Below, one piece after another: positions 1-64,000 of a stretch of 64,000 nt of DNA. The stretch comes from Candidatus Edwardsbacteria bacterium RifOxyA12_full_54_48 (GTDB lineage: Bacteria > Edwardsbacteria > AC1 > EtOH8). How positions within the stretch are numbered: position 1 is the first letter of the stretch; each line of letters starts with the position of its first letter. The notes below the pieces were generated by a model. The model had not been told where the DNA came from. It made no database searches and saw only the letters and a program-made list of their open reading frames with translations. The stretch lies in NCBI GenBank assembly GCA_001777915.1, contig MFFN01000007.1, positions 4,807 to 68,806 of the forward strand, read 5' to 3'. Position numbers and translations under genes: made by a program.

Positions 1-17839: not shown

Positions 17840-19499
17840 ATTGATCTTTGCCGTCTGGCTTATTTTCGCCGGGCGGTTTCATTTTATAACGTCCTATCAG
17901 CCGATATACCTGCTGGCGGGTGATGCCCAACTGCCTGGCTGAAGAGGTGATATCCCACCGGTTGGCTGCCAGGGCCTGGGAAAGATGCTGTCTTTCCAGT
18001 TTCCTTTTAGCCTCCTTCAGGTTGCCGGGTTCCGTTTCTGCCTGGGGAGAGGCCAGCAATCCCAAATGGTCCGGCTCGATCAGCCGGTCGTCACACATGA
18101 TCACCGCCCGCTCGATCTTGTGCTCCAGCTCCCGAATGTTTCCCGGCCACTGATATCCCATAAGAGAGAATTTGGCTTCAGGGCTGAAGCGGGCTGCTTC
18201 TTTTTTATGTTTGAGGGAGAATTTTTTCAGAGAGGATTCGGCCAGCAGTAAAATATCGCTGCCCCGGTCCCTTAGGGGGGGGAGCTCCAGGGTGATGATG
18301 TTAAGCCGATAGTAGAGATCCTTGCGGAATATTCCCTTGGCTACCTCCTGCTCCAGGTCGTGGTTGGTGGCGGCAATGATCCGGACATCCACCCGGATCT
18401 GCTCCCGGCCCCCCAGGTGCTCGATCACCCCCTCCTGGATGGCCCGTAGCAGCTTGATCTGCAGGGGCAGGGCCATCTCCCCGATCTCATCCAGAAAAAC
18501 GGTTCCGCCGTTGGCCATCTCAAATTTCCCCATCTTGCGGGCAAAGGCTCCGGTAAAGGCCCCCTTCTCATAGCCGAACAATTCCGATTCCAGAAGATTT
18601 TCCGGAATGGAGCCGCAGTCGATAACGATGAAGGGTTTTTCCTTGCGCTGGCTTAAGTCATGGATCTCCCTGGCCACCAGGGTCTTTCCGGTGCCCGACT
18701 CCCCCAACAGCAGCAGATTGACCTCGGAGCCGGCCACCCGCCGGATGATGGAGAAGACACCATCCATGGCCGGGCACTGCCCCAGCAGGTCGCTCCGACC
18801 GTCCAACAGTTGCTGCAGGGACAGGTTTTCCCTCTCCAGCCGCAGCCGCTTCTCCTCCTCCAGGGTTTTGATGCCCTCCACCAGCCGGGCATTTTCTATG
18901 GATATGGCCGCCTGGGCGGCCAGGGCGGCCAGCAGGTCCAGATCGTGATGGCTGAAGGTCTCCTGGATCCGCTGGCTGTCCACATAGATGACGCCTATGG
19001 CTTTGCGTTGCTGGGCCTGCCCGGCTAACAGGGGAACGCACATCGATGAACGGAGCTGGAGGTCGGCCACCGAGGCGGCCTGGTTGAACTCCGGATCCTG
19101 GCTGATGTCCTTAAGCCACAGGGGCTGTCCGGTGGTGATGACCTTTTCGGTTATGGTGCGGCTGAAGCGAAGGTCGTCCTTGTCCCAGGCCTGGTTGGGG
19201 CCGGCCCGGGTGACCGTAATGTTCAATTTCCCGCTCTGGTCATACAGCATCAAAAAGCCCCGCGAGGCCCCGGTCAGCTCCATCACCGAATCCATGATGG
19301 TGTCCAGCAGCTGGTCCTGGTTCAACACCCGGCTGATCTTGCGGGAGACCTCCAACAACAGGCTCAGGGCGGCTGCATCCTGTCCCAGACTGCCGGTCCG
19401 GCCCTGCATCTCCTCCAGGGCCTGGGCCGCGGCAGCCAGGTCCAGCTCGGCTTCGGCCACCAAATTTTCGACATTATTGATTCTGCGATTATCCTGCAA
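17838..19499 (-). CDS. sigma-54-dependent transcriptional activator (GAF sensor + AAA+ + Fis-type HTH)
   Basis: [14 protein letters not shown] Walker [16 protein letters not shown] (GAFTGA loop), C-terminal [22 protein letters not shown], and an N-terminal GAF-like region. Confidence 0.9.
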
Positions 19500-22400
19500 T
19501 GGACAGTACCTCCTGCTTCAGACGCTTGATCTCCTTGAACAGCCTGCGCCGGACAGGGGATAGGACATAGGCGGTCTTGAGGTCCGGCTGGCTGATGTTG
19601 GCCAGGGCCTGTTTTATCAGCTGCAGGGCCTTTTGGTAGTTCTCCAGGGCCGGGCGGTATCTCTTCTGCCTGGCCCAGTAGCGGGCGATGGCCGACAGGA
19701 TGGGCCAGGTGGTTTCGGCGATGTTGACCCGCCCGGCGATCTCCAGTGCCCACTCTAGGTATTTTAGGCCCTCCAGCCCCTTCAGCTCCAGCAGCTCCCC
19801 CTTCAGCAGCATCGCCTCGGCTGCCAGCTGCTGTTCCTCCACCCGCTGGGCCAGGCTTAGCGATTTATCGGCCAGGGCGGAGGATTCCTCCAACTGGCCC
19901 AGCTCCCGATGCAGGTCGGCCAGGTTCTTTAAAATGTAAGCCTCGCCGGCCTTGATGTCCAGTTCGGAGAATATCTCCCGGGCCTTGCTCAGGTCATCCT
20001 TGGCCTTTGCCCACTGATGGCGCATATGGGCAATCCGGCCCGACAGATTGACCGCCCGGCCGGTCTCCAGCCGACCCAACTCCCGGGCCAGGTCCAGCGA
20101 TTTCTGGCAGAAGAGATCGGCGTCCTTTAAACTGCCCAGCGATAGGTAGAACTCGGCCTTGCGGATGAAGGCATCCTGCATCACATCCCGGGCCCCGATG
20201 TTGACCGCCAGCTGGATGGCTCGGTTGTAGTTCCAGAGGGCCTGGTCCCACTCTCCCCGGGCTTTGTGTATCAGTCCTATGTTTATCAGAGAGACGGCGG
20301 TCTCGAAGCTGGCTCCAATGCGCTCCATGGTCTGCAGGCACTTGCCGTGGTAATCCAGGGCCTTCTCCCAGTCGTATAGGTGGCGGTAGATCAGGGCCAG
20401 GTTGTTGTAGGAACGGGCCAATCCGCTGATATCGCCTATCTTTTCCCTGATGGCAAAGCTCTTCTGGTGGCATTCGGCCGAGCGGTCCCAGTCGTACATC
20501 CTGTAATATACCAAACCCAGATTGTTGTAGCTGGCGGCAATACCGTAGAGGCTGCCCTCCCGCTCCTTGATTGCCAGGCTTTGTCTATGGGCCGAGAGGG
20601 CCTGGCCCCACTCGGCCAGATGCCAGTAGGCCTGCCCCAGGGTGTTGTACAGCCCGGCCTCCACTGCTCCCCGTCCCCCCTCGGGGAGTATCTTCAACGC
20701 ATCAAGGCAGGTCCGTTCCGCGGTGCGGTATTCCCCCCGGCTTAGGCAGGTGACGGCCATGGCTCCCATCAGGCGGGCGGTGGCCTCCGGGTTGTTGCCG
20801 GCAACGGCCAGGCCCTGTCGGAAATACTCCATAGAGTCATCGTAGTTCCCCAGTCTCTCTTGGCAGCGTCCCAGCTTGTAGAACAGGTCGGGCGAGGGCC
20901 CTCTCTGTTCGAATAACTCCCGGGCCAGCTTGAGGGCCCGAGAATACTCTCCGGAGAGGTAGTAGAGCTTTTGCAGCCTCTCCATGGATGCCGCATCGTT
21001 GGGGCCCTGAGTCAGGGCCTTCTCGAAATGGAAGATGGCCTGGCCCTTGGAATACTCGAACAGGGTCTCCCCGGCCCTAAGATGGTATTCTCTAGACTTC
21101 TTCGGGCGGCCAGCCATCTCCCAGTGCCGGGCCAGGGAAGATAGGTCCTGCAAAGAGCTCCGGCCTTCCTGCTCCATCATTTCGGCGGCCCGCCGGTGAA
21201 GGGTTTTGGCGGCCTGGGGAGAAAGCGATTGATACACCATCTTGGCTATGGCCGAGTGATTAAGACCGTATAGCTGGCGGCCATCCGGACCATGGATTGC
21301 GGCCAGCAGGCTCCGGTTGATGAGGTCTGTCAGATCCAGGGAGACTTGGGGTGTTGCCGCGCCTGACAAGGCGGCAATTTCATCCAGGGACGACGGCCGT
21401 TCCATCACCGACATGGCCTGGACCATTGCCAGTTGGGAGGCGCTCAGGTTGTTCAGCTTGGACTCCATGGCTTTGGAGAGGCTGCCGGGCAGGTTGATCC
21501 TCTCCAGATCGCGGATGGCCGGCTGCCACTGCCCCCGGCGCTTGACCACCAGCCCCTGGTCCAGCAGTTGCTGCACCGATTCCTCTATCAGCAGGGGATT
21601 GCCCTCGGCCTGGGCGGCTATTCTGTCCAGCAACGGCCGGTAGCTTTGAATTCCGGGGAGGACATTGGCCAGAAGCTCGGCGGCCTCACCCTGCCCCAGC
21701 CTCTTGAGGAAGATCTGCTCCGCCAGGTTCTCGACGGTCAGGCTTTCGATGGCCTGGAGCAGATGATGGCCGGGGGGAAGGTCATCGCTGCGGGAGCTGC
21801 CCACCAGCAGTACCCTATATTTAGGGACATTGCGTACCAGGTAACAAATCGCCTCCAGGCTTTCCCGGTCGATCCATTGAATGCTCTCCAGGAGCAGGGC
21901 GGCAGCGGCGGAGGGCGAAGATTCCAAGGTTCGGATGATGAACTGGGAGATGGCATCCAGCCGGCGCAGGTGTTTCTCACCGGCCGGCAGCAGTGGGGCG
22001 GGTGGCAGGTCACGGATCTCGGGGAGAGCGGCCAGGGCCGGACAGATCTCGGCCAGCAGGGGCCCGTATTCGGTTAAGGCCTGGTGGCAGCAGCCCTGGG
22101 CCAGTGGCAGCAGCTGCCGGATGATCTGGAGAATTATGTCAAAAGCTGCGCTTTGTTCCTCATAACAGCGGGCCCATATCACCTGGCATTCGGAGATCTG
22201 GGCCTGGAGGGCGAATTCGTTTAGCAGCTTGGTCCGGCCGATGCCGGTCTCCCCCGAGACAAAAAGGCAGCCGCCCTGTCCCCCCACTGCGTTGTTCAGG
22301 GCCTGGCGGAGCTCACTCAGCTCCTTGTCCCTGCCCACCATCTTGCTTTTGAAGATGAAGCTGGTTCTGCCCGTCACCGCCCGCCCGGGCTGTGCCCCCG

Positions 22401-23187
22401 CTAGCAATGATAACTGTTCCGACACCTCGCCGGCCGATAAGGGGCGCAGGGCGGGGTCCTTGTTCAACAGCCGGAGGATCAGGGAATCTATGGGTTTGGG
22501 GAGCGAGCGGTTGAAAGACGAGGGGAGAGGAGGCGGCTGGGATAGGTGCTTGCGGGCCAGTTCCTTGGCACCACTGGACTCGAAGGGGAGGCGTCCGGCG
22601 AACATCTGGAACATCAGGACACCTAGAGAGTAAAGGTCGGACCGTCCGTCGGCGGCCTGCCCGGCTATCACCTCGGGGGATATGTAGGCCGGGGTGCCGG
22701 TTCTGCGCGAAGTCGCGTTGGCGGCATAGCTGGCCTGCCCGAAGTCAAGCAGTTTTACCGATCCGTTCCCGTCGGTAAGTATATTGCTGGGCTTGACGTC
22801 CAGGTGGATTATCCTGCGGCTGTGTATATACTCCAGGGCATCGCACAGCTGGGCCGTCAGCAGGCATCGTTCCTCGATGGCCAGCCCCTGGCAGGCTGCC
22901 AGGATGTCCGGCCCCGGGATGAATTCCATCACCAGACAACAGTTGCCCTGGTATGACTCATAGCTGTAGACCCGGGCTAGGTTGGGATGGGCCAACTCGG
23001 ACAGGACCTGAAACTCATGGCTGGCGGCATTTATATCTACCAGATTGCCGGGAAATATTTTGACGGCATATATTTTATCATCAGTCAGGTCCTTTGCCTT
23101 GTAGACCTGACTGAAGGATCCCTGCCCCAACAGCTCCAGGGTCAGATACTTATTGGCGATGATATGTCCCGAAGGCAATATATTCAT
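19489..23187 (-). CDS. Ser/Thr protein kinase fused to STAND/AAA ATPase and a long TPR array
   Basis: Likely start is ATG 23187 (the ORF track starts at TTG 23244). Motifs: GQGSFSQVYKA, HRRIIHLDVKPSNIL, DFG, TPAYISPE, P-loop VSGETGIGRTKLL, and many TPR units. The stop overlaps the activator start by 11 nt. Confidence 0.85.
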   Translation of the reverse strand: MNILPSGHIIANKYLTLELLGQGSFSQVYKAKDLTDDKIYAVKIFPGNLVDINAASHEFQVLSELAHPNLARVYSYESYQGNCCLVMEFIPGPDILAACQGLAIEERCLLTAQLCDALEYIHSRRIIHLDVKPSNILTDGNGSVKLLDFGQASYAANATSRRTGTPAYISPEVIAGQAADGRSDLYSLGVLMFQMFAGRLPFESSGAKELARKHLSQPPPLPSSFNRSLPKPIDSLILRLLNKDPALRPLSAGEVSEQLSLLAGAQPGRAVTGRTSFIFKSKMVGRDKELSELRQALNNAVGGQGGCLFVSGETGIGRTKLLNEFALQAQISECQVIWARCYEEQSAAFDIILQIIRQLLPLAQGCCHQALTEYGPLLAEICPALAALPEIRDLPPAPLLPAGEKHLRRLDAISQFIIRTLESSPSAAAALLLESIQWIDRESLEAICYLVRNVPKYRVLLVGSSRSDDLPPGHHLLQAIESLTVENLAEQIFLKRLGQGEAAELLANVLPGIQSYRPLLDRIAAQAEGNPLLIEESVQQLLDQGLVVKRRGQWQPAIRDLERINLPGSLSKAMESKLNNLSASQLAMVQAMSVMERPSSLDEIAALSGAATPQVSLDLTDLINRSLLAAIHGPDGRQLYGLNHSAIAKMVYQSLSPQAAKTLHRRAAEMMEQEGRSSLQDLSSLARHWEMAGRPKKSREYHLRAGETLFEYSKGQAIFHFEKALTQGPNDAASMERLQKLYYLSGEYSRALKLARELFEQRGPSPDLFYKLGRCQERLGNYDDSMEYFRQGLAVAGNNPEATARLMGAMAVTCLSRGEYRTAERTCLDALKILPEGGRGAVEAGLYNTLGQAYWHLAEWGQALSAHRQSLAIKEREGSLYGIAASYNNLGLVYYRMYDWDRSAECHQKSFAIREKIGDISGLARSYNNLALIYRHLYDWEKALDYHGKCLQTMERIGASFETAVSLINIGLIHKARGEWDQALWNYNRAIQLAVNIGARDVMQDAFIRKAEFYLSLGSLKDADLFCQKSLDLARELGRLETGRAVNLSGRIAHMRHQWAKAKDDLSKAREIFSELDIKAGEAYILKNLADLHRELGQLEESSALADKSLSLAQRVEEQQLAAEAMLLKGELLELKGLEGLKYLEWALEIAGRVNIAETTWPILSAIARYWARQKRYRPALENYQKALQLIKQALANISQPDLKTAYVLSPVRRRLFKEIKRLKQEVLSIAG

Positions 23188-23544
23188 TGTAACAAAAAGA
23201 TACGATTCGATTTTCAGTTTATCATAAAAACTTGGCAAATGCAATAATTATTTTAAGTAAACTTTACTATTTCAGTTTTATCGAATTTGTTTTCATTTTA
23301 AATTTAAAATATCAATACCAAGTAATTTATATGCGTAACAAAATGATGCATATAAATTATTGTTAATACATTGTAATACAATAAAATAGAATTATACTTT
23401 GATTGAAATCCAAATTGTACGATATCATTAATATGAAAAATGAAACAAAATGATACATATTATGGTGGCGACAGAATCAATCGTCAATATATCATAATAT
23501 TCAAGCTATTGTTATATAATAAGTTAAAAAAGTAAAATTAATTC

Positions 23545-23561
23545 TGGTATGAAAAATGCTT
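23545..23561 (+). promoter_or_regulatory. candidate sigma-54 (-24/-12) promoter upstream of the C11-like protease gene
   Basis: TGGTATGAAAAATGCTT compared with consensus TGGCACG-N4-TTGCW. GG (23546-47) and GC (23558-59) have the canonical spacing, about 47 nt upstream of ATG 23606. Confidence 0.45.
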
Positions 23562-23605
23562 ATATTCTGACATAACAATAATAACATCAAAAAGGGGTAG
23601 TACAA

Positions 23606-26600
23606 ATGAAAAAGGTAGGTTTACTGGTAGCGGCCGTCATTATTCTGGCCGGATTGGCATCAGCCCAGACCACCATCTTCTCAGACAACATGACCGGCTT
23701 CCCCACGGGTTGGACGCTTTCGCCCACCACCGGTGGCTGGACCAAGACCTCCACCAAGTATTACAGTTCATCCTACAGCGCCATGTGCGACAATGTCAGT
23801 CCTTACGGGGCCAACCAGAACAATTATATAACCAAAACGGTCAGCCTATCGGGATATAGCAACGTCGCCCTGAAATTCTACATCTGGCAGTACAGCGAGA
23901 GCGGCTACGACTATATCCGGGTGCAGTACCTGGTGGGCAGCACCTGGACCACCGCCTGGCAGAGGGCCGGCAGCTATCAGTCTTGGGCCCAGCAGTCGGT
24001 CAGCATTCCCAACACCGCCACCCAGGTCCGATTTTATTTCAACTCCGACGGCAGCGTCCAGAACACCGGGGTGTACATCGATGACGTGGTCCTTACCGGG
24101 ACAGCGGCCACCGTTACCCAGAATGATGCCGGGACTGGCACCGATGCCGGCAACACCATAGCCACCGCTACCACGGTAAATCCGGGTTCGTGGACCGGCT
24201 GTTATTTGGATGCCACTGATCGAAACGACTATTACAAGTTTAACGTTACCGCGGGCCAGGTAATCAAACTAAAAGTAACCCCGCCCTCAACGGCCGACTA
24301 CGACCTCTATCTGCATAACACATCGCAGACCCAGGTTGGCGCCAGCACCCAGGGAACCGGCTTGGTTGACTCCATTGTCTACACCGCCACCACTACCGGC
24401 TACTGGTATTGCCGGGCCTACGAATACAGCGGCACCGGCAACTACTCATTGCTGATCTCGGTGAGCGGCGGGACCACCCCGACAACGATTCTGGCGATCA
24501 ACACGACCTCGTGGGCGCCGGTGGCGGCGGGCGGGACCAGCTCGGCAGTCAGCGTGACCAACAGCGGCACGAGCGGCAGCGTGATCGCCTACACGGTGTC
24601 CGACAACGCCACTTGGCTGACCACCTCGGCCGCCAGCGGCAATACCCCGGGCAGCTTCACCATGACGGCCTCGGCCAACACCGGTGCGGCGCGAAGCGCC
24701 ACGGTCACTGTGGCCGCGACCGGCCAGACCTCCAAGACCATCACCGTCAACCAGGCGGCAGCCAGCACCGGCGGAGCTGAATGGACCGTCATGATCTACC
24801 TGAACGCCGACAACAACCTGGAGACCGACGGGATCAACGATTTTCTGGAGATGGCCGCCGCCTCATACAGTTCGGGCAAGATCAACGTCATCGTTCAGAT
24901 GGACCGGGCCTCGGGCTACGCCACCACCTATGAGAATTGGACCGGCTGCAAGCGTTTCAAGATCGCCAGCGGGATGACCCCCACTGCGGCCTACCAGATA
25001 TCGGACCTGGGCGAGGTGGACATGGGCAGTCCCACCACCCTGGTCAACTTTGCCACCTGGGCCATCCAGAACTACCCGGCCAACCGCTATTCCCTGGTTA
25101 TGTGGGATCACGGCGACGGCTGGTACAAGACCGATGCCAGCCCCATCAAGGGCTTCTCCAACGACGACTCTCACGGTTCGGTGATCGGCATAGCCAACGG
25201 CGAATTCGCCAGCGCCATGGCCCAGATCAAGACCGCCCTGGGCCGGAACCTGGACCATATCGGCTGGGATGCCTGCCTGATGGGCATGTGGGAGGTGCTG
25301 GACATATCCCGCAATTACGCCAACGTGGCCAACGTCTCCGAGGAGACCGAGGGGGCCGCCGGCTGGTATTACACCACCTGGCTGAACGTCATGAACACCA
25401 CCCCCACCACCAGCGCCATTGACATGGGCAAAGCCATCATCAACGGCACCACTCAATCGACCCTGTCGGTGGTGGACCTGACCCTGATCTCCAATCTGAC
25501 CACCAAGGTCAACACCCTGGCCACCGAGCTGATGGCGACCCGGGGGGCCGGCCTGGGCGCCAGCATCAGCACGGCGCTTAACAATACCCTCAAGTTCTCC
25601 ACCAGCTATTTTTCATATCACATAGATCTGTCCGACTTCGCCGCCAAGGTCAAGGCCGCCATCACCACCCGGCCCACCCTGACCACCGCCTGCGACAACG
25701 TCATCAGCGCGGTGACCTCGGCGGTCAAACTGTACAAGAACTCCTCCACCTACGCCAATGCCCGGGGCATCGCGGTCTATCACTGCAAGATCGACGGCTC
25801 CAATTACGATACCGCCTACAACAGCCTGCCCATCGCCTCCAGCACGGTGTGGGATGAGTACATCAAGGGCGGCTCCAGCGGCGGAACCACCGCAAATTAC
25901 ACCAAGAGCACCGCCACCTACAGCTGGGATGCCTCGGCCACCACGGCCACCGGCCTGACCGGGGACGACCAGAGCGTCAGCAAGTCCATCGGTTTTGCCT
26001 TCAACTTCTACGGCACCAGCTATACCACCGTCAACATCTGTTCCAACGGGTTCCTCAATTTCGGCACCAGCTCCACCGCCTACACTCCGGCCGCCATCCC
26101 CAACACTGCGGCCCCCAACGCCCTGATCGCCGGCTTGTGGAGGGACCTTAACGTATCGGGCGGCGGAACCATCACCTACTACTCTTCGGCCACCAAATTC
26201 GTGGTGTCATTCAACGCCGTCAAGAACTACTCCAACACCAGCCTGCAAACCTTCCAGATGATCCTGACCCCCGACGGCAAGATCAAGATCCAGTGGGGTG
26301 GCATCACCACCGAGACCTATGCTTCGGGGGTGGAGAACCAGGGCGGCACGCTGGGCGTGGCGGCCACCGCCGCGGCCAATTCGGCGGCGCTGTTCACCCC
26401 GCCGGCGGCCTGGAGCAGCCCGATCAATGAGAATGAATTGGAGACCAGGCTCAATCCGCAGGGGATGCCGCTATCCAACCAGCTGTTCCAGAACGCCCCC
26501 AATCCGGTCAGATATAAAACCCTGATCGCCTTCCAATTGGAGAAGCCGGGCGCTGTTTCCCTGAAGATCTACAATCTCAACGGACAGCTGGTCAGAACCC

Positions 26601-26749
26601 TGGCCTCGGGGCAGCATAATTCCGGATATCATCAGGCCATGTGGGACGCCAAGGATGATGCCGGAAGGAAGGTGGCTGACGGAGTATATATCTATAAGCT
26701 GGCCTGCGGCGAGTTCAACCACGCCAAAAAAATGGTGCTGGTCAAATAA
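23606..26749 (+). CDS. secreted multidomain clostripain-family (C11) cysteine peptidase-like protein with Por/T9SS-type C-terminal domain
   Basis: Signal peptide. PPC-like segment NDYYKFNVTAGQVIKLKVTPPSTADYDLYL. BACON-like segment ending ATVTVAATGQTSKTITVNQAA. C11 core is EWTVMIYLNADNNLE, with a His in MWDHGDGW and a Cys in IGWDACLMG. C-terminal sorting domain present. Confidence 0.8.
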   Translation: MKKVGLLVAAVIILAGLASAQTTIFSDNMTGFPTGWTLSPTTGGWTKTSTKYYSSSYSAMCDNVSPYGANQNNYITKTVSLSGYSNVALKFYIWQYSESGYDYIRVQYLVGSTWTTAWQRAGSYQSWAQQSVSIPNTATQVRFYFNSDGSVQNTGVYIDDVVLTGTAATVTQNDAGTGTDAGNTIATATTVNPGSWTGCYLDATDRNDYYKFNVTAGQVIKLKVTPPSTADYDLYLHNTSQTQVGASTQGTGLVDSIVYTATTTGYWYCRAYEYSGTGNYSLLISVSGGTTPTTILAINTTSWAPVAAGGTSSAVSVTNSGTSGSVIAYTVSDNATWLTTSAASGNTPGSFTMTASANTGAARSATVTVAATGQTSKTITVNQAAASTGGAEWTVMIYLNADNNLETDGINDFLEMAAASYSSGKINVIVQMDRASGYATTYENWTGCKRFKIASGMTPTAAYQISDLGEVDMGSPTTLVNFATWAIQNYPANRYSLVMWDHGDGWYKTDASPIKGFSNDDSHGSVIGIANGEFASAMAQIKTALGRNLDHIGWDACLMGMWEVLDISRNYANVANVSEETEGAAGWYYTTWLNVMNTTPTTSAIDMGKAIINGTTQSTLSVVDLTLISNLTTKVNTLATELMATRGAGLGASISTALNNTLKFSTSYFSYHIDLSDFAAKVKAAITTRPTLTTACDNVISAVTSAVKLYKNSSTYANARGIAVYHCKIDGSNYDTAYNSLPIASSTVWDEYIKGGSSGGTTANYTKSTATYSWDASATTATGLTGDDQSVSKSIGFAFNFYGTSYTTVNICSNGFLNFGTSSTAYTPAAIPNTAAPNALIAGLWRDLNVSGGGTITYYSSATKFVVSFNAVKNYSNTSLQTFQMILTPDGKIKIQWGGITTETYASGVENQGGTLGVAATAAANSAALFTPPAAWSSPINENELETRLNPQGMPLSNQLFQNAPNPVRYKTLIAFQLEKPGAVSLKIYNLNGQLVRTLASGQHNSGYHQAMWDAKDDAGRKVADGVYIYKLACGEFNHAKKMVLVK

Positions 26750-26772
26750 AATAACCTCCTGAAGTTAAGAAC

Positions 26773-26800
26773 AAAAGGGCCGTTAGTTGCGGCCCTTTTT
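26773..26800 (+). terminator. rho-independent terminator
   Basis: AAAAGGGCCG, loop, CGGCCCTTTTT. Confidence 0.75.
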
Positions 26801-26858
26801 AATTTTCCCAAGTTTGACCCGGAAATTTCAACTTTCGCTTTATTAAAATTAATTTCTA

Positions 26859-26867
26859 TGCTATAAT
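26859..26867 (+). promoter_or_regulatory. extended -10 element (TGcTATAAT) 6 nt before the GT4 start codon
   Basis: TG at 26859-60 and TATAAT at 26862-67, with ATG at 26874. There is no good -35. The geometry implies a leaderless or near-leaderless mRNA. Confidence 0.4.
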
Positions 26868-26873
26868 TTCCTT

Positions 26874-28052
26874 ATGAGAATACTTCACATAGTCACCGCT
26901 TTCCCCCGGGACGAAAAGGACATCATCACCCCCTGGCTGATAGAGATGCTGCGGCATTACCCGGCGCACGGCCTGGAGGCGGAGATATTCACTTCGTCCT
27001 ACCAGGGCCTGGGCGAACAGATGGTCCACGGGCTGCCGGTGCACCGCTTCCGTTATTTCTTCAAACGCTGGGAGAACCTGACCCACGAGGAGACCACCCC
27101 GGACCGCATGAAAAGATCCCTGCTGTACAAGATCATGCCGGCTTTCTACATCATTGGCGGAATGATCGGGATCGTTAAACTGTTAAGAAAAAGCCAATAC
27201 GATGCGGTCCATGTCCACTGGCCGCTGCCGCATGCCGTGTTCGGCTGGGCGGCCAAAACATTCTTCGGACTGCCGGTGGTCACCACCTTCTACGGGGTGG
27301 AGCTGCGCTGGGTGAAGCGCTCCATGCCTCTGCTGAAAGGTTTTCTGGCCTGGTCGGCCCGGATGTCGGATAAAGTTGTGGCCATCTCCAACTATACCGC
27401 CGGCGAGGTCAGGGAGCTGGCCGATGTGCCGGTGGAGGTGATCCCCTATACCATCAGCCTGCCGGAGAACCAGGAATTTTCACAGCCTCCGGCCGGTCCC
27501 AAGATCATCCTTTCGGTCAGCAGATTGGTGGAACGCAAGGGCATCATCTATCTGATAGACGCCCTTAAATATCTGCCGCAGGAATTGGAGGTCCATCTGG
27601 CCATCATCGGCGACGGCCCGGAGAGGGAACGTTTGAAGGAGAGGGCCCTGTCACAGAATCTGGGGCGAAAGATAAGCCTGCCCGGCTGGGTCAGCGAGGC
27701 GGAACTGGAGAGCGCCTACCGCAATGCTTCGGTGTTCGTTCTGCCGGCCATCATAGATTCCAAGGGCGATACCGAGGGTCTGGGGGTGGTCATCCTGGAG
27801 GCCATGAATTACAAGGTGCCGGCCATCGGCAGCGATCTGGGCGGGATCACTGACATTATAATAGATGAAGAAACAGGTTTGTTAGTGCCGGAGAAGGATC
27901 CCCAGGCTCTGGCCAGGGCAATTACCAGGATATTGACAGATGAGGACCTAAGAACTAAAGTTGTCGAGGGAGCCTATCAACATTTAAAGCGTAACTTTAG
28001 TTGGGATAACATATTAGAGAAATGGGTGAGAATCTATAAAGGTCTTGAGTAG
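26874..28052 (+). CDS. glycosyltransferase family 4 (GT-B, GT1/GT4-type)
   Basis: C-terminal donor-binding region VFVLPAIIDSKGDTEGLGVVILEAMNYKVPAIGSDLGGITDII (an EX7E-like motif). Confidence 0.85.
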   Translation: MRILHIVTAFPRDEKDIITPWLIEMLRHYPAHGLEAEIFTSSYQGLGEQMVHGLPVHRFRYFFKRWENLTHEETTPDRMKRSLLYKIMPAFYIIGGMIGIVKLLRKSQYDAVHVHWPLPHAVFGWAAKTFFGLPVVTTFYGVELRWVKRSMPLLKGFLAWSARMSDKVVAISNYTAGEVRELADVPVEVIPYTISLPENQEFSQPPAGPKIILSVSRLVERKGIIYLIDALKYLPQELEVHLAIIGDGPERERLKERALSQNLGRKISLPGWVSEAELESAYRNASVFVLPAIIDSKGDTEGLGVVILEAMNYKVPAIGSDLGGITDIIIDEETGLLVPEKDPQALARAITRILTDEDLRTKVVEGAYQHLKRNFSWDNILEKWVRIYKGLE

Positions 28053-28083
28053 CTGTTTGTTAAAAACAGGTATAAAATTCACT

Positions 28084-28112
28084 AAAAACGACAGTTTTTT
28101 ACTGTCGTTTTT
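28084..28112 (+). terminator. rho-independent terminator
   Basis: AAAAACGACAGT, loop, ACTGTCGTTTTT. Confidence 0.7.
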
Positions 28113-28214
28113 ATATTATTGTCATACAATATGTTATAAATCTGTTTATGCAAAAGGGATACCAAAAAGAATAAAAAAAGTCATTAAATATCACCTCCAG
28201 GGCTGATTTTAGGC

Positions 28215-28243
28215 TTGACATCAGGCCATATATGGTGCATAAT
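28215..28243 (+). promoter_or_regulatory. sigma-70-type promoter of the nrd operon (TTGACA-17 nt-CATAAT, with TG extension)
   Basis: TTGACA at 28215-20, 17-nt spacer, TGCATAAT ending at 28243, 33 nt before ATG 28276. Confidence 0.6.
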
Positions 28244-28269
28244 TACCCCCTTGCCACAAAATAAAGGGG
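28223..28269. promoter_or_regulatory. two candidate NrdR boxes (28223-28238 and 28254-28269)
   Basis: aggCCATATATGGtgc has a perfect 10-bp palindrome core. ccaCAAAATAAAGggg matches 11/16 positions of the remembered consensus acaCwAtATaTwGtgt. The centres are 31 bp apart, as in known tandem NrdR boxes, and they overlap the -10 and the leader. Confidence 0.4.
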
Positions 28270-28275
28270 TACGTC

Positions 28276-28749
28276 ATGAAATGTCCAGCCTGTTCTTTCC
28301 CCAAGGACAAGGTGATCGACTCCCGCTTATGTAAGGATGGCCAGGCCATTCGCCGCCGCAGGGAATGCCTGCAGTGCCATCGCCGTTACACCACCTACGA
28401 GTACATAGAATCAGCCCTGATGGTCGTAAAAAAGGACGGCCGGCGGGAGGCTTTTGACCACCAGAAGCTTATTTCCGGCATCCGCCGGGCGGTGGAGAAG
28501 AGGCCCATCAGCATCGACGCCCTGGAGAGGATGGTTGAGACCATCGAGAACGAACTCCAGGCGGGGGGTCATAACGAGGTACCGGCCGACGTCATCGGGG
28601 AACATGTGATGAAGCATCTCCAGGAGCTGGACGGGGTGGCCTACGTGCGTTTTGCCTCGGTCTACCGTTCCTTCCGCGAGGTGTCCGAATTCGCCGATGC
28701 GGCCAAGTCATTCGCCGAAAAAACCCAGCAAAAAAATATAAAAAAGTGA
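28276..28749 (+). CDS. nrdR: transcriptional repressor NrdR
   Basis: Zn-ribbon MKCPACS...RRRECLQCHRRYTTYE followed by an ATP-cone. Confidence 0.9.
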   Translation: MKCPACSFPKDKVIDSRLCKDGQAIRRRRECLQCHRRYTTYEYIESALMVVKKDGRREAFDHQKLISGIRRAVEKRPISIDALERMVETIENELQAGGHNEVPADVIGEHVMKHLQELDGVAYVRFASVYRSFREVSEFADAAKSFAEKTQQKNIKK

Positions 28750-28756
28750 GGGAGCA

Positions 28757-31186
28757 ATGCCAGATAAAAACCGTGAGCTACTAGCCAGCCCGTCCACCCC
28801 CGAAACCCAGGAGCCTCCCCGCTTTTTATTTGCCGGAGAGAAGATCAAAGACCTGCACAGCTCTCTGGCCAACAAGATGTTCCATTTGGTCCAGAAGCGC
28901 AACGGCAATATAGTCAATTTCGACAAACGCAAGATCACCGAGGCCATCTTCAAGGCCGCCCAGGCGGTGGGCGGCACGGACAGCAGCGTCTCCGGGAACC
29001 TGGCCGACGAGGTGGTGCTCTTTTTGTATTCCTCCAAGGGCGATCATCTGCCCAACGTGGAACAGGTTCAGGATGCCGTGGAAAAAATCCTGATAGAACG
29101 CGGCCATGCCAAGACCGCCAAGGCCTATATTCTTTACCGCGACCAGCGGTCCAAGATCCGCCAGCAGAAGATCGTTGCCAGGCCCGATTCGGCAGAAGCC
29201 GGAAAGGAACAGGACGCCACCGATCTGGCGCTGTTCGTCCGGGTGTCGGACGACAACATCGTCCAGTGGGACCGGGAGAGGATCATCAGCGCCCTTAAAA
29301 AGGAGGCCGGGGTGGCCGAGGATATAGCCCACAAGATCGCCCGGGAGGTGGAGGACCAGATCATCAGCGCCAAGGTCAAGCGCCTGACCTCGTCCCTGGT
29401 CCGGGAACTGGTGGATGCCAAACTGGTGGAGCATGGCCTGGAGGAGGCCCGCAAGAAGCACTCCCGGCTGGGGCTTCCCCTGTTCGACGTGGAGAAGATC
29501 CTGACCGACCGCAACCGGGAGAACGCCAACATCCCCCACAATCCCGAGGCCACCAACATGTCGCTGGCCGAGACCATCAACAAGCAGTATGCCCTGGCCA
29601 AGGTCTTCTCCCAGGAGGTGGCCGATGCCCACTCCCGGGGCGATATTCACCTGCACGACCTGGGATTCATCAACCGGCCCTACTGTTCCGGGCAGAGCCT
29701 GGAATATGTCAAAAAATTCGGCCTGTCCCTGCCCAATGCCCTGTCCATCGCCAAGCCTGCCCGGCATGCCGACACCCTGCTGGCCCACATGGTAAAGTTC
29801 TCGGCCGCCCTGCAGGGGCATTTTGCCGGGGCCATCGGCTGGGATGCCGTCAATGTCTTCTTCGCCCCGTATCTGGTGGGCATGTCCGACCGCGACATGC
29901 AGCAGCTGGCCCAGATGATGATCTTTGAATACAGCCAGCAGTCGGTGGCCCGGGGCGGCCAGGCCATCTTCTCCGACCTGAACATCTACTGGGAGACCCC
30001 AAAGCATTTCGAGAACGTCCCGGCCATAGGCCCGGGCGGCGAGTATACCGGAAAGAAATACGGCGATTATCTAAAGGAGTCCCAGCGCTTCGCCTGGGCC
30101 CTGTTCGATGTCTACAAGGGGGGAGACGGCACCGGGCGTCCCTTCTTCTTTCCCAAGCCCCAGGTCCACATCACCGAAAAATTCTACCTGACGCCCGGCC
30201 ATCTGGATTTCCTCAACCATATCTCCCAGGTGGCGGCCGAGAAGGGCAACACCTATTTCGTGTTCGACCGGGGCGAGACCGCCAAGATATCCGAATGCTG
30301 CCGGCTGGCCTTCAAGCTGGAGGAGTCCGATCTGCAGGACGCCCACTTCCCCTGGAAGATGAGATATTCCGCCCTGCAGAACATCACTTTGAACCTGCCG
30401 CGCATCGCCTACCTGGCCAAGGGCGACACCAGCGCCCTGTTCAAAAAGATGGATGACTTCCTGCACCTCTCCGCCAAGGGCCACATTCAAAAGCGCAAGT
30501 TCATCGAAAAGCTGATGTCCCTGAAAGACCAGGGTCCGCTGGCACTGCTGGCCATGGAGAAGGACGGGGAGTCCTATCTGCGCCTGCCCCGGGTGTCGTT
30601 CCTTATAGGCATGCTGGGCCTGAACGAGATGGTCCAGATCCACACCGGCCAGGAGATGCACCAATCAACCGAGGCCTTCAAGTTCGGGTTGAAGGTCATC
30701 GCCTACCTGCATCTAAAGACCAAGGAGCTGGCCAAGGAATACAACATGAAGTTCGTACTGGAGCAGACCCCGGCCGAGAGCACCGCCTTCCGCTTTGCCA
30801 AGCTGGACCTGGAGCAATTCCCCAAGGAGGCCGAGAAGGTGGTCAAGGGCAACCTCAAGGATAATTCGGTCTATTACACCAACTCCACCTATCTGAACGT
30901 CTCTCATGCGGTCAACCCCATCGACCGGGTCAAGCAGGAGGGCAAGTTCCACGACATGATCGAGGCCGGGGCCCTGACCCATATCTGGATCGCCGATTCC
31001 CATCCTTCCCCGGAATCCATCGCCAATTTTGTCACCAAGACCTTCCGCCACACCCGCAATGCCCAGATCGCCTTCTCGCCGGAGTTCACCACCTGCAACG
31101 TCTGCAGCAAGGTCTACCGGGGCCTGATGGACGAGTGCCCGCACTGCAGCGGGAAGAGGGTCAGCGGGATTGAACGGATAAAGTAG
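28757..31186 (+). CDS. nrdD: anaerobic (class III) ribonucleoside-triphosphate reductase, lacking the glycyl-radical C-terminal tail
   Basis: N-terminal ATP-cone(s), a long NrdD-like barrel, and a C-terminal Zn site CNVC...CPHC. It ends ...GKRVSGIERIK with TAG at 31184-86, just before the expected xGY radical motif. Confidence 0.85.
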   Translation: MPDKNRELLASPSTPETQEPPRFLFAGEKIKDLHSSLANKMFHLVQKRNGNIVNFDKRKITEAIFKAAQAVGGTDSSVSGNLADEVVLFLYSSKGDHLPNVEQVQDAVEKILIERGHAKTAKAYILYRDQRSKIRQQKIVARPDSAEAGKEQDATDLALFVRVSDDNIVQWDRERIISALKKEAGVAEDIAHKIAREVEDQIISAKVKRLTSSLVRELVDAKLVEHGLEEARKKHSRLGLPLFDVEKILTDRNRENANIPHNPEATNMSLAETINKQYALAKVFSQEVADAHSRGDIHLHDLGFINRPYCSGQSLEYVKKFGLSLPNALSIAKPARHADTLLAHMVKFSAALQGHFAGAIGWDAVNVFFAPYLVGMSDRDMQQLAQMMIFEYSQQSVARGGQAIFSDLNIYWETPKHFENVPAIGPGGEYTGKKYGDYLKESQRFAWALFDVYKGGDGTGRPFFFPKPQVHITEKFYLTPGHLDFLNHISQVAAEKGNTYFVFDRGETAKISECCRLAFKLEESDLQDAHFPWKMRYSALQNITLNLPRIAYLAKGDTSALFKKMDDFLHLSAKGHIQKRKFIEKLMSLKDQGPLALLAMEKDGESYLRLPRVSFLIGMLGLNEMVQIHTGQEMHQSTEAFKFGLKVIAYLHLKTKELAKEYNMKFVLEQTPAESTAFRFAKLDLEQFPKEAEKVVKGNLKDNSVYYTNSTYLNVSHAVNPIDRVKQEGKFHDMIEAGALTHIWIADSHPSPESIANFVTKTFRHTRNAQIAFSPEFTTCNVCSKVYRGLMDECPHCSGKRVSGIERIK

Positions 31187-31199
31187 GTCCGGCAGAAGT

Positions 31200-31293
31200 A
31201 TTCAGTATACAGGAGACAGTATACTGTAGGGGCGAAGTCTCTTCGCCCCGGGCCTAATCCAGATAATAGTGCGAAGTCCCTTCGCCCGGACCC
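31200..31293 (+). repeat. direct repeat copy 1 flanking creD (contains hairpin GGGGCGAAG-TCT-CTTCGCCCC at 31229-31249)
   Basis: Aligns with 32599-32685 at roughly 85 percent identity by eye: ATTCAG..CAGGAGACAG..TAGGGGCGAAGTCTCTTCGC.C.GGGCCTAATC.AGA..ATAGTG..GAAG..CCTTCGCCCG.ACCC. Confidence 0.7.
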
Positions 31294-31315
31294 AAATGAT
31301 GCAGTTCAGCAAGGA

Positions 31316-32575
31316 GTGATCATGGCCAAAAAGATAGCCGCCATCGTCTTCGTTTTCTTCTGCACCGCCATGGCCTGGGTGATCCTGGGCGGGGTGACGG
31401 TGGACCGCACCAACTCCCAGGACAGCAAGCTCAAGCGGGCGGTGGGCCAGCTGTGGGGCACCACCCAGCGCCAGAGCGCGCCGCTGGTGTTCTACCAGGT
31501 CAGGCAGGAGCAGAAGGTGGTCAAGGCCACCGAGGGGGGCAGGACCGTCACCGAGACCAGGACCAGCCTGTCCGATTACTACCTGAACCTGGAATCCAGC
31601 GACATCAGGGCCGACCTGAGGCTGACCCACCGCAAAAAGGGCCTGCTGTGGTATTCCACCTATCAGGTGGATTTCGACGGCACCTACGGTTTGATCAACA
31701 GCACCTCGGATGAACGCCAGATCTGCTTCCAGTATTCCTTCCCCTCCCGGGACGGCATCTACGACGATTTCGCCATCTCGGTCAACGGCCTGCCGGAGAA
31801 GGAGCTGGTGCCCACCGACGGCAAGATCTGCAAATGGATCCGGCTGAAGCCCGGCCAGACCGCCCAGGTGCGGGTGGCCTACCACTCCCAGGGGCTGGAC
31901 CAGTGGTGGTACGTCTTCGGGGACAATATCTCGCAGATCCGCAATTTTAAGCTGGCCATGACCACCGATTTCGGGCGGATAGATTTCCCGGAGAACGCCA
32001 TCTCGCCCACCGCCAAGCATGCCCTGAGTAATATCGGAGGGACCAAGAAGGGCGGGGGATGGGAGCTAATCTGGCAGTACACCAACCTGATCTCCGGGAT
32101 CCAGATCGGCATGGATATGCCCAAGAAAATAAACCCCGGTCCCTTCGTCAGCAAGATCAGCTTCTTCGCGCCGGTGTCTTTATTCCTGTTCTTCTTCCTG
32201 GTGTTCATCATCACCGCCCTGCGCGGCATAAAACTGCACCCCATGCATTACTTCTTCCTGGCGGCGTCGTTCTTTGCCTTCCACCTGCTGATGGCCTACC
32301 TGGCGGACCACGCCGACATCTACCTGGCGTTCTTCATCAGCGCGGCGGTGTCGGTGTTCCTGGCGGTGTCCTATATGCGGATCGTGGCCGGGGCCCGCTT
32401 TGCCCTGGTGGAGACGGCCCTGGCCCAGCTGGTTTACCTGGTGTTCTTTTCCTACGCCTTCTTCTGGGAGGGATACACCGGGCTGGCCATCACCATCTGC
32501 TGTATTGCCACGCTGTTCGTGGTGATGCAGTTCACGGCCAGGATAGATTGGGATAAGCAGTTTTCGGGGAAATGA
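31316..32575 (+). CDS. creD: CreD-family inner-membrane protein
   Basis: N-terminal TM helix, a ~250-aa periplasmic part, and C-terminal helices with LHPMHYFFLA and FTARIDWDK. These match remembered E. coli CreD motifs LHPMQYLLVG and VTRNIDWY. Confidence 0.8.
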   Translation: MIMAKKIAAIVFVFFCTAMAWVILGGVTVDRTNSQDSKLKRAVGQLWGTTQRQSAPLVFYQVRQEQKVVKATEGGRTVTETRTSLSDYYLNLESSDIRADLRLTHRKKGLLWYSTYQVDFDGTYGLINSTSDERQICFQYSFPSRDGIYDDFAISVNGLPEKELVPTDGKICKWIRLKPGQTAQVRVAYHSQGLDQWWYVFGDNISQIRNFKLAMTTDFGRIDFPENAISPTAKHALSNIGGTKKGGGWELIWQYTNLISGIQIGMDMPKKINPGPFVSKISFFAPVSLFLFFFLVFIITALRGIKLHPMHYFFLAASFFAFHLLMAYLADHADIYLAFFISAAVSVFLAVSYMRIVAGARFALVETALAQLVYLVFFSYAFFWEGYTGLAITICCIATLFVVMQFTARIDWDKQFSGK

Positions 32576-32598
32576 GGGGCAAGTAGGCGGGTATGGGT

Positions 32599-32685
32599 AT
32601 TCAGGAGACAGGAGACAGTAGGGGCGAAGTCTCTTCGCTCTGGGCCTAATCAAGAAGATAGTGATGAAGGGCCTTCGCCCGACCC
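32599..32685 (+). repeat. direct repeat copy 2 flanking creD
   Basis: See copy 1. It is followed by a CCCTCC..GGAGAGGG hairpin-like element (32690-32722) and then an abrupt drop in GC. Confidence 0.7.
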
Positions 32686-32850
32686 CTCCCTGGCCCTCCC
32701 CGCAGCGGAGAGGGAATGGACATTGCGAAGAGGCGAGTTAATGTAAGAAAAAGCCAAGCGTTTAATGCTGTGAGTGTACTGAAATGAATTTTACTAAAGG
32801 TGCGTATTCAAATAACTATTACTAAGATTGTAGAAAAAATAGGGGGTTTT

Positions 32851-33093
32851 ATGGAAATTGTGAGAAAAGCACCTGCAGCCTTGAATCTTTTATGGAAAGA
32901 AGGTTTTTTTAAGAAGGATAAAAGTATAGCTGAAGTAGAAACTGTGTTGCACGAGAAAGGTTATAATTTTGGTTCTGCCACACGTAAGGCACTAGAGCGT
33001 ACAAAGTTTCTTATGCAAAAAGGTGAAAGGGGTAATAGGAGGTTCATACAGAAGCACCCATATGTGGAGATAAAAAATGAAAAACACAAGTAA
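32851..33093 (+). CDS. hypothetical small protein, winged-helix-like (island gene A)
   Basis: ATG 32851 follows an AGGGGG RBS. The LLWKEGFFKKDKSIAEVETVL...ALERTKFL pattern is paralogous to gene B. Very AT-rich. Confidence 0.5.
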   Translation: MEIVRKAPAALNLLWKEGFFKKDKSIAEVETVLHEKGYNFGSATRKALERTKFLMQKGERGNRRFIQKHPYVEIKNEKHK

Positions 33094-33400
33094 GGATTTA
33101 TTGAAAGTATTAGTAGATCACGAAAAACGTATATCGAGGTTAGAAAGTTCGGGCGCAAAAATTAAACCACCAAGAGTAAAGAAAAATATCTCTCTGCCAG
33201 ATCATATTCTTGCATTAAGAGACAAGGGTTTCTTTGCCAAACCTAAAACAGTAGAAGATACACAGAATAGGTTATCAGATTTCTATTCATGTGATAAGAA
33301 CCGTGTAGCAGTGGCACTATTAAGGTTATCTACCAAAAAGCAATTACGAAGAACTTCAACAAAGAAAAACGATAAAAATAATATTGCGTTTACATGGTGA
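33077..33400 (+). CDS. hypothetical small protein, winged-helix-like paralogue (island gene B)
   Basis: Overlaps gene A by 17 nt. ILALRDKGFFAKPKTVEDTQNRL...VAVALLRLSTKKQLRR resembles gene A. Confidence 0.5.
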   Translation: MKNTSKDLLKVLVDHEKRISRLESSGAKIKPPRVKKNISLPDHILALRDKGFFAKPKTVEDTQNRLSDFYSCDKNRVAVALLRLSTKKQLRRTSTKKNDKNNIAFTW

Positions 33401-34182
33401 GCAACATGAATAAACCCGATATAATAAAAAAAATAAAACTTATACAAATTAAAAAGAATACAATCCAGTATTATATTATACAATTATTAATTAAGGGAAT
33501 ACTAAACGACATAGTTGATTCGGCGGGTTTGGCTCATCTTATTAATGAAGAGTATCAAAGGAAGATTAAACCCTCAGATATTGTGGCATGCATTAAGCCC
33601 ATTGTTAGTAACGATATATTACGTAGTCTTATTATCAAAAAGGGTAAACGGTCATATAGGTATTGGTATCCAGCTTGGATAGCAAAGGATGTCGCTATTT
33701 CTAGGGTCAATAAAACAAAAGAAAAGGTATTGTTTATTACTGGACATGAAGCATGGTCAGACCAAAATAAAAGATTAAAAAGTATTTTCGATATTTTGGA
33801 AGGCGAAATAGATATCATCGATCCTTATTATGGATATAATACCCTGCATGCGCTATCATTATTTGGGAAAACAAGAAAGGTCCGTTTTCTAACTTGCAAT
33901 ACTGGTAATAGTGAAAAACGAGATATTACAAATTTTAATTTGCAGTTTGCAAGATTTAAAAAAGAATTTCGTAATATATTATTCAAACAATTTGCGTTAC
34001 CTGAAATACACGATAGGTATATTTTGTCTAAAAATGCAATTGTTATCATCGGTCATGGGATAAAAGATATTGGCAACAAAGAGTCCTTTGTCATTTATCT
34101 AGAGAAAGAATTGGTTTCCAAAATATTGCCAACACTGCGAAAACTATTCAATCTTAAATGGAGCAATTCAATAAATATATAA
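33394..34182 (+). CDS. hypothetical protein: N-terminal wHTH-like module + C-terminal MIT_C-type phospholipase-D-like domain (island gene C)
   Basis: ATGGTGA overlap with gene B. IDIIDPYYG...KVRFLT...IHDRYILSKNAIVIIGHGIKDIG parallels remembered human MITD1 C-terminal motifs (IEDPYIR...IHDREIRF.NGW.IKIGRGLDYF). Confidence 0.55.
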   Translation: MVSNMNKPDIIKKIKLIQIKKNTIQYYIIQLLIKGILNDIVDSAGLAHLINEEYQRKIKPSDIVACIKPIVSNDILRSLIIKKGKRSYRYWYPAWIAKDVAISRVNKTKEKVLFITGHEAWSDQNKRLKSIFDILEGEIDIIDPYYGYNTLHALSLFGKTRKVRFLTCNTGNSEKRDITNFNLQFARFKKEFRNILFKQFALPEIHDRYILSKNAIVIIGHGIKDIGNKESFVIYLEKELVSKILPTLRKLFNLKWSNSINI

Positions 34183-34313
34183 TAAAGTGCTATGTGGTTG
34201 TAGGCATTGTAGTTGCGATAGTTAGTATTTAATAAATTGTCTTCGTTTTTTTTTCTGCACCACGGGCTTGGATCATCTTGAGTGGGTGGTAAACAACTCT
34301 TGGCAATAAGTAA

Positions 34314-34333
34314 GGACACGGCATGCCGTGTCC
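34314..34333. repeat. perfect 20-bp palindrome GGACACGGCATGCCGTGTCC
   Basis: Read directly. It lies between the AT-rich island and the Gly-radical ORF and has no T-run. Confidence 0.8.
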
Positions 34334-34375
34334 CAACAGATAGATAAAATCAAAATAATATAAACGGAGGTCATC

Positions 34376-34663
34376 ATGGAACTGCAGGAACTGAAGGACA
34401 AACTGAGCGCCGAGAAGCACATCTACGACTTCACCGAAGAGGGCGGGGACGTCATCATCCGCAACAAGAAGCACGGGGTCAAGATCCGCTGCAGCGCCGA
34501 GGCCGTCGCCAAGCACGACTGGGCCACCATCAAGTCCCAGACCGTGGGCGGCCGGGACGTCAACCACATCACCCGGGTCACCGGCTATTTCACCATCGTG
34601 GAGGGCTGGAACAAGGGCAAGCTGGGCGAGCTCAAGGACCGCTACCACTCCCAGATCGCCTGA
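34376..34663 (+). CDS. stand-alone NrdD C-terminal glycyl-radical tail protein (95 aa)
   Basis: GGAGG RBS at 34366-70. The C-terminus NHITRVTGYFTIVEGWNKGKLGELKDRYH aligns with the class III RNR radical motif (E. coli TRRVCGYLG...NAGKQEEVKRRVKH). The N-terminal ~60 aa are unrelated to the Zn ribbon. Confidence 0.75.
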   Translation: MELQELKDKLSAEKHIYDFTEEGGDVIIRNKKHGVKIRCSAEAVAKHDWATIKSQTVGGRDVNHITRVTGYFTIVEGWNKGKLGELKDRYHSQIA

Positions 34664-34671
34664 TAGGGTTC

Positions 34672-34758
34672 GTCATTCCCTTGGAAGCTTGTCCTCGCGA
34701 AAGCGGGGAAGGGGATCCGGGGATATCAGAGTGGATTCCAGCCTTGCGCTGGAATGAC
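34672..34758. repeat. REP-like palindromic element (GTCATTCC ... GGAATGAC with internal hairpins)
   Basis: The outer inverted repeat is at 34672-79 and 34751-58. An inner hairpin ATTCCAGC-CTTGC-GCTGGAAT lies at 34735-55. Confidence 0.6.
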
Positions 34759-34799
34759 TATCCTATAATAATTAAATCTACAAGGATAAGGCATATACT

Positions 34800-35075
34800 A
34801 TGGAACTGAAAGTTTTCGGCCGGCCCACCTGCCAGGTCTGCAAGCAGGCCATGGAAAAGATCAACTATTTCCTGGACAAGTGGGAATTCCAGGGCAAGGT
34901 GCCGCTCACCTATTTCGACATGGACACGGTGGACGGCCTGGCCGAGGGTGCCTTTTACGAGGTGTCGGACATCCCCACCGTGGTCCTGCTGAACAACCAG
35001 GACGAGATGGACCGCTGGGTCAAGCGGCCCCCGCTGTCCAAGGAACTGAAGCCTTACCTGGATCCGGCGGTTTAA
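34800..35075 (+). CDS. small thioredoxin/glutaredoxin-fold redoxin (NrdH-like position in the nrd operon)
   Basis: 91 aa. CxxC active site FGRPTCQVCK and a cis-Pro-type IPTVVL motif. Confidence 0.7.
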   Translation: MELKVFGRPTCQVCKQAMEKINYFLDKWEFQGKVPLTYFDMDTVDGLAEGAFYEVSDIPTVVLLNNQDEMDRWVKRPPLSKELKPYLDPAV

Positions 35076-35259
35076 TCGTCTTTTAAAGCTTTTTGCCATC
35101 AAGACACCAAGGCACTAAACAGAATTTACCCTTTAATTAGGAATTTTAATAATCTTTGTGTCTTTGTGCCTTTGTGGTTAAGGGTATCTGTTCTTTAATA
35201 CCCTGATTAGCCTACAGTGTGGATATTGGGGTTTCTATGACATCACAATTGTAATTATC

Positions 35260-35958
35260 ATGGAAATAAAAGGCTTCATCGAAACATCGCTGATCGACTG
35301 GGACGGAAAGATCGTCTCGGTCCTTTTTCTTCCCGGCTGCAACTTCCGCTGTCCGTTCTGCCACAATCATGTTTTGGTCAAGCACCCGGAGCAGATCGCC
35401 GACGTCCCCTGGAAACGCATAGAAACGTTTTTAAAGGGCAAGAAGGGCTGGATAGACGGGGTGGTGATCACCGGGGGTGAGCCCACCATCCACCAGGATC
35501 TGATGCCCCTGCTGACGAAACTGAAGGAAATGGGCCTGCCGGCCAAATTAGACACCAACGGCAGCAACCCGGCCCTGTTAAGGGAGATAATAGACCTGGG
35601 CCTGGTAAAATTCATCGCCATGGACATCAAGGCCTCTTTCGACGGATCCTATGACCGGGCCTGCGGGGTTGCCGTAAACAAAGAGAATATCAGGGAAAGC
35701 ATCGGCCTGATCATGTCCTCCGGCCTGGAGTATGAGTTCCGCACCACCATTGTTCCGCAATATCACGATCTGGATTCGGTTGAAAATATGGCAAAAGAGA
35801 TAAAAGGGGCAAAAAAGTGGGTTTTACAGCAGTTTGTCCAAACCAATGCCGACGACGAGGGGCTACGTAGTCTGCCGCCATATGATGAGGAATACCTGGA
35901 GGAGATGAAAAAGAGGGCGAAAGGATTGGTGGAAAGGGTGGTTTTAAGGGGAATATAA
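35260..35958 (+). CDS. nrdG: anaerobic ribonucleotide reductase activating protein (radical SAM)
   Basis: CNFRCPFCHN (CX3CX2C), GVVITGGEPT, typical size. Confidence 0.85.
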   Translation: MEIKGFIETSLIDWDGKIVSVLFLPGCNFRCPFCHNHVLVKHPEQIADVPWKRIETFLKGKKGWIDGVVITGGEPTIHQDLMPLLTKLKEMGLPAKLDTNGSNPALLREIIDLGLVKFIAMDIKASFDGSYDRACGVAVNKENIRESIGLIMSSGLEYEFRTTIVPQYHDLDSVENMAKEIKGAKKWVLQQFVQTNADDEGLRSLPPYDEEYLEEMKKRAKGLVERVVLRGI

Positions 35959-35980
35959 GCAATAATATCATATATAATGA

Positions 35981-36012
35981 ATAAACGCCCCGGCAGGAGC
36001 CGGGGCGTTTAT
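35981..36012. terminator. bidirectional terminator between convergent nrdG and lipoprotein genes
   Basis: ATAAACGCCCCGG-CAGGAG-CCGGGGCGTTTAT followed by TGTTTT. Confidence 0.75.
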
Positions 36013-36023
36013 TGTTTTGAAGA

Positions 36024-36425
36024 TCAATACCAGATCTTTGGGGTGGTTACGGTGAAGGTCTTATTGTAACCGTAGGCATCGGTCCCGGTAAAAGTGACCT
36101 GAACCGAGGCGCCTGCCCCCATGGCCGGATAAGTGGGGGTGAAGGTATATGAATAGACGCCGCCGCCCGGAACATAACCGGCGATATTATAGCTTTCAAC
36201 GATCGGGGTTGTTCCGACTGTATCAGTAAAGGTGGTGGTCCGCTTGTTAAGGACGGCATCAACGTAATTCATGTTCTCAAAAGACACGGTTAATATCCCG
36301 CCGCCGCCCGGAGGGTCAACATCGGTGATTATCAATTCCGGCGCCGGGGTCACAGAACTGCAACCCACAATGGTCAGCAGGGCTATGAAAATCAGGGAAA
36401 TTAACTTTTTCATGGTAACCTCCAA
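36024..36425 (-). CDS. hypothetical lipoprotein
   Basis: Signal plus lipobox LLTIVGCSS, then a beta-rich 110-aa body. No recognised family. Confidence 0.55.
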   Translation of the reverse strand: MEVTMKKLISLIFIALLTIVGCSSVTPAPELIITDVDPPGGGGILTVSFENMNYVDAVLNKRTTTFTDTVGTTPIVESYNIAGYVPGGGVYSYTFTPTYPAMGAGASVQVTFTGTDAYGYNKTFTVTTPKIWY

Positions 36426-36543
36426 AATATTTTGGTTTGTTGAATTATCCCTTTAAGTGTCCCTATCAATTGGATAGTATAGTGTAACTTAGTGATTATG
36501 TCAAGAGAAAAAATAAAAAAAAATAAAAAAATAAAAAAAGTTC

Positions 36544-36572
36544 TTGACAAATATGGACAAAATGAATAAAAT
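36544..36572 (+). promoter_or_regulatory. sigma-70-type promoter (TTGACA-17 nt-TAAAAT) preceded by an A-tract UP-like region
   Basis: TTGACA at 36544-49 and TAAAAT at 36567-72. An A-tract run lies at 36505-36540. Confidence 0.55.
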
Positions 36573-36638
36573 GTCTAAAGGTAGCTTTGTCTATAGTTAT
36601 ATATACTTACCGATACTTCATTCTTGAGCGAGGTAAAT

Positions 36639-36833
36639 ATGCCTGTATCCCCAAAAGAAATAGATTCCGGGAAATTATACACCGTCTCGGAGACTGCCAA
36701 GATCCTGGCGGTCACCGACCAGACGGTGCGCAAACATTTGGGCGTAAAAAATCTCCCGGGCAAAAAGGTCGGCCGGCGATGGCTGGTCAAGGGAAGCGAG
36801 ATCCAGAAATTTATTGGCGAATTGGGCTGGTAG
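36639..36833 (+). CDS. excisionase/MerR-type helix-turn-helix DNA-binding protein
   Basis: LYTVSETAKILAVTDQTVRKHLGVKNLPGKKVGRRWLV matches the HTH_17/excisionase-family pattern. Confidence 0.65.
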   Translation: MPVSPKEIDSGKLYTVSETAKILAVTDQTVRKHLGVKNLPGKKVGRRWLVKGSEIQKFIGELGW

Positions 36834-36892
36834 ATCGGTCTGATGAAAAATCAATTGGTTGATAATAACCGATAAAGTGAGGTAACCTCAAA

Positions 36893-37942
36893 ATGCTTTT
36901 TGGAAAAAAACCAGCCACCATAGGTTTGGACATAGGCAGCAGCCAGATAAAGATCGTCGAGATCCAGAAGACCGGCAAGGGGCTGTCGCTGGTCAATTAC
37001 GGGATCGCTCCGCTGCTGCCGGAGGCCATCGTCGAGGGCGAGATCATGGACCGGACCCTGGTGATAGACACCATCAGGACCCTTTTGGAGACCAGGCAGA
37101 TAAAAAGCAATAATGTGATAACTGCCGTCTCCGGCCGGGGCGTCATCGTCAAGCGGATCAATATGGACAAGATGAAGGAGCAGGAGGCCCGGGAGAGGAT
37201 CAAGTGGGAGGCCGAACAGCATGTGCCGTTCGAGATCTCCGATGTGGTGCTGGATTTCCAGATCATCAACCCCGATTCGGGCAACAACCAGATGGAAGTG
37301 CTGCTGGTGGCGGCCAGGAACGAGACGGTGAACGTCCATCTGGACCTGCTGTCCGGGGCCGGCTTGAACCCGATCCTGCTGGATTACGGGGCCTTTGCCG
37401 TGCAGAATGCCTTCGAGGCCAGTTACGAAATGCCGGCCGACGAGATCATAGCCCTGGTCAATATCGGGGCCGATAACACCAACATCAATTTTGTCAAGAA
37501 CGGCGTGCCCTATTTCACCCGGGACCTCCCCATGGCCAGCAACTCCTGCCTGCAACTGATGCAGAAGAACCTGGGGATCTCCTACGAGCAGGCCTCCGAG
37601 TTGATCAAGGGCGAGACGGTGTCCGACGTCAGCCAGGAATCGGCGGCCTCGGTGTTCCAGTCCTTCTCCGACGATTTTGCCTCCTCCATAGAGCGAACCC
37701 TCTCCTTCCTGGCCATGTCCGGCGGGGGAGAGAGGATGAGCCGGATATATATGTCGGGCGGCGGGGCCCTGATCCCGTCACTTCAGGATCATCTTAAGGA
37801 GAGGTTCGGGATCCCGGTGGAGATCATAAACCCGTTACAAAAGATCAGCTATGATCCGGGCCTGTTCGGAGCCGTAGCCAGCGAAAAGGTTTCCCCCATC
37901 TTGACCCTGGCCATCGGCCTGGGGCTTAGGGAGGTAAAATAA
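36893..37942 (+). CDS. pilM: type IV pilus assembly protein PilM
   Basis: Actin-like ATPase fold start IGLDIGSSQIKIVE, correct size, and position ahead of pilNOPQ. Confidence 0.85.
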   Translation: MLFGKKPATIGLDIGSSQIKIVEIQKTGKGLSLVNYGIAPLLPEAIVEGEIMDRTLVIDTIRTLLETRQIKSNNVITAVSGRGVIVKRINMDKMKEQEARERIKWEAEQHVPFEISDVVLDFQIINPDSGNNQMEVLLVAARNETVNVHLDLLSGAGLNPILLDYGAFAVQNAFEASYEMPADEIIALVNIGADNTNINFVKNGVPYFTRDLPMASNSCLQLMQKNLGISYEQASELIKGETVSDVSQESAASVFQSFSDDFASSIERTLSFLAMSGGGERMSRIYMSGGGALIPSLQDHLKERFGIPVEIINPLQKISYDPGLFGAVASEKVSPILTLAIGLGLREVK

Positions 37943-38592
37943 TGATACAGATTAATTTAATCCGGGATCGCAAGGTAGAGAGAGTGGCCGGTGCCAAACC
38001 GGCCGGAGCCGGACGCAGCTTTTCATTACCCAAGCTTCCTTTCAATGTCGGCATCTTGGCCAGCGTTCTGGGGGTGGTCATTGTGCTGGTGGTCATGGTT
38101 TTGACCATGATCTCGCAGAAGGCCAAGATAGCCAACCTGGAATCCAAGATCAAGGGTTATAATGAAGAACTTGCAAAGCTGGCCGGTCCCAAGCGGCTGG
38201 TGGATGATTATCTTAAAAAGCAGGCCGAGGTGAACACCAAGCTTAACGAAATAGCCTCCATCGACAAAACCCGGTTCTATACCGTCACTTTGTTGGATCA
38301 ATTGAGCCAGGCCCTGCCGGATTATCTCTGGCTTACCAGCATGAAGGATGACAAGGATTTGATCTCCATGGAAGGAATGACCTTCTCCAACCTTATCGTG
38401 GCTGATTTCATGGACCGCCTCAAGGGTTCGGGATATTTTTCAAATGTTGAATTAACCCAAACCACCAAAGCCACCAGCGAGGGGCGCGATCTGGTGAAAT
38501 TCTCCATCACTTCAAGATACACCGAGAACCCGAGCAAACCCGTCAGCCCTGGGGAAACGACTGGCCAAACAGCCGGAAAGGGGTCAAAATGA
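37942..38592 (+). CDS. pilN: type IV pilus assembly protein PilN
   Basis: MIQINLIRDRK start, a single TM helix, then coiled coil. ATGA overlap with pilM. Confidence 0.75.
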   Translation: MIQINLIRDRKVERVAGAKPAGAGRSFSLPKLPFNVGILASVLGVVIVLVVMVLTMISQKAKIANLESKIKGYNEELAKLAGPKRLVDDYLKKQAEVNTKLNEIASIDKTRFYTVTLLDQLSQALPDYLWLTSMKDDKDLISMEGMTFSNLIVADFMDRLKGSGYFSNVELTQTTKATSEGRDLVKFSITSRYTENPSKPVSPGETTGQTAGKGSK

Positions 38593-39188
38593 GCCTAGAT
38601 ATCAAAGATCCCAAGATACAAATAACCATCGGCTTGATACTCTTCGGGCTGATTCTAGCCGGGTTATTCTTCAAGTTCAGCTATCAGCCTTCTCAAAAAA
38701 GAATTCAAGGGCTTTCTGTCGAGGAGGCCAAGCAGCGTCAGGAGCTTGAGCAGGTCCGGGCCGCCGTGGCCAGGCTCCCCGAATTGGAGGAGCAGTACAA
38801 GGCCCTGGAGAAAAAATGGGGAAAGGCTCAGGAGTTGCTGCCCACCGATAGCGAAATTCCCAGCCTGCTTAAAAAGATCACCAATGCCGGGATCGAATCA
38901 GGGGTAAGGTTCCTGGTTTTCAAGCCGGGGAAACTGGCCTCAGCCACCCAGCTTTCAGCGGCCATCCCGGTCACCATGTCGGTAATCGGCAATTTTGATC
39001 AGATAACCACCTTTATGGCCAAGCTGGGTAATTTGTCAAGAATTATAATTTCGTCAAATATAAAAATCAATCCTAATAATGATCCGATACGTACCATTAA
39101 AGCCGATTTCACGGCCAATGCTTACGTATTCAAATCAGGAGGAGATCAAGCCAGTGCAAAAGCTAAAACTTCTCGCAAACCCAGGTAG
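38589..39188 (+). CDS. pilO: type IV pilus assembly protein PilO
   Basis: TM helix plus coiled coil, then LLPTDSEIPSLLKKITNAG. Position in the operon. Confidence 0.7.
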   Translation: MSLDIKDPKIQITIGLILFGLILAGLFFKFSYQPSQKRIQGLSVEEAKQRQELEQVRAAVARLPELEEQYKALEKKWGKAQELLPTDSEIPSLLKKITNAGIESGVRFLVFKPGKLASATQLSAAIPVTMSVIGNFDQITTFMAKLGNLSRIIISSNIKINPNNDPIRTIKADFTANAYVFKSGGDQASAKAKTSRKPR

Positions 39189-39636
39189 CCTTTTAATTAT
39201 CGTTTTGGCCCTGGCGTCTGTCGGCTATGCCGCAGACCCTCCAGCGGCTACCGGGACGATAGACCTGAAGGCGGCCGGTGAGGATACTCTTTTTAGAGCC
39301 CAGAACTATGTTTATGAACCAGCCGGACGAAGGGATCCTTTTAAATCCCTGGTCCAGAAAAAGGGCGAGGGTTCGGGGGTTACGGATGTCAGCACTCTGG
39401 ATGTGAGCAACATGACCCTCACCGGCATCATCTGGGGGCCTTCGGGAAGACTGGCTTTGATTAATGACACACAAGGCGTAGGTTATATAATCAAACCCGG
39501 GGACCAGGTGATCGGCGGAAAGGTTTTTGCCATAACCGACTCTTCGGTGGTCTTCGAACAGGGCGATCCAGGAAGCACGGTAAAGTTTGTTGTTCCGTTA
39601 ACTGAAAGTAAAAGCAAAGGGAGCAAAAGAAAATGA
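39154..39636 (+). CDS. pilP: PilP-like pilus assembly lipoprotein/secreted protein
   Basis: GTG 39154 (alternative ATG 39118) gives a signal peptide LLIIVLALASVGYA. Size and position between pilO and pilQ fit. The start is uncertain. Confidence 0.55.
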   Translation: MQKLKLLANPGSLLIIVLALASVGYAADPPAATGTIDLKAAGEDTLFRAQNYVYEPAGRRDPFKSLVQKKGEGSGVTDVSTLDVSNMTLTGIIWGPSGRLALINDTQGVGYIIKPGDQVIGGKVFAITDSSVVFEQGDPGSTVKFVVPLTESKSKGSKRK

Positions 39637-41585
39637 GCTATCATAGAAGCAACAAAATGCTGCCGTTGGCCGTTGCGGCTCTGCTGTCAGTATTTTCCCT
39701 GGCCAATGCAGCCAAAGTGCTGGATATTGCGGTCAAGAAATCCGAAGGGGTCACCCAGGTGGTGATCACCGGGGACGATATCCTTGATTCCAAGGATTTC
39801 ACCCTCAGCAATCCCGACCGGCTGGTGGTTGACATCAAGGGAGCCAGCATTGCCTTCGGCAATAAGACCATGACCGTCAACAAGGGCGGCATCACCACCA
39901 TCAGCACCAGCCAGTTCGACCGGGAGGGAGGGATCGCCAGGATCGTGATAGAGATGGGCATAAAGCCCAACTATCTGCTGATGACCGAAGAGAATGACAT
40001 CATTGTTGCCCTGACCACCAAAGACACCTCTCCCTTTGCCGAATGGAAGGCTAGCGCCGCTCCATCAGAGATGGCTGCAACGACTGCCCCCCAGACCATG
40101 GTGCCGCCCAGCATGCCGGCTCCGCCGCCTCCGATGGTTGAGGAAACACCCGCCGCTCCGGTGGTGCCGGTGACCTCCACGCCGGCTCCCTCAACGCCCA
40201 CTCTGGTGATGGAAGAACAGCCGGCGGCCCCGGTGGTGCCGATGACTTCTACGCCGTCCGCACCCAGCACCCCTCCTCCGGTTATAGAGGAAGTGCCGGC
40301 TGCTCCGATCTACGCGGCAGCGCCCACCCCTCCGGAGAAAATGGCCCTTCCTGCAACGCCGATTCAGCCCAAGGCCGCCTATGTCGAACCGCAAAAGCCA
40401 AGATACCGTTCGGCCTCCTCCGGCGGCTTGTCGGGCGGCAGGTCTGTCTCCATGGAATTGGAGAATGCTGACGTTATAACTGTTTTAAGGGCCATGGCCG
40501 AATACAGCGGCAAAAACCTGATCGTGGGCAACGATGTCAAGGGTTCGGTCAGCATGAGGCTGCATAACGTTCCCTGGGCCCGGGCCTTTGAGGAGATAGT
40601 CAAGGCTGCGGGGTTGGTGGTCGAGGAATCGGGCGGCATCATCAGGGTAATGAGCCCCAAACAGGCTACCGAAAACATGCGAATGAGAGAGCAGGGGCAG
40701 GAACTGGTCACTGTGGTATATCCCATAGAGTTTGCGGTAGCAAATGAGATCACCGGGTCCTTAAACAAGATCCTAAGCTCCCGGGGTTCCATCCAGGTTG
40801 ACAAGCGCACCAATTCTCTGGTGATCAACGAAGTGTCCTTCAAGCAGACCGAGATAGCCGAACTGATCAGATTGTTGGATACTGCCACCCAGCAGGTGGA
40901 GATCATGGCCCGGATCGTGGATGTGGATATGGACGTGACCAAGGATCTGGGGATCAACTGGAACGTCTCCAATATCGCCAGCTATGATGCCAATGCCGAG
41001 TTGCAGAACGCCAGCGTTCCCCAGCTACTGCCGGCTGGCACCAGGCCATCGATGACAGTGGGGACCATCCGCTCCTTCGCCCAGATATCGGCCACCCTGT
41101 CGGTACTGGAGGCCAAGCGCAAAGCCAACACCATCTCCAATCCCCGGATCACCACGGTCAATAATAAAGAGGCCAAGATAGTGGGCGGTAAGAAGATACC
41201 GATCTCCCTAAGGGACGAAAGCGGCAACACCGTCACCCAGATGTACACCATCGGCATGGTGCTGACCACCACCCCCCATATCAATTCCTCGGAAAATGTG
41301 ACCCTGGATGTCAAGACCGAGATCAGCGACCTGGATCCCACGGCCACCATCTTGGGCGGTGTGGTGATACTGACCAACGAGGCCAGCACCCAGATAGTGC
41401 TGAACGACGGGGAGACGGCAGTGATCGGCGGATTGTTGCAGACCAAGGCCGGCAAATCCCAGAGCGGCATTCCCATTCTGATGGATATCCCGTTCATCGG
41501 CGCCCTGTTCAGATCTACCACCACCTCAACCGCCAAGCGTGAGATCCTGATATTCCTGACGCCCCATATTATAAAATCAAAATAA
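39633..41585 (+). CDS. pilQ: type IV pilus secretin PilQ (AMIN domain, Pro-rich linker, secretin domain)
   Basis: AMIN-like N-terminus (VVITGDD...RLVVDIKGA). C-terminal secretin core (NDGETAVIGGL...GIPILMDIPFIGALFR...EILIFLTPHII). Confidence 0.85.
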   Translation: MSYHRSNKMLPLAVAALLSVFSLANAAKVLDIAVKKSEGVTQVVITGDDILDSKDFTLSNPDRLVVDIKGASIAFGNKTMTVNKGGITTISTSQFDREGGIARIVIEMGIKPNYLLMTEENDIIVALTTKDTSPFAEWKASAAPSEMAATTAPQTMVPPSMPAPPPPMVEETPAAPVVPVTSTPAPSTPTLVMEEQPAAPVVPMTSTPSAPSTPPPVIEEVPAAPIYAAAPTPPEKMALPATPIQPKAAYVEPQKPRYRSASSGGLSGGRSVSMELENADVITVLRAMAEYSGKNLIVGNDVKGSVSMRLHNVPWARAFEEIVKAAGLVVEESGGIIRVMSPKQATENMRMREQGQELVTVVYPIEFAVANEITGSLNKILSSRGSIQVDKRTNSLVINEVSFKQTEIAELIRLLDTATQQVEIMARIVDVDMDVTKDLGINWNVSNIASYDANAELQNASVPQLLPAGTRPSMTVGTIRSFAQISATLSVLEAKRKANTISNPRITTVNNKEAKIVGGKKIPISLRDESGNTVTQMYTIGMVLTTTPHINSSENVTLDVKTEISDLDPTATILGGVVILTNEASTQIVLNDGETAVIGGLLQTKAGKSQSGIPILMDIPFIGALFRSTTTSTAKREILIFLTPHIIKSK

Positions 41586-41600
41586 CAGCCCAGAGCCTAA

Positions 41601-41638
41601 AAAAGAATCGTCCCGAACTGCTTCGGGACGATTCTTTT
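41601..41638. terminator. bidirectional terminator between pilQ and rpsT
   Basis: AAAAGAATCGTCCCGAA-CTGC-TTCGGGACGATTCTTTT, a 17-bp stem. Confidence 0.8.
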
Positions 41639-41655
41639 ATGAAATATAGATATGT

Positions 41656-41931
41656 TTATTCGGGCTGCTTTTTATTTACGGTCTTGGCCAAACGCGATTT
41701 CTGGCGGGCGGCGGTTCTTTTATGGATGGTGCCTTTCTTGGCGGCCAGATCTATCTCTGAATAGGCCGTTGACAGCAATTCGGGGGTTTTTCCCTCAACC
41801 TTGAATTTCTTGACCACCTTGCGCATCTTGGATTTTACGGCCGAGTTGCTTTTTCTGCGGGCCAAAGCCTGGCGGGCTCTTTTTGTAACCGAACTTTTTT
41901 TCTTCTTAACCACCTTTTTGATCTCTGCCAC
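41656..41931 (-). CDS. rpsT: 30S ribosomal protein S20
   Basis: Basic 91-aa protein with KRARQALARRKSNSAVKSKMR...IHKRTAARQKSRLAK. Confidence 0.85.
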   Translation of the reverse strand: MAEIKKVVKKKKSSVTKRARQALARRKSNSAVKSKMRKVVKKFKVEGKTPELLSTAYSEIDLAAKKGTIHKRTAARQKSRLAKTVNKKQPE

Positions 41932-42066
41932 TTTAATTCCTCCAAATTTTATATGTTGTTGATAATTTTATGCTTTACAAACATATAAAAATATCATATC
42001 ATTCATATAAAAGTCAAGCATTATATTTAAAATACAACCGGAAGCGAAAATTAAAGGACATGCTTA

Positions 42067-42780
42067 ATGGATAGAAATGAAGCCAAAAGGGTGATTGAGG
42101 CCCTGCTATTCGCCACCGATACGCCGATAGCTCCGTCAAAATTAAAGTCCCTGCTGGGGGAGTTGGACCAAAAAATACTTCGGCAGCTGATGACCGAGCT
42201 TAAGGTTGAATACGAGCGCGACGGCCATAGCTTTTCCCTGGTGGAGGTGGCCGGCGGATTTCAGATATATACCCGCCCGGAATACGCCAAATGGGTTCAG
42301 GAACTTTTCCGGGGCAAAAGGGCCTCCCGGCTGACGGCGGCGGCTCTGGAGACGCTGGCCATCATAGCCTACAAACAACCCATTATCAGGGGGGATATAG
42401 AGGCTATCCGCGGGGTCAATGTCGACGGGGTGATGTCCACCCTGGCCGAGCGCAATTTGGTGGCGGTGGTGGGCCGTGACGAGCGTCCCGGGAAGCCGAT
42501 ATTGTACGGCACCACCCCGGAGTTCCTGCGGTATTTCGGCCTGGCCACCCTCTCGGACCTGCCAAAAATAGAGGAATTGGAAGAATATCTGAAGGAAAAA
42601 GAAGAGGAGCGGGAAAAGATAGATCAGGAGATAGACGCCGAACTGAGGAAGGACCAGATCCCGAACCACGGGGTGCAGGAGGAAGTGGCCTTCGATAAGA
42701 CGGAAGGGGGTCAGGAGCCGGTGCCGGATGAACCCATCCAGCAGGATACTATTCCCGGCCCGGCCGACCCCGTTGAATAG
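42067..42780 (+). CDS. scpB: segregation and condensation protein B
   Basis: IEALLFATDTPI start, tandem wHTH layout (AALETLAIIAYKQPIIRGDIEAIRGV), acidic tail. Confidence 0.8.
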   Translation: MDRNEAKRVIEALLFATDTPIAPSKLKSLLGELDQKILRQLMTELKVEYERDGHSFSLVEVAGGFQIYTRPEYAKWVQELFRGKRASRLTAAALETLAIIAYKQPIIRGDIEAIRGVNVDGVMSTLAERNLVAVVGRDERPGKPILYGTTPEFLRYFGLATLSDLPKIEELEEYLKEKEEEREKIDQEIDAELRKDQIPNHGVQEEVAFDKTEGGQEPVPDEPIQQDTIPGPADPVE

Positions 42781-42805
42781 CTGCCCAAGGGGGCTAGATC
42801 ACCAG

Positions 42806-43612
42806 TTAGGTCCGTTTGTCGAGGATAGCCAGTTTCTTTAGTTTTGACGGGGAGCCCTCTTCCACGGCGCAGTCCAAATCATGAATGCGGAATTTTTCCC
42901 CGGGCAGGGGTATCCGTTGCAGTTTTTCCAGAATATATCCCGCTAGCGTATGGGCCTGGCTTTCCATGTTTAGTTTGAACAACTCCTGAAATTTGTCCAA
43001 AGGGATACCGGCGTCCACCAGGTAATGGCCATTCTCCATCAGCCGGTATTGTCGGAGCTCCACATTATACTCGTCATAAAGCTCCCCGACTATTTGTTCC
43101 ACCAGGTCCTCGGTGGTTATCATCCCCGACGGGATGCCGTACTCATCTATGGTGATGGCGATCGAGATATTGCGTTTTTGGAATTCCGACAGGGCCTGGG
43201 CCACTTTCATAGTCTGGGGAAAATAATTGGGCAGACGAATGAATTCCACGGCCCTTATATTTTTGGCCGAACGATGCCAGAAACGCAACAACTCTTTTAC
43301 GTGTATGATCCCGATGATATTATCCTGATCGGTGTCATATACCGGAAGGCGCGAGAAACCCCATTGTAAAAACGCGTCCACGATCTGGCCCATGGTGGCC
43401 GAGGCTTCCAGGCACACCATCTGCGATTTTGGTATCATGATAGAGGATATCGGGGTATCGGCCAGGTTCAGTATCCTCCGCATCATGGACCCCTCCTCCT
43501 TGGAGAGGACCTGATGCTGCATGGCGCGGGTCAGCAGGGCCTGCAGTTGATGGTGGGACAGCTCCGGCTGGCGCTTGAAATATTTATGTATGATCTTTAG
43601 AATATCAGACAT
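42806..43612 (-). CDS. CBS-pair + CorC/HlyC transporter-associated domain protein (CorC-like)
   Basis: Two CBS motifs, then a C-terminal CorC_HlyC-like region (TLAGYILEKLQRIPLPGEKF). There is no DUF21 membrane domain. Confidence 0.7.
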   Translation of the reverse strand: MSDILKIIHKYFKRQPELSHHQLQALLTRAMQHQVLSKEEGSMMRRILNLADTPISSIMIPKSQMVCLEASATMGQIVDAFLQWGFSRLPVYDTDQDNIIGIIHVKELLRFWHRSAKNIRAVEFIRLPNYFPQTMKVAQALSEFQKRNISIAITIDEYGIPSGMITTEDLVEQIVGELYDEYNVELRQYRLMENGHYLVDAGIPLDKFQELFKLNMESQAHTLAGYILEKLQRIPLPGEKFRIHDLDCAVEEGSPSKLKKLAILDKRT

Positions 43613-44261
43613 CTTGGTCCAGGGAGGTTAGTATTTTCAGCCCCTGAGGCGAGACCATGCCCCCCGAAACTATTAATTTTATGGCTTCCTCCACGGTAAG
43701 GCTTACCCGGAACAGCCGCTTCAGGGGAACGACCATCACCCGGCCTCCGGTGGGATTGGGGGTGTTGGGCAGGTAAACCGAGTAACCCTTTTGATCCTGC
43801 TGCATATCCCACAGGACCTCCGAGGTGAGAAAGCCCAAGGCATAGGTGCCGGGGCGGGGGTACTCCACCGCCACCACTTCACGGAAGGCATATTTGTTGG
43901 TGAAGAAATTATCGGTGAACTGCCGGGTGGTGCCGTAGATTATTCTGACCAGGGGGATCCTGGTCAGAATATTCTCCCAGAACCTCAATAGGCGCCTTCC
44001 CAGCAGGTGCGAGGCCAGCAGGCCCACCAGGTAGATCAGGCCGACCAATAAAATAAAACCGATGCCCCAGCGGGCGATCTGGGGAAGGGTCTGGAGATAG
44101 GGGATGTAGATCAGCAGTTCGCCGAACAACCGCCCGCTCCATTTGAACAGCTGCCAGCAGAGATAGGCGGTCAGCCCCACCGGCAGTATGGCCACCAGGC
44201 CGGCCAGGAAGTTGTTCTTGAAACGGCCCTGGGCCGTTTTGGGCGGTGATAAAATATCCAT
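43605..44261 (-). CDS. DUF502-family membrane protein
   Basis: Two N-terminal TM helices, then VEYPRPGTYALGFLT and a GGRVMVVP-like core, as remembered for DUF502. Confidence 0.6.
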   Translation of the reverse strand: MDILSPPKTAQGRFKNNFLAGLVAILPVGLTAYLCWQLFKWSGRLFGELLIYIPYLQTLPQIARWGIGFILLVGLIYLVGLLASHLLGRRLLRFWENILTRIPLVRIIYGTTRQFTDNFFTNKYAFREVVAVEYPRPGTYALGFLTSEVLWDMQQDQKGYSVYLPNTPNPTGGRVMVVPLKRLFRVSLTVEEAIKLIVSGGMVSPQGLKILTSLDQDV

Positions 44262-44304
44262 ATCTCAAAAATATCATAAAAAATCAATAAGGTCAAGAAA
44301 TATT

Positions 44305-46170
44305 ATGCGTCTTTATCTGCGGTTGTTGAGCTACCTGGGGCCCTACAAAAAACAGTTCGCCCTGTCCATTGTCTGCATGATGTTCCTGGCCCTGTTCTCG
44401 GGGGCTTCGCTGGGGGTGATCGCCCCGTTCATGAAGGTGCTGTTCCTCCAGCCGGAGCAGGCCGCCCAGCAGACGGCAAAGATAGGCTTTCCCTCGGGCT
44501 TTAGCGGTTCATTGGAGCAGATCAAGAACTGGTTCCTGTGGTGGCTGACCAGCGGGGGCCGGATCTCCGGGATAGCCAAGCTGTGCTGGATAATACTGGC
44601 GGTGTTCTTTGTCAAGAACCTGTTCAACTACCTGCAGCGCCTGCTGACGGTGCATATCGAGCAGCACATCACCATGGACATCCGCAACCAGATGTACGGC
44701 CACCTCCAGCAGCTGTCGCTGGGCTATTTCCAGCGCAACAAGGTGGGGCAGGTGGTCTCCCGGCTGACCAACGACGTCAACATGGTGCGGGGAGCCATCA
44801 CCGAGGGGTCGCTGTCCATCGTCAGGCAGTCTCTCCAGGTGCTGGTCTATCTGGCCATCGTGATTATCGCGGCCTGGAAACTGTCGCTGATCGCCATGCT
44901 GGTGCTGCCCGGCTGCCTGCTGCTGATCACCCTCATCGGACGGCGCCTGAGGAAAAGGGGCCGGCAGCTGCAGGAGAGGATAGCCGACCTGACCGCGGTG
45001 GTGACCGAGACCATCGCCGGGATCCGCCTGGTGAAGACCTTTGCCGCCGAGGAATACGAGAAGCAGAAATTCACCAGATACAACCGGGATTATTACCGGA
45101 CTATCTTCCGTTTCGAGACCATGTCCGCCCTGTCCTCTCCCCTGACCGAATATCTGGGGGCGGCGGTGGGGGTGCTGATCATCTGGGTGGCCAAGGATTA
45201 CATCGCCGGAGCCGACGCCCTCAGTCCCGAAAGGTTCTTCGTGTTCCTGGCGGCGGCCTTCTCCATGATCCAGCCGCTCAACGGGCTGGCCAGCGTCAAC
45301 TCCACGGTGCAGCAGGGCCTGGCGGCCTCGGAGAGGATCTTCGGCCTGCTGGACCAGGCCCCGGAGGTCATCGATCAGCCCGGAGCCGCCGTGGTGGATG
45401 AATTCCGCCAATCCATAAAATTCAGGCAGATGGATTTTGCCTACAGCCCCCATCCGGCCATCGCCCCGGAAACAGCCGGGCAGTCCCCGGAGCTGGTCCT
45501 CAGGGGCATCGACCTGGAGATCATGCGGGGGGAGATGCTGGCCCTGGTGGGGCCGTCGGGGGCCGGCAAATCCACCCTGGTGGATCTGATCCCGCGGTTC
45601 TACGATCCGGTCAAAGGGGCGATCTACCTGGATGGAAAGAATCTGCGGGAGCTGGACTCGAAATCGCTGCGCCAGCTGATGGGCATCGTGGGCCAGGAGA
45701 CCATTCTGTTCCACGACACCATATTCAACAATATCGCCTACGGCAAGCGGGATGCCACCCAGCAGCAGGTGGAGGAGGCCGCCAAGGCCGCCAACGCCCA
45801 TGAATTTGTATCCCAGATGCCGGAGGGCTACCAGACCGTCATCGGGGAGCGGGGGGTCAGGCTCTCGGGCGGGGAACGCCAGCGGATATCCATCGCCCGG
45901 GCCATCCTGAAGAACCCGCCCATCCTGATATTCGACGAGGCCACCTCGGCCCTGGACGCCCATTCGGAGGTGCTGGTGCAGCAGGCCATCGACCGTCTGA
46001 TGTCCAACCGCACCGCCATAGTGATAGCCCACCGGCTGTCCACCGTCCAGCGGGCCGACCGGATAGTGGTGCTGGACCAGGGGCGGATCATGGAGATGGG
46101 GAAACACCAGAAATTGCTGGAAAAACGGGGCCTGTACTGGAAACTTTACAATATCCAATTCAACAAATAG
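44305..46170 (+). CDS. ABC transporter permease/ATPase fusion, MsbA-like lipid exporter family
   Basis: ATG 44305 (the track's 44188 start overlaps the divergent gene). Six TM helices, GPSGAGKSTLVDL, LSGGERQRISIARA, ILIFDEATSALD. Confidence 0.8.
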   Translation: MRLYLRLLSYLGPYKKQFALSIVCMMFLALFSGASLGVIAPFMKVLFLQPEQAAQQTAKIGFPSGFSGSLEQIKNWFLWWLTSGGRISGIAKLCWIILAVFFVKNLFNYLQRLLTVHIEQHITMDIRNQMYGHLQQLSLGYFQRNKVGQVVSRLTNDVNMVRGAITEGSLSIVRQSLQVLVYLAIVIIAAWKLSLIAMLVLPGCLLLITLIGRRLRKRGRQLQERIADLTAVVTETIAGIRLVKTFAAEEYEKQKFTRYNRDYYRTIFRFETMSALSSPLTEYLGAAVGVLIIWVAKDYIAGADALSPERFFVFLAAAFSMIQPLNGLASVNSTVQQGLAASERIFGLLDQAPEVIDQPGAAVVDEFRQSIKFRQMDFAYSPHPAIAPETAGQSPELVLRGIDLEIMRGEMLALVGPSGAGKSTLVDLIPRFYDPVKGAIYLDGKNLRELDSKSLRQLMGIVGQETILFHDTIFNNIAYGKRDATQQQVEEAAKAANAHEFVSQMPEGYQTVIGERGVRLSGGERQRISIARAILKNPPILIFDEATSALDAHSEVLVQQAIDRLMSNRTAIVIAHRLSTVQRADRIVVLDQGRIMEMGKHQKLLEKRGLYWKLYNIQFNK

Positions 46171-46189
46171 GAGGCCAGCCAATAGCGAT

Positions 46190-47296
46190 ATGAGGCTGCC
46201 GGCAGTGGAGAAATATTTTAAGGCCGCCCTGCTTAAGGCCCTGGGGCTGCTGCTGCCTGACCGGCGTCACCAAGCCCGGGAGGTGGACCTTTCCCTGATC
46301 AGGCGGGTGATAGTGATCCGCCAGCATGACCAGCTGGGGGACCTGCTGCTTTCCACCCCGGCCTTCCGGGCCCTCCGGCAGGCCCTGCCCCAGGCCCAGA
46401 TCACCGTGGTGGCCCGGCAGTACACCTATCGGGTGCTGGAGCACAATCCCGACATCGATCGGATCCTGGTCTTTCCGGAAAAATTATATCAGGCCACCCC
46501 GGCCAAGCTGTGGAGGCTGTGGCAGGGCCTGAGGCAGGGTTGCGACCTGGCGGTGGTGCTCAACACCATCTCCCATTCTCTGTCCAGCGATATTTTGGCC
46601 CGTCTTACCGGGGCCAGATATATTTTGGGCTCGGCCGAAAACCCCTTCCCGGGGGCCCGGCCAAATTTGTTTTACAACCTGCTGGCTCCCGGCTTTGGGG
46701 AGCGGGTTCACGAGACCCGCCGCAACCTGAGGATCCTGGAATACCTGAACATCAGAACCAAAGATATGGGAGAGAGCTGTGCCCTATCGCCCCAGGAGGA
46801 GGAACAGGGCCGGGACATCCTTTACAAGAATCACATCATGCCGGAGCGGACGGTGGGCATCCATCTGGGGGCCTATAATGTCTGCAACCGCTGGCCTTAT
46901 CAGAACTACGCCGCCCTGGCCGACTGGCTGGTCAAGGATTTCGGGTTTCAGGTGGCGGTCTTCTGGGGGCCGGGGGAGGATGAGCTGGGGGAGAGGTTCC
47001 TGGGGCTGGTGAAGGGCGATGTCAAGGTACTGTCCGGGCTGGACATCCGCCAGCTGGCCTCGGTGATGAAACCGCTGAGGCTGATGGTCTGCAACGACAC
47101 CGGGGTGATGCACCTTTCCGCGGCGCTGGGCACCCCCACCTTCGCCATCTTCGGGCGCAGCGAGCCGGAGTTCTGGCGGCCCTTGAACAGGAATTTCTAC
47201 GGGGTCCGGGGGCTGGACAAAACCTGCGCTTCGGCCGAGCTGGAGGTGGTCCAGTCGGGCATAAAAAGGATGCTGTCCCGCAGGGATCTCTTCTAA
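46190..47296 (+). CDS. glycosyltransferase family 9 (LPS heptosyltransferase-like)
   Basis: MVCNDTGVMHLSAALGTPTFAIFG matches the heptosyltransferase C-terminal motif. Adjacent to the msbA-like gene. Confidence 0.75.
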   Translation: MRLPAVEKYFKAALLKALGLLLPDRRHQAREVDLSLIRRVIVIRQHDQLGDLLLSTPAFRALRQALPQAQITVVARQYTYRVLEHNPDIDRILVFPEKLYQATPAKLWRLWQGLRQGCDLAVVLNTISHSLSSDILARLTGARYILGSAENPFPGARPNLFYNLLAPGFGERVHETRRNLRILEYLNIRTKDMGESCALSPQEEEQGRDILYKNHIMPERTVGIHLGAYNVCNRWPYQNYAALADWLVKDFGFQVAVFWGPGEDELGERFLGLVKGDVKVLSGLDIRQLASVMKPLRLMVCNDTGVMHLSAALGTPTFAIFGRSEPEFWRPLNRNFYGVRGLDKTCASAELEVVQSGIKRMLSRRDLF

Positions 47297-47314
47297 ATTG
47301 AACAGATACAAACG

Positions 47315-47340
47315 AAAAGGGCCGGAAAACCGGCCCTTTT
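47315..47340. terminator. bidirectional terminator
   Basis: AAAAGGGCCGG-AAAA-CCGGCCCTTTT. Confidence 0.8.
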
Positions 47341-47341
47341 G

Positions 47342-48442
47342 TCATTTCAGCATTACCATTCTCTTCAAGTCAACCGTCCCCTCCTTAACCGAGAGCCGGT
47401 AAAAATATATTCCCGGCGGGAGCAGCCTGCCTGCCTGATCGGTGCCGTTCCATTCCACTCTGTGACTGCCCGAAGCGTTTTCATTCAGATCAATGGTCCT
47501 GACAGCCTGCCCCAGCAGGTTGAAGATCTCGATCCGGGCCCGGCCCGGCGAAGCCAGGGAATAACTTATGGCGGTCTTATCCTTAAAGGGGTTAGGGTTG
47601 TTCTGGTACAATCTGTTTCTACCGGCCATGGTAAGCGGAGGCTCGCCCTCTGCTCCCAAGGCCGGGAAATAGGCCCGGCGGATAAGGGTGCTGTCCAGGA
47701 CGTAGGGATTGACCTTGCCCTGCTGGTAGGCGGCGATCTTCTTGGTGCGAGCTATCTCCCGGGCATCGGCCGGATCGCTGACATGCCAGGCATACAAAAT
47801 ATCCCGCTGGCCGGTCCACCAGGAATCACTGGTGTCGCCCAGCTGCCAGAAGGTCAGGATGTAATACATAGCCCGGGCGGTGTTGCCCTTCTGAATTTCC
47901 CGGGTCTCAAACCTGACATTGGTTAAAAGCTCCGCATACTGATCAATAACAGAAGATGGAATGGTCGTGGTAATTACATTATTGCGATACCATTTATTTG
48001 TCTGGTTATCAGGAATATCTCCAAAAGGAAGAGTTCCCCGGTCCCCGTTCACCTGGACCTCGGTGGGAAACAGGTGGTGCAGGTCGGAGACGGCGGTGCT
48101 GGACGACAGCATACTTTGGGGCCAGGTATGCTCGCAGTTGATGTCATGATCATAGGCCCAGGTGCTGGGATCCTGGCCGGGATCCATATATATCTTATAT
48201 CCGCTGTAGACGCACTCCAGGCTGTCGTTTAGCTTATCTATCTCCCCATACATAACATCCCTACCAGCATCGTAGCCCAGATTGGCGGTGGATTTATATG
48301 ACGAGATCAACGAATTCCGCAGGGTGGCGCCGGTCTGCCCGGGGAAAATGGTGGAGTCCGGCGGGACGGTCCCGGCGGAAACAGATCCGGCCGAAAATAG
48401 TTGCGCCGAAATCAGCAACAGGGAGATCTTAAAATATTTCAT
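47342..48442 (-). CDS. secreted endonuclease I family nuclease with Por/T9SS-type C-terminal domain
   Basis: Start ATG 48442 (AAGGA RBS) gives the signal MKYFKISLLLISAQLFSAGSVSA. NCEHTWPQS...DLHHLFP...NGDRG are endonuclease I motifs. C-terminal sorting domain present. Confidence 0.8.
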   Translation of the reverse strand: MKYFKISLLLISAQLFSAGSVSAGTVPPDSTIFPGQTGATLRNSLISSYKSTANLGYDAGRDVMYGEIDKLNDSLECVYSGYKIYMDPGQDPSTWAYDHDINCEHTWPQSMLSSSTAVSDLHHLFPTEVQVNGDRGTLPFGDIPDNQTNKWYRNNVITTTIPSSVIDQYAELLTNVRFETREIQKGNTARAMYYILTFWQLGDTSDSWWTGQRDILYAWHVSDPADAREIARTKKIAAYQQGKVNPYVLDSTLIRRAYFPALGAEGEPPLTMAGRNRLYQNNPNPFKDKTAISYSLASPGRARIEIFNLLGQAVRTIDLNENASGSHRVEWNGTDQAGRLLPPGIYFYRLSVKEGTVDLKRMVMLK

Positions 48443-48538
48443 GTCCATTCCTTTGATCATCAACCCAATTATCCCCCCGGAACGTCAAAAAGTCAAGCCC
48501 TTTGCAATCGCCGGGTATTTTATGGTAAACTTAAGGCC

Positions 48539-50479
48539 ATGATCCAGCTTTCCAACATAAACGTGTCCTTTGGCGACAAGGCCCTGTTCAAGAACCTGGG
48601 ATGGAATATCGGCCTTAACGAGAGGATCGCCCTGGTCGGCCCCAACGGGGCCGGCAAGACCACCCTGTTCAAGGTGGCCCTGGGGCTGATGGTTCCCACC
48701 CAGGGGCAGCGGTCCTGTTCCAACGGCATGCGCACCGGATATCTGCCCCAGGAGGAAGTGGTGCTGGCCGGCCGGTCCGTTCTGGAGGAGGCGATGTCGG
48801 TCTTTGCCGACCAGCGTTCCATCCAGGAGGAGATAGACCAGCTCTCCAGTCTGATGTCCACCATGGATCAGGATGATCCCGAACTGGCCCCGGTGGTGGA
48901 ACGCTACGGCGAACTGCATCATATGTTCGAAGGCTTCGACGGCTACCTGCTGGAGACCCGGGCCCGATCGGTGCTGCAGGGGCTGGGGTTCTCCCCGGCC
49001 GACCTGGATCAGCCGGTGGAGAATTTCTCCGGCGGCTGGCAGATGCGCCTGGCCCTGGCCAAGCTTTTATTGGAGGAGCCCTCCTACCTGTTCCTGGACG
49101 AGCCCACCAACCATCTGGACATCGAGTCCATGGACTTCCTGGAGGGCTATTTGAAAGGCTTCAGGGGCTCGATGGTGGTGATCTCGCACGACCGCTATTT
49201 CATCGACCGGACCATAAAAAAGATATACGAGCTGGACCTGGGGCGCTTTTCGCTCTATCACACCAATTATTCCGGCTACCTGGAGGAAAAGGAGAAGCGC
49301 CGGGAACTGCTGGTCAAGCAGAAGGAGGAGCAGGCCAAGGAGATCGAGCATATCCGGGAGTTCATCGCCCGCTGGAGGGGCAACTTCATCAAGCGGGCCA
49401 TGGTCCACAGCCGGGAGAAGATGCTGGAGCGCCTGCTGGCGGAGCGGATAGAGATACCCCAGAGCCGGCGCAGCTTCCGGCTGGGGCTGCCGGAGGCGCC
49501 ACACTGCGGGCGGCGGATGCTGGAGCTGTCCCACGTCACCAAAGGCTACGGCGACAAGGTGGTGCTCAAGGACATCGATTTCCTGGTGGAGAAGGGCCAC
49601 AAGATAGGCCTGTTGGGGGTCAACGGGGCGGGCAAGACCACCCTGCTGAAGATGATGGCCGGGGTGGAGGAGGTGACCTCCGGGGAGAAGACGCTTTATC
49701 CCAACGTCAGCCTGGCTTATTTCGCCCAGCACACCGCCGAGATGCTGGACCCCGCCAAGACGGTGATGGAGCAGGTGGAGTCGGTGATCCCCACCGAGAC
49801 CCCCGGCCGGGTGCGGACCATCCTGGGCGCATTTCTGTTTTCCGGGGATGATGTCTTCAAGCCGGTCAAAGTGCTGTCCGGCGGGGAGAAGTCCCGGCTG
49901 GCCCTGTGCTGCACTTTGCTGCTGCCGGCCAATCTGCTGATCATGGACGAGCCCACCAATCATCTGGACCTCAAGGGCAAGGAGGTACTGGAGCAGGCCT
50001 TAAAAGAGTTCAAGGGGACGGTGGTGCTGGTGACCCACGACCGCTATATCATCGACCAGGTGGTGGACACCATCGTCGAGGTGGCCGACCAGGCGCTAAA
50101 GATCTATCCCGGCAACTATTCCGAATATCTGTATAAAAAGGAGCTGGACCGCCAGTCCTCCCAGGCAGCCAGCAATGCCCCCAGATCCGAACCGGCCAGC
50201 GAGGAAAAGTCGGACTGGGAGGAGGCCAAACGGCGCAAGGCCCGGGAGGCGGCCGAGGAGCGCAAGCGGCTAAGGCTGATCTCCGAGCTGGAGCACCGCA
50301 TCGCAACACTGGAGGCCCGGCAGAGGCAGTTGGAGTCGCCCTCCGGCGGCCTGGCCGATCCCGAGGTCTACCGGAACGGCGATCGGATGAAGGGGCTGAT
50401 GAACCAGTTCGACTCCAACAAGCAGGAGCTGCAGCGGCTGCTGGACCGCTGGGAACATTATCATGCGAAAGGCGAATAG
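48539..50479 (+). CDS. ABC-F family ATPase (two ABC domains, C-terminal coiled coil)
   Basis: GPNGAGKTTLF / LSGGWQMRLALA and GVNGAGKTTLLK / LSGGEKSRLAL. No TM segments. Confidence 0.85.
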   Translation: MIQLSNINVSFGDKALFKNLGWNIGLNERIALVGPNGAGKTTLFKVALGLMVPTQGQRSCSNGMRTGYLPQEEVVLAGRSVLEEAMSVFADQRSIQEEIDQLSSLMSTMDQDDPELAPVVERYGELHHMFEGFDGYLLETRARSVLQGLGFSPADLDQPVENFSGGWQMRLALAKLLLEEPSYLFLDEPTNHLDIESMDFLEGYLKGFRGSMVVISHDRYFIDRTIKKIYELDLGRFSLYHTNYSGYLEEKEKRRELLVKQKEEQAKEIEHIREFIARWRGNFIKRAMVHSREKMLERLLAERIEIPQSRRSFRLGLPEAPHCGRRMLELSHVTKGYGDKVVLKDIDFLVEKGHKIGLLGVNGAGKTTLLKMMAGVEEVTSGEKTLYPNVSLAYFAQHTAEMLDPAKTVMEQVESVIPTETPGRVRTILGAFLFSGDDVFKPVKVLSGGEKSRLALCCTLLLPANLLIMDEPTNHLDLKGKEVLEQALKEFKGTVVLVTHDRYIIDQVVDTIVEVADQALKIYPGNYSEYLYKKELDRQSSQAASNAPRSEPASEEKSDWEEAKRRKAREAAEERKRLRLISELEHRIATLEARQRQLESPSGGLADPEVYRNGDRMKGLMNQFDSNKQELQRLLDRWEHYHAKGE

Positions 50480-52054
50480 ATGAAGAATTCCATCACTGTT
50501 ATCATCAACGCCGATATATACACCATGAAGGGGCGGCAGAGGGCCAAAGCCCTGGCCTGCGATGCCGGGGGCGGAACGATCCTGGATGTGGGCGGGAACA
50601 GCCAGATACTGGGCAGATACAAGGCCCTGAAGCCCGAGGTCATCGACCTGAAGGGGAAGGTGGTCCTGCCGGGCTTCACCGACTGCCACACCCATTTCTG
50701 CAATTACTGCCTGCTGGCCTCCCGGCCGGACCTGGACGGCATCCGGTTCATCAAGGAATGCCTGCAGGCGGTGGCCAGGTATGTCACCGGGAAAGCGCCC
50801 GGCCAGTGGGTCTTGGGCGGGGGCTGGAACAAGAACCTCTGGAGCGACGGCCGTCTGCCGGCAGCCCAGGACCTGGACACGGTGTCCATCAACAATCCGG
50901 TGATGCTGTGGAGCAAGGACTGGCACACCATCTGGCTGAACTCGGCGGCCATGGTGGCGCTGGACATCCACTCCCAGACCCCGGAGGTCCCCGGCGGAAC
51001 AATCGAGCGCGACGCCAGGGGCAGGCCCAGCGGCATCCTGCGGGAGGAAGCGGCCAATCACTACTATCGCCTGGCTCCCAAGGCATCGATCGAGGAATAT
51101 TCCCAGGCCGTGATCCAGGGCCAGAAGAGATTCGCCCAAATGGGCCTGAGCGGGTTCCATACCATGGAGGGGGTGGAGGAATTCAATGTTCTGCAGTCTT
51201 TGTCGATCCAGAACAAATTATTCTTAAGAGGAACGCTTTACCATAACATCAAGGCCCTGGACGGGCTGGCCTCGGCCGGGATAAAAAGCGGTTTCGGCGG
51301 TCGGAATTTGAAGATCGGAGGGGTAAAACTCTTTGTCGACGGGTCGCTGGGCTCCCAGACGGCATTGATGCTGGAGCCATACCGCAACAGCGCCTCATTG
51401 GGCATGAACACCATGCCGCCCGGGGAACTGCTGGCCCTGATAAGCCGGGCCTCGCAGAACGGCCTGGCCTGCGCCATTCATGCCATCGGCGATGCCGCCA
51501 ACCGCCTGGCGCTGGATACTTTTCAGAAGGCCAAGGATCTCAATAAAGATCTGCGGCACCGGATAGAGCACTGCCAACTGGTCCATCCCGAAGATATTGC
51601 CAGGTTCAAGGAGCTGGGCATCATCGCCTCGGTGCAGCCCATCCATTGCCCGTCCGACCTGGACATCATCGAAAAATACTGGGGAGAGCGGGGGGCCTAT
51701 GCTTACCCGTTCGGCGATCTGTCCAGGAAAAAGGCCAGGGTGGTCTTCGGCTCGGATTGTCCCATCGAAACGCCGGATCCGTTCCGGGCCATTCAGGCGG
51801 CCGTCGCCCGGCAGAGGATCCCGCCGGACCGTCCGCCGTTCCATCCGGAGCAGAAGATGTCGGTCTGGAACTGCATCAAGGCCTATACTGCCGATGCCGC
51901 CTATGCCTCGGGGGATGAGGGCTGGAAGGGGACTTTGGAGCCCGGCAAGGCGGCGGACTTTATCTGCCTTTCGGAGGATATTTTCCAGGCAAACCCGGAG
52001 GAGATACATAAGATAAAGGTGGAGAGGACATTCATCGGCGGGAGAGAGATTTAA
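50480..52054 (+). CDS. amidohydrolase-family (Amidohydro_3-like) metal-dependent hydrolase
   Basis: PGFTDCHTHF metal-binding start, HAIGD, and IEHCQL motifs. Confidence 0.75.
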   Translation: MKNSITVIINADIYTMKGRQRAKALACDAGGGTILDVGGNSQILGRYKALKPEVIDLKGKVVLPGFTDCHTHFCNYCLLASRPDLDGIRFIKECLQAVARYVTGKAPGQWVLGGGWNKNLWSDGRLPAAQDLDTVSINNPVMLWSKDWHTIWLNSAAMVALDIHSQTPEVPGGTIERDARGRPSGILREEAANHYYRLAPKASIEEYSQAVIQGQKRFAQMGLSGFHTMEGVEEFNVLQSLSIQNKLFLRGTLYHNIKALDGLASAGIKSGFGGRNLKIGGVKLFVDGSLGSQTALMLEPYRNSASLGMNTMPPGELLALISRASQNGLACAIHAIGDAANRLALDTFQKAKDLNKDLRHRIEHCQLVHPEDIARFKELGIIASVQPIHCPSDLDIIEKYWGERGAYAYPFGDLSRKKARVVFGSDCPIETPDPFRAIQAAVARQRIPPDRPPFHPEQKMSVWNCIKAYTADAAYASGDEGWKGTLEPGKAADFICLSEDIFQANPEEIHKIKVERTFIGGREI

Positions 52055-52076
52055 AATATTAATTATTGGGGGTTAT

Positions 52077-52688
52077 ATGAGAAATACAATAATATTCGTA
52101 ATCATCGCAACAATATTTTATTCGTGCGATAAAATAGAAGAAAATAATAATACAAAAGTGGATATTAAAAGGAATACGCAAACTATACAAGATTCAACAA
52201 TATATTGTGCTTTAAAATACAATCTTGAAATTTTTACAATGGCACACAGTACATCAAATAATATTGATTCTATTATAAAGTATTATGAATTAAATGAAAA
52301 TAATAAAATTGAAAGCAAAGCAAAGTCATTTCCGGAAACGCAAGAAGATGAACATCTTTTAAATACATTCATTGGTATAATTATGAAAGGGAAATTAAAT
52401 GTTACATATATAATAAAAATGACGCTGATTAATAAAAACAATGCTGAACTAGGGGAGGTGTTTATTGATGTTCTTGCAAAACATTGGCAAAACCCAGAGA
52501 AAGATTTCATTAAGGCCGTTATCAGCTTGCCAGATTCAGAGTGTGCAAGAATTATTTATAGCACAATTCCGGAAGAGCCAAAAGAAGTAAAAGAAATTAT
52601 AAAAAAGGTAGATAAATTATCGGAAATAAAAAATCTAAAAGGCTATGATTTATTAAAGAAAATATTAATTGAATTAGCTAATAGATAA
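52077..52688 (+). CDS. hypothetical lipoprotein (AT-rich orphan)
   Basis: Lipobox IFYSCDK, Asn/Lys/Ile-rich, no recognisable family. Confidence 0.5.
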   Translation: MRNTIIFVIIATIFYSCDKIEENNNTKVDIKRNTQTIQDSTIYCALKYNLEIFTMAHSTSNNIDSIIKYYELNENNKIESKAKSFPETQEDEHLLNTFIGIIMKGKLNVTYIIKMTLINKNNAELGEVFIDVLAKHWQNPEKDFIKAVISLPDSECARIIYSTIPEEPKEVKEIIKKVDKLSEIKNLKGYDLLKKILIELANR

Positions 52689-52800
52689 TATATTACCCCG
52701 GCGACGGCTGATCCGCAGCATCCTTGGCCACGGCCTGCAATTCCTTCCTGCATTTTATATTCACTTTGCTCATCAACGCCAATCAGCACTTTATGTGGGT

Positions 52801-52884
52801 GTCGCATTAGCTCTGCTGCTGAATAAAGAAGGCCGTTAGGAATTTGGCATTGTCTGAGCAAAGCGAGTTTGTCAAATTTAGGCC
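52801..52884 (+). repeat. repeat module A, copy 1
   Basis: An 84-nt unit GTCGCATTAGCTCTGCTGCTGAATAAAGAAGGC..TTAGGAATTTGGCATTGT.TGAGC.AAGCGAGTTTGTCAAATTTAGGCC. It recurs at 53468-53551 with about 5 differences. Confidence 0.8.
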
Positions 52885-52973
52885 TTCGGTCTTAAGGCTT
52901 CCGGGCAGAGGTATAGCGACAGGTTCTCTTTGCCACTTTCTCTTCAAAGAGAAAGTGGGGAACCATGGACCCT

Positions 52974-53175
52974 CTTACTTTTCTGCAGGCCAGAAAAGTA
53001 ACAAAAGAACCTTGTCCGCCCGGCAATTTCCGGCAGGAATGATACTCACGGACTAAATTCCTTGACCGGGGCGGGGAGATAAGCTCTGCAATGAATTTTT
53101 CACGCCCGTTTTGCTGGGGCAAAATTGCCGAAGGCGGGGAACCGAGTACCTAGGTCGCATCAGCTCTGCTGCTGA
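52974..53175 (+). repeat. repeat module D, copy 1 (~202 nt)
   Basis: Starts with the hairpin TTACTTTTCTG..CAGAAAAGTAA and ends ...GGTCGCATCAGCTCTGCTGCTGA. It aligns along its length with 53281-53489. Confidence 0.75.
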
Positions 53176-53236
53176 CGAGCTTTTGACCTCATCCTTCCCT
53201 CTCCTAATGCTTTATGAGAGGGGTAGGGGAGAGGTG
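53176..53236 (+). repeat. repeat module C, copy 1
   Basis: CGAGCTTTTGACCTCATCCTTCCCTCTCCTAATGCTTTATGAGAGGGGTAGGGGAGAGGTG (CCCTCTCC/GAGAGGGG hairpin). The second copy is at 53586-53646. Confidence 0.75.
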
Positions 53237-53280
53237 CGGGACAAAAAAGAAAAAGAACAGCATAATTCCCCAAAACGTGC

Positions 53281-53489
53281 CTTACTTTCTCTTGTGACCA
53301 AGAGAAAGTAACAAAGAGAAGTCTTGCCCGCCCGACAATTTCCGGCAGGAATGATATCCCCGGGCTAAATTCCTTGACCAGGGCTGGGTGCTATGCTCTG
53401 CAATGAATTTTCACGCCCGCTCCCGCCATAGCAAAATTGCCGAAGGCGGGGGAACGGGTAATGTCCGGTCGCATTAGCTCTGCTGCTGA
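53281..53489 (+). repeat. repeat module D, copy 2 (~209 nt)
   Basis: See copy 1. Here module A (53468-53551) is fused to or inserted at its 3' end before module C. Confidence 0.75.
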
Positions 53490-53551
53490 ATAAAGAAGGC
53501 ACTTAGGAATTTGGCATTGTTTGAGCGAAGCGAGTTTGTCAAATTTAGGCC
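53468..53551 (+). repeat. repeat module A, copy 2
   Basis: See copy 1. Confidence 0.8.
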
Positions 53552-53585
53552 GACGTCATAGGACTGCCAAGCAGAGGTTTAGCGA

Positions 53586-53646
53586 CGAGCTGTTGACCTC
53601 ACCCTTCCCTCTCCTAATGCTTTAGGAGAGGGGCAGGGGAGAGGTG
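53586..53646 (+). repeat. repeat module C, copy 2
   Basis: CGAGCTGTTGACCTCACCCTTCCCTCTCCTAATGCTTTAGGAGAGGGGCAGGGGAGAGGTG. Confidence 0.75.
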
Positions 53647-53688
53647 TTATAAGAGAAAGCGGAGGCTGGTTTTGAAAGAAAATAACAA

Positions 53689-53712
53689 AGGGACGATCAA
53701 ATGATCGTCCCT
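53689..53712 (-). terminator. terminator hairpin downstream of tRNA-Met
   Basis: AGGGACGATC-AAAT-GATCGTCCCT. On the minus strand it is followed by a T-rich run (TTGTTATTTTCTTTC). Confidence 0.65.
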
Positions 53713-53766
53713 TAAATATTCCTGGCGCCCGCTCAAGGCGGACTACTGCCCAGCGAGAAGTCAAAC

Positions 53767-53842
<76 letters not shown>

Positions 53843-53919
53843 ACAAAGTGCGGTAATGATAACATATCGATAGAGGGTTAGTCAATATCTTTAATGCCCG
53901 CAATGCGGCAGATCCTGGC

Positions 53920-53948
53920 TTGACATGCCGCGCCGGGGTTGTTATAAT
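53920..53948 (+). promoter_or_regulatory. consensus sigma-70 promoter (TTGACA-17 nt-TATAAT)
   Basis: TTGACA at 53920-25, 17-nt spacer, TATAAT at 53943-48, 37 nt before ATG 53985. Confidence 0.65.
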
Positions 53949-53984
53949 CATATGAAATTTAATGAATAACATTGATATCCAGAT

Positions 53985-55073
53985 ATGAAAAAGAACATTT
54001 TAATTTCGGCTTTCCTTGCCGGGCTTGTCTCCCTGGCCCTGGCCGGCTCATTCGGGAAACAGCCCAAACCAGCCATCCAGAAAGGCCCCTACCTGTCCTG
54101 GGACGACGATCTCCGGACCACCATGACCGTCAGCTGGGAGACCAATACTCCTGTTCCCGGGAAACTGGCCTACGGACCCCGGGGTAAAATGAACTACATC
54201 CTGCGGGACGACCAAGCCGGGACCCTGCACCACTTGAGGATAAAAGATCTCAAGCCCGACACCCGCTACTATTACCAGTTGCTGAACCTGTCGGCCCCGG
54301 TCTGCAGTTTTAAGACCGCACCCCGGGAGATGCGGGATTTCAAATTCGTCATCTACGGCGACACCCGGACCTTTCCGGAGCAGCACAAAAAGGTGATCGC
54401 GGCCATAACCCAATACAACCCGGAGTTCCTGATCCACACCGGGGATTACATCCAGGACGGGCGGGTATGGGGCATGTGGCAGGAGTTCTTCGACGCCAGC
54501 CGGCCGTTCTCCTCCTTTATCCCTCTGATGACGGTGATCGGCAACCACGAACGGACCTGCGACAACTATGTGAAGCTGTTCGCCCTGCCCGGCAATGAAA
54601 GGTGGTATGCCTTCGATTATCTGAATGTTCACTTCATCATATTGAACAACGAAGAAAACTACCAGAAAGATTCCCAGCAATACCGGTGGTTCGAGGCCGA
54701 GATAAAACGATCCCGGCCGCTCTATAAATGGCTGTTCGTCCTCCAGCACCGCCAGACCTACTCCTCTGGCAAGCGGGGCAGCGACCAGGATATCCTGGAG
54801 AACCTGGAGCCGCTGTTCAGGAAATACCGGCCGGATGTGGTGTTCTGCGGGCACGAGCATTTTTACGAAAGGCAGCGGCGGGGCGGCGTCAACTATATCA
54901 TCACCGGCGGGGGCGGGGCCCCGCTGTACGACGTCAATCCAGGGGATTCCACCTTCCATGCCGAATCCAGCCTGCACTACTGCCAGGTCGAGGTCAGCGA
55001 CAGCGCCGCCAAGGTGCGGATGGTCCGGGTGGACGGCAGTTCGCCGGACAGTTTGGTGCTGAAGGCCAGATAG
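53985..55073 (+). CDS. metallophosphoesterase (purple-acid-phosphatase-like), secreted
   Basis: Signal peptide and a PAP-type N-terminal beta domain (MTVSWETN). Motifs GDTR, GDYIQDG, GNHE and GHEHFYER. Confidence 0.8.
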   Translation: MKKNILISAFLAGLVSLALAGSFGKQPKPAIQKGPYLSWDDDLRTTMTVSWETNTPVPGKLAYGPRGKMNYILRDDQAGTLHHLRIKDLKPDTRYYYQLLNLSAPVCSFKTAPREMRDFKFVIYGDTRTFPEQHKKVIAAITQYNPEFLIHTGDYIQDGRVWGMWQEFFDASRPFSSFIPLMTVIGNHERTCDNYVKLFALPGNERWYAFDYLNVHFIILNNEENYQKDSQQYRWFEAEIKRSRPLYKWLFVLQHRQTYSSGKRGSDQDILENLEPLFRKYRPDVVFCGHEHFYERQRRGGVNYIITGGGGAPLYDVNPGDSTFHAESSLHYCQVEVSDSAAKVRMVRVDGSSPDSLVLKAR

Positions 55074-55243
55074 TGAAACAGGGTATTGCAAATGACTCAA
55101 GAAAAACCTGATTCCCAGGTAAATAGAATCGGACTGATAGCTGAATTTTGCTCAAATGCCAGCCGCGGTCAAGTATTTGTCTATTGATAGGGGCTTGTTA
55201 ATGTCGAAAAATATCGCTGTTCAAATCTGAAACGGAGAATTTG

Positions 55244-55819
55244 ATGAGAACATTTATTTCAATTATACTCTTATCGGCAGGGCTGCTTATCACGGCCACC
55301 TCTGCCGCCGGGGTGCTTAACTTCAAGCTAAAACCGCTGGAGGGGAAAAAGAAGGTCGAGCTGGCCAGGGTGCTGGAAACCGGCCCGGCCCTGATAGCCT
55401 TCTGGGCCACCTGGTGTCACCCCTGCCAGGAGGAGCTGATCCACATCCAAAAGCTTTACCAGATGTACGCCGACAGCGGGATGTCATTCTACGCCGTCTC
55501 CATCGACGACGCCAAGACCGCCGGCAGGGTCAAGGCGGTGGCCAAAGGGAAGCGGTTCACCCTGCCGATACTGCTGGACCCCGAGCAGGAGGCGATGAGG
55601 TCCTTCAGCCTGATCAACGTTCCCGGGGTCTATATCCTGGGCCGGGACGGGAAGCTGCTTTATCAGCATACCGGCTATAAGCCGGGAGACGAGGCGGCCT
55701 TGGAGGAGAACGTCAGGACGATCCTCAAACTCGCTCCGGGACCGACCGCTCCGGCCGCCGGTGATTCGACAGCCTGCGGGGTGGATTCTTCCTGCTGCCC
55801 GGTCAAGGAGGAAAAATGA
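55244..55819 (+). CDS. TlpA-family thiol-disulfide oxidoreductase (periplasmic redoxin)
   Basis: Signal peptide and the FWATWCHPCQEE CxxC motif. Confidence 0.8.
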   Translation: MRTFISIILLSAGLLITATSAAGVLNFKLKPLEGKKKVELARVLETGPALIAFWATWCHPCQEELIHIQKLYQMYADSGMSFYAVSIDDAKTAGRVKAVAKGKRFTLPILLDPEQEAMRSFSLINVPGVYILGRDGKLLYQHTGYKPGDEAALEENVRTILKLAPGPTAPAAGDSTACGVDSSCCPVKEEK

Positions 55820-57888
55820 GATTTAAAAAGGCCCTGGCGACGGTGGTGCTGCCCATCTGCTTGGCGTTGTCCCTGACCAGTTGCGGCAAGAAACTTCCCA
55901 CCGCGGTGATTTCAGACCAGGGGTATCCCCGCACAGTGCTGGTGGAGCTATTCACCTCCGAATTCTGCACCAACTGCCCGACGGCCGATCGGGCCGCCGA
56001 ACGCCTGGCCGCCGAGATGGGTGATTCCCTATGTCTGGTCGAAATGCATCCCAATAATTTCCTGTCGCTGGGTGACAGCCTGGGGACTGCGGCGGCCGAC
56101 ACCCTGGCCGGTGACTACCAATCCGGCCTATCGGTGACAGGACTTCCCTTCTTCTCCTGCGACGGGCTGGAGAATATGCTGGGAACCTCGGTCGACGACG
56201 AGGCCACCTATCAAAGCTACCGCCAGCTGGCGGATATCCGCAAGATCATCAAAAGCCCATTGAAACTGAACCTCGCCGCCCAGCTGGACCAGGATGCCAT
56301 AATCTACTCCGCCCAGATAACCGCCGGCGGTTCTGTGCCGCAAAACGGCGATCTGGGGCTGGTCCTGCTGGTGGTGGAGGATTCGGTCAGCGCCTACGGC
56401 AAGGTGTTCCGTTATGTGGCGCGTTCGCTGGCCCCCAATACTGAAGGCGACCGGCTAGATATTCTGCCGGCATCGACAGTTTCCCGAGCGGGCAGCATCA
56501 TAAAGAATTCCGGGTGGCTGCCCTGGCGGCTGTCCCTTATTGCTTACGTACGCAACAATGACACCAGGGAGATCGTCCAGGCGGCCAGGGTCCGCATCTA
56601 TGCCGCCACCACCGCCCCGGCAGCGCCCGCCTTGAATCTGCCGGTTGATGATGCGGTAAATCTGGCCCTGAGCCCGACCCTGAGCTGGCTGGCCAGCAGC
56701 GGCGCGGCCAGCTACACCCTGCAGTACGACACCGACAGCCTGTTCGGCGGGGCGGTATCCCAGAGCGGACTGACCGGGACCAGCCTGCAGATAAAAGGCC
56801 TCGGTAACGCCACCACCTATTACTGGCGGGTAAACGCCAGCAACAATGCCGGAGTATCCGGGTGGTCGGCGATCCGTTGCTTTACCACCACCGCCACTGC
56901 TTTGCCGGTTAAGCCGGTTCTGAATGCGCCGGCGAACGGCGACACCGGCGTCAGCAAAAGTCCCACTTTGATCTGGACTGCCAGCAGCGGGGCTTCAAAC
57001 TACGGACTGCAGGTGGCTACCAACAATTCTTTCCATCCCGCCAGCATGATCTATTCCCAATCAGGACTGACCGGCACCGGCCAGTCGATCCTGGGGCTTG
57101 ATCCCGGGATCGACTATTACTGGCGGGTCAATGCCTCCAATATCGCCGGGACATCAGCCTGGTCGGAGACCTGGTCCTTCACCACCACTACCAATCCGGC
57201 CCCCGAACCTCCGGTCTTGGTCTGGCCGGCCAACGGCGAGCTGAACTCCGGCACCAGTCCGGCGCTAAGCTGGAGTTCCAGCTACGGGGCCTACAGCTAT
57301 GCCCTGCAGGTCTCGCCCAGCAGCGACTTTCGGAGCCTGGTATACTATCAAAGCGGATTGCCCGATACCAGCCGCTCCGTTGCCGGCCTTGACTCCCTGA
57401 CCACCTATCACTGGAGAGCCAACGCCTCCAACGTTTACGGAGCCTCCGGCTGGTCCGATGCCTGGACCTTCACCGATGCCAGGGGGTACGGCTTCTCCCG
57501 GCTGATCTCGCCGGACTCGGCCACCAGGCTGCCGGACACCATCATCAGCTACAGCCTGTCCGACCCGGAAACCCCGGAGCTGGGGTTCCATATCTATCTT
57601 GCCAATCTCTCTTCCAAGATGAACATCTATGCCCAGGCCCCCACTTCGCTGAACTCCGATCCCCTTTTGTTCTGGGGATTCCTATGCACCGAAACCGGCT
57701 GCCAGGGGCCCAACGGGATCGCCACTGCAGTATTCAATGCCGGGACCACCCAGCACTGGACGGTGCATTTTAACTTCAACACCTTGCCGCCTCCGGAAGG
57801 ACTGCATTCCTTGATATTAAAGTTATGGGCCGCCGACAATCCGTCGCATATCATGACCCGTCGGCTGTATCTGGAGGTGCTGCCGTGA
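55816..57888 (+). CDS. lipoprotein: thioredoxin-fold (DUF1223/Omp28-like) N-domain + three Fn3-like repeats + C-terminal domain
   Basis: Lipobox LSLTSCGK. VLVELFTSEFCTNCPTADRA resembles the ELFTS.GCSSCPPAD motif I remember for DUF1223. There are three ~97-aa repeats (SPTLSW..SGA.SY.LQ...YYWRVNASN..G.S.WS) at about 56608-57480. Confidence 0.6.
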   Translation: MRFKKALATVVLPICLALSLTSCGKKLPTAVISDQGYPRTVLVELFTSEFCTNCPTADRAAERLAAEMGDSLCLVEMHPNNFLSLGDSLGTAAADTLAGDYQSGLSVTGLPFFSCDGLENMLGTSVDDEATYQSYRQLADIRKIIKSPLKLNLAAQLDQDAIIYSAQITAGGSVPQNGDLGLVLLVVEDSVSAYGKVFRYVARSLAPNTEGDRLDILPASTVSRAGSIIKNSGWLPWRLSLIAYVRNNDTREIVQAARVRIYAATTAPAAPALNLPVDDAVNLALSPTLSWLASSGAASYTLQYDTDSLFGGAVSQSGLTGTSLQIKGLGNATTYYWRVNASNNAGVSGWSAIRCFTTTATALPVKPVLNAPANGDTGVSKSPTLIWTASSGASNYGLQVATNNSFHPASMIYSQSGLTGTGQSILGLDPGIDYYWRVNASNIAGTSAWSETWSFTTTTNPAPEPPVLVWPANGELNSGTSPALSWSSSYGAYSYALQVSPSSDFRSLVYYQSGLPDTSRSVAGLDSLTTYHWRANASNVYGASGWSDAWTFTDARGYGFSRLISPDSATRLPDTIISYSLSDPETPELGFHIYLANLSSKMNIYAQAPTSLNSDPLLFWGFLCTETGCQGPNGIATAVFNAGTTQHWTVHFNFNTLPPPEGLHSLILKLWAADNPSHIMTRRLYLEVLP

Positions 57889-59399
57889 GATATTTTGTTT
57901 TAACTGTTTGTCTTATGGCCTTGGCCGGCGAAGCCGCGGCCTGGGACCTTTCCGGCGGCAACCAGGCGGCCATCTGGGTCTCCCAGGCCGATACCGACAG
58001 CCTCTACAATGTGCTGCATTACCGGGAAGGGTGCGACCTGCGGCTGTCCGGCGATCTCAAGGATCACATCAAGCTTGACGCCGGGCTGAAGTTTTTATAC
58101 GACCAGGAGCGCTGGGACGACCAGCCGGTGTTCTCCGGGATCTCCCGGCGGTATCTTCAGCTGAAGACCGAAAATCTATCGGCCAGGGCCGGGACCTATT
58201 ACGCCACTTTGGGGCGGGGCCTGGTGCTGAACTGCGTCAACCAGCAGGCGGCCAAGGTCGACCGGTATCTGGACGGCGGCCTGGCCTCGGCTTCCTGGGA
58301 AGACCTGGGCGATGCCCGGCTGCTGTTCGGCCGGATCATGGAAAACACCGTGGAGCTGGACACGGCCAAGACCTATTTCGGGACCGAGATAAAGCTGACC
58401 AGGTTATCTTCAGCAACAGTAGGATTGGCCTATCTGAGGTCAAATGCTGCCGGGCCGGCTTTGGACCCTTCCTTCGGCAAGCCGGCCGACGAGCAATACA
58501 GCGGAAGCCTGGGCGGAACGCTCGGCCCGGTGGACCTTTACGGGGAGTACGCCGGCCGGCGCACCTACGGGCGGCTGTCCCCTTCGGCCGGCTGGGTGGG
58601 GATAGAGGATGTCAACGGCCACGCCTTTTACGGCAGCCTGACGGCCGCCTATGCCGGGCTGGGAGCAATGATGGATTTTAAAAAATATCGGGACTTCGAC
58701 GCCGCCATAAATGCGCCGCCGCCCTGCAACCGGGAGGGCCGGCTATTGAACAACGGGCAGGACGAGTATGGCTTTCAAACCGACCTGACGGCCACCCCCT
58801 GGGCTTGGCTGGAATTGCACGGTAATGCATCCTGGGCAAGGACCAGGGACCAGAGGGAGGATATAATGTCAATTGAAGGCCTGTCGTATTCCGGCAGCCA
58901 AAAATGGCAGGATGTTTTTGTGGAGGGCCGGTGGGAGGTCCGGGAGAACCTTCTCCTCAATGCCGAGGGACGGCTGAGACGGGAGGACAACCTGCAGCCC
59001 GATATCATCAGAAAAAAATATATGGGGGCCTCGGCCGGGATGGTATGGAAATACCATGGCTTCCGTACCCTGTCGGTCAAAGCCGGAGGCAACCGCTACA
59101 GGAATATCTATGATATGAGAAGGCTTTATTATGACGAGGTCCTGGCCGAGCTGGGCTGGGTTCCTTTTGCCTGGCTGAATGTCTTTGCCAATGCCGATCT
59201 GGCCGACAAGCCCGTTGCCGAGTACGACGGCAAGAAAAGCTGGGGCGAGGCCGGATGCGCCATAGATTTCGACCAGGGCCGCCAGCAGCTGAAAGTATCG
59301 GCCGGCCGGACCAAGGGCGGATTGGTCTGCTCCGGCGGGTTCTGCCGGTGGGAGCCGGCCTTTAAGGGATTCAAGGCCGCTTGGGAATGGAGTTTCTGA
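57885..59399 (+). CDS. putative outer-membrane beta-barrel protein
   Basis: GTG 57885 overlaps the upstream TGA (GTGA). Signal peptide LMALAGEAAAW. The composition alternates beta-strand-like segments and the terminus is AAWEWSF (aromatic C-terminal residue). CSGGFCRWEPAF motif. Confidence 0.55.
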   Translation: MRYFVLTVCLMALAGEAAAWDLSGGNQAAIWVSQADTDSLYNVLHYREGCDLRLSGDLKDHIKLDAGLKFLYDQERWDDQPVFSGISRRYLQLKTENLSARAGTYYATLGRGLVLNCVNQQAAKVDRYLDGGLASASWEDLGDARLLFGRIMENTVELDTAKTYFGTEIKLTRLSSATVGLAYLRSNAAGPALDPSFGKPADEQYSGSLGGTLGPVDLYGEYAGRRTYGRLSPSAGWVGIEDVNGHAFYGSLTAAYAGLGAMMDFKKYRDFDAAINAPPPCNREGRLLNNGQDEYGFQTDLTATPWAWLELHGNASWARTRDQREDIMSIEGLSYSGSQKWQDVFVEGRWEVRENLLLNAEGRLRREDNLQPDIIRKKYMGASAGMVWKYHGFRTLSVKAGGNRYRNIYDMRRLYYDEVLAELGWVPFAWLNVFANADLADKPVAEYDGKKSWGEAGCAIDFDQGRQQLKVSAGRTKGGLVCSGGFCRWEPAFKGFKAAWEWSF

Positions 59400-59434
59400 G
59401 GGAAATTTAGCAGGTAAAATCGCGAAATAGTCAT

Positions 59435-59471
59435 AGCCAAAGGCCCGGTTTTAACCGGGCCTTTGGCTTTC
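59435..59471 (+). terminator. rho-independent terminator
   Basis: AGCCAAAGGCCCGG-TTTTAA-CCGGGCCTTTGGCT followed by TTT. Confidence 0.8.
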
Positions 59472-59505
59472 CCTTCGAACCATTTTTGCTAGGCTCCTTC
59501 TTTTC

Positions 59506-59534
59506 TTGACAACCCAAGGGCCCGCTGATATAAT
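59506..59534 (+). promoter_or_regulatory. consensus sigma-70 promoter (TTGACA-17 nt-TATAAT)
   Basis: TTGACA at 59506-11, 17-nt spacer, TATAAT at 59529-34, 43 nt before ATG 59577. Confidence 0.65.
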
Positions 59535-59576
59535 CCTACTATCAGTTTCCGATCAATTGTTTTACAGTTTAAATCT

Positions 59577-60515
59577 ATGGATCGCAAAAATCCGCATCTT
59601 TTGGACTATCTGTTCGTTCTGAGGCCCATCCTGCTGGTCCCGGCCTGGACCATGCTGTTGGTGGGCTATTTTCGGGCGCAGGGACATCTTGCTGTTTCCT
59701 TGAAGCTGCCCGGGGAATTCTGGCTGGCCATGCTGATATATAGTGGTCTGATGGGGGCGGTCTATATAATCAATCAGATATTCGACGTGGAGACCGACCG
59801 GCTCAACAAAAAACTATTCCTGGTGGCCGAGGGCTATGTCAATAAAACGGCCATCATCATAGAATCCATAATCCTTTTCCTGACAGCCATATTCATCGGC
59901 TTCTGGAAATTCTCCATTTTGTTCGGGGTCATTATTACGCTCTCCGGTATTTTGGGACTACTGTATTCAGTGCCGCCCTTCAAGTTCAAGGCAAAACCTT
60001 TCCTGGACATGCTGGCCAACGGCCTGGGGTACGGCCTGCTGGCATTTGCCGCCGGCTGGCTATCGGCCGGTCGTGACAATGCCAATCTGTGGTTGTTCTC
60101 CATGCCATATGTGCTGGCGGTCTCCGCAGTTTACCTGAACACCACCATTCCGGATCATAACTCGGATAAGGCCACCGGCAACATCACCACCGGGGTCTTT
60201 ATAGGGATAAAAGTCACCCGCTGGCTGGCCCTGGCCCTGATGCTGGGCAGCCTGTTGCTGTCGATCCACTTTAAAGACCATCTCTGCCTGGCGGCTTCAG
60301 GCGCGGCCCTGCCGCTGTTCGTGATGGCCGTGATATCGGGCAATATGAAATGGACCATGCTGTCCTACCAGGCCGGCTCGCTTATGCTGGTGGTTCTTTC
60401 CGGCATGCTGTTCCCGATATATATTCCGATACTGATAGCCACCTTTCTGGCCCTCAAGTTCTATCACAAATGGCGGTTCGGAATGGATTATCCCAAGTTT
60501 GCCGATAGGGCATAA
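59577..60515 (+). CDS. UbiA-family prenyltransferase
   Basis: About 8-9 TM helices. The first Asp-rich motif is NQIFDVETDRLNK and the second loop is IPDHNSDKATG. Confidence 0.75.
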   Translation: MDRKNPHLLDYLFVLRPILLVPAWTMLLVGYFRAQGHLAVSLKLPGEFWLAMLIYSGLMGAVYIINQIFDVETDRLNKKLFLVAEGYVNKTAIIIESIILFLTAIFIGFWKFSILFGVIITLSGILGLLYSVPPFKFKAKPFLDMLANGLGYGLLAFAAGWLSAGRDNANLWLFSMPYVLAVSAVYLNTTIPDHNSDKATGNITTGVFIGIKVTRWLALALMLGSLLLSIHFKDHLCLAASGAALPLFVMAVISGNMKWTMLSYQAGSLMLVVLSGMLFPIYIPILIATFLALKFYHKWRFGMDYPKFADRA

Positions 60516-60664
60516 TTGCACACGGATGACACTGATCGTGGGATATTTCCACGGATATTTTACCCATGTTTCTTTGGGTTATGAATTATATACACCTGTT
60601 CCTGATGCTGAATCTTTTATGGCTGAGTGTTTGCAGCGCCCAGCCGGAAAAGGAGGGACAAGCT

Positions 60665-62092
60665 ATGAATATAAGAAGGTCCATCATTGCCGGAAGCTGG
60701 TATCCGGGAGAAGCCGATAAGCTATCGGCTCAGATAAATAAATATCTTGATGCGGCAAAGAAGGCCGAAAGCGATGGCGTGTTGACGGGCATCATCGTCC
60801 CCCATGCCGGGTACCTGTACTCCGGACCGACCGCGGCCTATGCCTACAAGAACATCAATCCTGAAAACATCTCCACCGTTATCATGGTGGGTCCCAGCCA
60901 CAGCGCCTATTTTGAGGGGACGGCGGTCTATGGCTTCGGTGCCTGGGAGACGCCGCTGGGTAAGACCGAGATCGACTCCAAGTTGGCCGAAGAGATAATT
61001 TCCCAGGACCAGAAATACATCAATGACAACCCCGGGGCCCATGCCAAAGAACATTCACTGGAGATACAGCTCCCGTTCCTGCAGTCCGTGATGCACTCTG
61101 GATTTAAGATAGTGCCGATAATGCTCTACGATCAGTCACTGGCCTCCTGCGATCGCCTGGCTCAGACCATAGCCGGGGCGGTCAAGGGACGGGACGATGT
61201 CCTGCTGCTGGCCTCCAGCGACCTGTCGCACTACCATTCCCAGGCCGAGGCGAAAAGGCTGGATAAATTGGTGATGGATGCCGTGGGTAAATTTGATCCC
61301 GAAAAATTAGCCGGTGACCTGGCCTTTGAAAAATGCGAGGCCTGCGGAGGCGGTCCGATGGTGACGGTGATGCTGGCCTGCCGCTATCTGGGGGCGGACA
61401 GGTCCGTGGTCTATGACTACCGGACCTCCGGCGATGTGACCGGGGACAAGGGCCAGGTGGTGGGATATCTGGCAGCGGGGCTCTATAATACAAAAAACAA
61501 AAAAGAAAAAATCAAAAAACAAATAATAGAAGACGATAAATTAACACTGGAGGAGAAAAGAGAACTTTTCCGGATAGCGCACCAGTCGATCGAGGCTGAG
61601 GTCAGAGGACTGCCCAAGCCGAAGTTCACACCGCTGACCCCCAGGCTGGCCGAACTACGGGGCGTCTTCGTCACCCTGAAGGAAAGCGGCAATCTGCGGG
61701 GCTGCATCGGATATATAGAGGGCATAAGGCCGCTGTACCAGGCGGTGGCGGAGATGGCGGTGGCGGCGGCCACCGGGGACCCCCGTTTCCCTCCGGTGAC
61801 AACAAGAGAATTACCGGAATTGGAGTATGAGATATCGGTATTGACCCCCAAGAGGCAGATAGATTCGCCGGAAGAGTTCATTGTGGGCAGGCATGGTATA
61901 ATAGTCCAGCGGGGCGGGCGCTCCGGGGTGTTTTTGCCGCAGGTGGCGGCCGAGGAAGGATGGACCCGCGAGGAAACGTTGTCGTATTTATGCCTGCACA
62001 AAGCCGGCCTGCCGGCCGGGGCCTGGAAGGATAAGGAGACGAAATTGTTCGTGTTCGAGGCCGAGGTGATAGAAGGAAAGGATATAAAATGA
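60665..62092 (+). CDS. fusion of AmmeMemoRadiSam system protein B (Memo-like) and protein A (AMMECR1 domain)
   Basis: ATG 60665 follows an AGGAGG RBS (60651-56). Memo motifs are AGSWYPG, IVPHAGYLYSG and GPSH. The AMMECR1 motif is GVFVTLKESGNLRGCIGY. Confidence 0.8.
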   Translation: MNIRRSIIAGSWYPGEADKLSAQINKYLDAAKKAESDGVLTGIIVPHAGYLYSGPTAAYAYKNINPENISTVIMVGPSHSAYFEGTAVYGFGAWETPLGKTEIDSKLAEEIISQDQKYINDNPGAHAKEHSLEIQLPFLQSVMHSGFKIVPIMLYDQSLASCDRLAQTIAGAVKGRDDVLLLASSDLSHYHSQAEAKRLDKLVMDAVGKFDPEKLAGDLAFEKCEACGGGPMVTVMLACRYLGADRSVVYDYRTSGDVTGDKGQVVGYLAAGLYNTKNKKEKIKKQIIEDDKLTLEEKRELFRIAHQSIEAEVRGLPKPKFTPLTPRLAELRGVFVTLKESGNLRGCIGYIEGIRPLYQAVAEMAVAAATGDPRFPPVTTRELPELEYEISVLTPKRQIDSPEEFIVGRHGIIVQRGGRSGVFLPQVAAEEGWTREETLSYLCLHKAGLPAGAWKDKETKLFVFEAEVIEGKDIK

Positions 62093-63048
62093 AAAAAACA
62101 CCATACAGGGTAATTTTTGTCTTAACTTTGATTTGCAGTTTTAACGCTGTTGCCAACGATACGCATATGGGTAGTGTTGGCGGAAATATTTATCCCAGTA
62201 AGAGTAATTCCATCCAAATGGTAAAAGAAAGAATAAATGCAGTAATGTATCATGACAGTTTTACTGTTAGCTGTAAGTTTTGGTTTTATAACCTTGAAAA
62301 ACCCGAATATATTAACGTGGGGTTCCCAGATGCGGTAAATAATAGTGATAGTCCGGCGGCAGATACTTTGCGCAATTTTAAAGTCATTATTAATGGTAAG
62401 CCTGAAGAGATTACACGAGTAAAACAGATTTCAACCGGTTATAACCACGAAACACTCACGAACACGGAGTATTGGTTTACTTGGAAAATGCATTTCCCGT
62501 CAAAAGAGACAGTGTTTGTTGAAAATTATTATACTGGTAGCTACAGCCATAACGCCGGTGGTTTATATTTTGTTAGTTATATAATCGGAACCGGTAGCAC
62601 TTGGCAGGGTTCGATAAAAGATGGGCGAGTCGTTTTCAATCACTCAAATTTGGCAACTAATTATTTTATAAATGATACTTTCCCAGGATATACAAATATT
62701 AAACCCGCATATTATCAAGATAGCGTTGTATATGCTTTTACTAAATATAGACCAAAGGAAAGTGAAATATTGATCGTAGAACTTTATCCGTATTGGGCTA
62801 ACTCAAATATATACGAATTTAAAAAGTATTTAGAGAAAAATAATTATACAAAAAAAGAATTACGTTTAATTCGCAATGAAATATTCGCAAGGCGTGGGTA
62901 TGTTTTTAACGATAAAAGTTTAAATAAATATTTTACCAGTAAAAAATGGTACAAACCAAATAATAATTTCAAAGCATCCATGTTGAATGAGTATGAACAA
63001 AACATGATAAATTATTTATCTCAATTAGAAAAAGAAGCCAATATATAA
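62089..63048 (+). CDS. secreted YARHG-domain protein (AT-rich)
   Basis: Signal peptide. C-terminal LRLIRNEIFARRGYVFNDKSLNKYFTSKKWYKP is the YARHG motif. ATGA overlap with the upstream stop. Confidence 0.7.
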   Translation: MKKTPYRVIFVLTLICSFNAVANDTHMGSVGGNIYPSKSNSIQMVKERINAVMYHDSFTVSCKFWFYNLEKPEYINVGFPDAVNNSDSPAADTLRNFKVIINGKPEEITRVKQISTGYNHETLTNTEYWFTWKMHFPSKETVFVENYYTGSYSHNAGGLYFVSYIIGTGSTWQGSIKDGRVVFNHSNLATNYFINDTFPGYTNIKPAYYQDSVVYAFTKYRPKESEILIVELYPYWANSNIYEFKKYLEKNNYTKKELRLIRNEIFARRGYVFNDKSLNKYFTSKKWYKPNNNFKASMLNEYEQNMINYLSQLEKEANI

Positions 63049-63057
63049 CATTTAATT

Positions 63058-63372
63058 ATGCGACAAAAACAGATCATCGAAGAAATGGCCCTGCTGGCCG
63101 AAAAACTGGGCCTCAACATCAAATTCGACGAATTCGACGGGCGAGGCGGCTGGTGCCGGGTCAAGGACAGCCAGCGGATAATCATCAACAAACGGCTGGG
63201 GCCGCAGGAGCAGATTAGAATATTGTCCCAGATCCTGGCCGGTTATCAGATCGAGGAGCAGTCCATGGCCCCCAAGGTCCGCCAGCTCATCGAGGAGGCC
63301 CGGGAGGAGCTGCAGCCGGCCTTGGATATCTCGGATAAAACTTCTTCAGTCGATACCAAACCGGAGAAATAG
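63058..63372 (+). CDS. hypothetical protein
   Basis: 104-aa ORF with host-like GC content. No recognisable motif. Confidence 0.45.
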   Translation: MRQKQIIEEMALLAEKLGLNIKFDEFDGRGGWCRVKDSQRIIINKRLGPQEQIRILSQILAGYQIEEQSMAPKVRQLIEEAREELQPALDISDKTSSVDTKPEK

Positions 63373-63375
63373 GGC

Positions 63376-64000: not shown

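What the first reader, a model, noticed from the sequence alone, without database searches (positions are those of the whole stretch)
52690..53766. ~1.1-kb non-coding mosaic repeat field next to tRNA-Met
**Structure**
- This is the longest ORF-free stretch of the window. It is built from reshuffled modules:
  - A (84 nt) at 52801 and 53468
  - D (~205 nt) at 52974 and 53281
  - C (61 nt) at 53176 and 53586
  - a short GCAGAGGT.TAGCGAC linker after each A copy
- In copy 2, module A is inserted between D and C exactly at the shared ...GCTCTGCTGCTGA junction.

**Hairpins**
- Each module contains hairpins: CCACTTTCTCTT-CAAA-GAGAAAGTGG, TTACTTTCTCTT..AAGAGAAAGTAA, TTTTGC-TGGG-GCAAAA and CCCTCTCC..GGAGAGGG.
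- In module A, the stem GAATTTGGCA/TGTCAAATTT pairs fully only if G-U wobbles are allowed on the plus strand. That is weak evidence for a plus-strand RNA.

**Possible identities**
- a family of miniature non-autonomous elements piling up at a tRNA integration hotspot
- a structured ncRNA cluster
- remnants of recombination
Basis: seen in the sequence. Interest (0 to 1): 0.55.

Follow-up and report, generated by a model that had tools for sequence, protein, structure and literature searches.

The report
Mosaic non-coding repeat field, Edwardsbacteria
The 1.1-kb gene-free stretch beside tRNA-Met is a real cluster of reshuffled hairpin-rich modules from an undescribed composite repeat family of Candidatus Edwardsbacteria; the modules are well conserved between species, yet the whole cluster is missing from some close relatives, so it is an interesting but probably dispensable genome element.

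Summary
The repeats are real, non-random and not an assembly artefact: nine independent assemblies give the identical sequence.

The field has three co-oriented units built from about ten modules:
- an upstream module (h2 hairpin, D-body, E stem-loop);
- a 96-121-nt stem-loop J-A-J';
- 3' hairpins (h1, C, sp1).

The same modules, 80-97% identical, occur in at least ten other loci of Edwardsbacteria-type genomes. Most are not next to a tRNA, and several lie in variable or defence islands. There the h2-D-E module sits 50-105 nt upstream of small accessory genes, and C-type hairpins follow genes.

Orthologous loci in close relatives differ:
- two carry rearranged fields (L010, L029);
- two carry no field (L028, L033).

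L029 shows that the window's J|C1 junction is a deletion of A-J', not an insertion of A.

J-A-J' folds about 15 kcal/mol better on the plus strand. Covariation is thin.

There is no match in Rfam, phage or plasmid collections.

Best reading: a lineage-specific composite intergenic repeat family, analogous to BOX, NIME and BIME elements. It turns over by recombination between shared modules, and the modules probably act as portable expression or RNA-structure signals. Transcription and mobility are untested.

The parts
52696..52716 (+). Remnant CCCCGGCGACGGCTGATCCGC of the unit that follows the tRNA-Met 3' fragment in relatives (integration scar sequence)
   Evidence: Fourteen nt are 100% identical to L033 5679-5692. 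The same motif follows the duplicated tRNA fragment in L010, L032 and L033.
52731..52800 (+). 'lead': conserved non-coding stretch that precedes J in the window, L010, L029 and L021. Its left 36 nt match a minus-strand ORF of the field-less relative L033.
   Evidence: Frame-shifting indels between copies argue against coding.
52801..52920 (+). J-A-J' copy 1: long stem-loop. The outer stem is GTCGC/GCGAC plus GCTCTGC/GCAGAGG. The inner hairpin is GAATTTGGCA/TGTCAAATTT.
   Evidence: Covariance-model score 141.9 bits. Folding energy -46.9 kcal/mol, z -3.8 on the plus strand, against -31.5 on the minus strand.
52921..52958 (+). h1: flank TTCTCTTTG plus hairpin CCACTTTCTCTT-CAA-AGAGAAAGTGG. It is an inverted relative of h2 with its flank.
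   Evidence: Inverted repeat I2 (z -4.9).
52975..53007 (+). h2a hairpin TTACTTTTCTG-CAGG-CCAGAAAAGTAA plus CAAAAG; start of upstream module 1
   Evidence: Both arms differ from h2b in a compensating way.
53008..53099 (+). D-body 1. Conserved blocks: CAATTTCCGG, ATGATA, CTAAATTCCTTGACC, GGGCGGGG, GCTCTGCAATGAATT.
   Evidence: As RNA it is not significantly structured (z -2.0).
53105..53139 (+). E stem-loop 1 (CCCGTT...GCAAAATTGCCGAAGGCGGG)
   Evidence: The same box lies 50-105 nt upstream of start codons in L024 and L017.
53154..53175 (+). Solo J: the 5' arm only; A and J' have been deleted
   Evidence: 18.6 bits. L029 has a full J-A'-J' at the corresponding place.
53176..53236 (+). K (CGAGCTTTTGACC) plus C1 hairpin, with a pyrimidine-rich 5' arm and a purine-rich 3' arm
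   Evidence: -26.9 kcal/mol, z -2.8. It is 98% identical to L029 5205-5357.
53237..53263 (+). sp1 remnant (ACAAAAAAGAAAAAGAACAG): the 3' arm of a hairpin that is complete in L017 and L019
53282..53322 (+). h2b hairpin TTACTTTCTCTT-GTGACC-AAGAGAAAGTAA plus CAAAGAGAAGT; start of upstream module 2
   Evidence: z -7.0
53323..53411 (+). D-body 2. It is closer to the copy in another species (L013, 93-94%) than to D-body 1 (88%).
53415..53458 (+). E stem-loop 2
   Evidence: -26.0 kcal/mol, z -3.1
53468..53586 (+). J-A-J' copy 2
   Evidence: Covariance-model score 127.2 bits. Folding energy -41.1 on the plus strand against -27.5 on the minus strand.
53587..53646 (+). K plus C2 hairpin
   Evidence: -36.4 kcal/mol, z -5.3
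53688..53713 (-). Canonical intrinsic terminator (hairpin plus T-run) of the minus-strand tRNA-Met gene; right-hand border of the variable slot
   Evidence: Conserved in L010, L028, L029 and L033.
53723..53766 (+). About 44 nt inserted between the terminator and the tRNA. It starts with TGGCG (compare tRNA 3' TGGTG) and is a small integration scar that is absent in L029.
   Evidence: Compare
53767..53842 (-). tRNA-Met (CAT)

Best explanation
The field is a cluster of three co-oriented, partly decayed copies of a composite non-coding unit. The unit belongs to a repeat family specific to Candidatus Edwardsbacteria and close relatives.

**A complete unit reads, on the plus strand:**
1. An upstream module: an h2 hairpin, a ~150-nt sequence-conserved D-body, and an E stem-loop.
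2. A payload.
3. A 3' hairpin (C, h1 or sp1).

In other loci the payload is a small accessory gene. In the window it is the 96-121-nt stem-loop J-A-J', or just its 5' arm.

**Shown**
- The modules are shared between loci and species.
- Fields are gained, lost and rearranged between close relatives. The breakpoints lie at module borders.
- The inner hairpin of J-A-J' is homogenised within a genome.

**Inferred**
- The family spreads and turns over by homologous or illegitimate recombination and short-patch gene conversion between shared modules. It probably travels with accessory-gene cassettes and with elements that integrate at tRNA-Met, rather than by its own transposase.
- The modules work as portable expression signals. 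D-E would be a promoter or 5' leader, J-A-J' a plus-strand structured RNA, and the pyrimidine/purine hairpins transcript-end or stabiliser structures.
- On this reading the window would produce two small plus-strand RNAs, of roughly 140 nt and 240 nt.
For: **The family is real and spans several genomes**
- An exact-pattern scan with J found two contigs of Edwardsbacteria DeMMO3_1 and one other MAG. A metagenome scan found seven further real loci.
- The covariance model scores 83-142 bits on 12 distinct copies, including L027, which was not used to build it.
- Over about 80 kb of these other loci, the only nucleotide similarity to the 64-kb window is the field itself.
- Modules are co-oriented in every field checked.

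**Position relative to genes**
- The h2-D-E module lies 50-105 nt upstream of the ATG of three different small genes.
- C-type hairpins directly follow stop codons.

**D-body looks like a sequence signal, not an RNA structure**
- About 70% of its columns are invariant over 8 copies, with conserved blocks around a six-nt variable stretch of fixed length.
- It has no significant RNA structure (z -2.0 and +0.7). This fits a DNA-level signal: TTGACC, 19 nt, TGCAAT.

**J-A-J' favours the plus strand**
- It folds 14-15 kcal/mol better on the plus strand. The alignment consensus energy is -30.4 on the plus strand; a second pair of alignments gave -22.6 plus against -15.7 minus.
- One stem pair covaries between U-A and C-G, and U-G alternates with U-A at another pair.
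- The inner hairpin is swapped wholesale while the outer stem is kept.
- The h hairpins keep pairing through changes in both arms, including a matched 2-nt deletion in both arms in L024.

**Turnover at the orthologous locus**
- L028 (flanks 91-94% identical) and L033 have no field.
- L029 and L010 have differently composed fields.
- D2 is 93-94% identical to a copy in another species but only 88% identical to its neighbour D1.
- The inner hairpin type (A or A') is the same in both copies within a genome. The J' signature (TATAGC or TTTAGC) stays tied to position.
Against: - No transcription data are available, so promoter, RNA ends and strand are inferred.
- The proposed -35/-10 pair has an unusual 19-nt spacer, and the promoter scan did not flag it.
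- The C, h1 and sp1 hairpins lack the T-run that canonical terminators in this organism have.
- Covariation in J-A-J' is thin: one or two compensatory pairs against two uncompensated stem mismatches. The sequence is so conserved, even in unpaired parts, that structure cannot be proven.
- Copy number per genome looks low, at a few fields.
- Absence of the field from close relatives argues against any essential function.
Confidence: 0.5

Rival explanations
1. Classical non-autonomous transposable elements (MITE, BOX-type or REPIN-like), mobilised in trans by a transposase or a RAYT-type enzyme, have inserted repeatedly and nested into one another at this spot.
For: - J and J' form 16-nt imperfect terminal inverted repeats around A.
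- h1 and h2 form inverted doublets that include their flanks, TTCTCTTTG and CAAAGAGAA.
- The field is present or absent at orthologous loci.
- Module sequences are highly similar across loci and genomes that share no other nucleotide similarity with the window.
Against: - No target-site duplication was seen on inspecting the flanks of 12 J-A-J' copies.
- J occurs alone, without J' (53154).
- Modules are always co-oriented within a field, which random insertion would not give.
- Only two loci with an exact J occur in a whole representative genome, and there is one field in 64 kb.
- No transposase gene lies in the annotated ~20 kb around the field (about 10.8 kb upstream and 10 kb downstream).
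- The hairpins lack the GTAG head of REP sequences.
Confidence: 0.15
2. The modules are sites for a site-specific recombinase that exchanges cassettes, in a way analogous to an integron or to dif modules. h1 and h2 would be core sites (10-12-bp inverted arms around a 3-6-nt spacer). J-A-J' would be a folded site like attC, with conserved ends and a variable centre.
For: - The h hairpins have the architecture of a recombinase core site.
- J-A-J' has conserved outer boxes, unpaired spacers, a G-G mismatch and a variable centre, and is 96-121 nt long.
- Truncated h2 copies in L017 and L027 break right after the spacer.
- Related loci are arrays of small variable genes next to defence genes.
Against: - The integron R'' and R' consensus (RYYYAAC / GTTRRRY) is absent.
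- No integrase or Xer-type gene appears in the annotated ~20 kb around the window field, and none is annotated in L022-L027.
- Spacer sequences differ between h copies, which would block recombination between them.
- The strain-to-strain cassette replacement between L022 and L024 breaks at gene ends, not at modules.
- In the window no ORF lies between successive sites.
Confidence: 0.1
3. The field is only the decaying, functionless remnant of an element that integrated at the 3' end of tRNA-Met.
For: - In L010 an exact 21-nt copy of the tRNA-Met 3' end lies 766 nt from the tRNA and brackets the field.
- L033 has one scar unit, and L032 two tandem units, each flanked by the same 21-nt fragment.
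- The window keeps scar remnants at 52696-52716 and 53723-53766.
- The slot also holds a foreign-looking gene of about 28% G+C.
- The field is dispensable.
Against: - The window itself has no second copy of the tRNA end.
- The same modules occur in at least eight loci without any tRNA. There they sit in ordered positions relative to genes.
- Modules are 88-97% identical between loci that share no other nucleotide similarity with the window, and the hairpins keep pairing through double changes. Neutral decay would not give this.
Confidence: 0.15
4. The field is a conserved cluster of bona fide small-RNA genes with a specific cellular function. J-A-J' would be a trans-acting or protein-binding RNA, duplicated in tandem.
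For: - J-A-J' folds markedly better on the plus strand.
- Its unpaired stretch CUGCUGAAYMAAGAAGGCCGU is strongly conserved in 12 copies.
- The inner hairpin type is the same in both copies in each genome sampled with two copies (window, L010/L011, L013, L029), which could indicate a specificity determinant.
Against: - The field is absent from two close relatives.
- One copy in the window is truncated to its 5' arm.
- No canonical terminator follows the copies.
- There is no Rfam match even at E = 10.
- Covariation is too thin to show selection on structure.
Confidence: 0.1

Closest known systems
BOX elements of Streptococcus pneumoniae and the BOX-type elements of S. suis (composite repeats; Croucher et al. 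2011, PMC3049150)
   Same: - Both are built from several distinct sub-sequences in particular orders.
- Both vary in size through module gain and loss.
- Both are predicted to fold as stem-loops when transcribed.
- Both lie in intergenic regions next to genes and are thought to influence neighbouring expression.
- S. suis has seven module types in different permutations.
   Different: - BOX elements occur as many dispersed copies per genome. They have terminal inverted repeats and make target-site duplications.
- Here the copies are few and clustered in fields. No duplications were seen.
- There are more module types (about ten).
- One module, D-E, is a long sequence-conserved stretch without significant structure that sits upstream of genes.
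BIMEs / REPINs (mosaics of REP palindromic units, mobilised by RAYT transposases)
   Same: - Both are mosaics of short palindromes and linker motifs in intergenic DNA.
- The h1-h2 pairs are inverted doublets, like REPINs.
   Different: - The h hairpins lack the GTAG head of REP sequences.
- They occur in a few copies rather than hundreds.
- No RAYT gene could be linked to them.
- Modules such as J-A-J' and the D-body are much longer than REP units.
Neisserial intergenic mosaic elements (NIMEs)
   Same: - Both are composite intergenic arrays of 50-150-bp repeat units separated by short inverted-repeat sequences.
- Both are associated with variable regions and integration sites.
   Different: - The sequences are unrelated and the phylum is different.
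- NIMEs flank surface-protein genes and are bounded by dRS3 repeats. No equivalent single bounding repeat exists here.
Integron attC sites and cassette arrays
   Same: - J-A-J' is an imperfect palindrome of 96-121 nt with conserved ends, unpaired spacers and a variable centre.
- Related loci are arrays of small variable genes.
   Different: - There are no R''/R' core sequences.
- No IntI gene is nearby.
- The window has no ORF between sites.
- The sites are not at the 3' end of each cassette.
Integration scars and cis-mobilisable remnants at tRNA genes
   Same: - The position is at the 3' end of tRNA-Met.
- Relatives carry exact 21-nt duplicates of the tRNA end and tandem scar units.
- A foreign low-G+C gene sits in the same slot.
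   Different: - The window has no flanking direct repeat and no integrase.
- The repeat modules themselves also occur away from tRNAs.

Membership tests
MITE / BOX-type composite repeat | Terminal inverted repeats | tested here: inconclusive
   J and J' form 16-nt imperfect inverted repeats around A. The composite unit as a whole has none, and a solo J exists at 53154.
MITE / BOX-type composite repeat | Target-site duplication at insertions | tested here: not met
   The flanks of 12 J-A-J' copies were printed and inspected by eye; no direct repeat was seen. The repeat finder on the L011 field found no flanking direct repeat.
MITE / BOX-type composite repeat | Many dispersed copies per genome | tested here: inconclusive
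   An exact J occurs at two loci in the DeMMO3_1 genome. The 64-kb window has one field. One 792-kb contig has two fields. No sensitive whole-genome scan was possible.
MITE / BOX-type composite repeat | Modular composition in recurring orders; stem-loops if transcribed | tested here: met
   The order E-J-A-J'-(h1|C|sp1)-h2-D-E recurs in the window, L011, L013, L014, L027 and L029. Folding z-scores are -2.8 to -7.
MITE / BOX-type composite repeat | Presence/absence polymorphism at orthologous sites | tested here: met
   L028 and L033 lack the field. L010 and L029 have variant fields.
REP / BIME / REPIN | Imperfect palindrome of 20-40 nt with a conserved 5' GTAG | tested here: not met
   All 25 h hairpins start YYACTTT; none has GTAG.
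REP / BIME / REPIN | Associated RAYT (TnpA_REP) gene in the genome | not testable with these tools
   The whole genomes could not be scanned for proteins. None is seen in the annotated ~20 kb around the field.
Integron cassette array (attC) | R'' RYYYAAC and R' GTTRRRY core sites | tested here: not met
   The ends of J-A-J' are GTCGC...GCGAC in all 12 copies.
Integron cassette array (attC) | Integron integrase adjacent to the array | tested here: not met
   No tyrosine recombinase appears among the Pfam annotations of genes in the annotated ~20 kb around the field.
Integron cassette array (attC) | Folded imperfect palindrome with conserved ends and a variable centre, 57-141 nt | tested here: met
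   Length is 96-121 nt. The outer stems are invariant, and the inner hairpin is swapped between types A and A'.
tRNA-targeting integrative element (or its remnant) | Direct repeat of the tRNA 3' end flanking the element | tested here: not met
   The window has only the tRNA's own copy. The feature is met in the orthologous locus L010 (two exact 21-mers 766 nt apart) and in L032 and L033.
tRNA-targeting integrative element (or its remnant) | Integrase gene next to the tRNA | tested here: not met
   None in the window or in L010, L028, L029 or L033.
Any Rfam 15 RNA family | Covariance-model match at or near the gathering score | tested here: not met
   Only the tRNA passes. In 52500-54000 at E up to 10, every other hit is far below its gathering score.

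The most novel reading that the evidence does not exclude
The modules could form a previously undescribed 'non-coding cassette' system of Edwardsbacteria variable and defence islands. A shared, regulated promoter/leader module (h2-D-E) would drive either small accessory genes or a new structured plus-strand RNA (J-A-J'). The inner hairpin of that RNA is kept identical among all copies within a genome (type A or A'), and could act as a specificity determinant for a genome-specific partner, such as a protein, a kissing RNA or a recombinase. The field beside tRNA-Met would then be an active pair of small-RNA genes, not debris.
Probability: 0.2. Interest if true: 0.65.

Novelty: new member of a known kind. 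Interest (0 to 1): 0.4.

Why it matters
- Composite intergenic repeats (BOX, BIME, NIME) are known from a few cultivated pathogens and enterics. This would extend the kind to an uncultivated candidate phylum from groundwater.
- It gives a clean natural series for studying how such mosaics are built and lost: locus without field, locus with field, and locus with a rearranged field.
- Practically, it explains a 1.3-kb gene-free gap. It also warns annotators that these modules mark hypervariable slots, such as accessory-gene and defence-island borders and the tRNA-Met integration site.
- If D-E is a portable promoter and J-A-J' is an expressed RNA, the family would provide a first handle on regulation in a phylum with no genetics.

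Tried and rejected
- **Assembly artefact:** rejected. The sequence is identical in nine independent assemblies.
- **Known RNA family:** rejected. Rfam was searched at gathering scores over the whole window, and at E up to 10 over 52500-54000.
- **Phage or plasmid origin:** no match in the phage or plasmid BLAST collections, nor in three scans of viral contigs.
- **Coding potential of 'lead' and J:** rejected. Small minus-strand and plus-strand ORFs are not conserved in frame between copies, and 1-nt indels separate them. However, part of lead matches a minus-strand ORF in L033.
- **Sigma-54 or ECF-type promoters in A, F and E:** I inspected the sequences by eye. The spacings do not fit consistently, so I dropped the idea.
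- **Diversity-generating retroelement template/variable repeat pair for D1/D2:** rejected. On inspecting the aligned copies, the differences between D1 and D2 are not adenine-specific.
- **CRISPR-related element:** one field lies upstream of type I-C cas3/cas5, but other fields do not. I treat this as coincidence.
- **Chance hits:** L015 and L020 from the metagenome scan are chance matches inside unrelated sequence.
- **Neighbouring small proteins:** searches against PADLOC, PHROGs and Pfam gave nothing informative. One Pfam call failed because I gave wrong coordinates.
- **Second RNA alignment:** with 12 sequences, MAFFT mis-aligned the short A' variants. I relied on the 11-sequence alignment A4.
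Full report
**1.

- The region between the stop of a 203-aa ORF (52688) and the next plus-strand gene (53985) is the longest ORF-free stretch of the window. It is 1296 nt; the next longest is 358 nt.
  - A, 84 nt, 95% identical.
  - C, 61-63 nt, 93-94% identical.
  - D core, about 98 nt, 88% identical.
  - The junction GTCGCATYAGCTCTGCTGCTGA ('J'), three copies against 0.01 expected by chance.
- The short 'linker' after each A, GCAGAGGTWTAGCGAC, is the inverted partner of J. J-A-J' is therefore one long stem-loop.
- The modules occur nowhere else in the 64-kb window.
- Nine contigs from independent assemblies (JGI, NCBI, ENA; several assemblers) carry exactly the same 2.1 kb. This rules out an assembly artefact.
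- Source-given protein names identify the organism as Candidatus Edwardsbacteria.

**2. Anatomy of the window's field, plus strand**

In order:
1. Scar remnant, 52696-52716.
2. 'lead', 52731-52800.
3. J-A-J' copy 1, 52801-52920.
4. h1 hairpin, 52921-52958.
5. h2a hairpin, D-body 1 and E stem-loop 1, 52975-53139.
6. Solo J, 53154-53175.
7. K and C1 hairpin, 53176-53236.
8. sp1 remnant.
9. h2b hairpin, D-body 2 and E stem-loop 2, 53282-53458.
10. J-A-J' copy 2, 53468-53586.
11. K and C2 hairpin, 53587-53646.
12. Tail.

To the right follow the tRNA's own canonical terminator on the minus strand (53713-53688), a 44-nt scar, and tRNA-Met (53767-53842, minus strand).

**3. The family extends well beyond this locus**

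- An exact scan for J over one genome per species found two contigs of Edwardsbacteria DeMMO3_1 and one other MAG.
- A metagenome scan, with a pattern chosen to skip the window's own sequence, found seven real loci and two chance hits.
- Homologues of a 108-aa gene that follows two of these fields led to further module-bearing loci.
- Across about 80 kb of these loci, the only nucleotide similarity to the window is the field itself, at 80-97% identity.
- Modules are co-oriented within every field checked.
- Only the orthologous locus L010 has a tRNA next to the field.
- Several fields lie in variable regions. One lies upstream of type I-C cas3/cas5. Others lie in arrays of small unknown genes bordered by restriction-modification, TIR, PycTM and helicase genes.
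- Nothing similar exists in the phage, plasmid or viral collections, or in Rfam.
- A full-text search found no paper that describes repeats in this phylum.

**4. What the modules look like functionally**

*Position relative to genes.* In L024 and L017 the h2-D-E module ends 50-105 nt upstream of the start codons of three different small genes. C-type pyrimidine/purine hairpins directly follow stop codons. A 'unit' is thus an upstream module, a payload and a 3' hairpin. In the window the payload position is taken by J-A-J' or by solo J.

*D-body.* It is remarkably conserved: about 70% of columns are invariant over eight copies. Fixed blocks (CAATTTCCGG, ATGATA, CTAAATTCCTTGACC, GGGCGGGG, GCTCTGCAATGAATT) surround a six-nt variable stretch of constant length. 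Some copies carry a hairpin insertion just downstream. It is not significantly structured as RNA (z -2.0 and +0.7). This pattern suits a DNA-level signal such as a regulated promoter (TTGACC, 19 nt, TGCAAT). That is inference only, and the consensus scan did not flag it.

*J-A-J'.*
- It folds at -46.9 kcal/mol (z -3.8) on the plus strand against -31.5 on the minus strand. Copy 2 gives -41.1 against -27.5.
- The alignment consensus energy is -30.4 on the plus strand. A second pair of alignments gave -22.6 plus against -15.7 minus.
- One stem pair alternates between U-A and C-G, and a neighbouring pair alternates between U-G and U-A.
- The inner hairpin is replaced wholesale (GAATTTGGCA... against CCCCGCC...GGCGGGG) while the outer stem is kept.
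- Against this, two copies carry uncompensated stem mismatches. Unpaired stretches are as conserved as paired ones, so structure is not proven.

*h hairpins.* They come in three classes whose arms differ in a compensating way. One case has a matched 2-nt deletion in both arms. This argues for selection on, or self-templated repair of, the palindrome.

**5. Dynamics at the orthologous locus**

Five configurations of the slot between the amidohydrolase gene and tRNA-Met were recovered from relatives whose flanks are 87-94% identical:
- **Window:** 203-aa low-G+C lipoprotein gene plus the field.
- **L029-L031:** the same gene, with a field of different composition: lead, J-A'-J', h1, h2a, another body, J-A'-J', K-C, sp1, h2b, another body.
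- **L010:** a radical-SAM gene, a 21-nt tRNA fragment, then a field.
- **L028:** the 203-aa gene but no field. Window 52701-53679 is replaced there by 155 nt that contain only C-like hairpins.
- **L033:** the radical-SAM gene, a minus-strand ORF and an integration scar; no field.

The first 36 nt of 'lead' match that ORF in L033. The field's left junction therefore lies within about 30 nt of the start of J.

The block K-C-sp1-h2b, which is 98% identical to window 53174-53326, is preceded there by a complete J-A'-J'. The window's J|C1 junction is therefore a deletion of A-J'.

Two further observations show how the copies evolve:
- D2 is closer to a copy in another species (93-94%) than to D1 (88%). 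The two D copies are therefore old subfamily members, not a recent local duplication.
- The inner hairpin type is the same in both copies in each genome sampled with two copies: A/A in the window and in L013, A'/A' in L029 and in L010/L011. The J' signature stays position-specific: TATAGC in copy 1 and TTTAGC in copy 2, in both the window and L029. This points to short-patch conversion between copies.

**6. The tRNA connection**

- The 3' end of tRNA-Met is an integration hotspot in this lineage. L010 carries an exact 21-nt duplicate 766 nt away. L033 has one scar unit, and L032 two tandem units, each flanked by the same fragment.
- L029 shows the pristine terminator-tRNA junction.
- The window has a 44-nt scar at 53723-53766 and a remnant at 52696-52716. 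It has no second copy of the tRNA end and no integrase gene in the annotated ~20 kb around the field (about 10.8 kb upstream and 10 kb downstream).
- The hotspot explains why this slot is variable. It does not explain the module family, which mostly lives elsewhere.

**7. Interpretation**

The best-supported reading is a lineage-specific composite intergenic repeat family. It is comparable in kind to BOX, BIME/REPIN and NIME elements (features taken from PMC3049150).

- Shown: modules are conserved across species, while the fields they form are gained, lost and reshuffled quickly.
- Inferred: turnover is by recombination and gene conversion between shared modules, and by hitch-hiking with accessory cassettes and integrating elements.
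- Inferred: the modules serve as portable expression and RNA-structure signals.
- Classical transposition is not supported: no target-site duplication was seen, a solo J exists, orientation is strict and copy number is low. It is not excluded either.
- An integron-like recombination system is a weaker rival because the core sites and the integrase are missing.
- Pure debris is unlikely, given cross-species conservation and compensated hairpins.
- An essential small-RNA locus is unlikely, given its absence from close relatives.

**8. Verdict**

The finding is real and more than a local curiosity. It is most likely a new member of a known kind (composite interspersed repeats) in an unstudied phylum, and the locus itself is dispensable. 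Interest is moderate. It would rise if transcription of J-A-J' from D-E were shown, or if a dedicated recombinase were found.

Noticed in passing
window 52077-52688 (+): A 203-aa ORF with a lipoprotein-like N-terminus in a region of about 28% G+C (52000-52499), in a genome of about 60% G+C. It has no Pfam, PHROG or PADLOC match. It starts 22 nt after the amidohydrolase stop codon. In relatives L010 and L033 the same slot holds a radical-SAM gene instead, so the slot exchanges foreign genes.
   Followed up: partly
window 53723-53766; L032 1-380; L033 5617-5800; L010 3245-3265: The tRNA-Met 3' end carries integration scars of different sizes in different strains. The window and L028 have a ~44-nt insert that begins TGGCG/TGGTG. 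L033 has one ~150-nt unit and L032 two tandem units of ~190 nt, each flanked by the 21-nt tRNA fragment. L029 has none.
   Followed up: partly
window 53920-53948 (+) and 53885-53856 (-): A perfect TTGACA-17-TATAAT promoter with an upstream TG lies ahead of the metallophosphoesterase gene. A TTGACT-18-TATCAT site lies ahead of tRNA-Met. This organism therefore uses canonical sigma-70 signals, which makes the atypical signals inside the field stand out.
   Followed up: no
window 55241-59576: The genes for the AhpC-like, fibronectin-type-III and DUF6029 proteins are absent at this position in L010 and L029. In L028 and L032 they are replaced by ArgR, thioredoxin and peptidase M1 genes. This is a second variable slot just downstream of the tRNA.
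   Followed up: no
window 62000-63000: A second low-G+C stretch (0.30-0.40) overlaps a gene annotated with a YARHG domain. No field modules are present there.
   Followed up: no
L014 1-250 (- strand) and L021 4630-4860: Tandem repeats of roughly 21 nt (by eye) follow small helical-protein genes next to fields. They read as heptad-like peptide repeats in one frame. Whether they are coding, or iteron-like, was not resolved.
   Followed up: no
L012 950-1250 (- strand) and L017 600-640: Palindromes with a GTAG head (for example GTAGGGGAGGGTTTAAAACCCTCCCCTAC) resemble classical REP sequences. They lie upstream of the fields and form a separate repeat family in the same genomes.
   Followed up: no
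L022-L027 (6001-6327 and surroundings); L016 1201-4400: Fields sit beside strain-variable arrays of small unknown genes and defence genes (DUF3800, ResIII helicase, cNMP-binding TIR, PycTM, MmeI-type methyltransferase, Z1, type I-C cas3/cas5). Between L022 and L024, which are 97-99% identical, a 2.25-kb three-gene block replaces a 0.85-kb block exactly between a stop codon and the next start codon.
   Followed up: partly

What the first reader, a model, noticed from the sequence alone, without database searches (positions are those of the whole stretch)
55244..59399. Overlapping three-gene envelope operon: TlpA redoxin, thioredoxin-fold + 3xFn3 lipoprotein, beta-barrel
**Observed**
- The gene junctions are ATGA (55816-19) and GTGA (57885-88), so the three genes are co-translated.
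- The middle protein starts with VLVELFTSEFCTNCPTADRA. This is a CxxC motif resembling DUF1223/Omp28-type thioredoxin-fold proteins as I remember them.
- It continues with three ~97-aa repeats sharing SPTLSW..SGA.SY.LQ....SGLTGT......L......YYWRVNASN..G.S.WS.
- The third protein looks like an outer-membrane barrel. It has a signal peptide, ends AAWEWSF, and contains a CSGGFCRWEPAF motif.

**Interpretation**
I recall similar TlpA / Omp28-related / DUF6029 neighbourhoods in Bacteroidota annotated without function. This would be a conserved but uncharacterised periplasm-to-outer-membrane redox module.
Basis: partly seen in the sequence, partly recalled or inferred. Interest (0 to 1): 0.5.

Follow-up and report, generated by a model that had tools for sequence, protein, structure and literature searches.

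The report
Thiol-redox operon with outer-membrane barrel
Three overlapping genes encode a periplasmic disulfide reductase, a thioredoxin-like lipoprotein and a large outer-membrane barrel; the reductase and barrel sit side by side, sometimes fused, across a whole bacterial superphylum, which points to an unstudied system that carries thiol (or selenol) redox chemistry to the outer membrane or cell surface.

Summary
Three + strand genes of a Candidatus Edwardsbacteria genome overlap by ATGA and GTGA.

- **g1** is a TlpA/ResA-like redoxin with a WCHPC motif.
- **g2** is a lipoprotein. It has a thioredoxin fold with a CTNC motif, an Omp28-type beta-sandwich, three Fn3 repeats and an unassigned C-terminal sandwich.
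- **g3** is a DUF6029 outer-membrane barrel. It is predicted to have about 24 strands.

The link between the genes is not chance:

- Of 72 DUF6029 loci from many FCB phyla that had enough upstream DNA, 70 have the TlpA gene directly upstream. In 15 of them it is fused in frame to the barrel.
- 65 of 80 loci carry Omp28-like thioredoxin-fold genes.
- About half of those genes have an in-frame UGA (selenocysteine) exactly where the window protein has the first Cys of CxxC. This marks the site as redox-active.
- Many paralogues carry type IX secretion sorting domains, so they are exported.
- The barrel has a family-wide CxxGxC hairpin.
- In one clade a NapH-like polyferredoxin and a GltD-like flavoprotein follow the barrel. 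In another a DsbD follows it.

My best reading is a reductive relay from TlpA to Omp28-like proteins, organised on the barrel. Whether electrons cross the outer membrane is untested. I found no paper describing this association.

The parts
55184..55212 (+). Weak sigma-70-like promoter candidate (TTGATA-17-AAAAAT) in the 170-nt gap before g1. Read-through from the upstream metallophosphatase gene is not excluded.
   Evidence: 9 of 12 matches. This is a consensus match only.
55244..55819 (+). g1: exported TlpA/ResA-like thiol-disulfide oxidoreductase, 191 aa. It has an N-terminal signal or anchor helix, the active site WATWCHPC (Cys58/Cys61, nt 55415-55426) and a Cys-rich tail, CGVDSSCCP.
   Evidence: Pfam AhpC-TSA 71 bits and Redoxin 61.8 bits. 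NCBIfam ResA 74 bits and TlpA 31 bits, both below their equivalog cutoffs. The WxxWCxxC motif is conserved in all but one fragmentary hit among 75 homologues next to DUF6029.
55816..57888 (+). g2: lipoprotein, 690 aa, with Omp28/HBP35-like thioredoxin-fold, three Fn3 repeats and a C-terminal beta-sandwich. The start overlaps the g1 stop (ATGA).
55816..55884 (+). g2 signal peptide and lipobox (LTSC, Cys23).
   Evidence: Read from the sequence. Cys23 is invariant in the A2 alignment of 17 related sequences.
55927..56250 (+). g2 thioredoxin-fold domain (aa ~38-145). The CTNC active site (aa 51-54, nt 55966-55977) lies at the N-terminus of helix 54-71.
   Evidence: AF2 secondary structure is beta-alpha-beta-alpha-beta-beta-alpha. 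PDB sequence matches are MJ0307 thioredoxin 1fo5 and DUF1223 protein 2axo at the CxxC. Homologues carry Sec at the position of Cys51.
56251..56601 (+). g2 beta-sandwich that follows the thioredoxin fold (aa ~146-262). This is the region covered by the Omp28 Pfam model.
   Evidence: Pfam Omp28 aligns to aa 100-261 at 21.7 bits. hhalign against Omp28-positive proteins gives 99.7% probability. Foldseek matches HBP35, 5y1a, with TM-score 0.56 normalised to the target.
56620..57486 (+). Three tandem Fn3 repeats (aa 269-366, 367-462, 463-557).
   Evidence: Pfam fn3 40.7 bits. Pairwise identity is 49-53%. AF2 pLDDT is 80-90. Foldseek hits are Fn3 arrays.
57487..57885 (+). g2 C-terminal ~133-aa beta-sandwich with a conserved CTETGC motif. 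It has no family assignment and occurs only in the Edwardsbacteria/UBP2 clade.
   Evidence: No Pfam hit. AF2 predicts strands over aa 591-688 with pLDDT 60-80. A profile of this domain hits only the three copies of this contig and two GTDB loci, L004 and L005.
57885..59399 (+). g3: DUF6029 outer-membrane beta-barrel, 504 aa, about 24 strands, with signal peptide aa 1-19 and a C-terminal Phe. The GTG start overlaps the g2 stop (GTGA).
59328..59345 (+). CSGGFC hairpin of the barrel (Cys482/Cys487 flanking a Gly-Gly turn between the last two strands).
   Evidence: Both Cys are invariant in the A1 and A3 alignments. CxxxxC is present in 147 of 150 diverse family representatives. The hairpin strands are 479-483 and 486-490 in the model.
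59436..59469 (+). Strong 15-bp G+C-rich hairpin 37 nt after the g3 stop, taken as the terminator of the operon.
   Evidence: fold of 59395-59500: -46.3 kcal/mol, z = -5.5. A perfect sigma-70 consensus promoter for the next gene follows at 59506-59534.

Best explanation
The three genes form one translationally coupled operon for an envelope thiol-redox module.

**Proposed mechanism**
1. g1 is an exported TlpA/ResA-type CxxC reductase that works at the periplasmic face of the DUF6029 barrel, g3. In other phyla it is covalently tethered to the barrel's N-terminus.
2. g2 is an Omp28/HBP35-type thioredoxin-fold lipoprotein. Its CxxC is the catalytic site and is equivalent to a selenocysteine-containing UxxC in homologues.
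3. Reducing equivalents come from the cytoplasm. The source would be a CcdA/DsbD-type importer encoded elsewhere in this genome. In other clades it is an adjacent DsbD, or a NapH-like polyferredoxin plus a GltD-like flavoprotein.
4. The equivalents pass to TlpA, then to the Omp28-like protein(s), with the barrel as the docking or translocation platform.
5. The Omp28-like proteins then reduce a still unknown oxidised substrate at or beyond the outer membrane.

**What is shown**
- The domain identities.
- The conserved adjacency and the gene fusions.
- The Sec/Cys equivalence at the active site.
- The secretion signals on paralogues.
- The redox-type neighbours.

**What is inferred**
- The direction of electron flow.
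- Physical docking of TlpA on the barrel.
- The location of g2 on either face of the outer membrane.
- The substrate.
For: **Family assignments.**

**Coupling of TlpA and the barrel**
- The genes overlap by 4 nt and each start has an SD motif.
- A TlpA-like gene lies directly upstream of DUF6029 in 70 of 72 GTDB loci with enough upstream DNA. The median gap between the two domain envelopes is 88 nt.
- In 15 loci the two lie in one ORF, built as signal peptide, TlpA, a 20-25-aa Ala/Pro/Gly linker, then barrel. Three of these were checked with Pfam and show both domains in one ORF. Three more fusions appear among the 150 family representatives.

**The Omp28-like partner**
- Omp28-like thioredoxin-fold genes occur in 65 of 80 loci.
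- 50 of them have an in-frame TGA exactly at the first Cys of CxxC, and the reading frame continues upstream into a signal peptide or lipobox.
- A conserved hairpin lies 11 nt downstream of the UGA, and 5 of its 7 pairs show compensatory changes.
- Paralogues pass the Omp28 cutoff and carry type IX secretion type A sorting domains.
- The best structural match outside Fn3 is HBP35, a secreted surface protein with measured thioredoxin activity (PMC2907840).
- TlpA with the motif CKMC co-occurs only with Sec-form partners (29 of 29). CxPC-type TlpA co-occurs with Cys forms.

**Candidate electron-input genes next to the barrel**
- A DsbD-like gene follows it in L086 and L087.
- A Fer4_5 polyferredoxin follows it in 34 loci, and a Pyr_redox_2/Fer4_20 flavoprotein follows that in 16.

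**The barrel**
- It has an invariant CxxGxC hairpin.
- The ~24-strand model has no plug domain.
Against: - No experiment exists for any component.
- No CcdA/DsbD or Fer4_5 gene lies in the 64-kb window.
- By topology the barrel's Cys pair sits in the last extracellular loop, far from a periplasmic TlpA. A direct TlpA-to-barrel thiol exchange is therefore not obvious, and the pair may simply be a structural disulfide.
- The residues after the lipid-modified Cys of g2 (CGKKLPT) do not resemble the acidic Bacteroidota surface-export signal, as I recall that signal. Surface exposure of the window's lipoprotein is therefore unproven.
- At least one DUF6029 locus lacks an adjacent TlpA (L089), and a few loci lack an Omp28-like gene within 6 kb.
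- The loci were retrieved through one C-terminal peptide pattern and only the best 80 were kept, so sampling is biased.
- The co-occurrence statistics are confounded by phylogeny.
Confidence: 0.55

Rival explanations
1. This is an uptake or processing system. The DUF6029 barrel is an import channel for a thiol-reactive substrate such as haem, a soft metal, or an oxidised sulfur or selenium species. The Omp28/HBP35-like proteins capture or reduce the substrate at the surface, and TlpA finishes the reduction or hands the substrate on in the periplasm.
For: - HBP35, the closest solved structure to the g2 N-terminal module, binds haemin and is needed for growth at low haemin.
- Many unfused TlpA homologues, including the window's, have Cys-rich and His-rich C-terminal tails that look metal-binding.
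- The Fer4_5 neighbour belongs to the NapH/CcoG type. From my own knowledge, CcoG is a cupric reductase.
- The large barrel has conserved loop motifs.
Against: - No TonB box, plug or binding-protein genes are conserved in the neighbourhood.
- A plug-less 24-strand pore would be very leaky as a simple channel.
- Sec at the nucleophilic position, and the multiple secreted paralogues, fit catalysis better than ligand capture.
Confidence: 0.2
2. This is a dedicated folding system. TlpA and the Omp28-like protein exist to form, isomerise or keep reduced the Cys pair of the barrel, or the Cys/Sec sites of type IX cargo before export. The barrel would be the client and not a partner.
For: - The CxxGxC pair in the barrel is invariant.
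- From my own knowledge, LptD gives a precedent for an outer-membrane barrel whose assembly depends on disulfide rearrangement.
- The TlpA gene is tightly coupled to the barrel gene.
Against: - Permanent covalent fusion of TlpA to the mature barrel in 15 lineages argues for a function after assembly.
- One structural disulfide would hardly need one to four thioredoxin-fold partners, selenocysteine, and NAD(P)H-linked neighbours.
Confidence: 0.1
3. The barrel is a polysaccharide-export porin (Wzi/PgaA-like), as suggested for DUF6029 in the literature, and the redox genes are unrelated neighbours.
For: - PMC9603273 reports HHpred similarity between DUF6029 and Wzi-barrel homologues encoded near OPX genes.
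Against: - Clustering of all neighbouring ORFs found no further gene family in more than 34 of the 80 loci, and the larger clusters annotated with Pfam were not polysaccharide-export genes. TlpA, Omp28-like and Fer4_5 dominate.
- The fusions to TlpA are unexplained by this reading.
Confidence: 0.05

Closest known systems
Periplasmic reductive thiol pathways (DsbD/CcdA to TlpA, ResA, CcmG, DsbC/G)
   Same: - An exported thioredoxin-fold protein with a WCxxC motif of the AhpC-TSA/Redoxin type.
- A DsbD-like gene directly follows the barrel in some loci.
   Different: - The known pathways end at periplasmic or inner-membrane clients such as cytochrome c, ScoI or CoxB. None has an obligatory outer-membrane barrel partner or a fusion to one.
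- g1 is below the NCBIfam equivalog cutoffs for TlpA, ResA and DsbE.
HBP35 of Porphyromonas gingivalis and the Omp28 family (PF11551; NCBIfam 'Omp28-related selenoprotein' NF045500)
   Same: - A thioredoxin-like domain with CxxC followed by an Ig-like sandwich.
- Outer-membrane or surface association.
- Foldseek TM-score 0.56 normalised to the target, E = 1e-11.
- hhalign 99.7% probability against Omp28-positive proteins.
- Thioredoxin activity was shown for HBP35 (PMC2907840).
   Different: - g2 is a lipoprotein with no type IX sorting domain.
- It has three Fn3 repeats plus a clade-specific C-terminal domain.
- It scores below the Omp28, NF045500 and NF033782 cutoffs.
- It uses Cys, not Sec.
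MtrCAB porin-cytochrome conduit (Shewanella)
   Different: - It uses haem cofactors, not thiols or selenols.
- There is no sequence relationship.
- Insertion of a thioredoxin fold into the DUF6029 lumen is hypothetical.
LptD-LptE (barrel with a lipoprotein plug and functionally important disulfides)
   Same: A large barrel encoded or assembled with a lipoprotein, and conserved Cys in the barrel.
   Different: - LptDE transports lipopolysaccharide.
- LptD has a periplasmic beta-jellyroll.
FimD/PapC usher translocation domains
   Same: These are the best structural matches. They are 24-stranded barrels with 354-359 residues aligned.
   Different: - DUF6029 has no plug, N-terminal or C-terminal usher domains.
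- Sequence identity is 8-10%.
- There are no chaperone or pilin genes nearby.

Membership tests
DUF6029 (PF19494) | Score above the Pfam gathering threshold | tested here: met
   69.8 bits against 27 for g3. All 33 homologues carry PF19494.
DUF6029 (PF19494) | C-terminal GGLxC-x-x-G-x-C...F hairpin and a terminal aromatic residue. This is my own description of the family hallmark. | tested here: met
   Cys482 and Cys487 are invariant. CxxxxC is present in 147 of 150 representatives, and the last residue is Phe in 106 of 150.
TlpA/ResA-like thiol-disulfide oxidoreductases (Pfam AhpC-TSA, Redoxin) | Thioredoxin-fold domain above the Pfam thresholds, with a WCxxC active site | tested here: met
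   AhpC-TSA 71 bits against 26 and Redoxin 61.8 against 26.6. The motif is WATWCHPC.
TlpA / ResA / DsbE equivalogs (NCBIfam NF047696, NF002854, TIGR00385) | Score above the curated equivalog or subfamily cutoff | tested here: not met
   31.3 against 230, 74 against 170 and 43.9 against 123. g1 is TlpA-like but is not an orthologue of these.
TlpA-type reductive pathway | A membrane electron importer (CcdA/DsbD) available | tested here: inconclusive
   No DsbD homologue in the window or in the 80 GTDB loci. An adjacent DsbD is present in L086 and L087. The rest of the genome was not available.
Omp28 (PF11551) | Score above the Pfam gathering threshold | tested here: not met
   21.7 bits against 34.9 over aa 100-261.
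Omp28 (PF11551) | Full-length homology to proteins that do pass the threshold | tested here: met
   hhalign of the g2 N-module alignment against 11 paralogues with an Omp28-like domain, at least five of which pass the Pfam cutoff: 99.7% probability, E = 1.2e-25, 209 columns.
Omp28-related selenoprotein (NCBIfam NF045500) / Omp28 lipoprotein (NF033782) | Score above the cutoff, and Sec in the active site for NF045500 | tested here: not met
   57.7 against 200 and 39.4 against 150. The window protein has Cys (CTNC) where 50 homologues have an in-frame UGA.
DUF1223 (PF06764) | Score above the Pfam gathering threshold | tested here: not met
   23.7 against 30.7, covering only aa 42-78 around the CxxC.
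Fibronectin type III (PF00041) | Score above the threshold, and the fold | tested here: met
   40.7 bits against 25. Three repeats. Foldseek hits to Fn3 arrays at E about 1e-16.
Bacterial lipoprotein | Signal peptide with a lipobox [LVI][ASTVI][GAS]C | tested here: met
   The sequence reads ...LALSLTS-C23. Cys23 is invariant in the A2 alignment of 17 related sequences. No dedicated predictor was run.
HBP35-like type IX secreted surface thioredoxins | Type IX C-terminal sorting domain | tested here: not met
   No Por_Secre_tail or FlgD_ig in g2. Paralogues in related loci do have it.
HBP35-like type IX secreted surface thioredoxins | Thioredoxin (insulin reduction) activity that depends on the CxxC | not testable with these tools
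   Shown for HBP35 only (PMC2907840).
Porin-redox-protein conduit (MtrCAB-like) as a working analogy | A redox protein inserted in the barrel lumen, contacting a surface lipoprotein | not testable with these tools
   Only monomer models were possible. The barrel model has about 24 strands and no plug.
Selenoprotein status of the homologues (basis of the Sec/Cys argument) | An in-frame UGA aligned with Cys, a continuing reading frame and a downstream SECIS-like hairpin | tested here: met
   50 ORFs. A 7-bp hairpin 11 nt after the UGA, with compensatory changes at 5 pairs. The selA/selB/selD genes of those genomes were not examined.

The most novel reading that the evidence does not exclude
TlpA, the DUF6029 barrel and the Omp28/HBP35-like Cys or Sec proteins form a thiol/selenol-based electron conduit across the outer membrane. 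It would be an outer-membrane counterpart of DsbD and a protein-thiol analogue of the MtrCAB porin-cytochrome complex. The periplasmic TlpA domain, or the lipoprotein's thioredoxin domain, would occupy the plug-less ~24-strand lumen. The invariant CxxGxC hairpin at the outer mouth would relay reducing equivalents to surface-anchored and type IX-secreted thioredoxin-fold (seleno)proteins. This would explain how extracellular thioredoxins such as HBP35 are recycled.
Probability: 0.2. Interest if true: 0.9.

Novelty: new variant of a known kind. Interest (0 to 1): 0.6.

Why it matters
Envelope thiol-redox pathways are thought to end in the periplasm. Yet FCB bacteria export thioredoxin-fold proteins to their surface, for example HBP35 and the secreted CxxC/UxxC proteins seen here. 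Nobody knows how such proteins are kept reduced.

A reductase that is genetically welded to a large outer-membrane barrel gives that question a concrete, testable candidate. The barrel family comprises 1,968 clusters at 50% identity. The reductase is partnered with Cys or Sec thioredoxin-fold lipoproteins and secreted paralogues.

The finding also gives a first functional context to DUF6029 and to the 'Omp28-related selenoprotein' family. It adds a probable extracytoplasmic selenoprotein system in uncultivated phyla such as WOR-3 and Stahlbacteria.

Tried and rejected
- **Full-length g2 homologue search.** It was swamped by Fn3-only hits. Only about 18 true orthologues were found, all from Edwardsbacteria or TA06.
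- **Word-indexed search with the g2 N-module alone.** It returned only 4 proteins. Remote homologues had to be found through iterated HMMs on the fetched loci.
- **PDB sequence search with the barrel.** No hits.
- **Foldseek with the whole g2 model.** Fn3 arrays dominated. Only rank 48, HBP35, was informative.
- **DsbD/CcdA search in the window and loci.** It was negative except for L086 and L087.
- **Fer4_5 and GltD-like profiles.** They do not hit the window.
- **Sec in TlpA or in the barrel (and reading A1).** None was found.
- **AFDB fold search.** The library was unavailable.
- **Cluster-member look-up for taxonomy of distant homologues.** It gave no names.
- **Pairwise BLASTP of the g2 N-module against an Omp28-positive paralogue.** It aligned only the CxxC region, so I used profile-profile comparison instead.
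- **Chance adjacency.** Rejected: 70 of 72 loci, plus 15 fusions.
- **Metallophosphatase gene 53985-55073 as part of the module.** Rejected. It has its own perfect consensus promoter. No such gene was among the recurrent neighbour clusters, and in the related Edwardsbacteria/UBP2 loci the genes found upstream of TlpA are Omp28-like paralogues.

Full report
**Source and observation**

The window comes from a Candidatus Edwardsbacteria metagenome-assembled genome. An identical 690-aa protein and identical gene context occur in RifOxyA12_full_54_48-type contigs and in GCA_003520765.1.

Three + strand ORFs occupy 55244-55819, 55816-57888 and 57885-59399. Each start is preceded by a Shine-Dalgarno motif. 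A 15-bp G+C-rich hairpin at 59436-59469 follows the last stop. A perfect sigma-70 consensus promoter for the next gene follows at 59506-59534. The three genes therefore form a compact, translationally coupled unit.

Upstream, the metallophosphatase gene (53985-55073) has its own perfect consensus promoter. It is not part of the conserved neighbourhood.

**What the three proteins are**

g1 (191 aa):
- It matches AhpC-TSA (71 bits) and Redoxin (62 bits) and has the motif WATWCHPC.
- It is below the NCBIfam equivalog cutoffs for TlpA, ResA and DsbE. It is TlpA-like but is not an orthologue of a characterised enzyme.
- It has an N-terminal hydrophobic export segment and a Cys-rich tail.

g2 (690 aa):
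- It has a lipobox, LTSC, with Cys23 invariant in the alignment of 17 related sequences.
- The AlphaFold2 model (pLDDT 76.8) shows a canonical thioredoxin fold at aa ~41-143, with CTNC at the N-terminus of helix 1. A beta-sandwich follows (149-260), then three Fn3 domains and a C-terminal beta-sandwich (591-688).
- The three Fn3 repeats are 49-53% identical to one another.
- The curated cutoffs for Omp28 (21.7 against 34.9), DUF1223 (23.7 against 30.7), NF045500 (57.7 against 200) and NF033782 (39 against 150) are not reached.
- A profile-profile comparison of the N-module with paralogues with an Omp28-like domain, at least five of which pass the Pfam cutoff, gives 99.7% probability and E = 1e-25 over 209 columns.
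- The best solved structure outside Fn3 arrays is HBP35 of Porphyromonas gingivalis. HBP35 is a type IX-secreted surface protein with demonstrated CxxC-dependent thioredoxin activity (PMC2907840).

g3 (504 aa):
- It passes DUF6029 (69.8 against 27).
- Its model (pLDDT 86.5, pTM 0.79) is an all-beta barrel of about 24 strands with short loops and no plug domain.
- Cys482 and Cys487 flank a Gly-Gly turn between the last two strands. By standard barrel topology this is the last extracellular loop.
- Both Cys are invariant in my alignments. A CxxxxC is present in 147 of 150 diverse representatives of a family of 1,968 clusters at 50% identity.

**Is the association more than chance?**

A scan of one genome per GTDB species returned 80 DUF6029 loci. 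They come from Edwardsbacteria/UBP2, WOR-3, Stahlbacteria, Latescibacterota, Krumholzibacteriia, Eisenbacteria, Fibrobacteraceae, Ignavibacteria and Gemmatimonadota. I searched them with iterated HMMs built from the window's own proteins.

- 72 loci have enough upstream DNA. In 70 of them a TlpA-like gene lies immediately upstream of the barrel.
- In 15 loci the two genes are a single ORF. It is built as signal peptide, TlpA, a 20-25-aa Ala/Pro/Gly linker, then barrel. Three of these fusions were checked with Pfam and show both domains in one ORF.
- Three further fusions appear among the 150 family representatives.
- Omp28-like thioredoxin-fold genes occur in 65 of 80 loci, often as one to four paralogues.
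- The order TlpA, lipoprotein, barrel, and the Fn3 stalk and C-terminal domain, are confined to the Edwardsbacteria/UBP2 clade.

Such Rosetta-stone fusions, together with near-universal adjacency, show that TlpA and the barrel work together after assembly. TlpA is placed at the periplasmic N-terminus of the barrel.

**Evidence that the chemistry is thiol/selenol redox**

- In 50 Omp28-like ORFs the codon aligned with Cys51 of g2 is an in-frame TGA. The frame continues upstream into a signal peptide or lipobox and the conserved beta-1 strand, for example MKK...LFVFCSDAP...RTVLAELFTEDGUGFCALAERAL.
- A conserved 7-bp hairpin starts 11 nt after the UGA and shows compensatory changes at 5 pairs. 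This is consistent with a bacterial SECIS, although the region also codes for protein.
- A Sec/Cys pair at the N-terminal position of CxxC is a classic signature of a catalytic, nucleophilic redox site. That statement rests on established knowledge of selenoproteins.
- The TlpA active site co-varies with the partner. CKMC occurs only with Sec-form partners (29 of 29) and CxPC with Cys forms. This is confounded by phylogeny.
- Candidate electron-input genes sit next to the barrel in other clades. A DsbD-like gene follows it in L086 and L087. A NapH/CcoG-type Fer4_5 polyferredoxin follows it directly, on the same strand, in 34 loci, and a GltD-like flavoprotein follows that in 16.
- In L088 a third redoxin follows the barrel.
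- None of these input genes is in the window.

**Where the partners act**

Several Omp28-like paralogues pass the Omp28 cutoff and carry type IX secretion type A sorting domains (TIGR04183 above cutoff; FlgD_ig and Por_Secre_tail). They are therefore exported to the cell surface.

The Fn3 type in g2 is also the type found in many type IX cargo proteins.

Whether the window's lipoprotein faces outward is not established. Its post-Cys residues (GKKLPT) are not acidic.

**Mechanism**

The best-supported model is a reductive relay organised on the barrel. It runs from a cytoplasmic donor to a membrane importer, then to TlpA, then to Omp28-like CxxC/UxxC proteins and finally to an unknown oxidised substrate. 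I put this model at 0.55. The weaker statement that the three genes form one functionally linked redox module deserves about 0.85.

The unresolved points are these:
- what fills a plug-less 24-strand lumen;
- why the barrel keeps an invariant, probably extracellular, cross-strand Cys pair;
- whether electrons actually cross the outer membrane.

The most novel reading is a thiol-based trans-outer-membrane conduit analogous to DsbD or MtrCAB. It fits the architecture but is untested (probability about 0.2).

The rivals are as follows:
- an import or processing system for a thiol-reactive substrate (haem, metal, or a sulfur or selenium species), supported by HBP35's haemin link and by the Cys-rich TlpA tails;
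- a dedicated folding system for the barrel or for secreted cargo;
- the published suggestion that DUF6029 is a polysaccharide porin (PMC9603273), for which the 80 neighbourhoods give no support.

**Comparison and novelty**

All the domains belong to known superfamilies. 'TlpA family', 'Omp28-related selenoprotein' and 'DUF6029' exist as annotation labels.

Full-text searches found no description of their association, of the fusions, or of a function. A 2026 preprint only speculates that surface thioredoxin-domain proteins of Muribaculaceae protect against oxidants.

I class the finding as a new variant of a known kind: an envelope thiol-redox pathway with an outer-membrane barrel as a core component.

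**Limits**

- The loci were retrieved through a single C-terminal peptide pattern and only the top 80 were kept.
- Gene models in the loci are stop-to-stop ORFs.
- No coordinates of the models were available for measuring distances.
- No multimer prediction could be run.

Noticed in passing
window 52,700-53,842: This is an ORF-poor, low-GC intergenic stretch. It holds two to three copies of ~310-350-nt direct repeats at 88-95% identity, for example 53011-53099 / 53323-53411, 52801-52884 / 53468-53551 and 53174-53236 / 53584-53646. It lies next to a tRNA-Met (CAT) gene at 53767-53842 on the minus strand. Apart from the tRNA itself, no Rfam family matches.
   Followed up: partly
window 53920-53948 and 59506-59534: Two perfect sigma-70 consensus promoters (TTGACA-17-TATAAT with an extended TG). 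They lie before the metallophosphatase gene and before the UbiA-family prenyltransferase gene, and so bracket the operon.
   Followed up: no
window 55760-55816 (g1 C-terminus); L014, L015, L019, L020, L029, L041 and others: Many unfused TlpA homologues end in Cys-rich and His-rich tails. The window has CGVDSSCCPVKEEK, and WOR-3 forms have tails such as KDCKGDCKGKCHE, which look metal-binding. The fused forms have an Ala/Pro/Gly linker instead.
   Followed up: partly
L014-L055, L081, L083, L084 (downstream of the barrel): In 34 loci of the WOR-3/Stahlbacteria/Latescibacterota clade, a ~270-aa NapH/CcoG-like Fer4_5 membrane polyferredoxin with CxxCP motifs directly follows the barrel. In 16 of these a Pyr_redox_2/Fer4_20 (GltD-like) flavoprotein comes next. 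Neither is in the window.
   Followed up: yes
L086:9444-11300, L087:2794-4686: A DsbD_TM plus thioredoxin (DsbD-like) gene directly follows the DUF6029 gene. In this lineage an Ig-domain AhpC-TSA protein replaces the Omp28-like partner. L088 has the same Ig-AhpC-TSA protein and has a third redoxin after the barrel.
   Followed up: partly
L010:3174-5801: An 876-aa lipoprotein lies between TlpA and the barrel. It carries two Omp28/DUF1223-like CxxC modules, one at each end (CANC and CVNC), separated by repeated domains.
   Followed up: no
window 57487-57885: The C-terminal ~133 aa of g2 form a predicted beta-sandwich with a conserved CTETGC motif. The region has no Pfam match and is found only in the Edwardsbacteria/UBP2 clade.
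   Followed up: partly
window 60566-62092: A single 508-aa protein fuses AmmeMemoRadiSam system protein B (Memo-like, aa 37-304) with protein A (AMMECR1-like, aa 333-501).
   Followed up: no
window 8-12 kb, 32-34 kb, 52-54 kb, 62-64 kb: These are low-GC islands (0.40-0.45, against about 0.58 elsewhere). The ORF at 52077-52688, inside one of them, has no Pfam hit.
   Followed up: no
window 57885 vs 57915: Public gene calls disagree on the g3 start. JGI and ENA use the GTG at 57885 (504 aa). NCBI uses an ATG 30 nt downstream (494 aa), which would remove most of the signal peptide. Orthologue alignment supports the GTG.
   Followed up: yes
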